From Flaccisagitta enflata (lineage: Eukaryota), in assembly GCA_965153355.1 (NCBI GenBank), contig OZ231126.1:32736001-32800000 (forward strand): a DNA stretch of 64,000 nt, in the 5' to 3' direction. The translations under genes were made by a program, and so were the position numbers. The notes below the pieces were generated by a model. The model had not been told where the DNA came from. It ran no database searches and saw only the letters and a program-made list of their open reading frames with translations. This document shows, piece by piece, positions 1 through 64,000 of this stretch. The stretch's first letter is position 1. Each line of letters begins with the position of its first letter.

Positions 1-750
1 CAGAGGTGCCTGCCATATCATGGCAATGTCTCAGGCCCAAAGACGATTTTTGGGTTTTTTTTTCCCAGAATTTTGGATTTTCGAAGGCAATATTGGGTAC
101 TTCAAGTGCTCCGATTTTGATGAAATTTTACATGGAGGTAGTCAATAATGTGAAATACCTCCAGTAAAAATTTTGTCAAAATCGGTCAACTTTTAGGGGG
201 GTAACAAAATTTTTTTTTGTTTAAAAAATCGCGAAATAGCCGTTTTTTCAAAATTAAGGTACCATAAAATTTTCAAAAACTTTAATTTGTTTACAAAAAA
301 GCTTCAGTAGGGTCTTATACATGTGCATTTGAAATTTCAGGGCCATTTTTCAACTTTTTTTTAGGTTACAGGTTGAAAAGAGGCCTAAAATTGGCCATTT
401 TCGCGATTTTTGGTTTTACGGTCTTCATTAAATTGTTATTTGACACCCAAAAAAGGCTCTCAGGGCCACCAAATTTTTTTTGGGCATCACCAAGAGTCCC
501 CTAAAGGAATTTCAGCCCATGGTTCATAGGTGCCTGCCATATCATGGAAATGTCTCAGGCTCAAAACGATTTTTGGTTTTTTTTTCCAGAATTTTGGATT
601 TTCGAAGGCAATTTTTGGTACTCATGCCTGATTTTTATGAAATTTACATGGAGGTAGTCCATAATGTGAAATACCTCCAGTAAAAATTTTGTCTAAATCG
701 GTCAACTTTTAGGGGGGTAACGAAATTTTTTTTTATTTAGAAAATCTAAA
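1..750. repeat. Tandem repeat, period about 524 bp, truncated by the window start; probably internal to a transposon
   Basis: CAGAGGTGCCTGCCATATCATGGCAATGTCTCAGG... at 1 recurs as CATAGGTGCCTGCCATATCATGGAAATGTCTCAGG... at 525, with similarity running for about 220 bp. Confidence 0.75.
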
Positions 751-1357
751 AAGCAGTTTTTTCAATTTTAGGTACCTTTTAAAATTTTCACAGCTCCTTT
801 TTACATAGCTCAATTAGGGTCTACATGGCAGTAAAATTGGCTCTACTCCAAGTTTAAGATGGTTTTAGAAAACGCCAAAACGTATTTTGGGCACTTTTTT
901 TTGAGACATTCGAACACGCACCTGATATTGGGTCAAGCAAGCCTGGATTAGTGTTCCCCAAGGTATTACGCACATTTCAAGACCCAACTTCATAGGGGTC
1001 CCCGGATTCGCCCTTTTTATGAAGCTCTACAGAGACTTATTCCTCAGACGGTCATTTTTTTATACAAAGCGTAACAGTATTTTAAAGGATAATAATATTT
1101 CTGAGACATTAAATTTTTTTTTATTTATTGCATCAGATTCTCGCTTTTTTCACAGTTCATGAAAGTCTCAGTATAGCATCACATACAGTATTCTAAGAAT
1201 AATTAAGACTTTTTGATTTTTTTTTGTTTCTAGGTAATGAAAAAAAAAGGTCCCTGTATTGTTTGCATGTGCCCAAAATTTACGGTTAACGGTGATTAAT
1301 GGGTAATCTTAACTTGGGGTCGATGATTAATACTATCATTAGCTGTTAGCATTGATA

Positions 1358-1466
<109 letters not shown>

Positions 1467-1913
1467 CACACAGACAGACAGACAGAGTGGCAGACAGAGG
1501 AGGAGAGAGACACAACGTCACCATACATACTACATAGACATAGACAAAGACAGTTTTGGGTGCCCAGAGCCGCGACCGGTGCAGAAGCGTCATATACAAC
1601 TTGGGGAACACCAATTACCTGCTGGCAATTTTTTTTGAAGGCAAAAAATTGCCTATTCCTTGTTTTTATCCAACCTCCATTTCGGCAGGATGTTGATTGA
1701 ATTTTTCATGCATATTAGAGGATGTCAGTCATCGAGGAATTCTACTTACCTTATTGTGATCAGGAAATCTTTAAAAAATGCATAGATTTTAAGTTGCGGA
1801 CTTGCAACTCAACAGGAGGTTTTGTCTGTACATTGGTCTGTCCATCCGTCAGTCCGTAAGTCCATTGGTTTGTCTGTTATGCTTATATTGAAAAATGCGC
1901 ACTCGAAAACAAA

Positions 1914-1979
<66 letters not shown>

Positions 1980-2650
1980 TTTAGGAATGGGTAGAAACTC
2001 TTTTTTCATTCATTTCGATTGAAAGACCTGATTCCTGGGATGATTACTGTGTATCAAATGCACTGAATTTGGAATGAAACAAATTTGGAATATAACAAAA
2101 ATTTAAATGAGAATGAATTTTTAAAACCTTACAACATAAATAAAAAGTGCAACAACATCTGTGGGCATTATAAGTGTTATTGCATCTTTTTTAATCAAAC
2201 AATAAAATCCTGATAAGGTCAATATTTGTCGAACCAGTTGATGTTGAATAAAATAATTGGTTGTTCTGCCTTATGACTGATGGTAGTTTTAGGTACTTGC
2301 AATTTGACCGTAATATGCAAATGAGATTTTGCTAATTATGCCTTTATTACATTGATAGGGTATATTTTGAAAGACACTGAAAATTCAAAAAATCGTCAAA
2401 AATGTGTTTTTTTTTTGGGGGGGGGGGAAGCATACATCATACAAGAATAAAAGATTAGAATTGATGATATGGATGAGTAGAAGAGGGAGGAGGAGGATAG
2501 TGAGGAGGAGGAGGAGGGAGGCTAGGTCAAACCCATTTTGCAACTAACTTTTGAAGTCGCCTGCAGTAGCAGAGGAGGAGAGGTCGCTGCGACTTTGTTA
2601 CTAGTAACAAAGTCGCTGCGACTGTTTCTTAGGAGGAGTTGGAGAAGCAA

Positions 2651-3557
2651 TTTGTCTATCATGATTCTAATTAGCATATTCCATCAGATATCACAAGGAC
2701 CTGGAAAAGAGATCTCTTTATTGTTGGATCTCACTAGCATACTCAAGTAAGTTATTTGGATCTCATTAGCATATTCAAGTAAGATAATCATGATTATGAG
2801 CTTTTATTCTTTAATGAATTCACCTGACAACACATTGTTGTGTTTGTTGTTGTTAAACTTGGATCTCATTAGCATACTCAAGTAAGTTATACTCTCATGG
2901 TGAATGTTGTTGTTGATGTCATTGCCACATATTCATGATATCTGAATGAATATTCATGGATAATATCGTCGTTAGTATGATCAGTAAGATCATGATATTC
3001 AGTATTGTTTGATTGTTGAAATAACATCGAGATAAGCGCAGCTAAAAAAAAAGATATATCCTAGATATCTGAAGTAATAACCATAGATAATATCATCATC
3101 AGTATGACGAGTAAAATCATGATATTCACTATTTCTTTAGTGTTGAAACAACAGCGAAATAAGCTTAGAAGGACACGCACTATCTCCCTTTCTCTCTTTG
3201 TGACTCTTCTATAGAAGGACACGCACAACTCGGCAGTCTTTTTCTTTATGTGGTTAAGACATGTAAGCACTTCCATGCATTAAGCATTCTTGTCTATCAT
3301 GATTCTAATTAGCATATTCCATCAGATATCACAAGGACCTGGAAAAGAGATCTCTTTATTGTTGGATCTCACTAGCATACTCAAGTAAGTTATTTGGATC
3401 TCATTAGCATATTCAAGTAAGATAATCATGATTATGAGCTTTTATTCTTTAATGAATTCACCTGACAACACATTGTTGTGTTTGTTGTTGTTAAACTTGG
3501 ATCTCATTAGCATACTCAAGTAAGTTATACTCTCATGGTGAATGTTGTTGTTGATGT

Positions 3558-3563
<6 letters not shown>
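2651..3563. repeat. Near-identical block of about 275 bp duplicated (2651-2925 and 3289-3563), in a region rich in the motif GGATCTCATTAGCATATTCAAGTAAG and in (GTT)n tracts
   Basis: TTGTCTATCATGATTCTAATTAGC...GATGTCATTG is present twice; the motif recurs many times between about 2725 and 4050. Confidence 0.85.
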
Positions 3564-3645
<82 letters not shown>

Positions 3646-3753
3646 ATTGTTGTTTAACTTGGATCTTTTGTTGACTTAGATCTCATCTCTTTAGCATACT
3701 CACGTAAGTTATACTCTCATGGTGAATGTTGTTGTTTTTGTTGTTGTTGATGT

Positions 3754-3838
<85 letters not shown>

Positions 3839-5448
3839 AAACAGCAGCTTGATCTCATTAGCATATTCACTCAATTGGCTCATCGAATTGGATGTCAATT
3901 CAGTAGCTTGATCTCATTAGCATTTTCAAGTAAGATTATCATGATTATGAGCTTTTATTCGTTAATGAATTCATAATCTGTTTCTTTAAATCAATTCATT
4001 CGTTCAATGAATTCAGTAGCTGGATCTCATTAGCATATTCAAGTAAGATAATCATGATTACGAGCTTTTCTTCTTTAATGAATTCGCCCGACAAGTCTTT
4101 TGGCAATCAATCAATCAATGGACAGGGTCAGAGGCAGGAGCCTCAAGTCCATCGGTACCCTTTGGGGTACTTATAAGGATAAGGGCTTTAAGCCCATTCA
4201 AATAAAACACAGTATTTCATGGAAGACTTCAGTCTTTTATTATAAAATAGAATCCACAAAAACATTTTCAAGCAAGATTATCATGATTATGAGCTTTTAT
4301 TCTTTAATGAATTCATAGTCTGTTTCGACTCCATTCATTTTAGTTGTTTAGTCTTACTTTGCCATAAAGAACCATTATCAATTTCAAGAAAAGGAGGCAG
4401 TGTACTGTAGTTACACAGTGCGAACTGATCAGCATGTAATGTAGTCTAAAAAACACAATTATTCATTTGTTTTCTTTATTCAATGAAATCAAATTATATT
4501 CAATAAAATCAATAGAATCACAAGAGTTTTGTTCACATGAAAACAAGGGACACATGCAGACTGAAATTGTATAATCATAAAAGAATGCATTCATGATATC
4601 TGAAGCGATATGATATTCAATAAATCTTGAATGTTGAAATACCACTAATTGCGGCTATCGCGGTGAGGAAAAAAGTCGTAAGCATTGGTCACAGATGAGC
4701 AGCTTTACTCACTGACATTCATTCTTGTATTTGCTTGCTTAAACATTGAACATATCTATTAATTTAGGACATTCGAAATCTGAAAAAAAGTGAGCTAAGT
4801 GAGCTGAATGAGCTTAAATGCTCAAAGATATACCCTCATGAATAAGAAAATGAAAACCATGTTTTTCTCGAATATGTCAAATAGTCAAAGAATGACTTTG
4901 ACTTTTTTCCAATCATCGGGATAAGTGAGCTAAGTGAGCTAAATGAGCTAAAATGCTCAAAAAAACACCCTCATGAATGAGAAAATGAAAACCATGTTTT
5001 TCTCGAATATGTCAAAGTCAAAGAATGACTTCGACTTTTTCCCAATCATCGGGATTAGCTAAGCTGTAAAGTAAAATGAAAATAAAATGCCACATATTCA
5101 TGATATCTGAATGAATATTCATGGATAATATCGTCGTTAGTATGATCAGTAAGATCATGATATTCAGTATTGTTTGATTGTTGAAATAACATCGAGATAA
5201 GCGCAGCTAAAAAAAAAGATATATCCTAGATATCTGAAGTAATAACCATAGATAATATCATCATCAGTATGACGAGTAAAATCATGATATTCACTATTTC
5301 TTTAGTGTTGAAACAACAGCGAAATAAGCTTAGAAGGACACGCACTATCTCCCTTTCTCTCTTTGTGACTCTTCTATAGAAGGACACGCACAACTCGGCA
5401 GTCTTTTTCTTTATGTGGTTAAGACATGTAAGCACTTCCATGCATTAA
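2924..5448. repeat. Block of about 360 bp duplicated at 2924-3282 and 5088-5448
   Basis: GCCACATATTCATGATATCTG...CCATGCATTAA occurs twice; the ORF track gives identical 71-aa peptides at 3061-3276 and 5226-5441. Confidence 0.9.
4642..5060. mobile_element. Fragment of an interspersed repeat family; an inverted related copy lies at about 61760-62610
   Basis: GCGGTGAGGAAAAAAGTCGTAAGCATTGGTCAC (about 4660) is the reverse complement of GTGACCAATGCTTACGACTTTTTTCCTCACGGC (about 62560); the TTCTCGAATATGTCAAA and AGCTAAATGAGCTAA motifs are also shared. Confidence 0.65.
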
Positions 5449-5519
5449 CAAAAGGACAATTTTATTAAACAAAAGATGAGATCTCTTCATTGTGCTACTG
5501 GGTTTCTCATATCACATCG

Positions 5520-5992
5520 CAATACTAATCTGCAAATATTCCATTAAATGAAATTCATATCGAGTATTTGTGCTTGCTATCAGCCATTATGCCAAAAATA
5601 CAGCCTCAAAATGATTTTTTATAAAGTATTTGTGTCTGTAATCAGCCAGTCACAAACTACCTAACTACTCTGCAAATATTTCATTAAATGGAATTCATAT
5701 TGAGTATTTGCGCTTGTTATCACCGATTATGCCCAAAAGACATCCTCGGAATGATTTCTCATGATCATTTGTGTTTGTTATCAGCTACTTAAGCCAAAAA
5801 GACAGCCAGTAATGATTTTTTATAAAGTATTTGTGTCTGTTATCAGCCAGTCACAAGCTACCTAACTACTCTGCAAATATTTCATTAAATGGAATTCATA
5901 TTGAGTATTTGCGCTTGTTATCACCAATTATGCCCAAAAGACATCCTCGGAATGATTTCTCATGATCATTTGTGTTTGTTATCAGCTACTTA
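5520..5992. repeat. Tandem repeat, period 200 bp (two near-complete units plus a degenerate partial one)
   Basis: CTAACTACTCTGCAAATATTTCATTAAATGGAATTCATATTGAG at 5661 and 5861; degenerate copy near 5525. Confidence 0.8.
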
Positions 5993-6872
5993 TGGTTAAA
6001 CTGTGATATGACAGTGGTCAGCATAAGGAACAAATCATGAAGCGCCTCTGTATTTAGACAGTTTGTAAGTTTCTATTTGAATAACGCATGGTAAGATATC
6101 ATCTAAAAAATCACCACAAATATCACAATCTACTCCTCCTCTGTCAAGATGATAGGTCAAATGGGCATTTTGGAGGGGAAGAGGAGGGAGGAGGAGGGAA
6201 GAGGAGGATATGGAGGAAAAGTCGCAAAGAATAGTCCTCCTCCTCCTGCCATGAATGATAGACTTGTGGTGGTGGTGATATCATCACTGGTGATTTCTGC
6301 CCCCTCTTCTAGTGGTAACTTCACTGGTAGCAAAATGGGTTTGACCCTAGATGGGAGGAGGAGGAGGAGGAGGAGGAGGAGGAGGAGGAGGTGGCGGAAG
6401 TGGGAAGTTGAAATTGCTGTTTTGGGCAATTTCAAACCAATATGCCTCATATCTGCCCCTTTGTGCCTCAATCAAACCTCTCAAAAGTCAAACTGCAAAC
6501 CAGCCCCTCGGACAACATGAGTATGAAATCTATCTACATTTTTAGATAACCATATGATCGCGCAATTTCATTACTAAAAATACATAAGATACAGACAAGA
6601 AGGTTCACTATGTGGAATTGTGGATTGTTAAATACTTGTGTTGCCAACCGACCATCAGATACATGCTTCGATGCAACTAAAAAGATAAATGACTAAAAAC
6701 AGTCCTGTAGGGACTGACAAATTTACCAATGTCTGGACACAATAAGATAAAAATGCTTGCAGACAACATAAACACTCCCCCTGCCCAAACGCTTGGTAAC
6801 TTTTTATCACTGCCCTTGCCAACCCCCACGCGACTAGGATAGTTGTGTATCTGGCCTTGGCCTCTGGCCACA

Positions 6873-7120
6873 TGAAAGTGCCTTTTACTTCCTACAGCAT
6901 CGATCTTGATACTGCACCTTCTTCCGCAAACAACCGCCGTGAAACTCGAGTTAGGGAATTGCTGGTTCTCAACTCCATCGTCGAAAAAATAATGATTAGT
7001 GATGGATTTTCCACGATCACATATCACGATGATGGGTCTAAAAAGCAAGGGACTGGAGCTTTCTCCGTTCAAGGCATTTCAATTAACCGAAAGTATCACC
7101 CACTTCCTACCCTTCCTATG
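6873..7120 (+). pseudogene. Possible DNA-transposase fragment
   Basis: Complex, protein-like reading (...STITYHDDGSKKQGTGAFSVQGISINRKYHPLPTLP) with a beta-strand-D-G pattern like the first catalytic Asp of DDE transposases; bounded by repeats; family not identified. Confidence 0.3.
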
Positions 7121-7853
7121 TAGCAAACACCACGTAGCGTGTAGCATCTTTTAGTCCTAGTAATATTCATTTGCAGCAAGTTGCAGCAATAACTATTTGG
7201 CTCACATGATTGATTTTTTATACATTCCAAATTAGTATAAAATATTCCATGAATGATCTACCGGTTGCTTGTTAAAAGTTGCTGCAAAAATCAAAGTTTC
7301 ATAACAATTATGGGTATACTACTCATATAACAACTGCAGCAAGTTGCTGCAAATTCATTATCCTTGATTTTCATCTCATGTTTAACTAGATTATTATTAC
7401 AGTTGTCAGAATCCCAGCAGAAGTACATCAATTCTTACATTTGTTTTTGATAATTGTAGTGGATTTTGCCAATTTTACAGCAAAAATGACATTTTTTGCA
7501 GCAACTTGCAGCAACTTTTCATAATTCAGGTACTCTAGAGTGCTGACGTTTTAGCAGGACGCATGATCTGTCAAAATACCCTAATTGCTACAGGTTTAGA
7601 AACATTTTTACCGCAGTAAAATTCCTTTAACCCAGAAAATCGCTCTGAAAAATAGGAATTTTCGCAAGAAATGCTGCATTGCTTAGTACACATATATATG
7701 CAGTAGGAGTCGATATGTACAGTGAATTTTTGGTCGGTTTATGGTTGTAAAGTGTTAAAGTAAGGTCCCCTCCACAATTAGAGCTATCGGTGGGCATTGT
7801 GGAATGAAAACTTTTCCCTCAGGCTTCCCTCAGGCTGTGGTGGTTTCCCCTCT

Positions 7854-8186
7854 AGTATAAAGCCACTATAAACTTGCGCGTCAAAACCTGATATGACAAA
7901 TGAACACCAAATTAGTACATTGGATCGGAGATAAAAGTGTCATATTTCAATAAGCAACAGTCGTATATCAATAGGCAACGGTAAACATCAATTTGCAACA
8001 TCAAATACTCACACTTGGCGCTTCCCAAACGCACATTGCGCACTCTCGACTTTGCAGAGGCCCACACTGGTATATATAACAAAAGCAACGATCACGTGAC
8101 GACCACGCACACGGGGAGAGCGATAAGAAACGGAGGCAGGTCCTTTTTTACTCAGATAGCATTACCCGTGCAGATAAGATATCACA
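7854..8186 (-). repeat. 3' LTR (left copy)
   Basis: Matches 11694-12026 without indels; about 8 substitutions counted by eye. Confidence 0.9.
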
Positions 8187-8727
8187 CCCCCGTCTAAAAA
8201 AGGACATAAAATGAAACCGGAGCAAAATCGCGGCCCAACGAGACTAAAATGATCATTGTAAGCAAAAATGATCAAATGGTAACCTTAAAAGATAAAATGA
8301 GGCGGGACCATGACTGTAAAATGAGAGCAATCATGCAGAAATGAAAGCAATCAAGCATAAAATGAAAGCAATCAGGCATAAAATGAAAGCAATCACGCTG
8401 TAAGATAAAAGCAGTCACACATAAAATGAAAGCAATCACAATGATCAAGCAATCATTGATAACATTGTACAATGATAAAATGAAACGAATCCATGTAGCA
8501 AGTAGTAAAAACATATTTGAAAAGACGCCGACGATCTTTTGTTTGAATCCAATTGTCTTTGGGAGACGATTGTCCTTTAGTAACGAAATGAGAGACGCCG
8601 ACGGTCTTTGATGTCCATGAGAACTTTAGTAACGATAATTTGTCTAGAAGACACGATTGTCCTCGAGACTGCGATGAGGGAAGATGAATGTTCATTAGAG
8701 TGGCCTAATGTTCATGAGAGGAATTGT

Positions 8728-11028
8728 TCACTTGATGACGAGGGGGAAATCAATCTTCTTCGTAAGCGCCCCCGCCATTAAGGGCATTGCAGCGCCCCTG
8801 CCATTGGCGAGAGCCGTCGCCTCCGAAATGTAACGTTGACAGAGAACTACCATTTTTAGCAAGATGGCGCTCTGGAGTAGAACCCGGTCATTGGACTTGA
8901 AATGTTGAGTCGGCAGAGGGAAAGCATTTACACCAAATGCGTCCTTATAGTCAAACTTGAAACAGATGCGATGACCATCAGGAAGCACGATGCAGGTGCT
9001 AGGATGGGAATGATGAACGCGGAACTTGTCCTTAACTTGTCCTTTCGCTGCCCTGGTCCAAAACGAAACATCGAAAGACAGGGTTGAGAACATTTGAATC
9101 TTGTAGGTAGTATCAATAACCATAAGAGACTTGGCAGTCTCAATGTGAAAGAACTCAATGAAATCTTGATGATCGAGTTTGACGCTGTAACGATTGTAAA
9201 CAAACAAAACTTTCAACGAAGTCAGTTTGTACTTAACTCTGGCTTTTCCTTTTGTCTTTTGCTCGATGTGGAGACGAAGAAAGGCAGCGCTTTCTGTGAA
9301 CGCCATCTTCAATGATGGATGACGTTGAATCCAAAATCTTGTCCTTGACTCGATTTGCGCGAGTTCGAATCCCGCGATGGTCATTGAAACATGAGAGAGT
9401 AGAATTGAGGGATTAGCAAACGAATCATTGGAGGGAGAACTAAACTCGATCTTAAACTTTTTCTTCCTTAGCTCAACCAGCGCGAGTTCGAGTCCCAGGC
9501 GGGCATTTAAAACATAGGGCTGAATCCTTTTAGAGACAAACTGTTTGCCCTTTCCTAACGGGTCTCTTGCCATAAACGGATCAAAGATCTGATACGTCAA
9601 TGCTATATCATGAAAATACCTTTTGTTCTTAGAATGACGATCCTGAATGAGCGCCCGTTCGTGAATTAACTTTGATGACAGGAGGTCGTTGACCTTGATT
9701 TCCTTCCTCTGGGTCCAACCGTTCCCCACGGTATCCCAGTCTTGAACATGTGGCACAGTGCCCCAAACGCGATCGTTTGACCTGAGAAGCTTGGGATTAG
9801 TAACAGAATAAAATGCCCAAATGACGTTGCTTCTCAGAGAGAGAAAGCAACTGTTTCTCAACAACAAATCAATGAAATCAGACTTGACCTTGACTTTGAT
9901 GGCGATGGATTTAACGTCCGTCGGTCCATCCACTTTGAAGCGTAGCCATTCATTCTTAGATTGGTGCAAATGACTCGAACCTTGGTGAAACAAACTCGAT
10001 GGGGAAGGAAATCTTGGATTAAAATTTGACTTATTGGAGCGATCAAACGTTGGGGTATATCCCCCAGCCTTTCGCTTTACACTGGAGCGAAACTTGATAA
10101 AATCAGAGACCAATGTTGATACTGTGATCAACTTCCTCTTTAAAATCGTGACCTTATGACGCAACTCGTTAAGAACCGATTTGCCCACAGTGCGCGGAAT
10201 TGACAGAAACTCGATCATATCAAAACCGCATCTCCCACAAAATGAGAATAGACGATAAACCAGATCGAAATCGCCATTTCTATTAATTTTAAGGCAAGAA
10301 ACAATTGGGTCAATCACCTTTCTGGATGGATCATTATCATGACCGTTACCAGTCCACTTGAAACTTGAAGTCATAGCGGCAAACTGTGGGACGCCAAAAG
10401 CGAATCCATTCATTTCCAACGGCCAAAAGCTTTTCACCGCCGGCTTTGAATGGAAAACTTGAAACGGGACCTTGTGTTGAGGGAAGTGAATCATAACGGT
10501 TGGTAGGATGAGACAAATGAGAATCATTATAAGAGGCAAAATTCCTTTGGGCAATGAAACCCGAGCCTTGTGACCATAATGCGGCCATTCACTTTCCATC
10601 TCACCATAGAGAGGATTTAACTTAGCTTTCAGTGGCGTCTTTTGATGCGGCGTCTCTTCCGGCGCCTTTGTCTCAACGCCGTCCAATTCCTGTGACTCGG
10701 GTTGATATGAAACTCGATCGTTGGTAGCGAACTCCGGCGAGCCCACCCACGTAGAACCCTTTGAAACCTTAGACTGAGAATGAGGTGGGGAATCAAAAGT
10801 AGCACTTTTTGAGAACAGATTTGGCGAAGAAAGAGAATCAGAATTCACTCCATCTAGATCGGTAAAAGCATCGCGAACAAGCTGAGGCTTGTCACCAACT
10901 TTAACACAAAACTTATCTTTTGACAACGACTGTAGCGGCGCCGTTTCTTCAGATGAATCTTGAAAGCTTCCACGATGAGGCTCAAACCCGAGGTCACGTG
11001 GTACGGATGTAACTATCTCTTGTGACAA
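8728..11028 (-). CDS. Element-encoded ORF2, at least 766 aa, unknown family, one hydrophobic (possible transmembrane or signal-anchor) segment
   Basis: 2.3-kb stop-free frame in non-repetitive sequence; the frame is open up to about 11094; GILPLIMILICLILPTVMIHF at aa about 162-182; the track start is a TTG and the first in-frame ATG is aa 144; no RT, RNase H, integrase, protease or CCHC motif seen. Confidence 0.7.
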   Translation of the reverse strand: MSQEIVTSVPRDLGFEPHRGSFQDSSEETAPLQSLSKDKFCVKVGDKPQLVRDAFTDLDGVNSDSLSSPNLFSKSATFDSPPHSQSKVSKGSTWVGSPEFATNDRVSYQPESQELDGVETKAPEETPHQKTPLKAKLNPLYGEMESEWPHYGHKARVSLPKGILPLIMILICLILPTVMIHFPQHKVPFQVFHSKPAVKSFWPLEMNGFAFGVPQFAAMTSSFKWTGNGHDNDPSRKVIDPIVSCLKINRNGDFDLVYRLFSFCGRCGFDMIEFLSIPRTVGKSVLNELRHKVTILKRKLITVSTLVSDFIKFRSSVKRKAGGYTPTFDRSNKSNFNPRFPSPSSLFHQGSSHLHQSKNEWLRFKVDGPTDVKSIAIKVKVKSDFIDLLLRNSCFLSLRSNVIWAFYSVTNPKLLRSNDRVWGTVPHVQDWDTVGNGWTQRKEIKVNDLLSSKLIHERALIQDRHSKNKRYFHDIALTYQIFDPFMARDPLGKGKQFVSKRIQPYVLNARLGLELALVELRKKKFKIEFSSPSNDSFANPSILLSHVSMTIAGFELAQIESRTRFWIQRHPSLKMAFTESAAFLRLHIEQKTKGKARVKYKLTSLKVLFVYNRYSVKLDHQDFIEFFHIETAKSLMVIDTTYKIQMFSTLSFDVSFWTRAAKGQVKDKFRVHHSHPSTCIVLPDGHRICFKFDYKDAFGVNAFPLPTQHFKSNDRVLLQSAILLKMVVLCQRYISEATALANGRGAAMPLMAGALTKKIDFPLVIK

Positions 11029-11324
11029 CGACTGTAGCGGCGCCGTGTCCTCCGTTGTAACTGGAGCGGTTCCTTTTCGCGCCGCTGTTCCTCTTTACGG
11101 CGCTGTCTCTCTTCACGGCGCAGTTCCTCTTCACGTTCGAGGGCTTCATCCTCTACTTTACGGCGTAATTCAACTTGACGTCCTAATTCTTTGAAATATT
11201 CTTCAAGTGCGGCTTCACCGCGGGACATGGCAGCCTCGGCGGCCACTTGGCAGTACATTGTATCAGCGATTAAAATAAACCAAGGGATCGAAGGCGGATC
11301 CATCTGCGCTCCTTTATTCTGCAT
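11013..11324 (-). CDS. Element-encoded ORF1, Glu/Arg-rich coiled-coil peptide overlapping ORF2 (ORF2 is in the -1 frame)
   Basis: ATG at 11324 (MQNKGAQMD...), then EEYFKELGRQVELRRKVEDEALEREEELRREERQRRKEEQRREKE; may be the N-terminus of one frameshifted ORF1-ORF2 protein. Confidence 0.5.
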   Translation of the reverse strand: MQNKGAQMDPPSIPWFILIADTMYCQVAAEAAMSRGEAALEEYFKELGRQVELRRKVEDEALEREEELRREERQRRKEEQRREKEPLQLQRRTRRRYSRCHKR

Positions 11325-11693
11325 CGTGACTGTACTGAAACAGACAATGATATAGGGGGAAAGAAACCTTGACACTGGTTTAGAATGACAAGTGACTTTA
11401 CTCAAACATTGAACTCTTTACATTGACTGATTCGACATCATCCCTAATGATCATCTTTACAGACACTATCGAGCAATCGAAGGCGGCCCCGACTATGCTC
11501 CTTTACTTAACTTTTGTGAATGGGATGACGAAAGGTTTTGTCGCGTGGCTTCATGACGAAAGTTGACGGGATTTTGACTTCGAGACGGAACTTCAAAGTG
11601 TTTTGACTGTGAGATTCTTTCTTGGACTGATGGACTGACTCCATGGAGAGCGCGCTAATAATAACACCGCATATCAGATGCAGAACGATTTAA

Positions 11694-12026
11694 TGTACAA
11701 AGCCACTATAAACATGCGCGTCAAAACCTGATATGACAAATGAACACCAAATTAGTACATTGGATCGGAGATAAAAGTGTCATATTTCAATAAGCAACAG
11801 TCGTATATCAATAGGCAACGGTAAACATCAATTTGCAACATCAAATACTCACACTTGGCGCTTCCCAAACGCACATTGCGCACTCTCGACTTTGCAGAGG
11901 CTCACACTGGTATTTATAAGAAAAGCAACGATCACGTGACGACCACGCACACGGGGAGAGCGATAAAAAACGGAGGCAGGTCCTTTTTTACTCAGATAGC
12001 ATTACCCGTGCAAATAAGATATCACA
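11694..12026 (-). repeat. 5' LTR (right copy)
   Basis: TG...CA termini; direct repeat of 7854-8186. Confidence 0.9.
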
Positions 12027-12402
12027 CTCTTTCTCTCCCACTTCTGTTTATATCCCACTCCAGCATGCTTCATGCTTCAGTACGTCGTGTTGTTTGTCTT
12101 TTCACCTACCCTCTTTTTTCCGTTCTTATTCTGTGACTATCCATCGGCGAGTACCCTATATTATCCTTTGGACGATTAGTAAATAGCTGTTACCCGCATT
12201 ATCGATTGTTACTCATTGATGCGGTTACAATCGGTCCTCTTCCTCTTCCTCTTTCTCTTCCTCCTCTTCCTCCTCCTACCAGAGTGTCGCCTGTAAACTT
12301 TGCTTTTCTCTTCATCGATCTGTTCATCATTCTATTTGTCTGTCTGTGTGTCTATCTGTCTTGGTCTGTCTGTGTGTCTATCTGTCTCTGTCTGTGTGTC
12401 TA

Positions 12403-12451
<49 letters not shown>

Positions 12452-12868
12452 ACATATGCATCCATCATATTTAGTGATCATTTTCTATTTTTTTCAAAAA
12501 AAAAAAAAATGTATGAAAAAAAGTTTATATACTGAAACAAATTGAATATAAATGAGAAATTAAAACTAAAAAAATGTATCATTTTTTTTCCTTCAAACAT
12601 TATCGCTATTCTTGGATGATCAACAATTTTAAACCATGGAAAAAAAAATGTCAGTTTATGAAAAAAAAATAATAGAAAATAACCGCATTGGAAAGTCGGT
12701 TATAGCAGTATTTGAACCAAACCTATACTCGCGGTTATTAATTAATCAATTGAACCTAATTGAATCGTTATCTAATAGCCAGATCGCCGAACTATATCTG
12801 TGACTCCCCTCCTCCCGTCAATCCCTGACATTCATTCACGCGTAGGCACAACGAGTCACCAACACGCG

Positions 12869-12926
<58 letters not shown>

Positions 12927-13499
12927 AATTTTTCATTTCTTTTTTTTTTCTATTTCCTCATGACTCGTTGGAATAATCGCTGACTGCTCGGATTTATTCC
13001 TCCCCCATCACTCCGCGGTCCCACAAATCTACGATCCCTCCTTCTTCCTTTCTTCCTCTCTCTCTCTCTTATTCCTCCTATTTGTTCTTCTTTTCTTTTT
13101 TTTTCTTTTCGTTTCTTTTCTTTTCTTTTTTTACATTATTTTTGTGCCTCCTTTCATCTTTTTCTTCGTTTTTTTCTCCTTCTTATTTCTCTTTTTCCTC
13201 TTTTCAGTTTATTGAAATTTTGCGATCGATTTGAGTTGAAATGGCGAAGGAGTCTCCTCCAGAGTCTCTCGCTCTTTTTTCCTCCCTTTGCGTCTACAGA
13301 CACATAGGAATTGCAAATACACAGCGCCCTGTCTATCTCGTCTAACCTTTCCTTTCATTCTTTTTCTGTTCTTTTTTTTTTTTTAGGATTTCGGTTCGTA
13401 TGTCTATTAATACTATCAATGTATACTTTGTCCGACGTTCCTCTGGCAATTTGTCGGCCTTTCTACCTGTCTTTCTTTCTATTTCTCTCTTTCTTTTTT

Positions 13500-13653
<154 letters not shown>

Positions 13654-15353
13654 TTTCTTCCCCGGAATTTGCTATGCCATGATTTCCCCAAACTCCCCAT
13701 TCATTTTGTGCCTGGTGAGTCAGTGAGCCGGTTTGAATGACACTCGGTCAGCTCGTCAGTCTTTCGGCGTCTGTCTGCTTGCGCCATTCTCCGGTAGTCT
13801 TCAGTCACCTCATTTGCATTCACAAGAGTTTTTTTTCTGCTTCTCTCCTTTTGCGTTTTCTTTACAATATTTTTTCAGTTGAAGAAAGCATCGCTGGTAA
13901 GAGTTAAAGAAAGTGCTACTTGTACCAATTTCTTGATATGTCCATTTTTTCTGTCCTATTTTCTTGAAATCTAATGAGAAGTCCGGCCTTTTCTTGCCCC
14001 ATTCCACATTCAAATGAGGTTTCCAATTTTTGTTTTGTCCATTCCGTTTTCATTCGCATGCTGAGCGATTCTTAAAGAGGGTGTGTCCCTAGGTAAGGAG
14101 AAAAATTCTGAAAAAATCTGAATGACGCGAAATCGGCTGAAATAGCGATTTTTGAGCATCGCGGCCCCTTCCCGGCCGCATAACAGCCCCCGCCCACTCA
14201 CATGCTGCCCCTACCCATTCGCAAACAACTCATTATTGGCCATGTATCCGACTCTGTTTTTTTTATCACATCCGTTTGTGATTCTGTAGGTACAGCGCGA
14301 CCACCGACGTCACTCTTAGCAGATATTTTTTTTTGCTTATGCAAGACTGGGTGCGTCTCTCCTTTTATTGGTTTTTTTTGCATGCTGTCTGATTTACCTA
14401 GTAAGATTGCAATAAGCTTAGGTCCAGTCCCTGGCAACGCCCTTTCTTGCTTTTTTTTTCTCTCCCAATGTTTTATCCCATTCTTTCTCTTTTCTTGTTG
14501 TCTGGTTTTGTTTCTTGTATTGTGTCATTGGTAATCCGATCTAAGAGCTTTTTATTTCGCACTTTTCTCTTTCAAGTTGTTCTCTGGTCTGTCGTTCAAC
14601 TCAATTCTTAGTTTTGTATTCTTTTTTGTCCCTCAGAGGAGGCAAAGGTTAAGGCAAGAAATATTCGAAGACTTAGTTGTTCAAATCCATGAGGAAGGAA
14701 GAGGGGGGGCGAAGGGGAGGAGTGTGGGAGGTTGAAGATCAGGGAAGGGGGAGGGTGGTGAAGGGAGGGGATTTGGGAGTTCAAGTGTTGGTAGGCCTTG
14801 GGAGTCTACTTTTTAATTCAAGCGCAAAACTCGTTTTTTGACAAGGAAAACAAGGGGCAAAGACGATATTGATATTGAATGGGAACAAAAAGGACATCCA
14901 TACGAGGAAGGCAAGGTAGACAGACAAAATTGAGTGTCCAGTTGTCCACCTTATTGAGAAATACCGCGTCCCATCAGCCAATCAACTTGCAATGTTGATC
15001 ATCTCGTACTTTAAGTTGATTTCTTCTTACGATCATTGACATCTCAGAATAAATGTAAGAACCGTTGAGACGGAAATTGGATAACGCCCCACCGTTGGAT
15101 CATGTCTGAAAACACGGAATGTCGCCTGTCTCCTCTCTCTCTCTCTCTCTCTCTCTGTCATTTTTTTCTATCCATTGACTTCCAGATATGAACCATTTTC
15201 AAGGTCTAACCTCTCCTGTCCAACTCTCGTTGTTGGTCAATGGTCATGGATTTTTTTCCCTCTTAAGAATGGGGGAAATAGATTTTTTTTCCTTTGCTGA
15301 ATGCCAACAGAATGGAAAAGATTGACAAGATATGATGTCGGCCTTTTGAGATT

Positions 15354-15449
<96 letters not shown>

Positions 15450-15482
15450 GGAGAGAGAGAGAAAAAAAAGAGACAGACAGAA

Positions 15483-15519
<37 letters not shown>

Positions 15520-15520
15520 T

Positions 15521-15573
<53 letters not shown>

Positions 15574-16166
15574 GGACAGATAGGGACTCAAAAAGAAAGC
15601 AAAGAGATACGGAGACAGAGAGAAAGACAGAAGCACAGACAGAAAGACAACGAGAGGCAAAGATAGGCAGAGTGCGACAGACAAAGAGGTGAATTTGGGG
15701 AGCCAGAAATGGTAAAAAATCGCAAATATTATTTTGGCACTGGCAGAGACTTGGTTGTGATAGCCATCTCAACTGACATTTTGAACGAGGCATAGATGAT
15801 AAACGAGTTGAAGGATGTCAGCTTGTCTTGTCAACGAATGCATATCATCAAACTGTCTTCATGTAGCCATAGTATATCAACGTACCATTTTACTCCGTTA
15901 GCGCATTATGACAGTATCGCTTCTATCACGTCGAAGTAGCAATGAGAAAAATGAAAATTCTTGCTGTCTTGCTATCATCATTAGAATTTGATATGCTGTC
16001 TTTTTCATTCTGTATGCTCACTGTTTAGCATCACGGCTATCGGACATTCAGACACGTCGCCGAGGAAAAATTATTGATTGAAATCAACTTCCAGAATTAT
16101 TTCAAAGCTTACAGATCGATTTGAAGAACGCGTCTATAACTAGCACACTCGCTTCGACCTCGATTA

Positions 16167-16581
16167 CACTCTTTATTTTGAGTAAGGACAAAGTTTATAA
16201 GGACATCGAGGCTGAAATTTTGCCAAAAATTAAGGACATTTTAAGGACAAAGCCCAGCCTTAGATATGCATAAAAATTTTTTTGATTCAAAATCTAGATT
16301 GTCTTTACGCAACTTCTTAAAGAAAATAATTATAATAGCATTCATCTTTGCTAAATGATATAATGTTCTATAAAGAACAACTACAAGCAATTATTGTCAT
16401 ATCTAACTTGTGTTTCATGATACTTAACATCAATTATTTCAATACATAGAAAATAATCATAAGAAAATCATAACAAAATATTAAGGACACGCTAAGGACA
16501 TTTCAGCCTGAAATTTACTTAAATCTAAGGACATCCCAGCCTCAGAAAAAATTTACTGGTCCTTATATAAAATAAAGAGTG
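16167..16581. mobile_element. Tc1/mariner-type MITE
   Basis: TA on both sides; TIRs CACTCTTTATTTTGAGTAAGGAC and GTCCTTATATAAAATAAAGAGTG; several internal TAAGGACA motifs near both ends. Confidence 0.8.
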
Positions 16582-17210
16582 TACTGAGGTGTTTTTTTTT
16601 AAAGAGTGATTTGCATAATTGGAGCAACGCAGCAACTCGAGAAAAAAAAAACAAAAGAAGCTATAGGTTGACATGAAATGAATGATCAGACTGCGCCCTG
16701 AGACTTAGTATAGTAGTACGCTCAGGCTTTAAGTGTCTAGTTCCAGAGCACTTTTCTTTCACAACAGAAGTGCCGACGGTATGTGGAACCTTAGTTGATA
16801 TCAATCGATATTTTGTGGTCAAAAAAACGAGAAAACATAAACCAGAACAATAGGACATCTTTTCGTCGTCGATACTGCACCGGAACTCCCGTTTTTTCGT
16901 GAATTACTTTTGCCATCTCTCAAAAGGTTTTATAAGTGGGTTTCCATACGGCTTTCTTTCCAACGGGGTCAAATCGTAGCTCAGGTAAAGATCATTCACT
17001 TTTCAATGAGAAACTCGCAAGAAGAGGTTTCCCTTTCTTTTGTTAGGTGCTCAAGACATGAATTCTCTCACGTTTTTGCTGTCTATGTCCCTGTGGTATG
17101 CCGGTCTTTCTGTCTGTGACCATCTCTTTTGGTCCCTGTCTGCGTCTGTCTGTCTGTCGGTCAGTCTGTCTTTGTCCTTGTCTTTGTCCTTGTCTTTGTA
17201 CTTGTTTCTT

Positions 17211-17309
<99 letters not shown>

Positions 17310-17809
17310 GTCCCCATGGCAACCACGCACGTTGTCATTATCAGGCACAGGCGCCACGCGATCCAAATGCGAAAAAAAAAGACGTGAATTTGCCGTCAGA
17401 TTTTCTTTATGAAGGGCGCCACCAACAGATATGTGAGATGTGGAGCACGCAGGTTTGATCTGACCGACAAGAGCGCTAACAAATCCAGTGTTGGTCTACG
17501 CGTTTTGACGTCAATTCATTATCATTTCTTTTATGATATCATGAATACATTTCTTTCAATTTTTCTCTTTCTTCTTCATTCATTCATTGTTTTTTTTTCT
17601 CATAATTTTTTTTCATAGGTACTCTATTTTCCCACCATTGACTTTTTTAATGATGGTAATAACTGCTTACAAAAAGTTTCTTCCATTTTTTCCACGACAT
17701 GGGATGATTCAGTTATTTCAACCCACCAATTCATTCATAAATTGTATGCTAATGAGGTTTGTCACAAATGGACCGACATATGGATTTATATCATATTGTA
17801 TAAAGAAGA

Positions 17810-20750
<2,941 letters not shown>

Positions 20751-21254
20751 CCAACTGAAGGATTAACCCTTAAACCAATCTTCAAAGGGAAAAGATGGCA
20801 TCGCGAGGTGGAAGAAAAAGAAGAAGAAGCTGAGAAAGATGCAACTGGTTGTGCTTTCAAGATAAGACTTGCAGCCCGGGATCCACATGACGGATTATGC
20901 GTCATTCTCCCGGCCATTGGTCCCTCTTTTTTTTGTCTTTCGGTGTGTCTCTATCTCCGTCTGTCTCTCTTTCCCTCTGTCCCCCTTCCTCTTCCGTTTC
21001 CTTTCTCTTTTTTTTCCCTCTTGACTATCTGTCTATGGTACCTCTTCCTCCGTGCAGAATGAGCGTTAGATCAAATGCACAGCACTATTTGTATCCGTTT
21101 GTCCGTTTTCCAGAGAATTTCTCTGTGTATCTTTTCCCTTGAATTTGTGCGTGCCTCGTTTCCCGATTACGCAGTCTATCCATCCTTTCGAAAAGAATTC
21201 TTTTTTTTTTTGTTTTGTTTATCCATTTTGCTTTTGTCCCTCCGTCTGTCTATT

Positions 21255-21362
<108 letters not shown>

Positions 21363-21546
21363 CCTTTGCCTCCGTTTCCCGTCCAAGAGGGAGCTCTTCC
21401 TCTGTCCTTCAGTTTTTGGTTTAGCCCAGTTGCTGTCACCTTTTTATTGGAAGTCCTGTCAGACTTACTGAAGCTTAGGAGCCGATGGAAGAACCGAGGA
21501 ATGTATGTGGAGGAAAAAAGCGGGAGGCGGAGGAGGAAGAAGATGA

Positions 21547-21768
<222 letters not shown>

Positions 21769-22034
21769 CACTAAGAGATATGGACAAGAAAAACGTCAGA
21801 CATTTAAAGAAAGAGACAGAGACAGACATAGACAGAGACAGTGACAAGTACAGAGACAGGGAGAAAGAAAAGAGAATAAAGGACACGAATTCATTTTTAA
21901 CGGCCACCGAGGGAACAAGCTTATGGTGGGAGGAAACAATCAAGACTCGAAGCGCGTGTCTTAGCGCGTATCCGTCGATAATATGTATGACTGTATGTGA
22001 GTGCATATGACTATGGAATTAATCGGAGGATGAC

Positions 22035-22134
<100 letters not shown>

Positions 22135-22193
22135 ATGCTCACGACATTAAAACGATTCTGTTTGCATATTGTGCTAAACAAGATAAGATTCCT

Positions 22194-22642
22194 TTTTTAG
22201 ATGCGTCCTCGCATCTCTATAAGAGGGTCTGTCCGTCCGTCCGTCCGTCTGTCCGTCCGTCCGTCCGTCGGTCCGTCCGTCGGTCGGTCGGTCCGTCCGT
22301 TACGCTTTCTTGAAAATCGCAGTTTTCGCCCCTTTTCTGCCATGGCGTTGTCGCGTATCAAACTGATCGCTCTTTAAAATGATTAAGGAGACTTTTTATA
22401 TGCGTTCTCGCAACTCTATAAGAGGGTTTGTCCGTCCGTCCGTCGGTCGGTCCGTTCGTCCGTTTCTCGTTTCTCGGCTGTTTTTGGCCGTGGTGAGATC
22501 CTAAACTGAAACAAATGATCAACCATCATGTTTTGAGAGCCTCTTCACTACTCACTCGTTTCATCCGTCTGTTCGTCCATTTGTCATGATCAATTAACAC
22601 ACAGACACAGTCCGGACGCATCTTTGCCCGGTCGGGCTTGTT
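22194..22642 (-). mobile_element. DINE-1/HINE-like (Helentron-associated) non-autonomous element, variant subfamily
   Basis: T-run, hairpin AGATGCGTCCTCGCATCT, (GTCC)n microsatellite, end ...GGGCTTGTT; the terminal module is repeated internally at about 22395. Confidence 0.6.
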
Positions 22643-23324
22643 CATTACGCGTCCTCATGATGAAGCATGGCTATCTTTTTTATAATGCTTAGGAAGAAAT
22701 GGAAACGGACATATGATTCAAGAAGATCAAATAAAAAGTGAAAGTTAGTTTTTTTTAATAGCTTCGCAATGTCGAAGCCAAAAGAATAAGTTGGATCTGT
22801 AGTACTTAGCATAAAATCAGCTCGCACAATTGATTCATATTGATCGATTCAGATTGATTCAGATAGAATTGAAACTAATGTTTGAAATGGGTGTCCCAGG
22901 CAATTTCTTTCGCCGCTCGAGGGACGCCCCCAGCGCTCATCACTAGTACACCCCCGTGAGGCACAAAACTCGGCATGCATACTAATCCGTGTGATGGACG
23001 ATTCAGTCAATAGTTCGTCGTGAAAGCTTATTTTTCGTCAGCTATTCAGTCGTGCCTGAATGAACATATCAAACCTGAAACAATGTATTGAGCGAGTCAG
23101 TCTCTCCCTAATTGTGAATGCCCCAGAAAAGATGGTCGTCTAGAGAAAACAAGAAACGTCTGAGAAAAGAAAGGAAAAATCAAGAAAACTCAGAAAATGG
23201 AGAGATGGCAGGAATGACGACTGGAGAGCAAAAGAGTGATTCGGTTTTTATCGCCGTGGGGCAAAATGAAGACTGGCCTCAGTTAGCGCTTAAACCGATG
23301 ATTGGACGAAAATCGTTTTTGCCC

Positions 23325-23533
23325 TTTTTAGTCGCGTGCAAGGCGACTCTACACCCGCTTTGTCGGTCCGTCTGCCGGTCCGTCTTCGTCGAATCGTCCG
23401 TTTCGTCGGTCCTCACACCTTTTGGTTTTTTTGCGTTCTTTGGCCTCACTGCTCCAGCCCAAGTGATCAAGTGATCTCAAATACGGCCCCTGCCCACCCG
23501 CACGCGACTGGGGTAGCCGTGTATCCGGCCTTG
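23325..23533 (-). mobile_element. DINE-1/HINE-like element
   Basis: Reverse-complement copy of the AACAAGGCCGGATACACGG...AGTCGCG..CGCGACTAAAAA family. Confidence 0.75.
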
Positions 23534-24407
23534 CTCGAAAGGAAGGCGCAATTGAAAGACGAGAAACGATAGAAAAATAAGACGTAACCTTTCTTATTTT
23601 CATCGATTCTTTAAACGTTTACATCATCAGTTTTTCCGTCAGCTCTTTGAAACAATTTGCTCTTTTCAGGCATTGAATGGCTATTTTGATTCAGCCCCCC
23701 TGCCCAAAATGCTTTGTGGTCAATTGAGTTGCCACCGGGAGCCACCCTCGCTCACTCACACTCTGATCATGGCTGTAACATTATTCGTTTAAGATAATCT
23801 CTGTTGGGATAAAACTGATGTCGAGTGATACAGATCTTACAGATTGCCCAATTGCCAGTCCGATCGCCGCATCATGGAAAGTTAGAACTTGAATTTTTTT
23901 AACTTAAAAAAGAACCATATCATATATTCTCTATCTAACTTCAAAGAAGTTGTAAAAGCGTTTTAGTTTCGGCTTTGAATGACCCTCGGTGAAGAATATG
24001 AAAGGAAATGCTCTCGATTCCTAGCATAGATATGGGAGTAGATTTTAAACTAGCTCACAGCTACCCAAAGTGCTCTCTCTCTCTCTCTCTCTCTCTCCTT
24101 CATATTTTCCATTCTATTGGGTAAGAGTTTTTACGTACAAAAGTAGAGGTATAAAGGGGAAAATTCTAAGTCATTTTGAGTCATTTTAAGATATTCCGAG
24201 TCATTTAAAGTTTTTTTAGGTCATTTTTGGTCATTAGGTTTTTTAAGTCATTTTAAGTCCTTTTTTGGATAATTTTTGGTCATTTCAAGTCATTCTAAGT
24301 CATTCTAAGTCATTTGTCATTCTGTCATTTACCCTGTAAATCTCTGCATCATGACTTATAGGTGCTGGGCCTTGTTTCAGAATCGTAGGAGAAAAAGGCT
24401 TTGTCAA

Positions 24408-24483
<76 letters not shown>

Positions 24484-24833
24484 CTATGAATCAAAAATGA
24501 TAGAGGTGTGAATAACTTTGTCAAGAGACACAGTACGTGAAGGAAATGTTATAATATGATGAAATGTTATAGTTTATTTCAGCCCTCCACCCCCCTCCTG
24601 CCCCATTATAAAAGATAGGAAACTTTTGAGGCCAAAATCATTCCTATACATTTTCTATGGGAAATCAGGGGAGTGGAGGGCTAGGCTGAAACTGTTCCAA
24701 AGGCCCTGAAACTTGGCATACTATCTATTCTTATCATATTTTGACATTTCCTTCACGTGCAACTTGATCTGTTGACTAAGGTGCATTTCCCCCACCTCTA
24801 GTATGTATTGCCCATGGTGTGTGTGTTTGTGTA

Positions 24834-25368
24834 CAGTAGATGTCGTCTAGACTTGGAAATACAGTAGATGTCGTCTAGACTTGGAAATACGGGGGCCCTC
24901 ATATCCTAACTACCATTTGTGGCAATAAAATGAAATTGTGTCTGTATAATGCTTATGTCCTATAGGGTTGACGATGGGGTATGGCAGCTCTGTGGATAGA
25001 AAATTCTTTTGAATATGCTAAATCAAATTTGCTCTGTTCAAACAGCTGCCAGAATTAGTTTAATGGTTAACTTACTTGACTTCAACTCCCTTGATCAGCT
25101 TATTTCTTTAAAAGTTCCAGGTTCGAATCCCAAGCTGGTTTTACCATTAAAGCAAAAAGATGAAACTGAAATTCTGCCATAAAAGTGATTGATCCTAATA
25201 TTTCATACTAAAAGTTTTTTTTGTAAGGTAAGCCGTAGGGGGATGCCATACCCCATCGTCAACCCCCTAGGGTCTTTACATTACACTAGTAAAATATCAG
25301 TCCCCTCACTGTACTGATGCTGAGGTTATGAGCTCCCCCGTATTTCCAAGTCTAGACGACATCTACTG
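24834..25368. mobile_element. TA-flanked Tc1/pogo-type MITE with a tandemly duplicated left TIR
   Basis: TA|CAGTAGATGTCGTCTAGACTTGGAAATAC at 24834 and 24862; reverse complement ends at 25368|TA; inner inverted pair GGTTGACGATGGGGTATGGCA and TGCCATACCCCATCGTCAACC. Confidence 0.85.
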
Positions 25369-26138
25369 TAAGTTCACCTATTTGTTTATGCCTACCCTCG
25401 AACATTTATTGGAGCGTGAGCGTAAATGAGTGTGTAGCTTGTACATTTACGTGTCCACTGACCAGTATCCAAGTACGGCATACATTTGTCTCCACTGTAC
25501 ATTCTGATACTGTAACGATAATCTGGAAAGAAATGTCCTCGGCAAAAGAACTGAGTCTCTCTTGCTTCTTAATACAATCTCAAGCTTAGCCGAGGGAATT
25601 GACGAGAACGACGACGGCAGAAAGTGGCGGTGGCTAGGCGGCGAGGCCGCTATGGGGCGGCGAAGGCAGCGGAGGCGGCGATGTGGCGGCGAGGCGGCGA
25701 GGGGGCGGCGATGTGGCGGCAGCAGGGCGGCGGCGGCGGCGACTTCAAGAAGGCCGGCGCGGCGTTCTCTGAAGGAATGACCAATTGTAGAAAGGAAAAA
25801 AAAAAGGAACAGAAATTCCAACAGTCCTTTCGCCTTTAATTGACCGACTTTCATTTTGTCCGTTTTTCTTTCTTTTCTTTTTCCATCTCGGTTGCCGGTT
25901 GTTTATATTGTATTTGTCAAACTGTAAAATGGAAATTCTAAACATCATAATTTATGAGGCAAAAACGAAACAAAGTTTGTTTCATGCCAAAGTAGGCGCC
26001 GCAGATGAACAGACTGTACTGGCCAACACTGTATGTAAGAGACGCGCAACGGGATTAAAAGGACTTGAATGAACTTTATTTGATGAGGATACGATGAAAA
26101 TTTGAATGGACACTTTATGATCTACACAGACGTTTAGA

Positions 26139-26355
26139 AAACAAGGCTGGATACACGGCTACTCCAGTCGCGTGCGGGTAGGCAGGGGCAATATTTGAGG
26201 TCAGGGGAGCATTTTGGGAGCAGGGCAGTAGGGCCAAAAACCCCATTAACGCCGAAAAAGTAGTGTGACGGACGGACCGACGGACGGACGGACCGACGGA
26301 CGGACGGACCGACCGACAAAGCGGGGTGTAGAGTCGCGTAGCACGCGACTAAAAA
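26139..26355 (+). mobile_element. DINE-1/HINE-like element, representative full copy (others at about 6745-6858, 39950-40125, 40236-40436, 45960-46175, 49222-49379, 52132-52457 as two tandem copies, 56343-56474, 56978-57111, 63162-63365)
   Basis: Begins AACAAGGC, internal AGTCGCGTGC, (GACG/GGAC)n microsatellite, terminal hairpin AGTCGCGTAGCACGCGACT then an A-run; no TSD seen. Confidence 0.75.
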
Positions 26356-28172
26356 CATTGAGCATTTCCAGGATAACTTCCTCTAGAGCTCTGCTCAACC
26401 GATTCTCTCGTAAATGCCAAATCCTCTTCAATTTCAATAAAAGGGAGTGTATTGACTTTGCATTGTCGTGCAGTCGTGCTCGAGCTTGTTTTCATTGAAA
26501 GCCAACTCGTATATTGAATCGTTCAGCCTTTATGCGTAGTCTTGTCGGCGTGCTTTTATTGAAAGCGGGCACGCAATAACCATAAGCGCCGCATCTGGAC
26601 CAGAATGAATGGTCGTAAGCGCACATGTTTTTATTGGCAAAACGCGTTTCCTCTCTCCTCGCTTTTCCACGAAAAAAAGACGGAAGAATGATTATTTTGT
26701 TGCCACTCTGCGGAAGTGGATTAACACTGTTGATGATTGTTTTGTTGGTTAAGACAACGAGGCCAAGAGATGTCCAATAGATGCGTTATCTTTAGCATGA
26801 TGATATGAAAGAAGAGATGAAGCCATTTAGAGAAATCCCACAAAATAGCGTCGATAATTTTTTTGTTACGGACGGACAGACCTACCTACCTACCCACCTA
26901 CCTACCTATCTACCTACCTACCTACCTACCTACTTACCTACCTACCTACCTACCTACCTACCTACCTACCTACCTACCTACCTACCTATCTACAGATACA
27001 CCTTCTTGTTGAGAAGCAAGGACCCATCTAAAAACGCGAATCGAATAAAATGTGGATTTTTAGTCGCATGTGTCCATGGGTCTGTATTCATCTGGAAAAA
27101 AATTGAATAAATTTCTGAAGCCGGCATTGAGGAAGTCCAAAGTTTGGTTGTCTGTTAATCTGTCTGGCTACAGGTAATGCGAAATTTTGGATGAGGCGAA
27201 ACTGGCCGAAATGCTAACATACAGCTCCTGCCCTCCCACATTACAGCCCTTGCCCACCCGCTTTCCTGCCCCTGCCAACCGCAAGCGACCATGTTGTATC
27301 TTACGGCATGCATCTGATTCTCGTTGATAGTGTCGCGCCATTTACCCGACCTTGATTTACTTTTCGCTATCTATATTTCCTCATTTTGATGTTCATGAAG
27401 CAGCGGCTTGTACATCGGCGCTTTGTATTAACGAGCTCTCCAGCGCCGAAAGTACTCGCAGGCGTTTTCATCAAGCCCAAGCTTCATCGCGCCGCACATA
27501 GCAAGCTCACACGCGCTGAATTAGCTCAACGCTGCCTATTGAGTGCAAACGAACGATGATCATCAAGTGGCGCTGCAATGGCATGAAAGATTCAAAGCAA
27601 ACCGTGATGAGGGATCATAAAAGCTCAAGGTTGTTTCCCTTTCATCAATGGCCGTCGATAATTCAACAGGCCGTAACTTCCAATGAGCAAGTATCGGTCT
27701 GCAGTTACATTCCGCTACTATCTTGGAAAATCTTCCGCTCTGAAAAAAAACCCTGCTCTTAAAGGAATTGAGCAGCATTTGAAAGAGTAATCCGACTATA
27801 ACGTGTAAGAAATCTAAAGCCGTCCATTTCAATTCTTTTTCATGAAATTTTTTTAAAACATTGGATGCATATCAGTCAACTGCCAAAAATTCGAACAAAT
27901 CATGGGATATTCACTGATTGTAACTGCATAAATGTTATCACAACCAACCACCAGTCCACCATCAGTCCTCCAACATTCTAGTACAGTTGAGCCCGGGCCC
28001 CAACAGTCATCGCTTCACGTCTCTGGACACTTGAAAGCCGCGAATTATAAAGCCACAGATTGTCAGTGCCATATGGAGTTGGACAACATTACTTTATAAC
28101 AAAAAATCTAGAATAAGGACAAGAGCCTTGGGAGCTCTAACTGGTGTTTCAACCGGACCCCTCACAGCTATC

Positions 28173-29365
<1,193 letters not shown>

Positions 29366-29588
29366 CTCAGGATATCGGAAATCGATAAACTGGCTTTTGC
29401 TTGATTACAATCGATAAAACGACGCCTGATTAACGGAATTAGCTTTTTAATCTTCGTCAATTTACAGTCACGCTTTCAAAGTTATTTTATGGCTGGGAAC
29501 TTTTTCCCTTTTCTTCCCATCTTTTCTTTTCTTTTTCATCTTTTTCCTCTTTTCGCTTAACATCTTTTTTTTTTATTCTCCACCTATG

Positions 29589-29862
29589 CATTAGAGAAAT
29601 CAGAAGCCACTCTCTCAGTGTTATTAATTCCCGCAATAATAGTAAGAAAATACGCATCGAACCTGGACGAACAAAAAAACGTCAACAGTTTTCATCCTCC
29701 TTCATCATTATTTTGGCGGTCCATGTTTTCTTCAGCTCTATTTCAAAAATAGAAATTAATGAAAGATTTATATTTTGAAATTGAACCGCTTATGAGAGTG
29801 AAGTTGATAACTTGCTTGTTTAGACCAACTTTTTCTAACAGTGGCTTCTGATTTCTCTAATG
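29589..29862. mobile_element. Small TIR element (MITE-like)
   Basis: 23-bp inverted termini CATTAGAGAAATCAGAAGCCACT and AGTGGCTTCTGATTTCTCTAATG; no TSD seen. Confidence 0.6.
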
Positions 29863-30589
29863 TTTCTTCTATTTTTCATCATCTTCTTCCATTACAGATC
29901 ATTGATGCCGCCGAAACGGGGGGACTGCTGGTAAAAACCCTCAGTTAAGGCTGATACTGCCAAGGTGGGATATCGCATCTCAGCAGCTACAATCTTCACT
30001 TATTTCTCTCACTTTTATCTATTTTTTTCTTATTATTCTTTTTTCATGAAATGTCATTATTTGGAATTTAATTGATGTTTGAATTCTCTGTCTAAATTTG
30101 GATGAGCTACATAACTATGAGGAAATTAATTTTTGAACTCTTCAGCAAATCAAATAAAATCATACAAAAATGAGCATTCAAAAAATGAGCATTCAAAAAA
30201 TAGAATTTTGTGTTTTTCTTGTTGTAAGGACTTGATAACCAAAATGCATTATCTAATCATAAGGTATAAGAACATCTAGTGAAGTTCTCATGTGTCTATT
30301 TCATTGTAAATCAAAATAAGTAATATGTTGTTGTTTATGCTGCTAGGGTGCGATATCGCAACTTAGCTGCAGTTTTTACAACTACCGCACCTCAGCAAAC
30401 AGCTCACTAAAACACAAGTGCTTGCTTGATATGGCCAATTTAACTAATTTGAAATGAGCGTCCCATTTCCATCAAAGTCCATTTCAGTGAAACACTATTC
30501 TACAATTTGTTCGAAAAAAAAAAATCAAGAAAAAGATGTTTTTATCCTTTGATCTAGGGACTAGTTCACTATGCTCTTTTCCTTTGTTT

Positions 30590-31490
<901 letters not shown>

Positions 31491-31838
31491 AAAAGAAATA
31501 CTGAAGAATGACGATAAAGGGAGAGGCGCAGCTCAAGTCTGCAGACTAGCAAACAGCGCACACAAAACTGCAGTCTTTAAACTCAATTCCCCGCAAGAGA
31601 GCCCGGGCGTCGGTGGCGGTTGCGGCGGCGGTGGTAAAGCATGGAGGTGGCGGTGGTGGCGGCGGTGGTGGCAGCAACGGCGGCGGCCAAAGAGGCCAAG
31701 GAGGCGGCGGCAGCGGCGGCGGCAACGGCGTGTTCAAGTTGGGCCTCTCTCACACGCGGCGCGGCCCATTTCTTTGTAGCCGTTTTGTTCCACATTCTTT
31801 TCGGTCATTTCGGCCAACGTCCGAATCCATTGCTCAAC

Positions 31839-32140
31839 GCCGTTGCTTACGCCATCCTTGACATCATTGCTGATGGCAGTTCCGACGCTGTTGCTTACCC
31901 CATCGTAGACGTTATTGCTAATGGCAGTTCTGACGCTGTTTCTTACACCATCATAGACAATATTGCTGAAGGCAGTTCTGACCCTGTTGCTTACCCTATC
32001 GTGGACGTTATTGCTGATGGCAGTTCTGATGCTGTTGCGTACGCCATTGTAGATGTTATTGCTGCAGGCAGTTCTGACGCTGTTGCTTATACCATCACAG
32101 ACATTATTGCTGATGGGACATGGCAGTTCTGACGCTGTTG
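31839..32140. repeat. 48-bp minisatellite, about 6 copies; a second, more degenerate array lies at about 33065-33715
   Basis: Unit approximately GCTGTTGCTTACGCCATCGTAGACGTTATTGCTGATGGCAGTTCTGAC. Confidence 0.9.
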
Positions 32141-34244
32141 TAGCGCTTGAATAAGATAAGCTCGAGGGTCTTAACAGTTCAGACTTTCTTCTGAAATCAA
32201 ATTCAACTGCGTGCAAGAAAGAATCACTACGACCGAACGCTAACTTCTACAATCCCGGCAACGGCTCCGGTAGATACATTTTGAAGTTCTGCTTTGGATC
32301 GCGTACGGAAAACAAAAGATCAAAGCACCCTCGATTTTTAATATTGAATCAATTGACGTGATGTTCCATACAATTTTCTGTTCTTGCGCTCAGAGTTAAA
32401 GTCTGGGGACCTAAAGGTCAACTTAATGGCAGACAAACATATTTCTTTTTAATCTATAGCATTTTATATATATTATGGTTGATCTTTTTTTCATCGATGT
32501 CAGTCATAACATTTGGAAGATGTTTCACTTTTCCTTCTAGATCTACTTCCTTACTCGGATGAAGACGTATGTAAAGGTGATTTTTATGGTGCGATTTTTC
32601 TTGTCATCGTTGCTGTCTTACTATGCTGTAGGGAGTTACCCAATAGCCTTACCTCTTACTTAAACAATTTTGCCATGGCACTAAATTGCATGTGAAAGCC
32701 TCTTGCATGCAGTCGGATTCACCCTCGGTAAAGTGATGAACTGTCTGCGCTTCTCGGTATCCGTCCCTCCATTTATTTATTGGTTTTAACCAGCCTGTCT
32801 CTCTTTCTAAGCGCACAATGATACATTGGAAGGTTAACTCTGACTTTGAGAAAATGCCGGTGGAGATGAGTTTTAAAAAGAAGTCGTTGAATAAATGTTA
32901 CCTTTTTATCCCACTTTTTTCAAAAAAAATGTTTGTAAAACATCAAAACGAGTAATGCTGAAGATTTATGATTTCCACAGTTGTATTCAGTGTCCTCACT
33001 TTAGTCAAATTGCTAAAAATCTTTTTTAAACGAGCTTTTTAACCCCCGCTGACATCGCCGCCTAGCTGTTGGTTACACCATTGTAGATGTTATTGCTGAT
33101 GGCAGTTTTGACGCTGTTGCATATGCTATCCAAGATGTTATTGCTGATGGCAGTTCTGACAATGTTGCTTACGCCACCATAGAAATTAGTGCTGATGGCA
33201 GCTCTAACGCTTTTGCTTATGCCGTTGTAGACATCATTGCTGCTGGAACATGGCAGTTCTGAAGCTATTGCTTTGGCCATCCTAGATGTTATTGCTGATG
33301 ACAGTTCAGACCCTGTTGTTTATGCCATCACAGACAATGAATGATCTTTTATTCGTCAGAATATGACAGTTTCATACAAACATACACACCTACTAAAAAC
33401 TATTAGCTATAAACTAATGAGGAAGCTCATTCTTCGTCCGTTTGATCCGAGATGAGGTGAGCGGTTAATATAGCTGAGACATGGCAGTTTTGATGCTGTT
33501 GCTTATGCCATCACGGACATTATTGCTGAAAGGACATGGCAGTTCTTACGCTGATGCTTCCGCCATCCTAGACAACATCGCTAATGGCAGTTCTGACGCC
33601 ATGGGTTACTGGCGTTATTGTTGCTGGTATTCATTATGCCGTTGCTAATGCCATGCTAGACAATATTGTTGATGGCGTTTTTGACACCATTGCTCACGCT
33701 ATTACTGCTGATGGTCGCTACGAGTGTTGAGATGTTACCAAAAAGCTAACGACGGACCTTTGCTTCTCGAAAAAAAAGAAAATCTCTTTTCGCCCTTTAG
33801 AGCTTCTGGGCAGACCAGAGAAGAAAAAGTCCATAACTTGGACGACCTTCCCATAATTTTGTCGCTTCCGGTTGCTCTTCCGGTTTTGATGCCACCGATC
33901 AGTGATGTACGCGAAGGAACGTCAGTGACTTCAGTGACGTCATGGACATCAGTTAGGACTACCCGGCTGTTGGGCATCAACAGTTGTCGGATACTGATTC
34001 TAAAAAAGTAAGGAGAAAAAGCTTTTTATTGCTGCCGTCAAGATGATTTTCTGTCGCGGACTAACAACTATTTAAGAGGCTTTGTCCGTCCGCTAGTCCG
34101 CGACGTTTCTGAAACCCCTCGTTACTTGGTCCGAGGCTCAAGATTCCTCTGTTTTGTGAATACATGAAATTTTTTAGATGCAGTTTGGGCCTCCAATTTT
34201 GCTGTCATACGCCATTGGAAAAATTCGTACAGACGTCGATATTT

Positions 34245-34348
34245 CGCTTTCTTCTTCTTCTTCTTCTGCTTCTGCTTCTGCTTCTGCTTCTGCTTCTGCT
34301 TCTGCTTTTTCTTTTTCTTTTTCTTTTTCTTTTTCTTTTTCTTTTTCT

Positions 34349-34383
<35 letters not shown>

Positions 34384-34640
34384 TTTTTTTTCTTTTTCTT
34401 TTTCTTTTTTTTTCTTCTTCTTTTCCTTCTCCTTCTTCCTCTTCCTCTTCCTCTTCCTCTCTCTCTTCCTTTTATTCTTTTTCTTTTTCTTTTTCTTTTT
34501 CTTTTTCTTTTTCTTTTTCTTTTTCTTTTTCTTTTTCTTTTGCTTCTTCTTCTTCTTCTTCTTCTTCTTCTTCTTTTTCTTTTTCTTTTTCTTTTTCTTT
34601 TTCTTTTTCTTCTTCTTCTGCTTCTTCTTCTTCTTCTCTA
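34245..34640. repeat. Pyrimidine simple repeats: (CTT)n, (CTTCTG)n, (CTTTTT)n
   Basis: Seen directly. Confidence 0.95.
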
Positions 34641-35639
34641 ATTCTCCTTCCTCTTCTCCATCTCTCTTGGCTAAACTGGATTTCCGATGATGGCTGTTGG
34701 CGGAAATAGCCCCGCATTCTGGGGAATCTTCGATATATGTGCCAGTGCGTGAAGCCCGAGCGTACTAGAGCCAGAGCGTACGTAATGCGTGTTGTTGACC
34801 TAGATTTTAGGTGGCTCTTTAATCCATGCAATACACTCAATTTATACTATATAAGCGATGAAAGTCTACAACATATAAATATTGGCAATATTGGCAGAAG
34901 TCAACAATCGATATCAAGTTGTAAAAAAATTTGTCATAGTAGGCACAGAAAGGTTGACTTGAAAGTCGATTTCTTCTCCTTTAAGAATAAACAGACGTTT
35001 TATGTCAACTAGTCACTTATTGTCACACAAGATTCATTATTGCGTCGCTCACGTGCTACTCACTTGGCGTACAATTTGCACAATCTTCTTTCTCTCCATT
35101 GAATGGCACCTGAGCTTTTTGCATGGTCGGTGGTTGATGGAATTATTTCCTCGGTTATTTCTATATTCTACATTTTTGCAGCGTTTTATCCTTGACTCAG
35201 TGCTCACAAGTCACGCCCGGGCTGTAAAGGAGATTATTCTTTGGCTCAAGCTCGTCTCTTTTTTCTCGTTATGCAACATTACCTTATGCTAACACGCTTA
35301 CCGCCGCGTCCACGTCGTCGCTGTGGGCAATGTCGTAGTTATCGTCGTTTTCGTCGTTATCGTCGTTATCGTCGTTATCGTCGTTATCGTCGTCATTGTC
35401 ATCTTTGTTGACGCTTATGTCGTCTCCACCGATATGATTTTCGCGCGGCGTTGTGGCCATGAATTTGTGGCGCTTATCGTCGGTAGTTGTCATTGATTCC
35501 ATTGCAAAAATTGAGCTGGAAGAGACAATTATTTCCTTCACCATCTACTGTCTCGTGCTACGCGATTTAGTGGTACTCGTTGGCCGGCACTACGGGCGGT
35601 GGCATGGTCAAAAACAATCGTCACAGTACCACTTTTTAT

Positions 35640-36120
<481 letters not shown>

Positions 36121-36481
36121 TCAACATCTTTATTTTACCACTTCTCAGATATATCTTATTTTCTTGATATTCTCTCCCATTATATCGCTAGCTCTTTTCC
36201 TACTTCTTTCCCGTCTAGTCTCAGACCATTCTCCATTTTCTTCTCCATTATTCTCTCATATTAAATCTTTGTCAGCCCCCTTTAAAGGCCATTGTACTTC
36301 ATTACATAATCTATAACTACGTACACTTAGTCGTTTGGCTCTCGTCAATGAATCACGTCGGTTTTTGTTACCCTTTCCCATTCATCTTCCATCCTGTCCA
36401 AGAATCGGATCTTAGAGCGGGTGTACGGGGATGAGTGTGCATGAGATTTTGTAAATATATGTGTACATATGCTTACGCACA

Positions 36482-36587
<106 letters not shown>

Positions 36588-36847
36588 GTCCGTCCGTCCG
36601 TGCGTCAATACTGTCGGGTCCCTTTTTCGCAGGCTTATACGCCCAATCGCGGAGGAGCACGTGCACGCACATGTTCCCATGATGGCCCGCACGTCCAACT
36701 GGCGAACCCTGAGGCCTAATTGTATGACTGGAAGAGTTAGAGAGAACGACGTGATGGCCTGTGCTGAAGAAACGAACAATGTGAGCTTGAGTCGAGTGAC
36801 ATGGTAGTCCCAGTGAAAGACAATGAGTTCATTGCGTTTGTTGATGT

Positions 36848-37060
<213 letters not shown>

Positions 37061-37165
37061 GTCTGTGTGTTTCAGAGAGAGAAGAGAAGAGAAGAAGAAG
37101 AGAGAGAGTGAAAGAGAGGCCAGAGAAAAAAGAACCAGGAGAGACAGACAGTCCAGACATGATGT

Positions 37166-37239
<74 letters not shown>

Positions 37240-37636
37240 GAATTATAGAACTCGAGACAATGGCTGTGATAGATGGAGGTCACTCATTTTGGCTGAGACG
37301 TTGGACGTGAGAGATAAAAGAACAATAACTCGGTTGGCGAGGATAAATTCGAGAGGGCAGAACGTTGGTAAGTGGCTCCGCGCAGCGGGTGACAATGCCC
37401 AGCAGCCTCGATTGAAAGAAGACAAAAGAAAAACAAAGAGAAAAGGAACCGCAGGGCTTGGCTATATGTACGACCTTGTTTCGTGACGTTGCAACCTAAA
37501 AAGTAAAGTGGGTCCATAAAGAGAAATGATGCAAACAAACCACCGAACCAATCAGCGATTCAAACAGTCTCTCACTATGACAGTCTTTTTTTCTCTCTGT
37601 ATCTTCAGTTTCAGATTCTCTGTCCCTTTGTCACTT

Positions 37637-37750
<114 letters not shown>

Positions 37751-38007
37751 CCCACATTTTCTTCGCCATCTCCAAAGCACTACAAGTCGTATAACCATAC
37801 GAGTAATGACAGTGAAGAATAAAGATCCTCAAAATGTGACGCCGACGCCGACACTGAGGCTTCATTCAGAAAGAAGGAGAGAAAAGAGAAAAGAAGAAAA
37901 GAGAGAAAAGAGATGAGTATTTTTCAAGGGCAAAACCGGCGGCTTCACATCATTCACACACACGCACTTATATGTAGCTCAAGTCTCTATCTTCTCTCCT
38001 TTTCTAT

Positions 38008-38315
38008 TCTTCTCTTCTTCTTCTTCTTCTTCTTCTTCTTCTTTTTCTTCTTCTTCTTCTTCTTCTTCTTCTTCTTCTTCTTCTTCTTCTTCTTCTTCTT
38101 CTTCTTCTTCTTCTTCTTCTTCTTTTTCTTCTTCTTCTTCTTCTTCTAGTTCTTCTTCTTCTTCTTCTTCTTCTTCTTCTTCTTCTTCTTCTTCTTCTTC
38201 TTCTTCTTCTTCTTCTTCTTCTTCTTCTTCTTCTTCTTCTTCTTCTTCTTCTTCTTCTTCTTCTTCTTCTTCTTCTTCTTCTTCTTCTTCTTCTTCTTCT
38301 TCTTCTTCTTCTTCT
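38008..38315. repeat. (CTT)n microsatellite
   Basis: Seen directly. Confidence 0.95.
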
Positions 38316-40475
38316 CACTCTCTTATCTTTATGATACAGCAAGAAGCGGGAATTGTGTGTGTGTATATGTCTCGAATCTATACGCTTTCTCCGCGCCTTG
38401 TCTGCTTCTCTTCTACGCTTAATGCACGTTTCAGTCGCCTCCCCGCTAAATATCCGATTGTACGGAGGCATGGGGATGTGGAGGGGCTGAGGGAGTGAGG
38501 TGCTAGAGGTGGTGAGGTCGAAATTTAGGGAGTAAGGAGTGCACTGTGCACGTCGAGCCAAATTTGACCATTCATGCAAAAATTGATAAGAAGGGCATAA
38601 AGAGGCAATCGGATGGAAGCGTGTTTTTTTCCAAATGCCGCTGCTCATGCCTTGAAACGCGATTCTATCATCAAAATAATTGCACCTCGGGGAAAAAGAT
38701 ACATCGCCGCACTTGAAAGGTTGTGAAATGGTCAGTCAGACAGACGAATGGATCAGCTCAGCCTCATGTATCATCGACTACCGCGCAATGTGGGTTGGTG
38801 GTGGAAGCGGGACGTCGAGACAGCGGGGCAGTGATCAAATTGACGTTGAATGGCCCCTTGGAGGTCGAATCTGTCAGCGATTTTCTTTCATCGCCAAAGA
38901 TGAGTGTCGTAGGTGAATCCAATGGCGCCAACACCATCGCTCTTATGCCACACCATCGCTCTAATGTCACGCTATCCCCTCAGCTGTCGCCACCACTGAT
39001 GATGTTACAGTTGTTGTGTGCAACACCATCGCTCTAGCGCAATACTAATCCCTTCGCTATCGCCACTCACGCTCCTCAATTTGACTTTTTATTGGAAATA
39101 GAATAAAGTTCGGCACAAACTCCATCAATGCTTGTGTTTTTATCTTATTTGGTAGTTTTTTGGGTTCCAAGTTCCTTCTTCAAGCAAAAGTTGTCTCTGG
39201 CAGCTTTTTCAAAGACAAAACGTCATGAAATACTTCTCTGTCTGTAAGGTTTTATCGCTTCCAGAAATCTAGCATTTTATAACATAACAAGACGCAATGC
39301 GAAACCCAATCTTGCTCTGAATAGCATTTTTACAACTCTGTAGGAGGTTTTGTTTTTCAGTAGTTGGTCATTAAATTGGTCGGTTTGTCTGTTGCTGCGT
39401 TCATACATTACATTTGCTCTGAATTGCTATTTTTGATGCTGTGAAGGAAAACAAAAATTTTGTTCATGTAATTCTGAATTCTAAGACCAGAAATTAACAA
39501 TCGCATTTGTGGAGTTCTCCATTGTGTTTTCTCCAAAAACCGAGGGTGCACTTCTGATTCGAAGTTTCACAGTTTTTTTGGCAATTTTGTGTGCAACACT
39601 ATTTCGCTCACGCCATGCTATACCTTATCCACCTATAGTGGTACTATTGCCAATGCTGACGAAGTGATGATCTTACACAGTTCTTGTGTACAACGCCATC
39701 CCTTTTGTGTAACACTATCCCGGTCACTGAGGCTTCTACTGATGAAATTACAGAATTTTTTTGTGTGCAACGCCATTAATTATGTGCAACGCTACCCTTG
39801 TCTTTGTGTCTTGTACACGGTTCTAATTCGCAATGCTAGCATTTTTATGCGTTCTAATTCGCTTCACTATCACCATTTTAAGAATGGCATTGCCGTTGCT
39901 TTTATGCCACGATATCCTCGGTGTCATCAGTCTGTATGCACTGCAAATGCGCATCAAGACTTTACAACCCGCTTTGTCCGTCCGTCCGTCGGTTGGTTAG
40001 TTGGCTGGTTGGTCACGTTTTACTTTTTTTTCATTTATTTCTTTGACCTCACTTCTCCTGCCCTAATGGTCTAGTGACCTCTGCCCACCCACACGCGACT
40101 TTGGTAGCTGTGTATCCGGCCTTGTTACCCATACTCGTACTCCTACTTGATCGTTATCCCTGCTGCAATATAGATTAACATTGCTGCTGCTGTGTAACCA
40201 TTTTACCCCATGGAAAGAATAAATCGTGTTCTCTGTTTTTAGTCGCGTGCTACGCGACTCTACACCCCACTTTGTCCGTCCGACCATCCATCGGTCTGTC
40301 GGTCGGTCTGTCACATTTTATTTTTTTATCATTCTTATTTTTCTGACCTCACTGCTCCTGCCAAGATGGTCTAGTGACCTCAAATATGGCCCCTGCCCAC
40401 CCGCACGCGACTGGGGTAACCGTGTATCCGGCCTTGCTTTTTTTTCAATTTTCTCTCAATGACCTCCACGTATTA

Positions 40476-41031
40476 CTATCTTGGAAAAAATAAAAGTCCC
40501 AGTAAAACAGTATTGCTATTCATTACTGTTATTTCCTGCACAAAATTCAATTTTTGTGTATAAATGATTAGTTAAGGCTTTTTTGGTACCAAATATCATT
40601 TGTAATCATTTGGGTAGACATAGATGAAGGATTTTTTAACAATTTTGCATAACAAGTCCCTTGATTTTCTTAACAATTTTTGTTTTTGAACTAAAAAAAT
40701 CTGCTTGGCGGCATTAGACAGATTTTTTGAAGCTCTTTCAAATGGTCACCGATTTTCATAGGATTTTATCATGATAAGCCAAGAAAAAGTAAAAATAAAC
40801 AGGTCAATTTTTCCCCCTCATTTTTTGCATATTTTCTGCTTTTTGTTGAGGTGAACGTTTTCACTCTTTTAGCTCTAAAATCTAAACGAATTGAGCTACA
40901 TAGCTCTGCTTGGCGCCATTTTGAAGATTTTTTCAAGCTCTTTCTAATGGTCACTGATTTTAATAGGTTCTCTTAAGTTGTTCTATCACAAATTAGCCAT
41001 ATAGGTGGGACTTTTATTTTTTCCAAGATAG
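40476..41031. mobile_element. Tc1/mariner-type MITE
   Basis: Perfect 26-bp TIR CTATCTTGGAAAAAATAAAAGTCCCA, flanked by TA on both sides. Confidence 0.9.
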
Positions 41032-41370
41032 TATTATGATATAAAAAATAGTCGCATAAAATTTATATTTGATTACCACTGCCAAATCAGCCAACAATTT
41101 AAACGATGAGAATGATGTGTCGAAGTTGATCATAAGACGGAGAGCATCTGACGGCAAGATTTAGTGTGTCAACGGGGGTAAAAAAAGAAAATTCTATGAG
41201 AATAAAAGTAAGAAAAAACATAAAAAGAATCATTGAGGTATATCCTAGTAAATATTTTATTGCAAAATTTGCATCCAAATAGTAAAAAAAAGCAAGTAAA
41301 GCTAACATTAACTAATTATTTTTACTTAAAAAAGTCTAAAATTCAATAATTTGTTCACTGATAGGAGGCT

Positions 41371-41511
41371 TGTCAAAATTATAACTTTGCATGGAAAATG
41401 AAAAAACTCAAAAATGAAGAACATAGCCCCCTTCCAAACTTGATTATGGAGGGGGCTATGTTCTTAGAAATGCAAAATTTCTTTGCATTTGTGTGTCTTA
41501 TAATTTTGACA
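41371..41511. mobile_element. Short hairpin element (MITE-like)
   Basis: Outer arms TGTCAAAATTATAA and TTATAATTTTGACA; inner arms AGAACATAGCCCCCTTCCA and TGGAGGGGGCTATGTTCT. Confidence 0.6.
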
Positions 41512-41524
41512 GCAGCATTTAGAT

Positions 41525-44104
41525 AAACAAGGCCAACACCTATAAGTCGCGTGCAGGACAAAAATAACTGAACTGACCTGACTCCTTATTGTATCTTTTT
41601 ATCGAAAATCAGACTTAAAAGCAACCCAAAACAGACCCAAACCAGACCCAAACCAGACTCAAACCAGACTCAAACCAGACTCAAACCAGACTCAAACCAG
41701 ACTCAAACCAGACTCAAACCAGACTCAAACCGGAATTAAACCAGACCGAAACCAGACCTAAATCAGACATAAACCAGACATAAACCAGATTTAAGCCAGA
41801 CTCAAACCAGACTCAAACCAGACTCAAACCAGACTCAAACCAGACTCAAACCAGACTCAAACCAGACTCAAACCAGACTCAAACCAGATTCAAACCAGAC
41901 TTAAACCAGACCGAAACCAGGCTCAAACCAGGCTCAAACCAGGCTCAAACTAGAATCAAACCAGACTCAAACCAGACTCAAACCAGACTCAAACCAGACT
42001 CAAACCAGACTCAAACAAGAATTAAACCAGACCAAAACCAGACCAAAACCAGACCAAAACCAGACCAAAACCAGACCTAAATCAGACCTAAATCAGACCT
42101 AAATCAAACAAAAACCAGACACAAACCAGACATACACCAGACCTAACCCAGACCTAAACCAGACATAAATCAGACATGAACCAGTCTTAAACCAGACTTA
42201 AACCAGACTTAAACCAGACTTAAACCATACTTAAACCAGACTTAAACCAGACTTAAACCATACTTATCTTCAATATCATTTTAACCAGCAGACTTAAACC
42301 ATTAGACCTGCAGACTTAAACCATTAGATTTAAACCAGCAGACTTCAACCAGCAGACTTTAACCAGCAGACTTTAACCAGCAGACTTTAACCAGCAGACT
42401 TTAACCAGCAGACTTTAACCAAAATGACCAAAAATGACCAAAAATGACCAAAAATGACCAAAATGACCAAAATGACCAAAATGACCAAAGATGACCAAAG
42501 ATGACCAAAAATGACCAAAAATGACCAATATGGCCAAAATGACCAAAAATGATCAAAAATGACCAAAAATGACCAAAAATGACCAAAATGACCAAAATGA
42601 CCAAAAATGACCAAAAATGACCAAAAATGACCAAAAATGACCAAAAATGATCAAAGTGACCTAAAATGACCTAAAATGACCTCAAATGACCTGAAAAGTC
42701 CAAAAATGACCAAAAATGACCAAAAATGACCAATAATGACAAAAAATGACACAAAATGACACAAAATGACCCAAAATGACCAAAAATGATCAAAAATGAC
42801 CAAAATTGATCAAAAATGACCAAAATTGATCAAAAATGACCAAAATGACCCACAGTGTTCCCTAGCTGTGATAGGTAGGAAAAAATGACTCAGCATAGTG
42901 ACCTATTCGAGGTTGTTGCTTACATGTAGGTGCATCTCACCATATATGAAATTAAAAATTCTGTTGGGATTTTTTTGAAAAATATACAAAAAACACAATT
43001 TTTTATACAATTTGTGCCATAAATCTCTGTGATCAATTTTTAGATAATTTTCGAGTTCAGAATTGAATTTAGATGATGTTTTCTGTTTCGTTTGATATGT
43101 CACACTATATACTTTCAAAGAAAGAAAGAAAGTTCATTTTTTGAATATAATACTACAATAATAAATATCATTTTAAGTAATTTAAAGACAAAATGAACTT
43201 TTTATTCTTCTTTAAAAGTATATAGTGTGACATATCAAACGAAACATAAAACATCATCTAAGTCAGTTCTGAACTCAAAAATTATCTAAAAATTGATCAC
43301 AAAGATTTATGGCACAAATTGTAAAAAAAATTGTGTTTTTTGTATATTTTTCAAAAAAATCCCAACAGAATTTTTAGTTTCATGTATGGTGAGATGCACC
43401 TACATGTAAGCAACAACCCAGAATAGGTCACTATGCTGAGTCATTTTTTCCTACCTACCACAGCTAGGGAGCACGGTGGACCAATATGACCAAAATGCCC
43501 AAAAATGATCAAAAAAGACCAAAAATGACAAAAAATGATCAAAAATAGCCAGAAATGTCCAAAAATGACACAAAATGACCCAAAACGACCCAAAATGACC
43601 AAAATGACCAAAATGACCAAAAATGACCAAAAATGACAAAAAAATGATCAAAAATAACCAGAAATGACCCAAAATGATCAAAAATGATCAAAAATGATCA
43701 AAAATGACCAATAATGACCAATAATGACCAAAATGACCAAAATGGCGAAAATGATCAAAATGACAAAAAATGACCAAAAATGATCAAAAATGATTAAAAA
43801 TGATTAGAAATGATTAAAAATGATTATGAATGATCACAAACGACCGAAAATGACCAAAAATGACCAAAATGACCAAAATGACCAATATGAACAAAATGAC
43901 CAAAATGACCAAAATGACCAAAAATGACCAAAAATGACTAAAAGCAACCAAAAATGACCAAAAATGACTAAAAGCAACCAAAAATGACCAAAAACGACAC
44001 AAAAAAGCAAAGTGTTACCGACGGACCGACCGACCGGACCGACCGACGGACCGACCGACCGACGGACAGAGCGGGTTGTAGAGTCGCGTGCACGCGACAA
44101 AAAA
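41525..44104 (+). mobile_element. Expanded HINE-like element containing three minisatellite arrays and a nested foldback element
   Basis: Starts AAACAAGGCC..AGTCGCGTGC and ends (GACC)n..GTAGAGTCGCGTGCACGCGACAAAAAA; inside are (AAACCAGACTC)n at about 41628-42265, (TTTAACCAGCAGAC)n at about 42280-42420 and (AAAATGACCA)n at about 42421-44000. Confidence 0.65.
42851..43478. mobile_element. 628-bp foldback (near-palindromic) DNA element with CAC...GTG ends and 4-bp TSD GACC (Chapaev/Transib-like termini)
   Basis: CACAGTGTTCCCTAGCTGTGATAGGTAGG... pairs with ...CCTACCTACCACAGCTAGGGAGCACGGTG over about 290 bp; GACC at 42847-42850 and 43479-43482; interrupts the AAAATGACC array. Confidence 0.85.
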
Positions 44105-46280
44105 TGTAAGCACAATTTTCTTAAAAATCCTTTTTTCCTCATATGAATTGCTGATTTAAAGGTTCATTTGAGGTCAGCTTATGGCAGAGACATACACATA
44201 GAGTATTTCTGGAGACAATTTGTCTCATGAAAACATCTGTTGCATCATAATTATTCAACTATAGTTGAAAAAATGGGGTGAAACACTAAATGTTGACATC
44301 AATTGCTCGCCGTCATAACGAGATATCGACGATGAGGAAAGCTATCGAGAGAATGACAGAACTATCGTTATTCAGATAATTAAAGGACGTGATCTCAATT
44401 ATGTGGAACATCGTTTCATTTATAGAGCATCGTCTAACTTAATTGTCAGCCAAGGCACAATATGACAGGGCCGACTTTGGGGGGTCAAAAATTGATTTTG
44501 AGAAATGGGCATCAACACTGGTCTAGAAGGCGAGGAAAAACATAAACTAAGACCAAACCAACTTTTTTAGACCTATTTTAGAGCTACAGCGGCGTCACGA
44601 GCTTCTCGAAGTCAAAAATCGATGACATTTTTGTGTCAAAAACTGTCTCCTTTTTGCAATGACATGCGGGTGAAAAAACAGTCCTTGCGGCTCCAAAAAT
44701 TGGATTTTTGATATGCGGATTTTTTTGCTGGTTAGGTATTGAGCACCTTTACTGACATCAGGAAAAAAAATTCGACCTGGGTTTAAAATTTTGGGGGGAA
44801 AATTAAAGTATCTTAATTTTTTGATTTTTTTTTAATGCAAAATGAGCAAAAAGTAGTTCTAAAAGTCATATAGCCCCAGAAAGTCCCAGCATTTTTTTTT
44901 CCAGAATTTGGTAGCCCTAAGAGTGTACAATTACGGACCAGTGTCAATTTTTGAGGAACCTGGTGGAACTTCAGCCATTTTTGACCACATTTGGCAAAAT
45001 GTAAAAAATGTCATTTTTGGTAAAAAACAAATCAATTTATCTCTTAACAAAATTTAGTGAGGATGTCAATTTTTAGCAGGAGACTAAGTCTTTACATTAT
45101 GTTTGATGTTTTGGATCCAAATTTTGCAGTCAATTTGCAGAGCGGCCCAACTACTCTACCAACAAGAATTTTGAAAAATGGGTATGAACTGGTCAAAAAT
45201 TCTCAAATTAAGCTGAAAAGTTGCATACAGGTTGATTTTGACCTTTGAAATCATTTGCTATTGTTTAGATGTGAGTGAAACGTGTGCAAAGTGCCTAGAA
45301 GTGGCCTAATTTTTGATGAAAAAAGGGCAAAATTGGTCAAAATTTGAAAATTTGAAATTTTAGGGTTCAGACCCCATCAAAGAGAATCATTTACATCAAA
45401 AACAATTGATTTGCACTTTTGTTGAGATTTGAAGTCAATTTTTGGCCATTTTGAGCCATTTTTGGCCATTTTGAGCCATTTTTGGCAAAAAATGGCCTAA
45501 AATGGCTCAAAATCAGCATTTTCTTCGAACTGATTGTTGTAATTTGGAATTTTTTTGCCAATATCACTCATTCCACTTAGAACTAGGAAAAACATACTGA
45601 TTAGGACCTTTGAACACTTACACCGGGGCCAAAACAGGCCAAAAACAGGCCAAAAACAGCCAAAAATGGCCAAAATCAGCATCTTCTTCAAGCTGATCGT
45701 TGTTATTCAGATTTTTATTGCCAGTCTTACTCATTCTAGACAGACCCTTCAACATTCATACCAGGGCCATAACAGGCCAAAATCAGGCCAAAAATGGCCT
45801 AAAATGGAAAATTGGCATTTTCTTCACTCTGATCGTTGTTACTTGGAATCTTTTTGCCAATCTCACTCAAACCACTCAGAACTAGGAAAAATATACTCAT
45901 TTGGACCATTAAACACTCATACCAGGGCCATAACAGGCCAAAAACAGGTGGGTCGAATCAAACAAGGCCGGATACACGGCTACCCCAGTTGCGTGCGGGT
46001 GGGCAGGGGCCGTATTTGTGGTCACTTGATGATTTGGGCAGGAGCAGTGAAGTCAAAGACCGCAAAAACCCAAAAAGAGTAAAGTGTGACGGACGGTCGA
46101 AGAGACGGACGACAGACGGACGGACGGATGGACCGACAAAGCGGGGTGTAGAGTCGCGTAGCACGTGACTAGAAATTTTCAACCTTGTTGATATTATTGT
46201 TTGAATTAATAATTCAATGAATTATACTAAATCAATCACTTCTATACAATACAGTGCGGCGCATAAAAAACAGGACAGTA

Positions 46281-46367
<87 letters not shown>

Positions 46368-47130
46368 GCCTTTCTGTTGTGAGAGAAATGATGAATTTTC
46401 CTCATCTACTTGCCCTCAGCGAGAGACAGAGAACAACAAAGTCAAAGTTGGCGGCGTTGTTGCCATTTTCCCTTTAAAATTGATGACTCCCTTTGTGGAA
46501 TTGTCTTTTTAATGGCACAGTAGACATCTCAGACAATACAATAACAAGTACAACTTCATTGCCTTTACACGATTTCTCTTTTCTAATGAGATAACTTGCA
46601 AAAAGAAAAAATAATTGGAAAAAAGTCGAATTACGTAATTCGACTTTTTGAAACGTAGGGGAGAAATTGGGTTTTCCATTTTCGATTTGAGGAATTTGAG
46701 AAAGTTGAGCCATTTCCTGACTGAGATGACACATTTTTTGATATTCATAGCTAAGAAAGAGCTTATTTTCCTCTTTCAAATGGCGCCAACCAGAAGTCTC
46801 TACGATCATTAGTTTTGGCGCTATGAATTGTTTCTTTTTTTATTTTTTCGCATTTTTGCGAAAATTGAGATTTTTCATTGATCTTGTTTTTTGGCCCTAT
46901 GTAACAAGAGAGAAGAGTCAAGATGTTACACAAATTGACCCTAACTTTTATGACGCTAGCTTTTGCATTTTACTCTGCTTGAGAGAGAGAAAGAGAGAGA
47001 GAGAGAAAGAGAATAGAAAGGGAAAGAGAAAAAGAAAGACAAAGAGAGACACACACTCCCCCCAACACACACACATACACAAATTCATACACACATAGAG
47101 ACACAAAGAGAGAGAGAGATAAAGAGAAAG

Positions 47131-47343
<213 letters not shown>

Positions 47344-47346
47344 CAC

Positions 47347-47426
<80 letters not shown>

Positions 47427-48067
47427 AAAGACCAAGAAAGAGACGCAGAGAGACAGATTGAATGACAAAAACAGGAAGACAGTCAACCAGACATCATGAG
47501 ATGCACACAGAAGAAGATAAAAATGAAAAAAAAGACTGCCATTTACGACTTTTTTCCGGTCGGCGAGAGCCGCCTTTATTGGTAACAAAAAGAGAAAGAA
47601 AAGAGAAAAAAAAAAGACCAAACGAGACAAACTCCATAAACCATCTGAATCACCAAACATGGCGCCACTAATGAAAACAGCCTTCTCTAGACAGGCTTAT
47701 TAGTACGAACATAGCTATAAAATACAGATGGTGCCTACTGCAACACTCCTGTACCAATTCCCACTATTCTTCATTTTCCCCTGCCTATAAACGACCTGCG
47801 GTACATCGGTCTATCGGGACTGAAGCAGCACCAAAAAAAGAAATAACGGAAAGTGCCCGAGGGGCAACTTTCACCCGACTAGTCCCATTTTTCTTCATTT
47901 GCGTCTCCCCAGTGGTCTTATAGGGTGAATGATTTTTTTTCCTTTCAATATTAAAATCTAACATTATCCCATTCTCTCTATCGCACCCACCACTCTTTCT
48001 CTCTCTAACTATATCTTGTGTGGTTGTCAGTTCGGCGGTTTTTGTTTCTTTGTTTCCCCGATGGTTT

Positions 48068-48198
<131 letters not shown>

Positions 48199-49556
48199 TT
48201 CCCTCCCTCATTGATACTTGCTACTTTTACACCCACGAACAGAGCATCAATCTTTATTTTTAGAGACTGTTAGAGACCAAATTCCACCACGGAATCTTGT
48301 TCCATCCTCCCAGTCATCTTTGTTACATCCTCTTTATAAATAGTGAGTGTTTCGGTTGCCGTACCTCTTTGAACAAGGGTGATGAAGACAATGATATTAC
48401 TGTTACTATTACTATCACTATTTTTGATGATTTGATCACTTCCAAACACAGCGATGTTTTGCTCTCAAGGCTGTGGCTTTTGGGTGCTTCACATAGCAAA
48501 AGATGGGAGTATCCCTTCACCCTACTTGGGTAATGTCAAGGAGCGAAAATCATAAAGATGACCATTTTCTTTTTTTCAAAATTCCTTCATCTTCTGTTTT
48601 TGTTTTGGTCTTAAAGTTTCCACTGATTTCCCAGAATTCAGCAAAATCCTGTGTAATTTTGTTACAAAAAGAACAATGTGTTTTAAAAAATCATGATATA
48701 TGAAGAAAAAAGAATAAAATATCAGAACATAAGTTATGAAAGAGCAAAGAAACAGGCAGAATTGCAATTCGGTGAAGAGTAAAAAATTATGAAAACTAAT
48801 TCAAACAATGTCAGCATATTGTAATGTTGCCAATGATTTTATTCATTATTCATTATTGTAAAGCTGTCCAAAACCGATGAGGATTTCAGTAATCTAATCC
48901 TGAATAGGACCCACAGATATATCGATACTGAAAATATAGCGAATACAAAAAAATCAACTGTAATAATATTCGTACTTAAAACTCATTTACCCTTTATCTC
49001 CTCCGAGAAAGAAAGCAGATGGCACTTCTCCCACTCATACGAATCACCGTCAACGACTCTAAGTAAGTTGCGTGTCGCTTAGTGATTTCGTCGTTGCGCA
49101 CAAAGAAAATTTCAAAATAGTCGATTATCCAGAGGAGAGTGGGCTGTTAACATTGTGGTTGGGCAGGAAAAGCAATGGTCAAACAGCACGATTTCGTTCG
49201 ATTTCGCGTCTTTCAAAACATGGCCGGATACCCGGCAATTCAGTCGCGGACGGTTGGGCAGGAGCAGTGATGCGAAAACCGCTCGGAATTCAAAAATGTG
49301 ACGGACCGACGGACGGACGGGCCGACCGACCCACCAACCGACACGACAAGGTGTAGAGACGCATGTCCGCGACTAAAAATTTGATGTACCTTGCGACAGA
49401 CAGACGGACTGACTGAACTACGAATATATCTAGAAAGCGTCCTAAAAGGGTCACATCCAGATCCTTAAAAGGTGAAGCCTCGTTTGAAACAAAGGGCCAT
49501 TGTTAACAACGGCTCAAAAGTTTCACCGATTGATGAATCAATCAACAAAGTTGAAA

Positions 49557-55056
<5,500 letters not shown>

Positions 55057-55144
55057 AATTGGACAATGAAGAAATCGTATCGTATGGTATTTGCGGATTT
55101 AAAAAAAAAAGAAAATGTGAATACAACATGCAACAAACGTTTAT

Positions 55145-55150
55145 AAATAA
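55145..55150 (+). promoter_or_regulatory. Candidate polyadenylation signal of the protease gene
   Basis: AATAAA about 90 bp after the stop codon. Confidence 0.5.
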
Positions 55151-56077
55151 ACCTTGTATCGGTTGGTTGATCAACATGTGGAAGCAAATAACCATGCGAA
55201 TAAAAAAAACGCAGCTCTTAATTCAATAGTGAAACAGATAAATTCCTGTACAGTTATATTTAAAGATGTTTAAAAATTCTTTCATTCTAGACCAATCACC
55301 TTGGAAATAAGTATATGGACACCTTCAACTAAAGATATCACTGCTTCAAGAAAGGCTAGAAATGTTTTTAAAAATTGATCTTTGTCAAGCTATCTCCAGA
55401 ATGAATGCAATCTGGCTCTCATAGCTTTAACCGTTTAGAAATAGCAAGCAAAAGAATAAAGACATTCATTTTTTGAAAATATGAAAAAAATCAAGACTGA
55501 AGAAGTCAATTTTTTAGTGACAGTCTCTACATTGGAGATGATTCTAATCGGTTAGAGATGTATTGGCTTCTAGAAAAGCTAGAAACTTTTTTGAAAAAGG
55601 CAAATTATTCTCCATCAAAAAATCTTTAAAATGAGCATAATCTGGTTTCCGCAGCTTTAATTGTTTAGAAGTTACAAGCAAAACAATAAACCTATATCCA
55701 GAATGATTGGTTCAGCAAAGTTTGTTTAAGAGATATGAAACCAAATCATCCTGAACAAATTAAAAAGCTGTAAATAGCGTTTGAAATATAGAAAACTTGA
55801 ATCATCTGGCTCTTTTAGTATGATGTTTTGTAAATATCTGTCGTATTTTGTAAGTATCTATCCATTTCGTATTATTCATAAATGAGCAGATAAATGAAAT
55901 TCTGTAAATGCTGCTCCATCAAATTTTCAATGCTGATTTTAATAGTTTGAGCACTAACATAGTTAAATCTTTCAACGAACAATAGTATTCAATATTCAAT
56001 GATTCATAACTTGATTATTCAAAATTACTTTTATGATATGAACGAGTGAAAAGGCCATTTTCATTTTTGCAGCTGCA

Positions 56078-56157
56078 TTTTAGATCGAATGCATTAGGCC
56101 ATTATTCTTTGTTGAAACAATTATCGAAAACAAAATATTTGCAACTTTCGAACAACG

Positions 56158-56212
<55 letters not shown>

Positions 56213-56692
56213 TATAAACAATAAGGAATGCTAACACAGTGGCCAAAAGGTGAAAATTAAGAAAAAGGCAATACAATTGAAAAGTTAAAGAATAACACGC
56301 TACATTAAGACAACTGGAATAAAGCCTGGATCAATCTTTAATTTTTTAGGTGCGACAAAGCACCTCTATAACTGGCTGTGTCCGTCGGTCGGTCGGTTGG
56401 TTGGTCTGTCTCCGGGGTAACGCATTCGTTCGACGATCCACACGTCGCACCTTATTGGCCTACTTGGCCTTGTTTCTCATCGTGTGCTGATGATTGTCAG
56501 AGCTTTTTGCGTGTTGAATTCCTCTAATGTCAAGATTTTCTCCGCATCACGGAAGCGTTCCAATTCCTCGACAAGCGACGCCGGAACTTCGTCTCTCCGC
56601 CATTTGAAGCCGTTTTAGATCGAATGCATTAGGCCATTATTCTTTGTTGAAACAATTATCGAAAACAAAATATTTGCAACTTTCGAACAACG

Positions 56693-56779
<87 letters not shown>

Positions 56780-56791
56780 ACAAGATGCGCG

Positions 56792-56839
<48 letters not shown>

Positions 56840-57250
56840 ATATCAAATTATAAACAATAAGGAATGCTAACACAGTGGCCAAAAGGTGAAAATTAAGAAA
56901 AAGGCAATACAATTGAAAAGTTAAAGAATAACACGCTACATTAAGACAACTGGAATAAAGCCTGGATCAATCTTTAATTTTTTAGGTGCGACAAAGCACC
57001 TCTATAACTGGCTGTGTCCGTCGGTCGGTCGGTTGGTTGGTCTGTCTCCGGGGTAACGCATTCGTTCGACGATCCACACGTCGCACCTTATTGGCCTACT
57101 TGGCCTTGTTTCTCATCGTGTACTGATGATTGTCAGAGCTTTTTGCGCGTTGAATTCCTCTAATGTCAAGATTTTCTCCGCATCACGGAAGCGTTCCAAT
57201 TCCTCGACAAGCGACGCCGGAACTTCGTCTCTCCGCCATTCGAAGCCGTT
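56078..57250. repeat. Tandem duplication (56078-56614 and 56613-57250) covering the 3' end and downstream flank of the VHL-like gene
   Basis: Both copies start TTTTAGATCGAATGCATTAGGCC and end CTCCGCCATT(T/C)GAAGCCGTT; they differ in microsatellite content and a few substitutions. Confidence 0.9.
56477..56614 (-). pseudogene. Duplicated last approximately 45 codons of the VHL-like ORF
   Basis: Copy of 57113-57250 with 3 substitutions seen; it has no start codon of its own. Confidence 0.8.
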
Positions 57251-58135
57251 GGGGCGTCGAAGTCTTCTCAACAACCTCGTCGACAACGACTTCAACGAGG
57301 AAGCTTCGACGCGCAACTCGACTCGGAAAAATCCAGATGATCTCGGCCAAGTGGGGGCAAAAAAGACCGTCGACGAAGCGTTGGAGAAGTCGTTATCGAA
57401 GGTAATGGAGTCGTCTTGAAGACCGTCTCCCTCCGACGGCCTTTCACGCCCTTCTTCATCTGGTCTCACTCTCCAAGAAATGGCCATCCTCTCTGCGTCT
57501 TCATCGACAAACATCCAAGGACAACCAACTCGTGTTCGCACGCAGACATTCGACCACGCACGCACTCGGCCCATGCAGACGCGCACGCCATCTTCGTTGT
57601 AAGTAAACATGGTGCCAGTTTGAGAAGATCGGTTGAAGAATTGGACGTGAGAGAGCGCTTCGTGCGGTTGCGAGGCCCTTAGATGACGTCCTTGAAAATG
57701 GCCATCAATTGGATGAGGACTCGAGTATTCATCGAGGATAATATTGATGGCCGCGGATATCTGCGCAGACGTGGAAGAAGAAGTGTTTTTGGCCGTTCTT
57801 GTCGACATCATGGATGAATGAAGAGTCAGTCTCGGTGACAGATGAGATGGTTGACGCGAGCTGCTCGTCGACTCGCAATTGACCAAATGAAATCGTGCAA
57901 AAGCCATTTTCCCATCGCCGGTCCAAAATCGAAGGCTGCTTCCTAAAGGCTTGGATCCAGAGAGAGATGATTTGGCGGCGATTTCGATGCTATGAAGCGA
58001 TGGTTTTTGATGCTTTTGAGTAGTTAGGATTGTGTCCTCAGAACTTGCATGAATGTTTTCCGAGTCAAAGACGAAAATGGAAACGTCGGAGAGATTTGTG
58101 AATGTGACTTCAATGGTTGTGAGATGGGAATCCAT
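57113..58135 (-). CDS. Divergent VHL-like protein (beta domain plus VHL box), 340 aa, intronless
   Basis: HLRASQPHEALSHVQFFNRSSQTGTMFTYNEDG...TRVGCPWMFVD aligns by eye with pVHL [25 protein letters not shown]...SYRGHLWLFRD, gap-free over the VQFFNRS...WMFVD core; C-terminal SLKSLSTRLLRRL...EVPASLVEEL resembles TLKERCLQVVRSL...DIVRSLYEDL. Confidence 0.75.
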   Translation of the reverse strand: MDSHLTTIEVTFTNLSDVSIFVFDSENIHASSEDTILTTQKHQKPSLHSIEIAAKSSLSGSKPLGSSLRFWTGDGKMAFARFHLVNCESTSSSRQPSHLSPRLTLHSSMMSTRTAKNTSSSTSAQISAAINIILDEYSSPHPIDGHFQGRHLRASQPHEALSHVQFFNRSSQTGTMFTYNEDGVRVCMGRVRAWSNVCVRTRVGCPWMFVDEDAERMAISWRVRPDEEGRERPSEGDGLQDDSITFDNDFSNASSTVFFAPTWPRSSGFFRVELRVEASSLKSLSTRLLRRLRRPNGFEWRRDEVPASLVEELERFRDAEKILTLEEFNAQKALTIISTR

Positions 58136-58400
58136 GTTTTGTTCTTTATGATTGTTTGTGTATCTATGAACTTTGTTTTGTTTTATATTTAGATAACTGC
58201 GATGTGGGAAGTATTTGTTCCAATAATTTGTTATCTGTAAGGAGAAAAAAAAATAGTAAATGTGATTTAAAGTGAGAATTGTACATGGAAAATCACTGGA
58301 CCTGGCATTTTCTTCACAACAGGGAATGGGTATGTAGGTTCCATGAAAAAGGGTTGTGGGGGAATGATGTGTGAAATGCTATATTTACAAATTAAGCCTA

Positions 58401-60386
58401 CTATTTAACCAGAGGCAAAACTCTGTCAATCTCAGTCTTCTCGACACAAACTTTCTCTTGCAATTTTCGTGGCAAGTTGGAAATATCGATTCCTTGTTTG
58501 ACAATCTCCTTCAAACAAAGAGTCTGCAACGTTGGGCGAAAATCAAAGATCCTAAAATCCGAATAAATCAGTTGAACGTTGTCTTTATCGACGCTGGCGT
58601 TAACGTCGACAGATGTGCGCCAAATATCGAACAGAAACACTTGTCCGCCGACCACTGCGAAGCTTCGGCTCCGTGGGACCAACACATTGACTGGACCTCT
58701 TGATGATGGGACAGTCCTGTTAGAGGTTGAAGCGTGACTCTTCCTGTCAGCTTTTAACAGACCGATTTCAGTGTCACCATCTTGGTTCATGACTCCATGA
58801 TTTACATTTGAGGCGTTTAATCGGTCCGCGCTATTTGACTTCTTTGAGGCGCTTTCGCTTCTCGTCTGCTGTGAAAATCTGCTCCAAACTATGCTCCACT
58901 CGAAACATCTCGGGTTGAGACGCCACATCACTTGGAATGCATTGTCGCTTTTTCGGTCGCAAGACCCGAGAACGGCGTAAATTTGATCTTCGTAAATGAA
59001 TGTCGCAAGTGGACGTTGACTCGATGGTCGCTTCCCGGTCGTTTTCGTTTGTGTCCAGTGGTTGATTCGCCTGAGAAGGAAATATTGATGGACTAATTTG
59101 CATAATGCTGTGATCGTTTTCACTGTCATATTGATAGAAATATGCATGACCTTCCATACATATAACGTTAACAAAAAACTTGATAATATCAGCTTCAAAT
59201 ATAAGGGGAAGGCTTATTGCCAAGCACAGTACATTTTACGTGTTCATCAGGCTTGAAATTGATTGGATCTTATTTCTAAATCACATTTCCCGTCGCATTC
59301 ATTAATGCTGGAAAAATTGGTAGTTTTCCTCCCTTGGTCTTAGCTAATGAAGCTGGGCACAAGGTTGATACTACCTTAGTGCTTAATGTTAGGCATTGTT
59401 AGCACTTCATGGCTTCTCCATCCGACGTCTAGGAGAATATCAGACTTGATACAAAAACGTCCTGATACTTCAAGTAAAACTTTCCGCCCTTCTCTTTCGT
59501 ATTGAGATCTTGTTGGCGGTGTAGCCATTCAGGAGCATAAGGTGAGAGGCTAGTGAGGTGATTGACTACGTCAGTGTGGGGTGTCAGTTGTTAATTGCTA
59601 CCTGAATGGACGCCGACGAGAATTCGACGTCTTACTACTAACTACTTACGTGTCGAGAACGTAGACGCGATCGTAGCAATTGCCAACAATGCTAACTCTA
59701 TCTCCGACGAGATTCGCCTCCTGGCACCCGAAGAGAATCATGAATCGGTCTTCCAACGCGCAAACGGAATGAAAGGCGACTCCTCCAATCGGTTTCCCGG
59801 GCGAGTCTCCAGTCGTAGTCAACAGATTCCAAGTCATAGACAAAAAACAAAGTCTGTAGACTCGAGACCGCCGATGATTCGGCGTTTTGCCGCGGAAGAC
59901 GTACATCGCGTCTCCGATGACGCACGCTGATTGGCCGGATCCCATCGGCGGCGGAACGTCAACGCCGGTTACTTCCGGTCGCGACCAAGAATTGGTTTTA
60001 GGATCGAATCGGAATAAAATTGTACAGAATTCGCCGTTAGCTAGGCGACCGCCGAAAAGATACGCTTGACCACGCCACGAAACGCAGACGTGACCGATTC
60101 TTGCCCGGGGATGAGTCATGGCTTGCGCTGGCTGGTTGTTGCTGTTGTTGTTGTTGTTGTTGCTGTTGATGTTACTCAGAGGCGCGGAGACGACGCGCCA
60201 GATTAGCGAAGAGGGATCCAAAACATAAACGTTCAAAAACCGATTCTGTCTACGATGATTCAAAATATCGTCAACCGTGACATCGCCGCCGAAAGAATAA
60301 ACTTTTCCCTCGAGGACGACCGAAGGGTGGAATTCTTGGCGTGGATTTCCTAAGGAAGATCCAAATTGTTTTGAAGAACGCCACAT
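58401..60386 (-). CDS. Kelch-domain protein, KLHDC3-like, with C-terminal BC/Cul2 box, 468 aa; exons 60386-59650 and 59070-58401
   Basis: KVYSFGG, HPRARIGH..AYLFGG, LFRFDPKTNSWSRPEVTG and GQSACVIGDAMYVF repeats; phase-2 intron AC|GTAAGT...TTCTCAG|G; tail SDFRIFDFRPTLQTLCLKEIVKQGIDISNLP resembles KLHDC3 SDLHILDFSPSLKTLCKLAVIQYNLDQSCLP. Confidence 0.85.
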
Positions 60387-60764
60387 AATTAATGATTTGA
60401 TTTAGCCACGAAGAAGAACGATGAAATTTGCGTGGGTCACAATTTAAAAGTTCGCAATGTTCAGGATCATAAGATGTATGAGAAATGAATTATTGTGGAG
60501 GCAGAGCGAAAATAAGAAGTGTGAAGAAGGATTAAAAAAAAAACGCTTTTTACCCTCTTCGAAGACAATCTGATTGCTAGTGGATTTATTCCCGCGAAAT
60601 AGACTCATGTCGCCAACTGTCAATTGACGAGTGGAGAGGAGAAATTCCATTGTTCGTCAACTCACCGAGTATTCGGGATCTCATGGTGAAACTTGATTTC
60701 GACCCGAGGAAGAATTGATGGATTAGGAGAGACGAAGAATCAACACTGACCGAAAAAGACAGAG

Positions 60765-61260
60765 AGACAGAAAGACAAAAAGACAGTTATAGTTTGAAAG
60801 AGAGACAGAGAAAGAGAAACAGAAGGACGGGAACACAGGGAGATAGACAAACAGAAACACAAATAGACAGAAAGAATAAGAGAACACAGGAAGACAGCGA
60901 GAAAGAGGAAAGACAGAAATACTGAAAAAGATTGACAAAAAGACAAAAAGACAGTTATAGTTAAAAAGATAGTCAGAGAAAGAGAAACAGAAGGACGGGA
61001 ACACAGAGAGATAGACAAACAGAAAGACAAATAGACAGAAAGAATAGAGACTGAGGTAGAGATCAAGTAAGACAGTGACACAGGAAGACAGCAAGAAGGA
61101 GAGAAAGCGAGAAAGACAGAAATATTGAATAAGAATGACAAAAAGACGAAAAGATAGAAAGACAAAAAGACAACGAGACAAAGAGACAAAAAGACAAAAA
61201 GATAAAAGACAAAAAGACAAAGAGACTTAAAGACAAAAAGATAAAAAGCGAAAAGACAAA
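60765..61260. repeat. Purine-rich degenerate repeat with an internal duplication of about 175 bp and (AAAAGACA)n
   Basis: AAAGACAGTTATAGTT...AGAAAGAGAAACAGAAGGACGGGAACACAG occurs twice. Confidence 0.7.
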
Positions 61261-64000
61261 ATGACCTGAGGGGAAATTTTTAGCATGATTTGAATGAATG
61301 GATGTACCAAGATATTTTTCATTTCTTACTTTGCATGAAAAACGCTCATTTACATATCGTCGTCTTTCTTTAACTCTGCGTCAAAAAGACCTTTAATCAA
61401 GCGCAAACAGTTTTGCACACATGTTGTTTCTCGCAGCATATCATACATTGATACGAAAGTAGGACACCAAAGTAGATACCAAAGTAGGACAACCTAGATT
61501 TGCAGGAGGGAGGAAATGGCTTATTTCATGGCTAGGCACGATGCCGAAAGGTTCAGAATGTTTATGAAGTCAAATGAAAACAACTCAATGTTGCGTTGAC
61601 GTGATTTTGGTGAAAATAGAGTGCGCTTATATTCTAAAGAACGGCAGAGGAGCCGTCCCGCTACCTCGGTCGCCAAATGAAGTGGGGGCCAAGTATCTAA
61701 AGGAACCCCAAAAAGTATCCAGAAAGTATCTAGAATTTTTTCGCTAGTATCTAGATTAGTCGGGAAAAAAGTCGAAGTCAGTCTTCGACTTTTTGACATA
61801 TTCGAGAGAAACAGGGTTTTCATTTTCTTATGCGAAAGTTGGGGAACTCATCCGGCTGATTGAGGCCTCCAATGAAATTTATAGGGTAAGTAAATTTGAT
61901 AATTCTCTTTCATTTGGCGCCAAGCAGAATGCTCTACGACAAATATTTTTTGCGCTATGAATTTTTAAAGATTTATTTACGAAAAATTCGAATGGAATTT
62001 TTTTCGATTTTTTTATATTTTGTTTAGGATCAATAAAGGAGTGAATTTATGTTTACCTGAGCATGCAAATACATAAAAAATGTTTTTGAGCACGGCTGCT
62101 CATCTCTGAGGGCGTTTTTGAGCATTTTAGCTCATTTAGCTCACTTAGCTCAATCTATTTTTTCTGATTTCAAATACGATAAATGAATAAACATTTTCAT
62201 GCTTGTTTAAGCATGCAAATTAAAAAAACATGTCAGTGAGCAGAGCTGCTCACCTGTGAGGTGTTTTTAAGTATTCTAGCTCATTCAGCTCATTTAGCTT
62301 GCCCTTTTTCTCTGATTTAAAATAGGATAAATAAATGAATGTTTTGATTTAAGCATGCAAATACAAGAAAGCATATCAGTGAGGAAAGCTGGTTGTCTGG
62401 TTGAATCATTTTGAATACTTTAGCTCATCTAGCTCATTTGGCTCAGTTCTATTTTTCTCTGATTTTCAGTGCAATCAATACATACAATTGCTTTTGATTT
62501 GATCTAACAGAAAAAAAGAAAAAATTTGGTGACTGAAATCAAAAGCATGGTGAAAAGTGACCAATGCTTACGACTTTTTTCCTCACGGCGACAGCCGCCA
62601 TTACTGGTATCTAGATGAGGTTTTATTAAAAAAATCAATCTGAATAATGATATTTGTCAAAAAACACATTTGGGTGATATAAATAGACTGATTAATGTAG
62701 AAGATAGTGCAACTCTTGAGCTCATAACTCTTTAAATCAATAATGCAAAGAGGTTTTGAGAAAAGATTGCCATAGAAAACTTATGAAGTCAAGTTGGCTT
62801 GTAACAGCAGGGATTATCTTGCACATCATAGTTTCATAGCCATATGATTATTTTGCTCATGACCCCTAATCTCTTCATCTCCCAATGAAAAAGTACAGGA
62901 AGTATTTTATCCCCAACATTGCCTTTATTTTATAACAAAAAGTGAGGTAAGCAGCGCTCACAAGTGATATCAATCAAAAAGCAAAAAAAAGCACACCTTA
63001 ATATACAAAGCTAATCCCTACAGGTACCACTTGATTTGGTACATTTAGAACTAAAAATTGAACTAGAAAGATTAGAAATAATAGAGATATTTTGTAATGG
63101 CTGTTTTCATAGACCTAATACACTCCCCCCAGTTGCAGACAGGTGGGCTAAGGCAGTGTATTAACAAGGCTGGTTACACAGCTACCCCAGTTGCGTGTGG
63201 GTAGGCAGGAGCAGTGAAAGAAAAGGTCATCGGAGCATTTGGGCAGGAGGGGTTAGCACAAAAAGCTCAAAAACGCCAAAAGAATAAAAAGGGGGTCGAC
63301 CAACCAACCAACCGATGGATAAACAAACAATACAAGGTGGAGTTGCAAAGCATGCAACTAAAAAACTGCTCACATTTTAAAAAAGTTTCTAACAAATAAA
63401 CAGATGGACAGACAGATAGACCAATATAGGAAGTTCTAGAGTTGTGTGTCCGACACTAAAGACATTGTTTATGATGCTATGAGAAATCTGGGGCCTCTTT
63501 AGGAAAACTATGAAGGCGATGAAGGCTTAAGGAAAACTATGAAGGCAAAATATTGTCTAGGACACAGTTATTTTATGACATTCATGGTTTAGTGAGAGCA
63601 TCTTGAATTGATTAAAAAACAATATTGGATGCTTGGCCGGTAAGCATGGGCAAAGGCAATATGACCTTTAAAAAATTCTATAGCCAAATTTGCATCATCC
63701 AAAAAATCAAGCAACTGACTCACAAACATATGAACGTTTATATCGGGTATACATATGCTTACCCAAGATAAAAAATTCACTTTCTTAGCCCAGATTTATG
63801 TCCATTACCTTTAAAAAAGTAGCTGAGCATGTTTAAAAAATATTTCAAAGCCACCATTTCAAGTATCCAGATTTGAGCTGAAGTATCTAAATTTTTCTCC
63901 CAAAAGTATCCAGATTAGTAGCCAGGATCCAGATGCCTTTTCAGGTATCTAGGCACCCTTAAAAAGTATCCAGATCTGGATCCCAAGTATCTAGTTTGGC

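Follow-up and report, generated by a model that had tools for sequence, protein, structure and literature searches.

How does an element that is bounded by long terminal repeats (LTRs) and lacks pol come to carry an open reading frame (ORF) of 788 codons, and is that gene maintained by the element? The question is raised by a locus in a 64-kb window (the whole stretch of DNA analyzed) from Flaccisagitta enflata, where the initial annotation had described an LTR-bounded unit without pol, mobilized in trans and maintaining as its own cargo a large, intact ORF of unknown family. On balance, the element is probably a defective, rearranged derivative of a high-copy LTR retroelement, keeping a family-specific accessory membrane-protein gene, a reading that we hold with moderate confidence. 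Its retroelement nature is read from its anatomy, no reverse transcriptase (RT) having been seen across the family. The features are compiled in Table 1.

Table 1. Features of the element and its borders, in window coordinates
Feature	Position	Strand	Basis or remark
Flanking duplication CTCT, left copy	7850–7853		Direct reading
Left direct repeat = 3' LTR	7854–8186	−	333 bp; alignment, blastn
PPT-like tract, abutting 3' LTR	8187–8201	−	T6 run, then AGACGGGGG
Inner end beside 3' LTR, abundance like LTR	8187–8268	−	Word depth
21-nt tandem repeat, 5.9 copies, between ORF stop and LTR	8317–8439		Repeat search
Open frame P0001, orphan single-pass membrane protein, front-truncated	8728–11094	−	788 codons + stop (8728–8730)
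Sole hydrophobic (transmembrane-like) segment, residues 184–204 of P0001	10483–10545	−	Kyte–Doolittle
Coding repeat, two copies, 102-nt spacing	10916–11073	−	56-nt cores 10916–10971 and 11018–11073, 80% alike
ORF P0002, 103 codons + stop	11013–11324	−	One relative, P0028
Breakpoint	11074/11075		Other copies go on into Ser/Pro-rich ORF front, window into P0002 module
Leader, 5' LTR to P0002	11325–11693	−	LTR-proximal ~11614–11693 abundance like LTR
Right direct repeat = 5' LTR	11694–12026	−	333 bp; alignment, blastn; TATAAAT at 11912–11918
Flanking duplication CTCT, right copy	12027–12030		Direct reading

Alignment of the two direct repeats gave eight mismatches, the number estimated before, at positions 7854, 7858, 7874, 8062, 8074, 8080, 8127 and 8173, and thereby an identity of about 97.6–97.9% (8/333 mismatches; 97.9% by blastn). 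No further copy of the 333-bp repeat or of the interior was found in the 64-kb window by blastn. The termini are of the TG..CA type, with the right repeat opening TGTA and CACA closing both repeats; base 7854 of the left LTR is A, with T in other family copies. The left-LTR changes at 8062, 8074, 8080 and 8173 are private to the window copy, the common letter of the family being that of the right LTR. The CTCT previously taken for a target duplication is indeed present on both outer sides and has a length within the 4–6 bp of target-site duplications, evidence that is weak alone because both flanks are C/T-rich, the estimated chance of a four-base match being roughly 1–6%. The TATAAAT of the 5' LTR lies on the minus strand, which is that of both ORFs.

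A PPT-like tract directly against the repeat, as initially annotated, was found in the minus orientation only, the plus orientation having no tract abutting the repeat. The lack of a TGG-type primer-binding site was likewise confirmed, TGG being absent at the inner end of both repeats in both orientations (about 50 nt in minus and 60 nt in plus). An 11-nt complement pairs positions 8140–8150, within the LTR, with 8195–8205; self-priming through this pairing was considered and rejected, since the pairing would lie beside the 5' LTR only if the element were read on the plus strand, where the repeat lacks an adjoining purine tract and both ORFs would be antisense. ARAGORN found no tRNA genes in the window, and no ribozyme, tRNA or other RNA family was found in 7400–12400 at E-values up to 1. 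The reported lack of RT, protease, integrase and CCHC motifs, and with it the view of an LTR-bounded unit without pol, was borne out in two ways: regular expressions for YxDD, D[ST]G[AS], CCHC and HHCC had no match in six frames of 7854–12026, and Pfam gave nothing past its cut-offs (best E-value 0.036). With a leader, two ORFs and a tail filling its 3.5 kb, the interior has no room for pol. The tail, from the ORF stop to the 3' LTR, has 541 nt, and the number of its 21-nt tandem repeats differs among element copies, as seen from a joint in contigs that goes back from 8398 to 8339.

This anatomy has partial counterparts among known non-autonomous elements. LARD and TRIM elements, which Kalendar et al. 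in 2004 and Witte et al. in 2001 are said to have described, are reportedly non-autonomous and LTR-bounded with a non-coding interior, TRIMs being far smaller. A TRIM has an interior of under about 1 kb. The element studied here shares the LTR borders and non-autonomy of both classes but differs in having a 3.5-kb interior with a 788-codon frame belonging to a conserved family. The plant TR-GAG elements, in the excerpted account of PMC4350172, are short (less than about 4 kb) non-autonomous LTR elements whose single ORF is GAG; compared with that account, size and non-autonomy are similar, whereas the window ORF has no Gag match or CCHC and does have a membrane span.

In X1, a DNA run from the same organism, 625 contigs matched 4.3 kb of the locus at ≥95% identity and covered 29 of 30 bins. 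The element is one copy of a multi-copy family in the same organism, as had been proposed. Depth along it was uneven, with the LTR and the outermost ~80 nt of interior at either end 10–25 times deeper than the ORF: in X1 the LTR bins reached about 23000 and the leader end (bin 11576–11693) 15329, most ORF bins lay at roughly 300–2300, and bin 8120–8263 stood at 22917 against 1708 in the adjacent bin. The pattern was alike in X3, and the interior-to-LTR junction 11693|T|7855 recurred in X3 and X11. Because the leader end matches the LTR in depth, the excess cannot consist of solo LTRs only, so that other elements carry the same ends; segment 8187–8268 is likely a shared cis-acting segment. The part of the trans-mobilization proposal that stood is this excess of LTR and inner ends, which fits a partner supplying pol; searches of viral, genome and JGI metagenome contigs did not find the partner element itself.

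The flanking bins (7400–7831) were also repetitive, with an X1 depth of 1158–7200. Such flanks might be expected if two independent solo repeats had landed around a single-copy host gene or exon. That origin is extremely improbable and close to refuted, as the entire interior is itself multi-copy at ≥95% (in 29/30 bins), 25 diverged fragments of it exist, some of them frameshifted, both interior-to-repeat junctions were seen again in other runs, and CTCT is common to the outer sides.

We also considered that the locus might not be a retroelement, but a mobile or amplified unit at the DNA level, bounded by direct repeats at its termini, such as a 3840-bp unit in tandem or as a circle, with the ORF encoding a novel mobilizing protein. 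The missing primer-binding site and RT are compatible with such a unit, as is a His-rich motif (VHHSH, then C, then DGHR) retained in most C-terminal fragments. The metatranscriptome X11 gave a single contig over the LTR, running from the interior end through the whole repeat into the interior start, as it would in a tandem or circle; an assembler can, however, build the same contig from LTR transcript ends overlapping in R, and that library may contain DNA. The TG..CA ends, the well-placed purine tract, the TATA in the repeat and the flanking duplication together form an LTR pattern, no recombinase or transposase family was matched in Pfam, and a membrane span would be unexpected in a transposase. 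This origin is therefore unlikely in our judgment.

Turning to the gene itself, the stop-free frame initially annotated was confirmed, but its size was not 766 aa: 788 sense codons were counted, an opening with a chance of about 2e-23 given the local base composition. The first ATG lies at 10599, giving 623 aa, with no earlier start within the frame, and this ATG is non-conserved. Exactly one segment exceeds a Kyte–Doolittle 19-residue mean of 1.6, in agreement with the single hydrophobic segment noted before, and it is followed by a C-terminal domain of 585 residues that is poor in Cys and glycosylation sequons. A classical envelope protein is disfavored because the product has two NxS/T sequons and nine Cys and lacks both an R-x-K/R-R site and a C-terminal anchor; the suggestion that it might be env-like thus found no support, the span lying at residues 184–204 and a furin-type site being absent. 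Sequence and profile searches gave nothing usable in Pfam (E up to 1), PHROGs or PDB, and neither the whole of P0001 nor residues 205–788 had a match in the protein atlas; the ORF accordingly remains of unknown family by these four collections, and no known Gag, Pol or Env profile matched it. The same held for known fusion-glycoprotein families (F-like, gB-like or other) in Pfam, PDB and the protein atlas. AlphaFold2 models computed with 10 fragments had a mean pLDDT of 32.9 for the 623-residue part and 39.7 for the C-terminal 184 residues, values at which fold matches are meaningless.

Relatives of P0001 were found as 25 short fragments, every one of them from a marine metagenome contig; they are 52–81% identical and jointly span the length of the ORF. 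Reading 1.84 billion representatives gave 20 of them at E≤0.001, to which four more and one cluster mate were added. The stop position was the same in six of the eight sequences reaching the end of P0001, the window included, and one fragment, P0007, ran on into the 3' tail, to which it is 92% identical. The hydrophobicity of the membrane span was retained (mean Kyte–Doolittle value 1.8–2.6) in all four sequences spanning it (the window and three fragments), with varying residues. No related DNA was found in the viral contigs searched with P0001; the JGI metagenome contigs had no match to a 26-nt inner-end pattern or to fragment alignment A4, the genome contigs none to A4, and the genome and viral contigs none to a 30-nt LTR pattern. 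A literature search by kind of element, as distinct from sequence, found no paper describing the P0001 family. LTR elements do take up extra ORFs according to the excerpts of PMC5408684 and PMC11963269, and the gene could in principle be a host or viral one recently captured by transduction. We regard this as very unlikely, since every match among the 1.84 billion representatives was an element-like fragment of ≥52% identity, with neither cellular nor viral relatives at greater distance, and the 3' tail travels along with the ORF in P0007.

The ORF could not be upheld as intact. All three relatives that reach the front of P0001 (P0024, P0015 and P0023) extend at least 114 residues farther upstream, and residues 1–114 of P0024 have no counterpart in the window; the window matches of P0024 and P0015 both start at 11079. 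At 11074 contigs diverge from the window, with loose ends in two contigs of X1 and in one of 94 letters in X3, which on the minus strand encode, by eye, the same residues as P0024 just ahead of the shared part. Units of the coding repeat appear, by our reading, to number from one (P0023) to three (P0024) in relatives. Since P0024 residues 1–114 and P0002 share nothing, the junction seen in the window unites two distinct modules rather than reflecting a change in repeat number.

P0002, on the far side of this junction, is a real module, as judged from P0028, which is 90% identical to it over 42 residues. Its C-terminal half is rich in Glu and Arg and, from this composition, likely forms a helix. 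P0001 lies in the −1 frame of P0002 with an overlap of 79 nt; a programmed −1 frameshift from P0002 into P0001 was considered and is unsupported, there being no X XXY YYZ slippery heptamer in the P0002 frame. Pfam assigned no Gag family to P0001 or P0002, and CCHC was absent; either could still be a Gag of very divergent form.

Among copies at ≥95% identity, changes in the ORF numbered eight synonymous and 14 non-synonymous (P 0.10–0.27), showing no departure from neutral expectation, and four of the 25 diverged fragments were frameshifted; the proposal that the element maintains its own cargo gene was thus not sustained. In substitution-only simulations 1.7–10% of neutral fragments remained stop-free, and the P0001 fragments were ascertained through being open; support for selection is weak. 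In the window copy, with an LTR divergence of 2.4%, the frame could have stayed open since insertion in the absence of selection. The poly(A) RNA run X15 gave no element reads in 12.16 million examined, which is about 6% of the run and no test of expression; nor is the single X11 contig over the LTR proof of transcription.

The rearranged form may itself be common and mobile, because the P0002 region and leader (11307–11613) are covered by exact-match contigs of X1 at a depth of about 165, similar to the word depth of 95–180 over the ORF. The segment lost at 11074 may amount to some hundreds of bases and not to gag-pol, in which case the family itself may be pol-less. The initial proposal, if extended to the whole family, becomes a family that never had pol, namely a two-ORF (P0002 and the big ORF) non-autonomous LTR element with its cargo gene under selection, of which the window would hold a small deletion or repeat-number variant. 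We find this history rather unlikely, but it accords with the similar depths, with the finding of no pol or Gag family by Pfam in 26 related fragments, with ORF relatives that are open over long stretches at 64–75% identity (P0024 with 428 aa and P0025 with 264 aa), and with an N-terminal repeat number varying between copies, as in a slippage-prone region. However, all relatives come from contigs of less than 2 kb, in which an adjacent pol would escape notice, the junction joins two modules with nothing in common, and the variant counts give no sign of selection. It would be a bolder step still to see in the big ORF a protein needed and kept by a pol-less family. It would then be a new membrane-anchored retroelement protein, for example a cell-to-cell transfer or assembly factor serving satellite and pol-bearing partner, or the mobilizing protein of a kind of element not yet described, one that lacks a tRNA primer site; to this we give little probability.

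In the defective, rearranged derivative favored here, the layout on the minus strand is the 5' LTR, the leader and the first ~83 codons of a 5' ORF (the P0002 module) up to the breakpoint, then the second ORF minus at least 114 N-terminal codons, the tail with its tandem repeats, the PPT-like tract and the 3' LTR. Copies would be reverse-transcribed and integrated by the proteins of a pol-bearing relative having the same LTR and terminal ~80 nt. The big ORF would be a family-specific accessory gene in the env/ORF3 position, adjoining the 3' LTR, and its full-length product a single-pass protein of about 900 residues, in which an N-terminal part rich in Ser and Pro and bearing repeats is followed by one span and then by a C-terminal domain of 585 residues whose tail is strongly conserved. 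In the window copy, translation of the ORF would at best begin from the ATG at 10599, but more probably the ORF is unused.

Internally deleted or recombinant LTR elements and ERVs mobilized in trans, which are non-autonomous derivatives, likewise lack pol and have two LTRs with a PPT-like tract and a flanking duplication, and here too the terminal cis segments are common to more abundant relatives. The present element differs in having no known partner and no tRNA-type primer site, and in that a front piece of one ORF is followed, in another frame, by a second ORF that is truncated. Recently active plant elements without coding domains depend on complementation, as stated in the excerpt of PMC11963269. 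With regard to accessory genes, the excerpted sources describe env-carrying Ty3/gypsy elements (PMC13524379), varied ORF3s in bdelloid rotifer LTR elements and the capture of extra ORFs by LTR elements (PMC5408684), and a membrane protein, sORF2, in the MDG1 group (PMC11952523). Shared with these, as far as the excerpts describe them, is a lineage-specific, often orphan membrane-protein ORF adjoining the 3' LTR. In contrast to the window element, they retain gag and pol, with an Env that is F-like or gB-like or an sORF2 that is short, and the window ORF matches none of these in Pfam; furthermore, the only span of P0001 precedes its large, Cys- and sequon-poor domain.

The element in the window is, in summary, a fairly ordinary defective retroelement copy carrying an unexplained gene. 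The main practical use of the finding lies in repeat annotation of this genome: beside the LTR and the ends common to other elements, it concerns an orphan ORF that will be called as a gene by gene finders. Should family-wide selection on the ORF be demonstrated, an orphan membrane protein would join the non-Env accessory proteins of LTR elements, and it would represent an accessory gene outliving gag and pol in a poorly sampled marine lineage.

The ORFs of the element lie on the minus strand, where the downstream repeat is directly preceded by a six-T run and then AGACGGGGG, and a TATAAAT is found inside the repeat; the plus orientation has no purine tract against the repeat, and this is why we read the element as lying on the minus strand. 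The PPT-like tract of the initial annotation was thereby located, and that annotation was also correct regarding what it had missed: no TGG-type primer site followed the 5′ LTR in either orientation, and expressions for YxDD, D[ST]G[AS], CCHC and HHCC matched in none of the six frames of the element, with nothing above the Pfam cut-offs, in agreement with the reported lack of reverse transcriptase, protease, integrase and CCHC motifs. Searches with Rfam and ARAGORN found nothing. A DNA-level unit, having the orphan protein as its own mobilising factor, would also be seen without such motifs and has to be weighed against the purine tract; we consider it improbable.

Layout of the element, with summed word depth in X1 (a DNA run of the same organism), which is not a copy number and is used solely for contrasting the ends with the inside
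Feature	Position	Strand	Summed depth in X1
5′ LTR	12026-11694	minus	
Leader	11693-11325	minus	
Last 118 nt of leader			15329
ORF P0002, 103 codons	11324-11016	minus	
Open frame P0001, 788 codons	11094-8731	minus	
Most bins of the large ORF			roughly 300-2300 (extremes 0 and 6636)
Tail, 541 nt, with 21-nt tandem repeat	between P0001 and purine tract	minus	
Purine tract	between tail and 3′ LTR	minus	
3′ LTR	8186-7854	minus	
Repeat	7976-8263		about 23000

The 333-bp direct repeats differed at exactly 8 positions upon alignment, where about 8 had been claimed (97.9% identity in blastn; Jukes-Cantor distance 0.024). The right LTR starts with TGTA and both LTRs end with CACA, with base 7854 of the left LTR being A and the other copies, as found in contigs of the sequencing runs, having T. 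The CTCT proposed as target duplication was indeed present immediately outside each end of the element, this 4-base match being weak evidence on its own because both flanks are C/T-rich. At positions 8062, 8074, 8080 and 8173 the majority letter of other copies was that of the right LTR, and half of the differences are thus private to the left LTR, as expected for divergence after insertion. Nothing further resembling the repeat or the interior was found elsewhere within the 64-kb window. Other LTR copies in X1 and X3 (a further sequencing run) lacked 93-106 nt at 7900-8007 (joints 7900 to 8007 and 7901 to 7995), and in one additional variant the bases following the LTR start were replaced, which indicates several LTR subfamilies. 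A perfect 11-nt complement was also seen between 8140-8150 in the LTR and 8195-8205 in the first interior bases, with the purine tract in between (about 0.002-0.01 expected by chance, by our own estimate); the pair may form a hairpin at the PPT/U3 border or, should the element have the opposite orientation, act in self-priming.

About half of the sampled words were found in X1 and X2, both from the same organism, with smaller shares in several marine metagenome runs. Over 7400-11693, X1 held 625 contigs at at least 95% identity, covering 29 of 30 bins, so that the copy check suggested for LTR and interior gave a multi-copy result; the exact-match contigs were of 111-188 nt with a word depth of 95-180, and so many variant contigs were seen per place that a single-copy locus is excluded. 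An explanation by two solo repeats flanking a host exon is nearly excluded by this multi-copy interior together with the diverged ORF fragments described below. The depth profile in X3 was the same as in X1. With the leader end reaching the depth of the repeat, solo LTRs alone do not explain the surplus at the ends: the same LTR and about 80 nt at each inner end are carried by other elements, and such an excess is expected of ends that act in cis and that a partner has too. To the left, the flank at 7400-7831 was itself repetitive, with a summed word depth, again not a copy number, of 1158-7200 in X1 and 35-195 in X3, which makes nesting of the element in another repeat probable. An 83-codon ORF near this flank (6872-7123) had no Pfam match.

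Searching all 1.84 billion representative proteins, we found 20 matches to P0001 at E 0.001 or better, of 69-192 residues and 52-81% identity, jointly spanning the length of the ORF. Twelve were listed by a word-indexed search among shorter proteins; four of these added to the set, P0024 (428 aa) and P0025 (264 aa) among them, and P0023 was added as a cluster mate. The ten relatives checked were all on contigs of ENA metagenomes, 506-1407 nt long, with cluster sizes of 1-2, and the word-indexed matches were likewise from ENA; no longer or fused form of the ORF occurred among the representatives, the contigs being too short to reveal neighbouring genes. When 25 fragments were compared with the window by tblastn, four changed frame relative to the ORF (P0008, P0010, P0016 and P0023, the last two forming one cluster). 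The stop position was the same in six of the eight sequences reaching the ORF end, and the last approximately 30 residues were the best-conserved part of the family. One relative, P0007, does not end at the usual stop and goes on to match the 3′ tail with 92% identity, so that the tail travels with the ORF.

The large ORF had been described as intact, and its open frame is indeed long, but in the window copy it is truncated at its front. P0024 matches P0001 from residue 6 on and has 114 extra residues upstream, and P0015 and P0023 likewise reach further, so that all three fragments reaching the ORF front extend beyond it, with upstream sequences that tblastn did not find in the window. Contigs (two in X1 and one, of 94 letters, in X3) tracked the window to 11074 and then diverged, and on the minus strand 30 letters of the X3 overhang encode, by our own reading, the P0024 residues just before the shared part. 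In place of this front, the window has upstream of 11074 the end of P0002, a different module with its own relative (P0028, with 90% identity across 42 residues). P0001 overlaps P0002 by 79 nt and is in its -1 frame, and no slippery heptamer for a frameshift between them is present. The missing front, the P0002 module in its place and the lack of a heptamer together argue that two halves were joined out of frame by rearrangement.

The single hydrophobic segment reported for P0001 was recovered at residues 184-204, its hydrophobicity being kept, with differing residues, in all four sequences covering it. The part N-terminal of the span is Ser/Pro-rich and has a coding repeat (two 56-nt cores), and the 585 residues C-terminal of it have just 7 Cys (9 in the whole frame) and 2 NxS/T sequons. 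With so few of either, and no R-x-K/R-R site in P0001, the protein does not look like a classical envelope glycoprotein, and the suggestion of an env-like product was weakened. The first in-frame ATG, at 10599, is not kept by the relatives. That the family is an unfamiliar one was upheld, with no usable match to P0001 in Pfam, PHROGs, PDB (sequence and profile) or the protein atlas (searched twice), and no Pfam family for any of the 26 related fragments; two AlphaFold2 runs gave mean pLDDT values of 32.9 and 39.7. A captured gene appears very unlikely. Within the ORF, a 51-nt motif occurs twice on the plus strand (9342-9392 and 9465-9515, 123 nt apart and 71% alike), containing GAGTTCGAATCCC and GAGTTCGAGTCCC, which we take to resemble a tRNA T-arm or B-box; neither ARAGORN nor Rfam found a tRNA there, and on the coding strand the copies give similar peptides (...GLELALVELR... 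and ...GFELAQIESR...).

The initial annotation had also held that the element maintains its own cargo gene. Among copies at at least 95% identity we found 22 ORF substitutions, 8 synonymous and 14 non-synonymous, a pattern indistinguishable from neutral decay of recent copies (expected synonymous share 0.22-0.28; P = 0.10 and 0.27), and that claim was thus not supported. In substitution-only simulations, 1.7% (P0024), 3.4% (P0025) and up to 10% of neutral sequences of equal divergence stayed free of stops, so the long open fragments give a hint of selection along active lineages, a weak one because the fragments were found by being open. By our own estimate from the 2.4% LTR divergence, about one stop is expected in the window copy since insertion, and openness at this locus therefore needs no selection. 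A family without pol from the start that retains the gene of the large ORF would agree with the absent pol motifs and the open fragments, and is to be set beside substitution counts that do not show selection; we regard it as unlikely. No reads matched among 12.16 million of the poly(A) RNA run X15, about 6% of that run, a zero that carries no weight for or against expression. In the metatranscriptome library X11, one 383-nt contig consisted of the leader end, the whole LTR and then the tail start; one possible origin is assembly from both ends of an LTR transcript overlapping in R, and the contig would look no different if it came from a tandem, a one-LTR circle or contaminating DNA.

Elsewhere in the window, the only clear cellular gene seen was a host gene with Kelch repeats, having long open frames at 57116-60401 on the minus strand (Pfam Kelch_KLHDC2_KLHL20_DRC7 at 59649-60401, E 1.8e-28, with a weaker continuation at 58404-59213). 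A 2.8-kb (AGAA)n array at 17908-20749 (about 708 copies, 79% matches) accounts for the extreme skew in both GC and AT between 18 and 20 kb, and many more (TC)n, (AG)n, (AC)n and (TCTC)n arrays occur throughout.

LARD and TRIM elements are non-coding. The reading we lean towards is that the element belongs to an LTR-retroelement family, is defective and rearranged, and is copied in trans by a relative having the same ends; the large ORF would be an accessory gene specific to this family, lying in the env/ORF3 position and truncated here. The initial observation was confirmed and its interpretation borne out in part. Non-autonomous LTR derivatives amplifying by complementation are well described (PMC11963269), and TR-GAG elements carry GAG only (PMC4350172). 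Also known are F-like and gB-like Env next to the 3′ LTR in many metazoans (PMC13524379), varied ORF3s there in bdelloid rotifers (PMC5408684) and a short sORF2 membrane protein in the MDG1 group (PMC11952523), such extra ORFs often being orphans and sometimes membrane proteins (PMC13524379, PMC5408684, PMC11952523). Compared with Env, the bdelloid ORF3s and sORF2, the large ORF was a member of none by any test run, whereas its arrangement follows a known pattern. What is new here is the orphan ORF family within an otherwise ordinary defective LTR element.

Follow-up and report, generated by a model that had tools for sequence, protein, structure and literature searches.

Two genes of animal type stand head-to-tail on the minus strand of the stretch analysed here (the window, 64 kb of Flaccisagitta enflata DNA), both with intact reading frames, and raise the question of whether they make one fused protein, two proteins from a shared transcript, or two proteins from separate messages. 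The initial annotation saw a KLHDC3-like Kelch gene followed by a VHL-like gene and proposed either an in-frame fusion or an operon. Its coordinates are correct throughout: the Kelch stop codon occupies 58403-58401, the VHL-like ATG occupies 58135-58133, and the two are 265 nt apart. Judging from the sequence and from a structural model, we consider it probable (roughly 0.8) that both genes are real and that each makes a protein of its own. The argument draws on the following features.

59650..60386, minus strand: coding part of Kelch exon 1, with the ATG at 60386 (translation, Pfam and PDB match)
59071..59649, minus strand: Kelch intron of 579 nt, donor CAC/GTAAGT and acceptor TTCTCAG/G (read from the sequence)
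58401..59070, minus strand: Kelch exon 2, including the stop TAG at 58403-58401 (alignment to human KLHDC3)
58532-58503 and 58475-58449, minus strand: BC-box-like TLQTLCLKEI and Cul2-box-like LPRKLQEKV of the Kelch protein (motif scan)
58404..58412, minus strand: proposed fusion donor CTG/GTTAAA, G of the GT at 58409 (consensus scoring)
58136..58400, minus strand: gap of 265 nt between the two coding regions (composition and signal list)
58235..58254, minus strand: candidate acceptor-like site, a T-run followed by CTCCTTACAG, first base of the would-be exon 58234 (called by motif)
58181..58187, minus strand: TATAAAA, 52 nt 5′ of the VHL-like ATG
57113..58135, minus strand: VHL-like gene, a single ORF of 340 aa plus stop (relatives, profile, predicted fold)
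57664-57158, minus strand: region of the predicted VHL fold, about residues 158-326 of the VHL-like protein (profile and model)
57298-57269 and 57223-57197, minus strand: BC-box-like SLKSLSTRLL and Cul2-box-like VPASLVEEL of the VHL-like protein (motif scan)
56973..56978, minus strand: ATTAAA, 135 nt past the VHL-like stop and the nearest canonical poly(A) signal downstream of it
56066..57250, minus strand: tandem duplication, unit lengths ~636 and ~535 nt (self-comparison of the window)

Only about four genes are recognisable in the whole 64 kb, and by that measure a gap of 265 nt is short. A Pfam search with 15 other long ORFs in the window returned nothing above threshold.

For the upstream gene, direct Pfam and PDB searches agree on the KLHDC3-like identity suggested for it. 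The coding sequence (60386..59650 joined to 59070..58401) yields 468 aa after splicing, with no internal stop, and the intron donor fits the consensus at 6 of its 7 positions. Exon 1 matches the Pfam family Kelch_KLHDC2_KLHL20_DRC7 (PF24681) at 3.8e-28 (98.7 bits, cut-off 50), and a propeller of this type continues in exon 2 at 1.1e-5. Human KLHDC3 (9d1i_A) is the best PDB match of exon 1 (3e-24, pairing residues 13-221 of the query with 11-198 of the chain), ahead of LZTR1 (2.3e-18) and KLHDC2 (about 5e-9). It is also the best match of exon 2 (1.3e-8), where residues 122-208 align to human 285-366 (of 383), box region included. The alignment pairs TLQTLCLKEI and LPRKLQEKV with the corresponding part of human KLHDC3; for both proteins of the locus, the boxes were located with what we take to be the consensus patterns of the BC box and the Cul2 box. 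The upstream gene thus encodes a KLHDC3-like Kelch propeller whose C-terminal tail carries a BC box and a Cul2 box.

The likeness to human KLHDC3, a CRL2 receptor for C-degrons (PDB 9d1i), extends colinearly along the propeller from human residue ~11 to the aligned box region and a similar C-terminal end. The window protein differs in carrying two low-complexity inserts, an Asn-rich run encoded by exon 1 and about 60 residues encoded by exon 2, and its gene differs in having one intron only. Past the aligned box region the protein continues for 14 residues, compared with ~17 in human KLHDC3, so the natural stop falls at the usual end of the family. Beyond the last sense codon, the frame reads TAG TAG GCT TAA, that is, three stops in four codons.

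This C-terminus bears directly on the proposed fusion, in which a splice from 58410 to 58234 would create a two-headed adaptor with the order Kelch, BC box, VHL, BC box. Splicing in silico confirmed that this join gives a stop-free frame of 839 aa, and the acceptor-like site that it would use is strong; nevertheless, we reject the fusion as highly improbable. Its donor, CTG/GTTAAA, matches only 3 of 7 consensus positions, a score that 42% of the window's 6462 GTs equal or better. The initial annotation had likened it to similarly weak donors in the neighbouring protease gene, but those candidate donors score higher (CAG/GTTAGA, 5/7; AAG/GTTGAT, 4/7). That the donor has the matching phase is to be expected, since, of the five GTs within the final 90 nt of the Kelch coding sequence, four are phase 0. 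The 99-nt linker does not look coding either, with 26% G+C, 52% A, 7% G and a GC3 of 0.27, as against 0.50-0.56 in three coding blocks. The fusion would moreover bypass tandem stops placed where human KLHDC3 ends, and relatives of the downstream protein begin with Met at the same place. A search for fused relatives among proteins of 668-2000 aa, a weak search, found none.

Two other joins of the frames were rejected. Read-through of the Kelch stop is ruled out by the three stops in four codons, and splicing from the donor of Kelch exon 1 to 58234 meets an immediate stop (AC + A TAA).

The identity of the downstream gene took a less direct route. No in-frame ATG precedes the one at 58135 in its open frame, and this start codon has an A at -3 and a G at +4. 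Searched as a whole protein, its product has no match to the Pfam VHL beta-domain model PF01847 at E <= 1; residues 150-340 and two sub-parts have none at E <= 10, nor does phmmer find any PDB match at E <= 10. We read the PF01847 miss as a limit of detection that says nothing on the fold. A word-indexed protein search with this sequence alone returned no relatives. Among 1.84 billion representatives, however, six relatives were found at E <= 1e-3 (best 1.3e-16). One relative, P0006, which matches the VHL-like query at 1e-4, is itself recognised by PF01847 (6.2e-10) and matches VHL in the PDB at 3.3e-6.

Profiles built from the family point the same way. All 24 PDB matches of profile A1 at E <= 10 are VHL chains (best 0.037), as are all 24 matches of the 14-sequence profile A2 (best 3.6e-4), which cover the beta and the alpha domain. 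VHL also accounts for the three best-ranked clusters in the ESM Atlas (scores 0.87-0.88, 175-181 shared features), which we take as a lead only. The proposal that the downstream gene is VHL-like thus stands by way of its relatives, the family profile and the predicted fold, but not by the protein's own sequence, which fails the Pfam VHL model. The HMM check of the two homologies likewise came out positive directly for KLHDC3, and for VHL with the family profile but not with the single sequence. Because the protein itself fails that model, its kinship with VHL is established through intermediates and profiles, together with a structural model guided by a shallow alignment; on this footing, the downstream product is a divergent VHL-like protein.

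The AlphaFold model in question was computed from a 14-row alignment and has a mean pLDDT of 60, rising to 75-88 across residues 160-225, whereas a single-sequence model (pLDDT 33) was useless. The predicted layout is an N-terminal beta-rich part, a beta sandwich and a three-helix alpha domain. Foldseek relates the model to pVHL at E 2e-6 (TM on target 0.6-0.7), and VIA-align superposes residues 158-326 on pVHL 68-198 with a Z of 12-13 and an rmsd of 3.2-3.8 Å over ~130 of 133-150 residues. By profile, SLKSLSTRLL and VPASLVEEL align to the box region of pVHL; both are kept in the relatives, and the Cys of the BC box is replaced by Ser.

Compared with human pVHL (PDB 1vcb, 1lm8), the CRL2 receptor for hydroxylated HIF-alpha, the predicted beta sandwich and alpha domain superpose and the BC-box-like and Cul2-box-like stretches align. 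Identity is low, at ~18-20%, and the window protein has ~155 extra N-terminal residues. A further difference concerns two columns in which P0006 and human VHL share an identical Tyr and His; here the window protein has Met and Cys, with the Trp retained. The Tyr and His are presumably Tyr98 and His115, which we take to be the hydroxyproline contacts of pVHL. With these two conserved positions changed, we infer that the VHL-like protein would not read hydroxyproline as pVHL does, and we file it as a VHL-like paralogue rather than as a HIF-binding VHL orthologue. The two proteins also have in common a long lysine-free stretch, 165 residues over the beta domain in the window protein and likewise long in human VHL according to PMC10665810.

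The relatives also speak to where the VHL-like protein begins. All seven that include the N-terminal part (P0005, P0006, P0009, P0013, P0014, P0015, P0016 and P0017, with one counted together with P0017) start with Met, although these starts are automatic gene calls, and the contigs they lie on may represent pieces of genome instead of transcripts. In six, 1-25 residues separate the Met from the first conserved strand that follows it. The remaining one, P0017, is extended N-terminally by 39 residues that do not resemble the Kelch protein. The contigs, at 963-1810 nt, are too short to encode a Kelch part of 468 aa as well.

Four VHL-domain proteins from environmental and run assemblies (P0006, P0014, P0015 and P0016; 288-303 aa) have a matching layout. 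They share with the window protein the N-terminal beta-rich part, the VHL beta domain, the BC box, the Cul2 box and the Met shortly before the first strand. They differ from it, at 21-24% identity, in passing the Pfam VHL model and in keeping the Tyr/His pair. Searches of metagenome contigs for related loci gave 58 pattern matches with P0006 and 163 with the closer alignment A3, with no relatives in either set.

How the VHL-like message obtains its 5′ end depends on the gap, which is unique within the window (self-match only in blastn) and has 32% G+C and 9% G. A signal scan confirmed the reported absence of AATAAA and ATTAAA between the two coding regions. Weaker poly(A)-signal variants do occur, namely, AATATA at 58385 and 58189, TATAAA at 58187, AAGAAA at 58314 and TTTAAA at 58271. 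The TATAAAA at 58181..58187 could serve the downstream gene as a TATA box or the upstream one as a poly(A) signal of the TATAAA variant; with TATAWAW occurring at 0.45 per kb per strand in the window, it is weak evidence.

An oddity of the gap is the acceptor-like motif at 58234, described earlier as strong and, by its motif, indeed so, with 15 of 16 pyrimidines before ACAG. The stretch from 58234 to 58136 is, as described, 99 nt or 33 stop-free codons in frame with the VHL-like ATG. Counting both strands, the 64-kb window has only 12 sites of this strength. When the gap was shuffled 5000 times with its dinucleotides preserved, only 14 of the shuffles contained one, a test that overstates the rarity of the acceptor, since homopolymer T-runs arise by slippage. 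The gap has three ATGs (58344, 58308 and 58286), all of them 5′ of the acceptor, and the 99 nt that follow the acceptor are free of ATG; this adds little, as at 7% G such an absence is expected about half the time. The site is nevertheless statistically unusual, and for this reason an operon or an intron in the 5′ UTR has to be weighed.

One poly(A) RNA-Seq run from the same study, not shown to hold the stretch, was compared with 56300-60900. The part of the run that was compared, some 6% (12.2 million records), gave 10 reads, all of them partial fits within a repeat at 60612-60900, and the count of zero over the genes and the gap says nothing on expression, on the fusion or on the operon.

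In the operon reading, one precursor from the Kelch promoter would be resolved into two monocistronic mRNAs by spliced-leader trans-splicing at 58234, with the 3′ end of the Kelch message forming in the 166 nt past its stop; we regard this arrangement, the placement of the 3′ end included, as doubtful. Spliced-leader operons are known in nematodes, flatworms, tunicates and others, and the locus resembles them in having same-strand genes a few hundred nt apart and, by motif, a 3′ splice site that lacks a partner and lies close in front of the downstream ATG. It differs from them in that no canonical poly(A) signal stands at the customary distance upstream. The common strand, the 265-nt gap devoid of AATAAA and ATTAAA, and a rare acceptor-like site that has no convincing partner donor fit co-transcription better than a simple independent promoter, and co-regulation would be sensible if both products fed one ligase scaffold. 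Against this, no Rfam family, SL RNA included, was found in the window, the ~170 nt 5′ of the Kelch ATG contain no AG and hence no leader acceptor close to the Kelch start, and slippage-born T-runs make the acceptor less rare than the shuffles imply. Among the papers listed by full-text literature searches, none was found that joins KLHDC3 and VHL genes in one transcript or operon.

Both ORFs might instead remain on one mature polyadenylated transcript that ends past the ATTAAA at 56978, perhaps once a small intron with its 3′ end at 58234 has been spliced out, with the VHL-like ORF reached by reinitiation or internal entry. Dicistronic mRNAs exist in some animals, no canonical poly(A) signal precedes 56978, and a GTAAAT 13 nt past the Kelch stop could pair with the acceptor. 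That donor, TTT/GTAAAT, is no better than background when read by eye against the donor scale, though, and the gap does hold poly(A)-signal variants. An unspliced version would also place two out-of-frame upstream ORFs (58344 and 58286) before the VHL-like ATG. Taken as a whole, including the intron and the mode of entry, this dicistronic arrangement seems unlikely.

A different doubt is whether the VHL-like ORF is active at all, or is a silent or decaying copy, such as a retrocopy, that came to lie behind the Kelch gene by accident. The ORF is intronless, a dispersed repeat lies directly 3′ of its stop, and its 3′ end falls within a recently duplicated, repeat-rich stretch. The tandem duplication takes in the last 45 codons of the ORF, the 3′ flank and microsatellites, with 99.3% identity over 406 nt between 56209-56614 and 56845-57250 and 97% between 56066-56209 and 56603-56744. 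What makes a silent copy very unlikely in our view is the state of the coding sequence: the frame is intact over 340 codons, the conserved blocks of the family, BC and Cul2 boxes included, are kept, and coding-type composition starts sharply at the ATG. The 165-residue lysine-free stretch is kept as well (compare human VHL in PMC10665810), and no poly(A) remnant lies 3′ of the stop.

We therefore return to two real genes with two separate products. In this model, the two-exon Kelch gene would produce a protein of 468 aa terminating at its own TAG, the single-exon VHL-like gene would be translated from the ATG at 58135 into 340 aa, and each protein is a predicted substrate receptor of the Elongin BC/Cullin-2 type. 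The predicted box motifs suggest that both would dock on Elongin C/Cul2, and we infer separate mature mRNAs for the two genes. For the VHL-like mRNA, we see even odds that its 5′ end comes from a start site of its own in the gap or from a short 5′ UTR intron. A more far-reaching scenario, in which the pair is a true polycistronic unit of an animal genome, with two receptors, one KLHDC3-type and one VHL-type, driven by one promoter and in competition over Elongin BC-Cul2, the VHL-like mRNA is freed by a spliced leader at 58234, and the VHL-like protein, deprived of the Tyr/His pair of the hydroxyproline pocket and enlarged by an N-terminal beta-rich part, recognises a new kind of degron, is one that we put forward only tentatively and would not expect to hold.

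The pair is, in our assessment, a set of ordinary tandem genes with a mildly interesting functional pairing, and the outcome is mostly the correct annotation of two adjacent genes plus a rejected fusion. Should the two prove to be co-transcribed, they would form a small natural case in which one cullin scaffold is supplied with two unrelated receptors in a coordinated way, and would offer a handle on receptor competition. The VHL-like gene itself belongs to a barely sampled VHL-like branch, represented by the six relatives recovered from 1.84 billion representatives at E <= 1e-3. With its added N-terminal part and, in the window copy, an altered hydroxyproline pocket, this branch bears on how VHL specificity may have evolved outside the HIF pathway.

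Re-deriving the reading frames gave the same coordinates for both genes as the initial annotation, with the spliced Kelch frame running through 468 codons without an internal stop; a trypsin-like protease gene (~49.5-54.2 kb) is convergent to the pair.

Features of the gene pair and its neighbour (window positions)
60386 (ATG) to 59650, minus strand: Kelch gene, exon 1 coding part, open up to donor CAC/GTAAGT at 59650/59649
59649 to 59071, minus strand: Kelch gene intron, 579 nt, donor CAC/GTAAGT, acceptor TTCTCAG/
59070 to 58401, minus strand: Kelch gene, exon 2 coding part, frame resumed after TTCTCAG/, stop TAG 58403-58401
58400-58136, minus strand: intergenic gap, 265 nt, Kelch stop to VHL-like ATG
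58135 (ATG) to 57113, minus strand: VHL-like gene, 340-codon frame in a single exon
49530-54214, plus strand: trypsin-like serine protease gene, at least six exons (IVNGH..., ...AAHC..., ...GDSGGPLVC...)

The upstream gene is KLHDC3-like, as had been proposed: exon 1 matches the KLHDC2/KLHL20/DRC7 Kelch model of Pfam at 3.8e-28, and the best solved structure for the protein is human KLHDC3 (3e-24), followed by LZTR1 (2.3e-18) and KLHDC2 (~5e-9). The propeller carries on into exon 2, whose residues 122-208 align to residues 285-366 of the 383 in human KLHDC3. Inside this stretch lie TLQTLCLKEI and LPRKLQEKV, which we take to fit the BC-box and Cul2-box patterns. Since 14 residues remain after the aligned part, against ~17 in human KLHDC3, the Kelch protein ends where its family ends, and the frame reads TAG TAG GCT TAA from the stop onward. 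In the alignments, human KLHDC3 lacks two low-complexity inserts found here: exon 1 encodes an Asn-rich run (NINSNNNNNNSNN) lying between blades (60120-60180), and exon 2 encodes ~60 extra residues rich in Ser and Asn (58700-58880).

The VHL-like identity of the downstream gene was upheld by relatives, profiles and predicted fold, and not by its own sequence: neither the whole protein nor three sub-parts matched Pfam VHL up to E 10, phmmer against the PDB gave no match, and a word-indexed protein search returned no relatives. In the ESM Atlas, three VHL clusters came out on top (0.87-0.88, 175-181 shared features), a lead. An exhaustive HMMER search found six relatives at E <= 1e-3 (best 1.3e-16), one of which, P0006, matches Pfam VHL at 6.2e-10 and human VHL at 3.3e-6; three further relatives of ~300 aa carry a precomputed VHL domain. 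Against the PDB, all 24 matches of a 6-row family profile at E <= 10 were VHL chains (best 0.037), as were all 24 of a 14-row profile (best 3.6e-4), which spans the beta and alpha domains. The AlphaFold model built with the 14-row alignment (mean pLDDT 60, 75-88 at residues 160-225) resembles pVHL in Foldseek (E 2e-6), and VIA-align superposes its residues 158-326 on pVHL 68-198 (Z 12-13, rmsd 3.2-3.8 A, ~130 residues), with SLKSLSTRLL and VPASLVEEL at the positions of the BC and Cul2 boxes.

Judged from its sequence, the downstream protein is not a canonical VHL: ~155 residues precede the fold, and Met and Cys stand where P0006 and human VHL share Tyr and His, presumably the hydroxyproline contacts. 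Residues 1-157 (57664-58135) are common to the relatives P0005, P0006, P0009 and P0014-P0017. Comparing profiles, hhalign matches this N-terminal part to the opening half of the VHL beta domain in the same protein (probability 80.7%, E 1.3e-5, 60 columns), and many VIA alignments set the strand at residues 67-84 on the first strand of pVHL; internal duplication or strand donation may account for the likeness. Lys accounts for 9 of the protein's 340 residues and is missing throughout the 165 residues 117-281 (57290-57787), which span the beta domain of the fold. A passage of PMC10665810 describes human VHL, with three lysines, as a "lysine desert", which this Lys-free stretch parallels.

Repeats lie at the 3' end of this gene. 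A tandem duplication at 56066-57250 comprises its last 45 codons, the 3' flank and (CT)n/(GT)n microsatellites; 56209-56614 and 56845-57250 match at 99.3%, and the partial copy at 56477-56614 has two amino-acid differences. Either the duplication is recent or the assembly went wrong at the microsatellites. Directly after the stop comes a dispersed repeat (56990-57075), which has a core of the (CCGA/CAGA) type and includes a short hairpin, GGTGC...GCACC; other copies of the repeat lie, for example, at 44037-44083 and 39960-40001, and ORFs with "PTDRPTDG"-like translations at ~26.2, 40.1, 43.9, 46.0, 49.2 and 52.3 kb.

Could the two genes encode one protein? The proposed 839-aa Kelch-VHL fusion is arithmetically sound for a 58410-to-58234 join, and 33 codons without a stop do follow 58234. 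The fusion itself was not borne out and is very improbable, given a background-level donor, a noncoding-like linker and the Met starts of relatives. The donor CTG/GTTAAA fits 3 of 7 consensus positions, a score that 42% of the window's 6462 GTs equal or better; the confirmed Kelch donor fits 6 of 7 and the probable protease donors 4-6. Of the five GTs in the final 90 nt of Kelch coding sequence, four are in phase 0, so one of compatible phase is to be expected. The 99-nt linker has 26% G+C (52% A, 7% G, GC3 0.27), the three coding blocks 47-51% (GC3 0.50-0.56), and the composition switches at ATG 58135, the first ATG in the open frame (A at -3, G at +4). All seven relatives with the N-terminal part start with Met. 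P0017 carries an extension of 39 residues, unlike the Kelch protein; in the other six, the Met lies 1-25 residues ahead of the first conserved strand. The contigs of these relatives measure 963-1810 nt, and a search among longer relatives for fused forms found none, which weighs little.

The acceptor-like site (ATTTTTTTTTCTCCTT-ACAG/) has 15 pyrimidines in 16 positions, compared with 12 at the real Kelch acceptor and 8-13 at four protease acceptor-like sites. Only twelve sites of this strength occur in the window, both strands counted, and one turns up in only 14 of 5000 shuffles that preserve the dinucleotides of the gap, a test that flatters the site because T-runs grow by slippage. Of all the features in the finding, the site alone is not easily put down to chance. 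It may serve a 5' UTR intron as its 3' splice site, act as an acceptor for trans-splicing, or have no role in splicing.

AATAAA and ATTAAA are indeed absent between the genes. TATAAAA, a motif common in the window, stands 52 nt ahead of ATG 58135 and can be read as a TATA box or as the poly(A) variant TATAAA; the gap holds further poly(A) variants. An independent promoter for the VHL-like gene has a probability of about one half. An operon resolved by spliced-leader trans-splicing at 58234 is rather unlikely, and a dicistronic mRNA more doubtful again. Least expected of these is that the 340-codon frame is a silent copy. A single RNA run, whose link to this stretch is not established, placed no reads on either gene, and the choice among own promoter, operon and dicistronic mRNA thus rests on priors and weak motifs. 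Ten reads placed at 60612-60900 all break off at 60753 into shared unlike sequence and carry A for C at 60768; their probable source is a further copy of the GACAGA-rich tandem repeat (60728-61046). No Rfam family was found in the whole window, and metagenome contigs yielded no locus syntenic with the pair.

The longest open frame in the window (788 codons, 8731-11094, minus strand) has no Pfam match at E <= 0.01. No protease exon was found in the window for the stretch between "LQKV..." and "GDSGGP"; that gene may be incomplete, or a small exon overlooked. Microsatellites and dispersed repeats are otherwise plentiful and recognisable genes few, so that the spacing of 265 nt between receptor genes for one and the same type of ligase looks non-random, as argued from this single window. 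We regard the pair as an ordinary tandem of a KLHDC3-like and a divergent VHL-like gene, with co-transcription a testable question.
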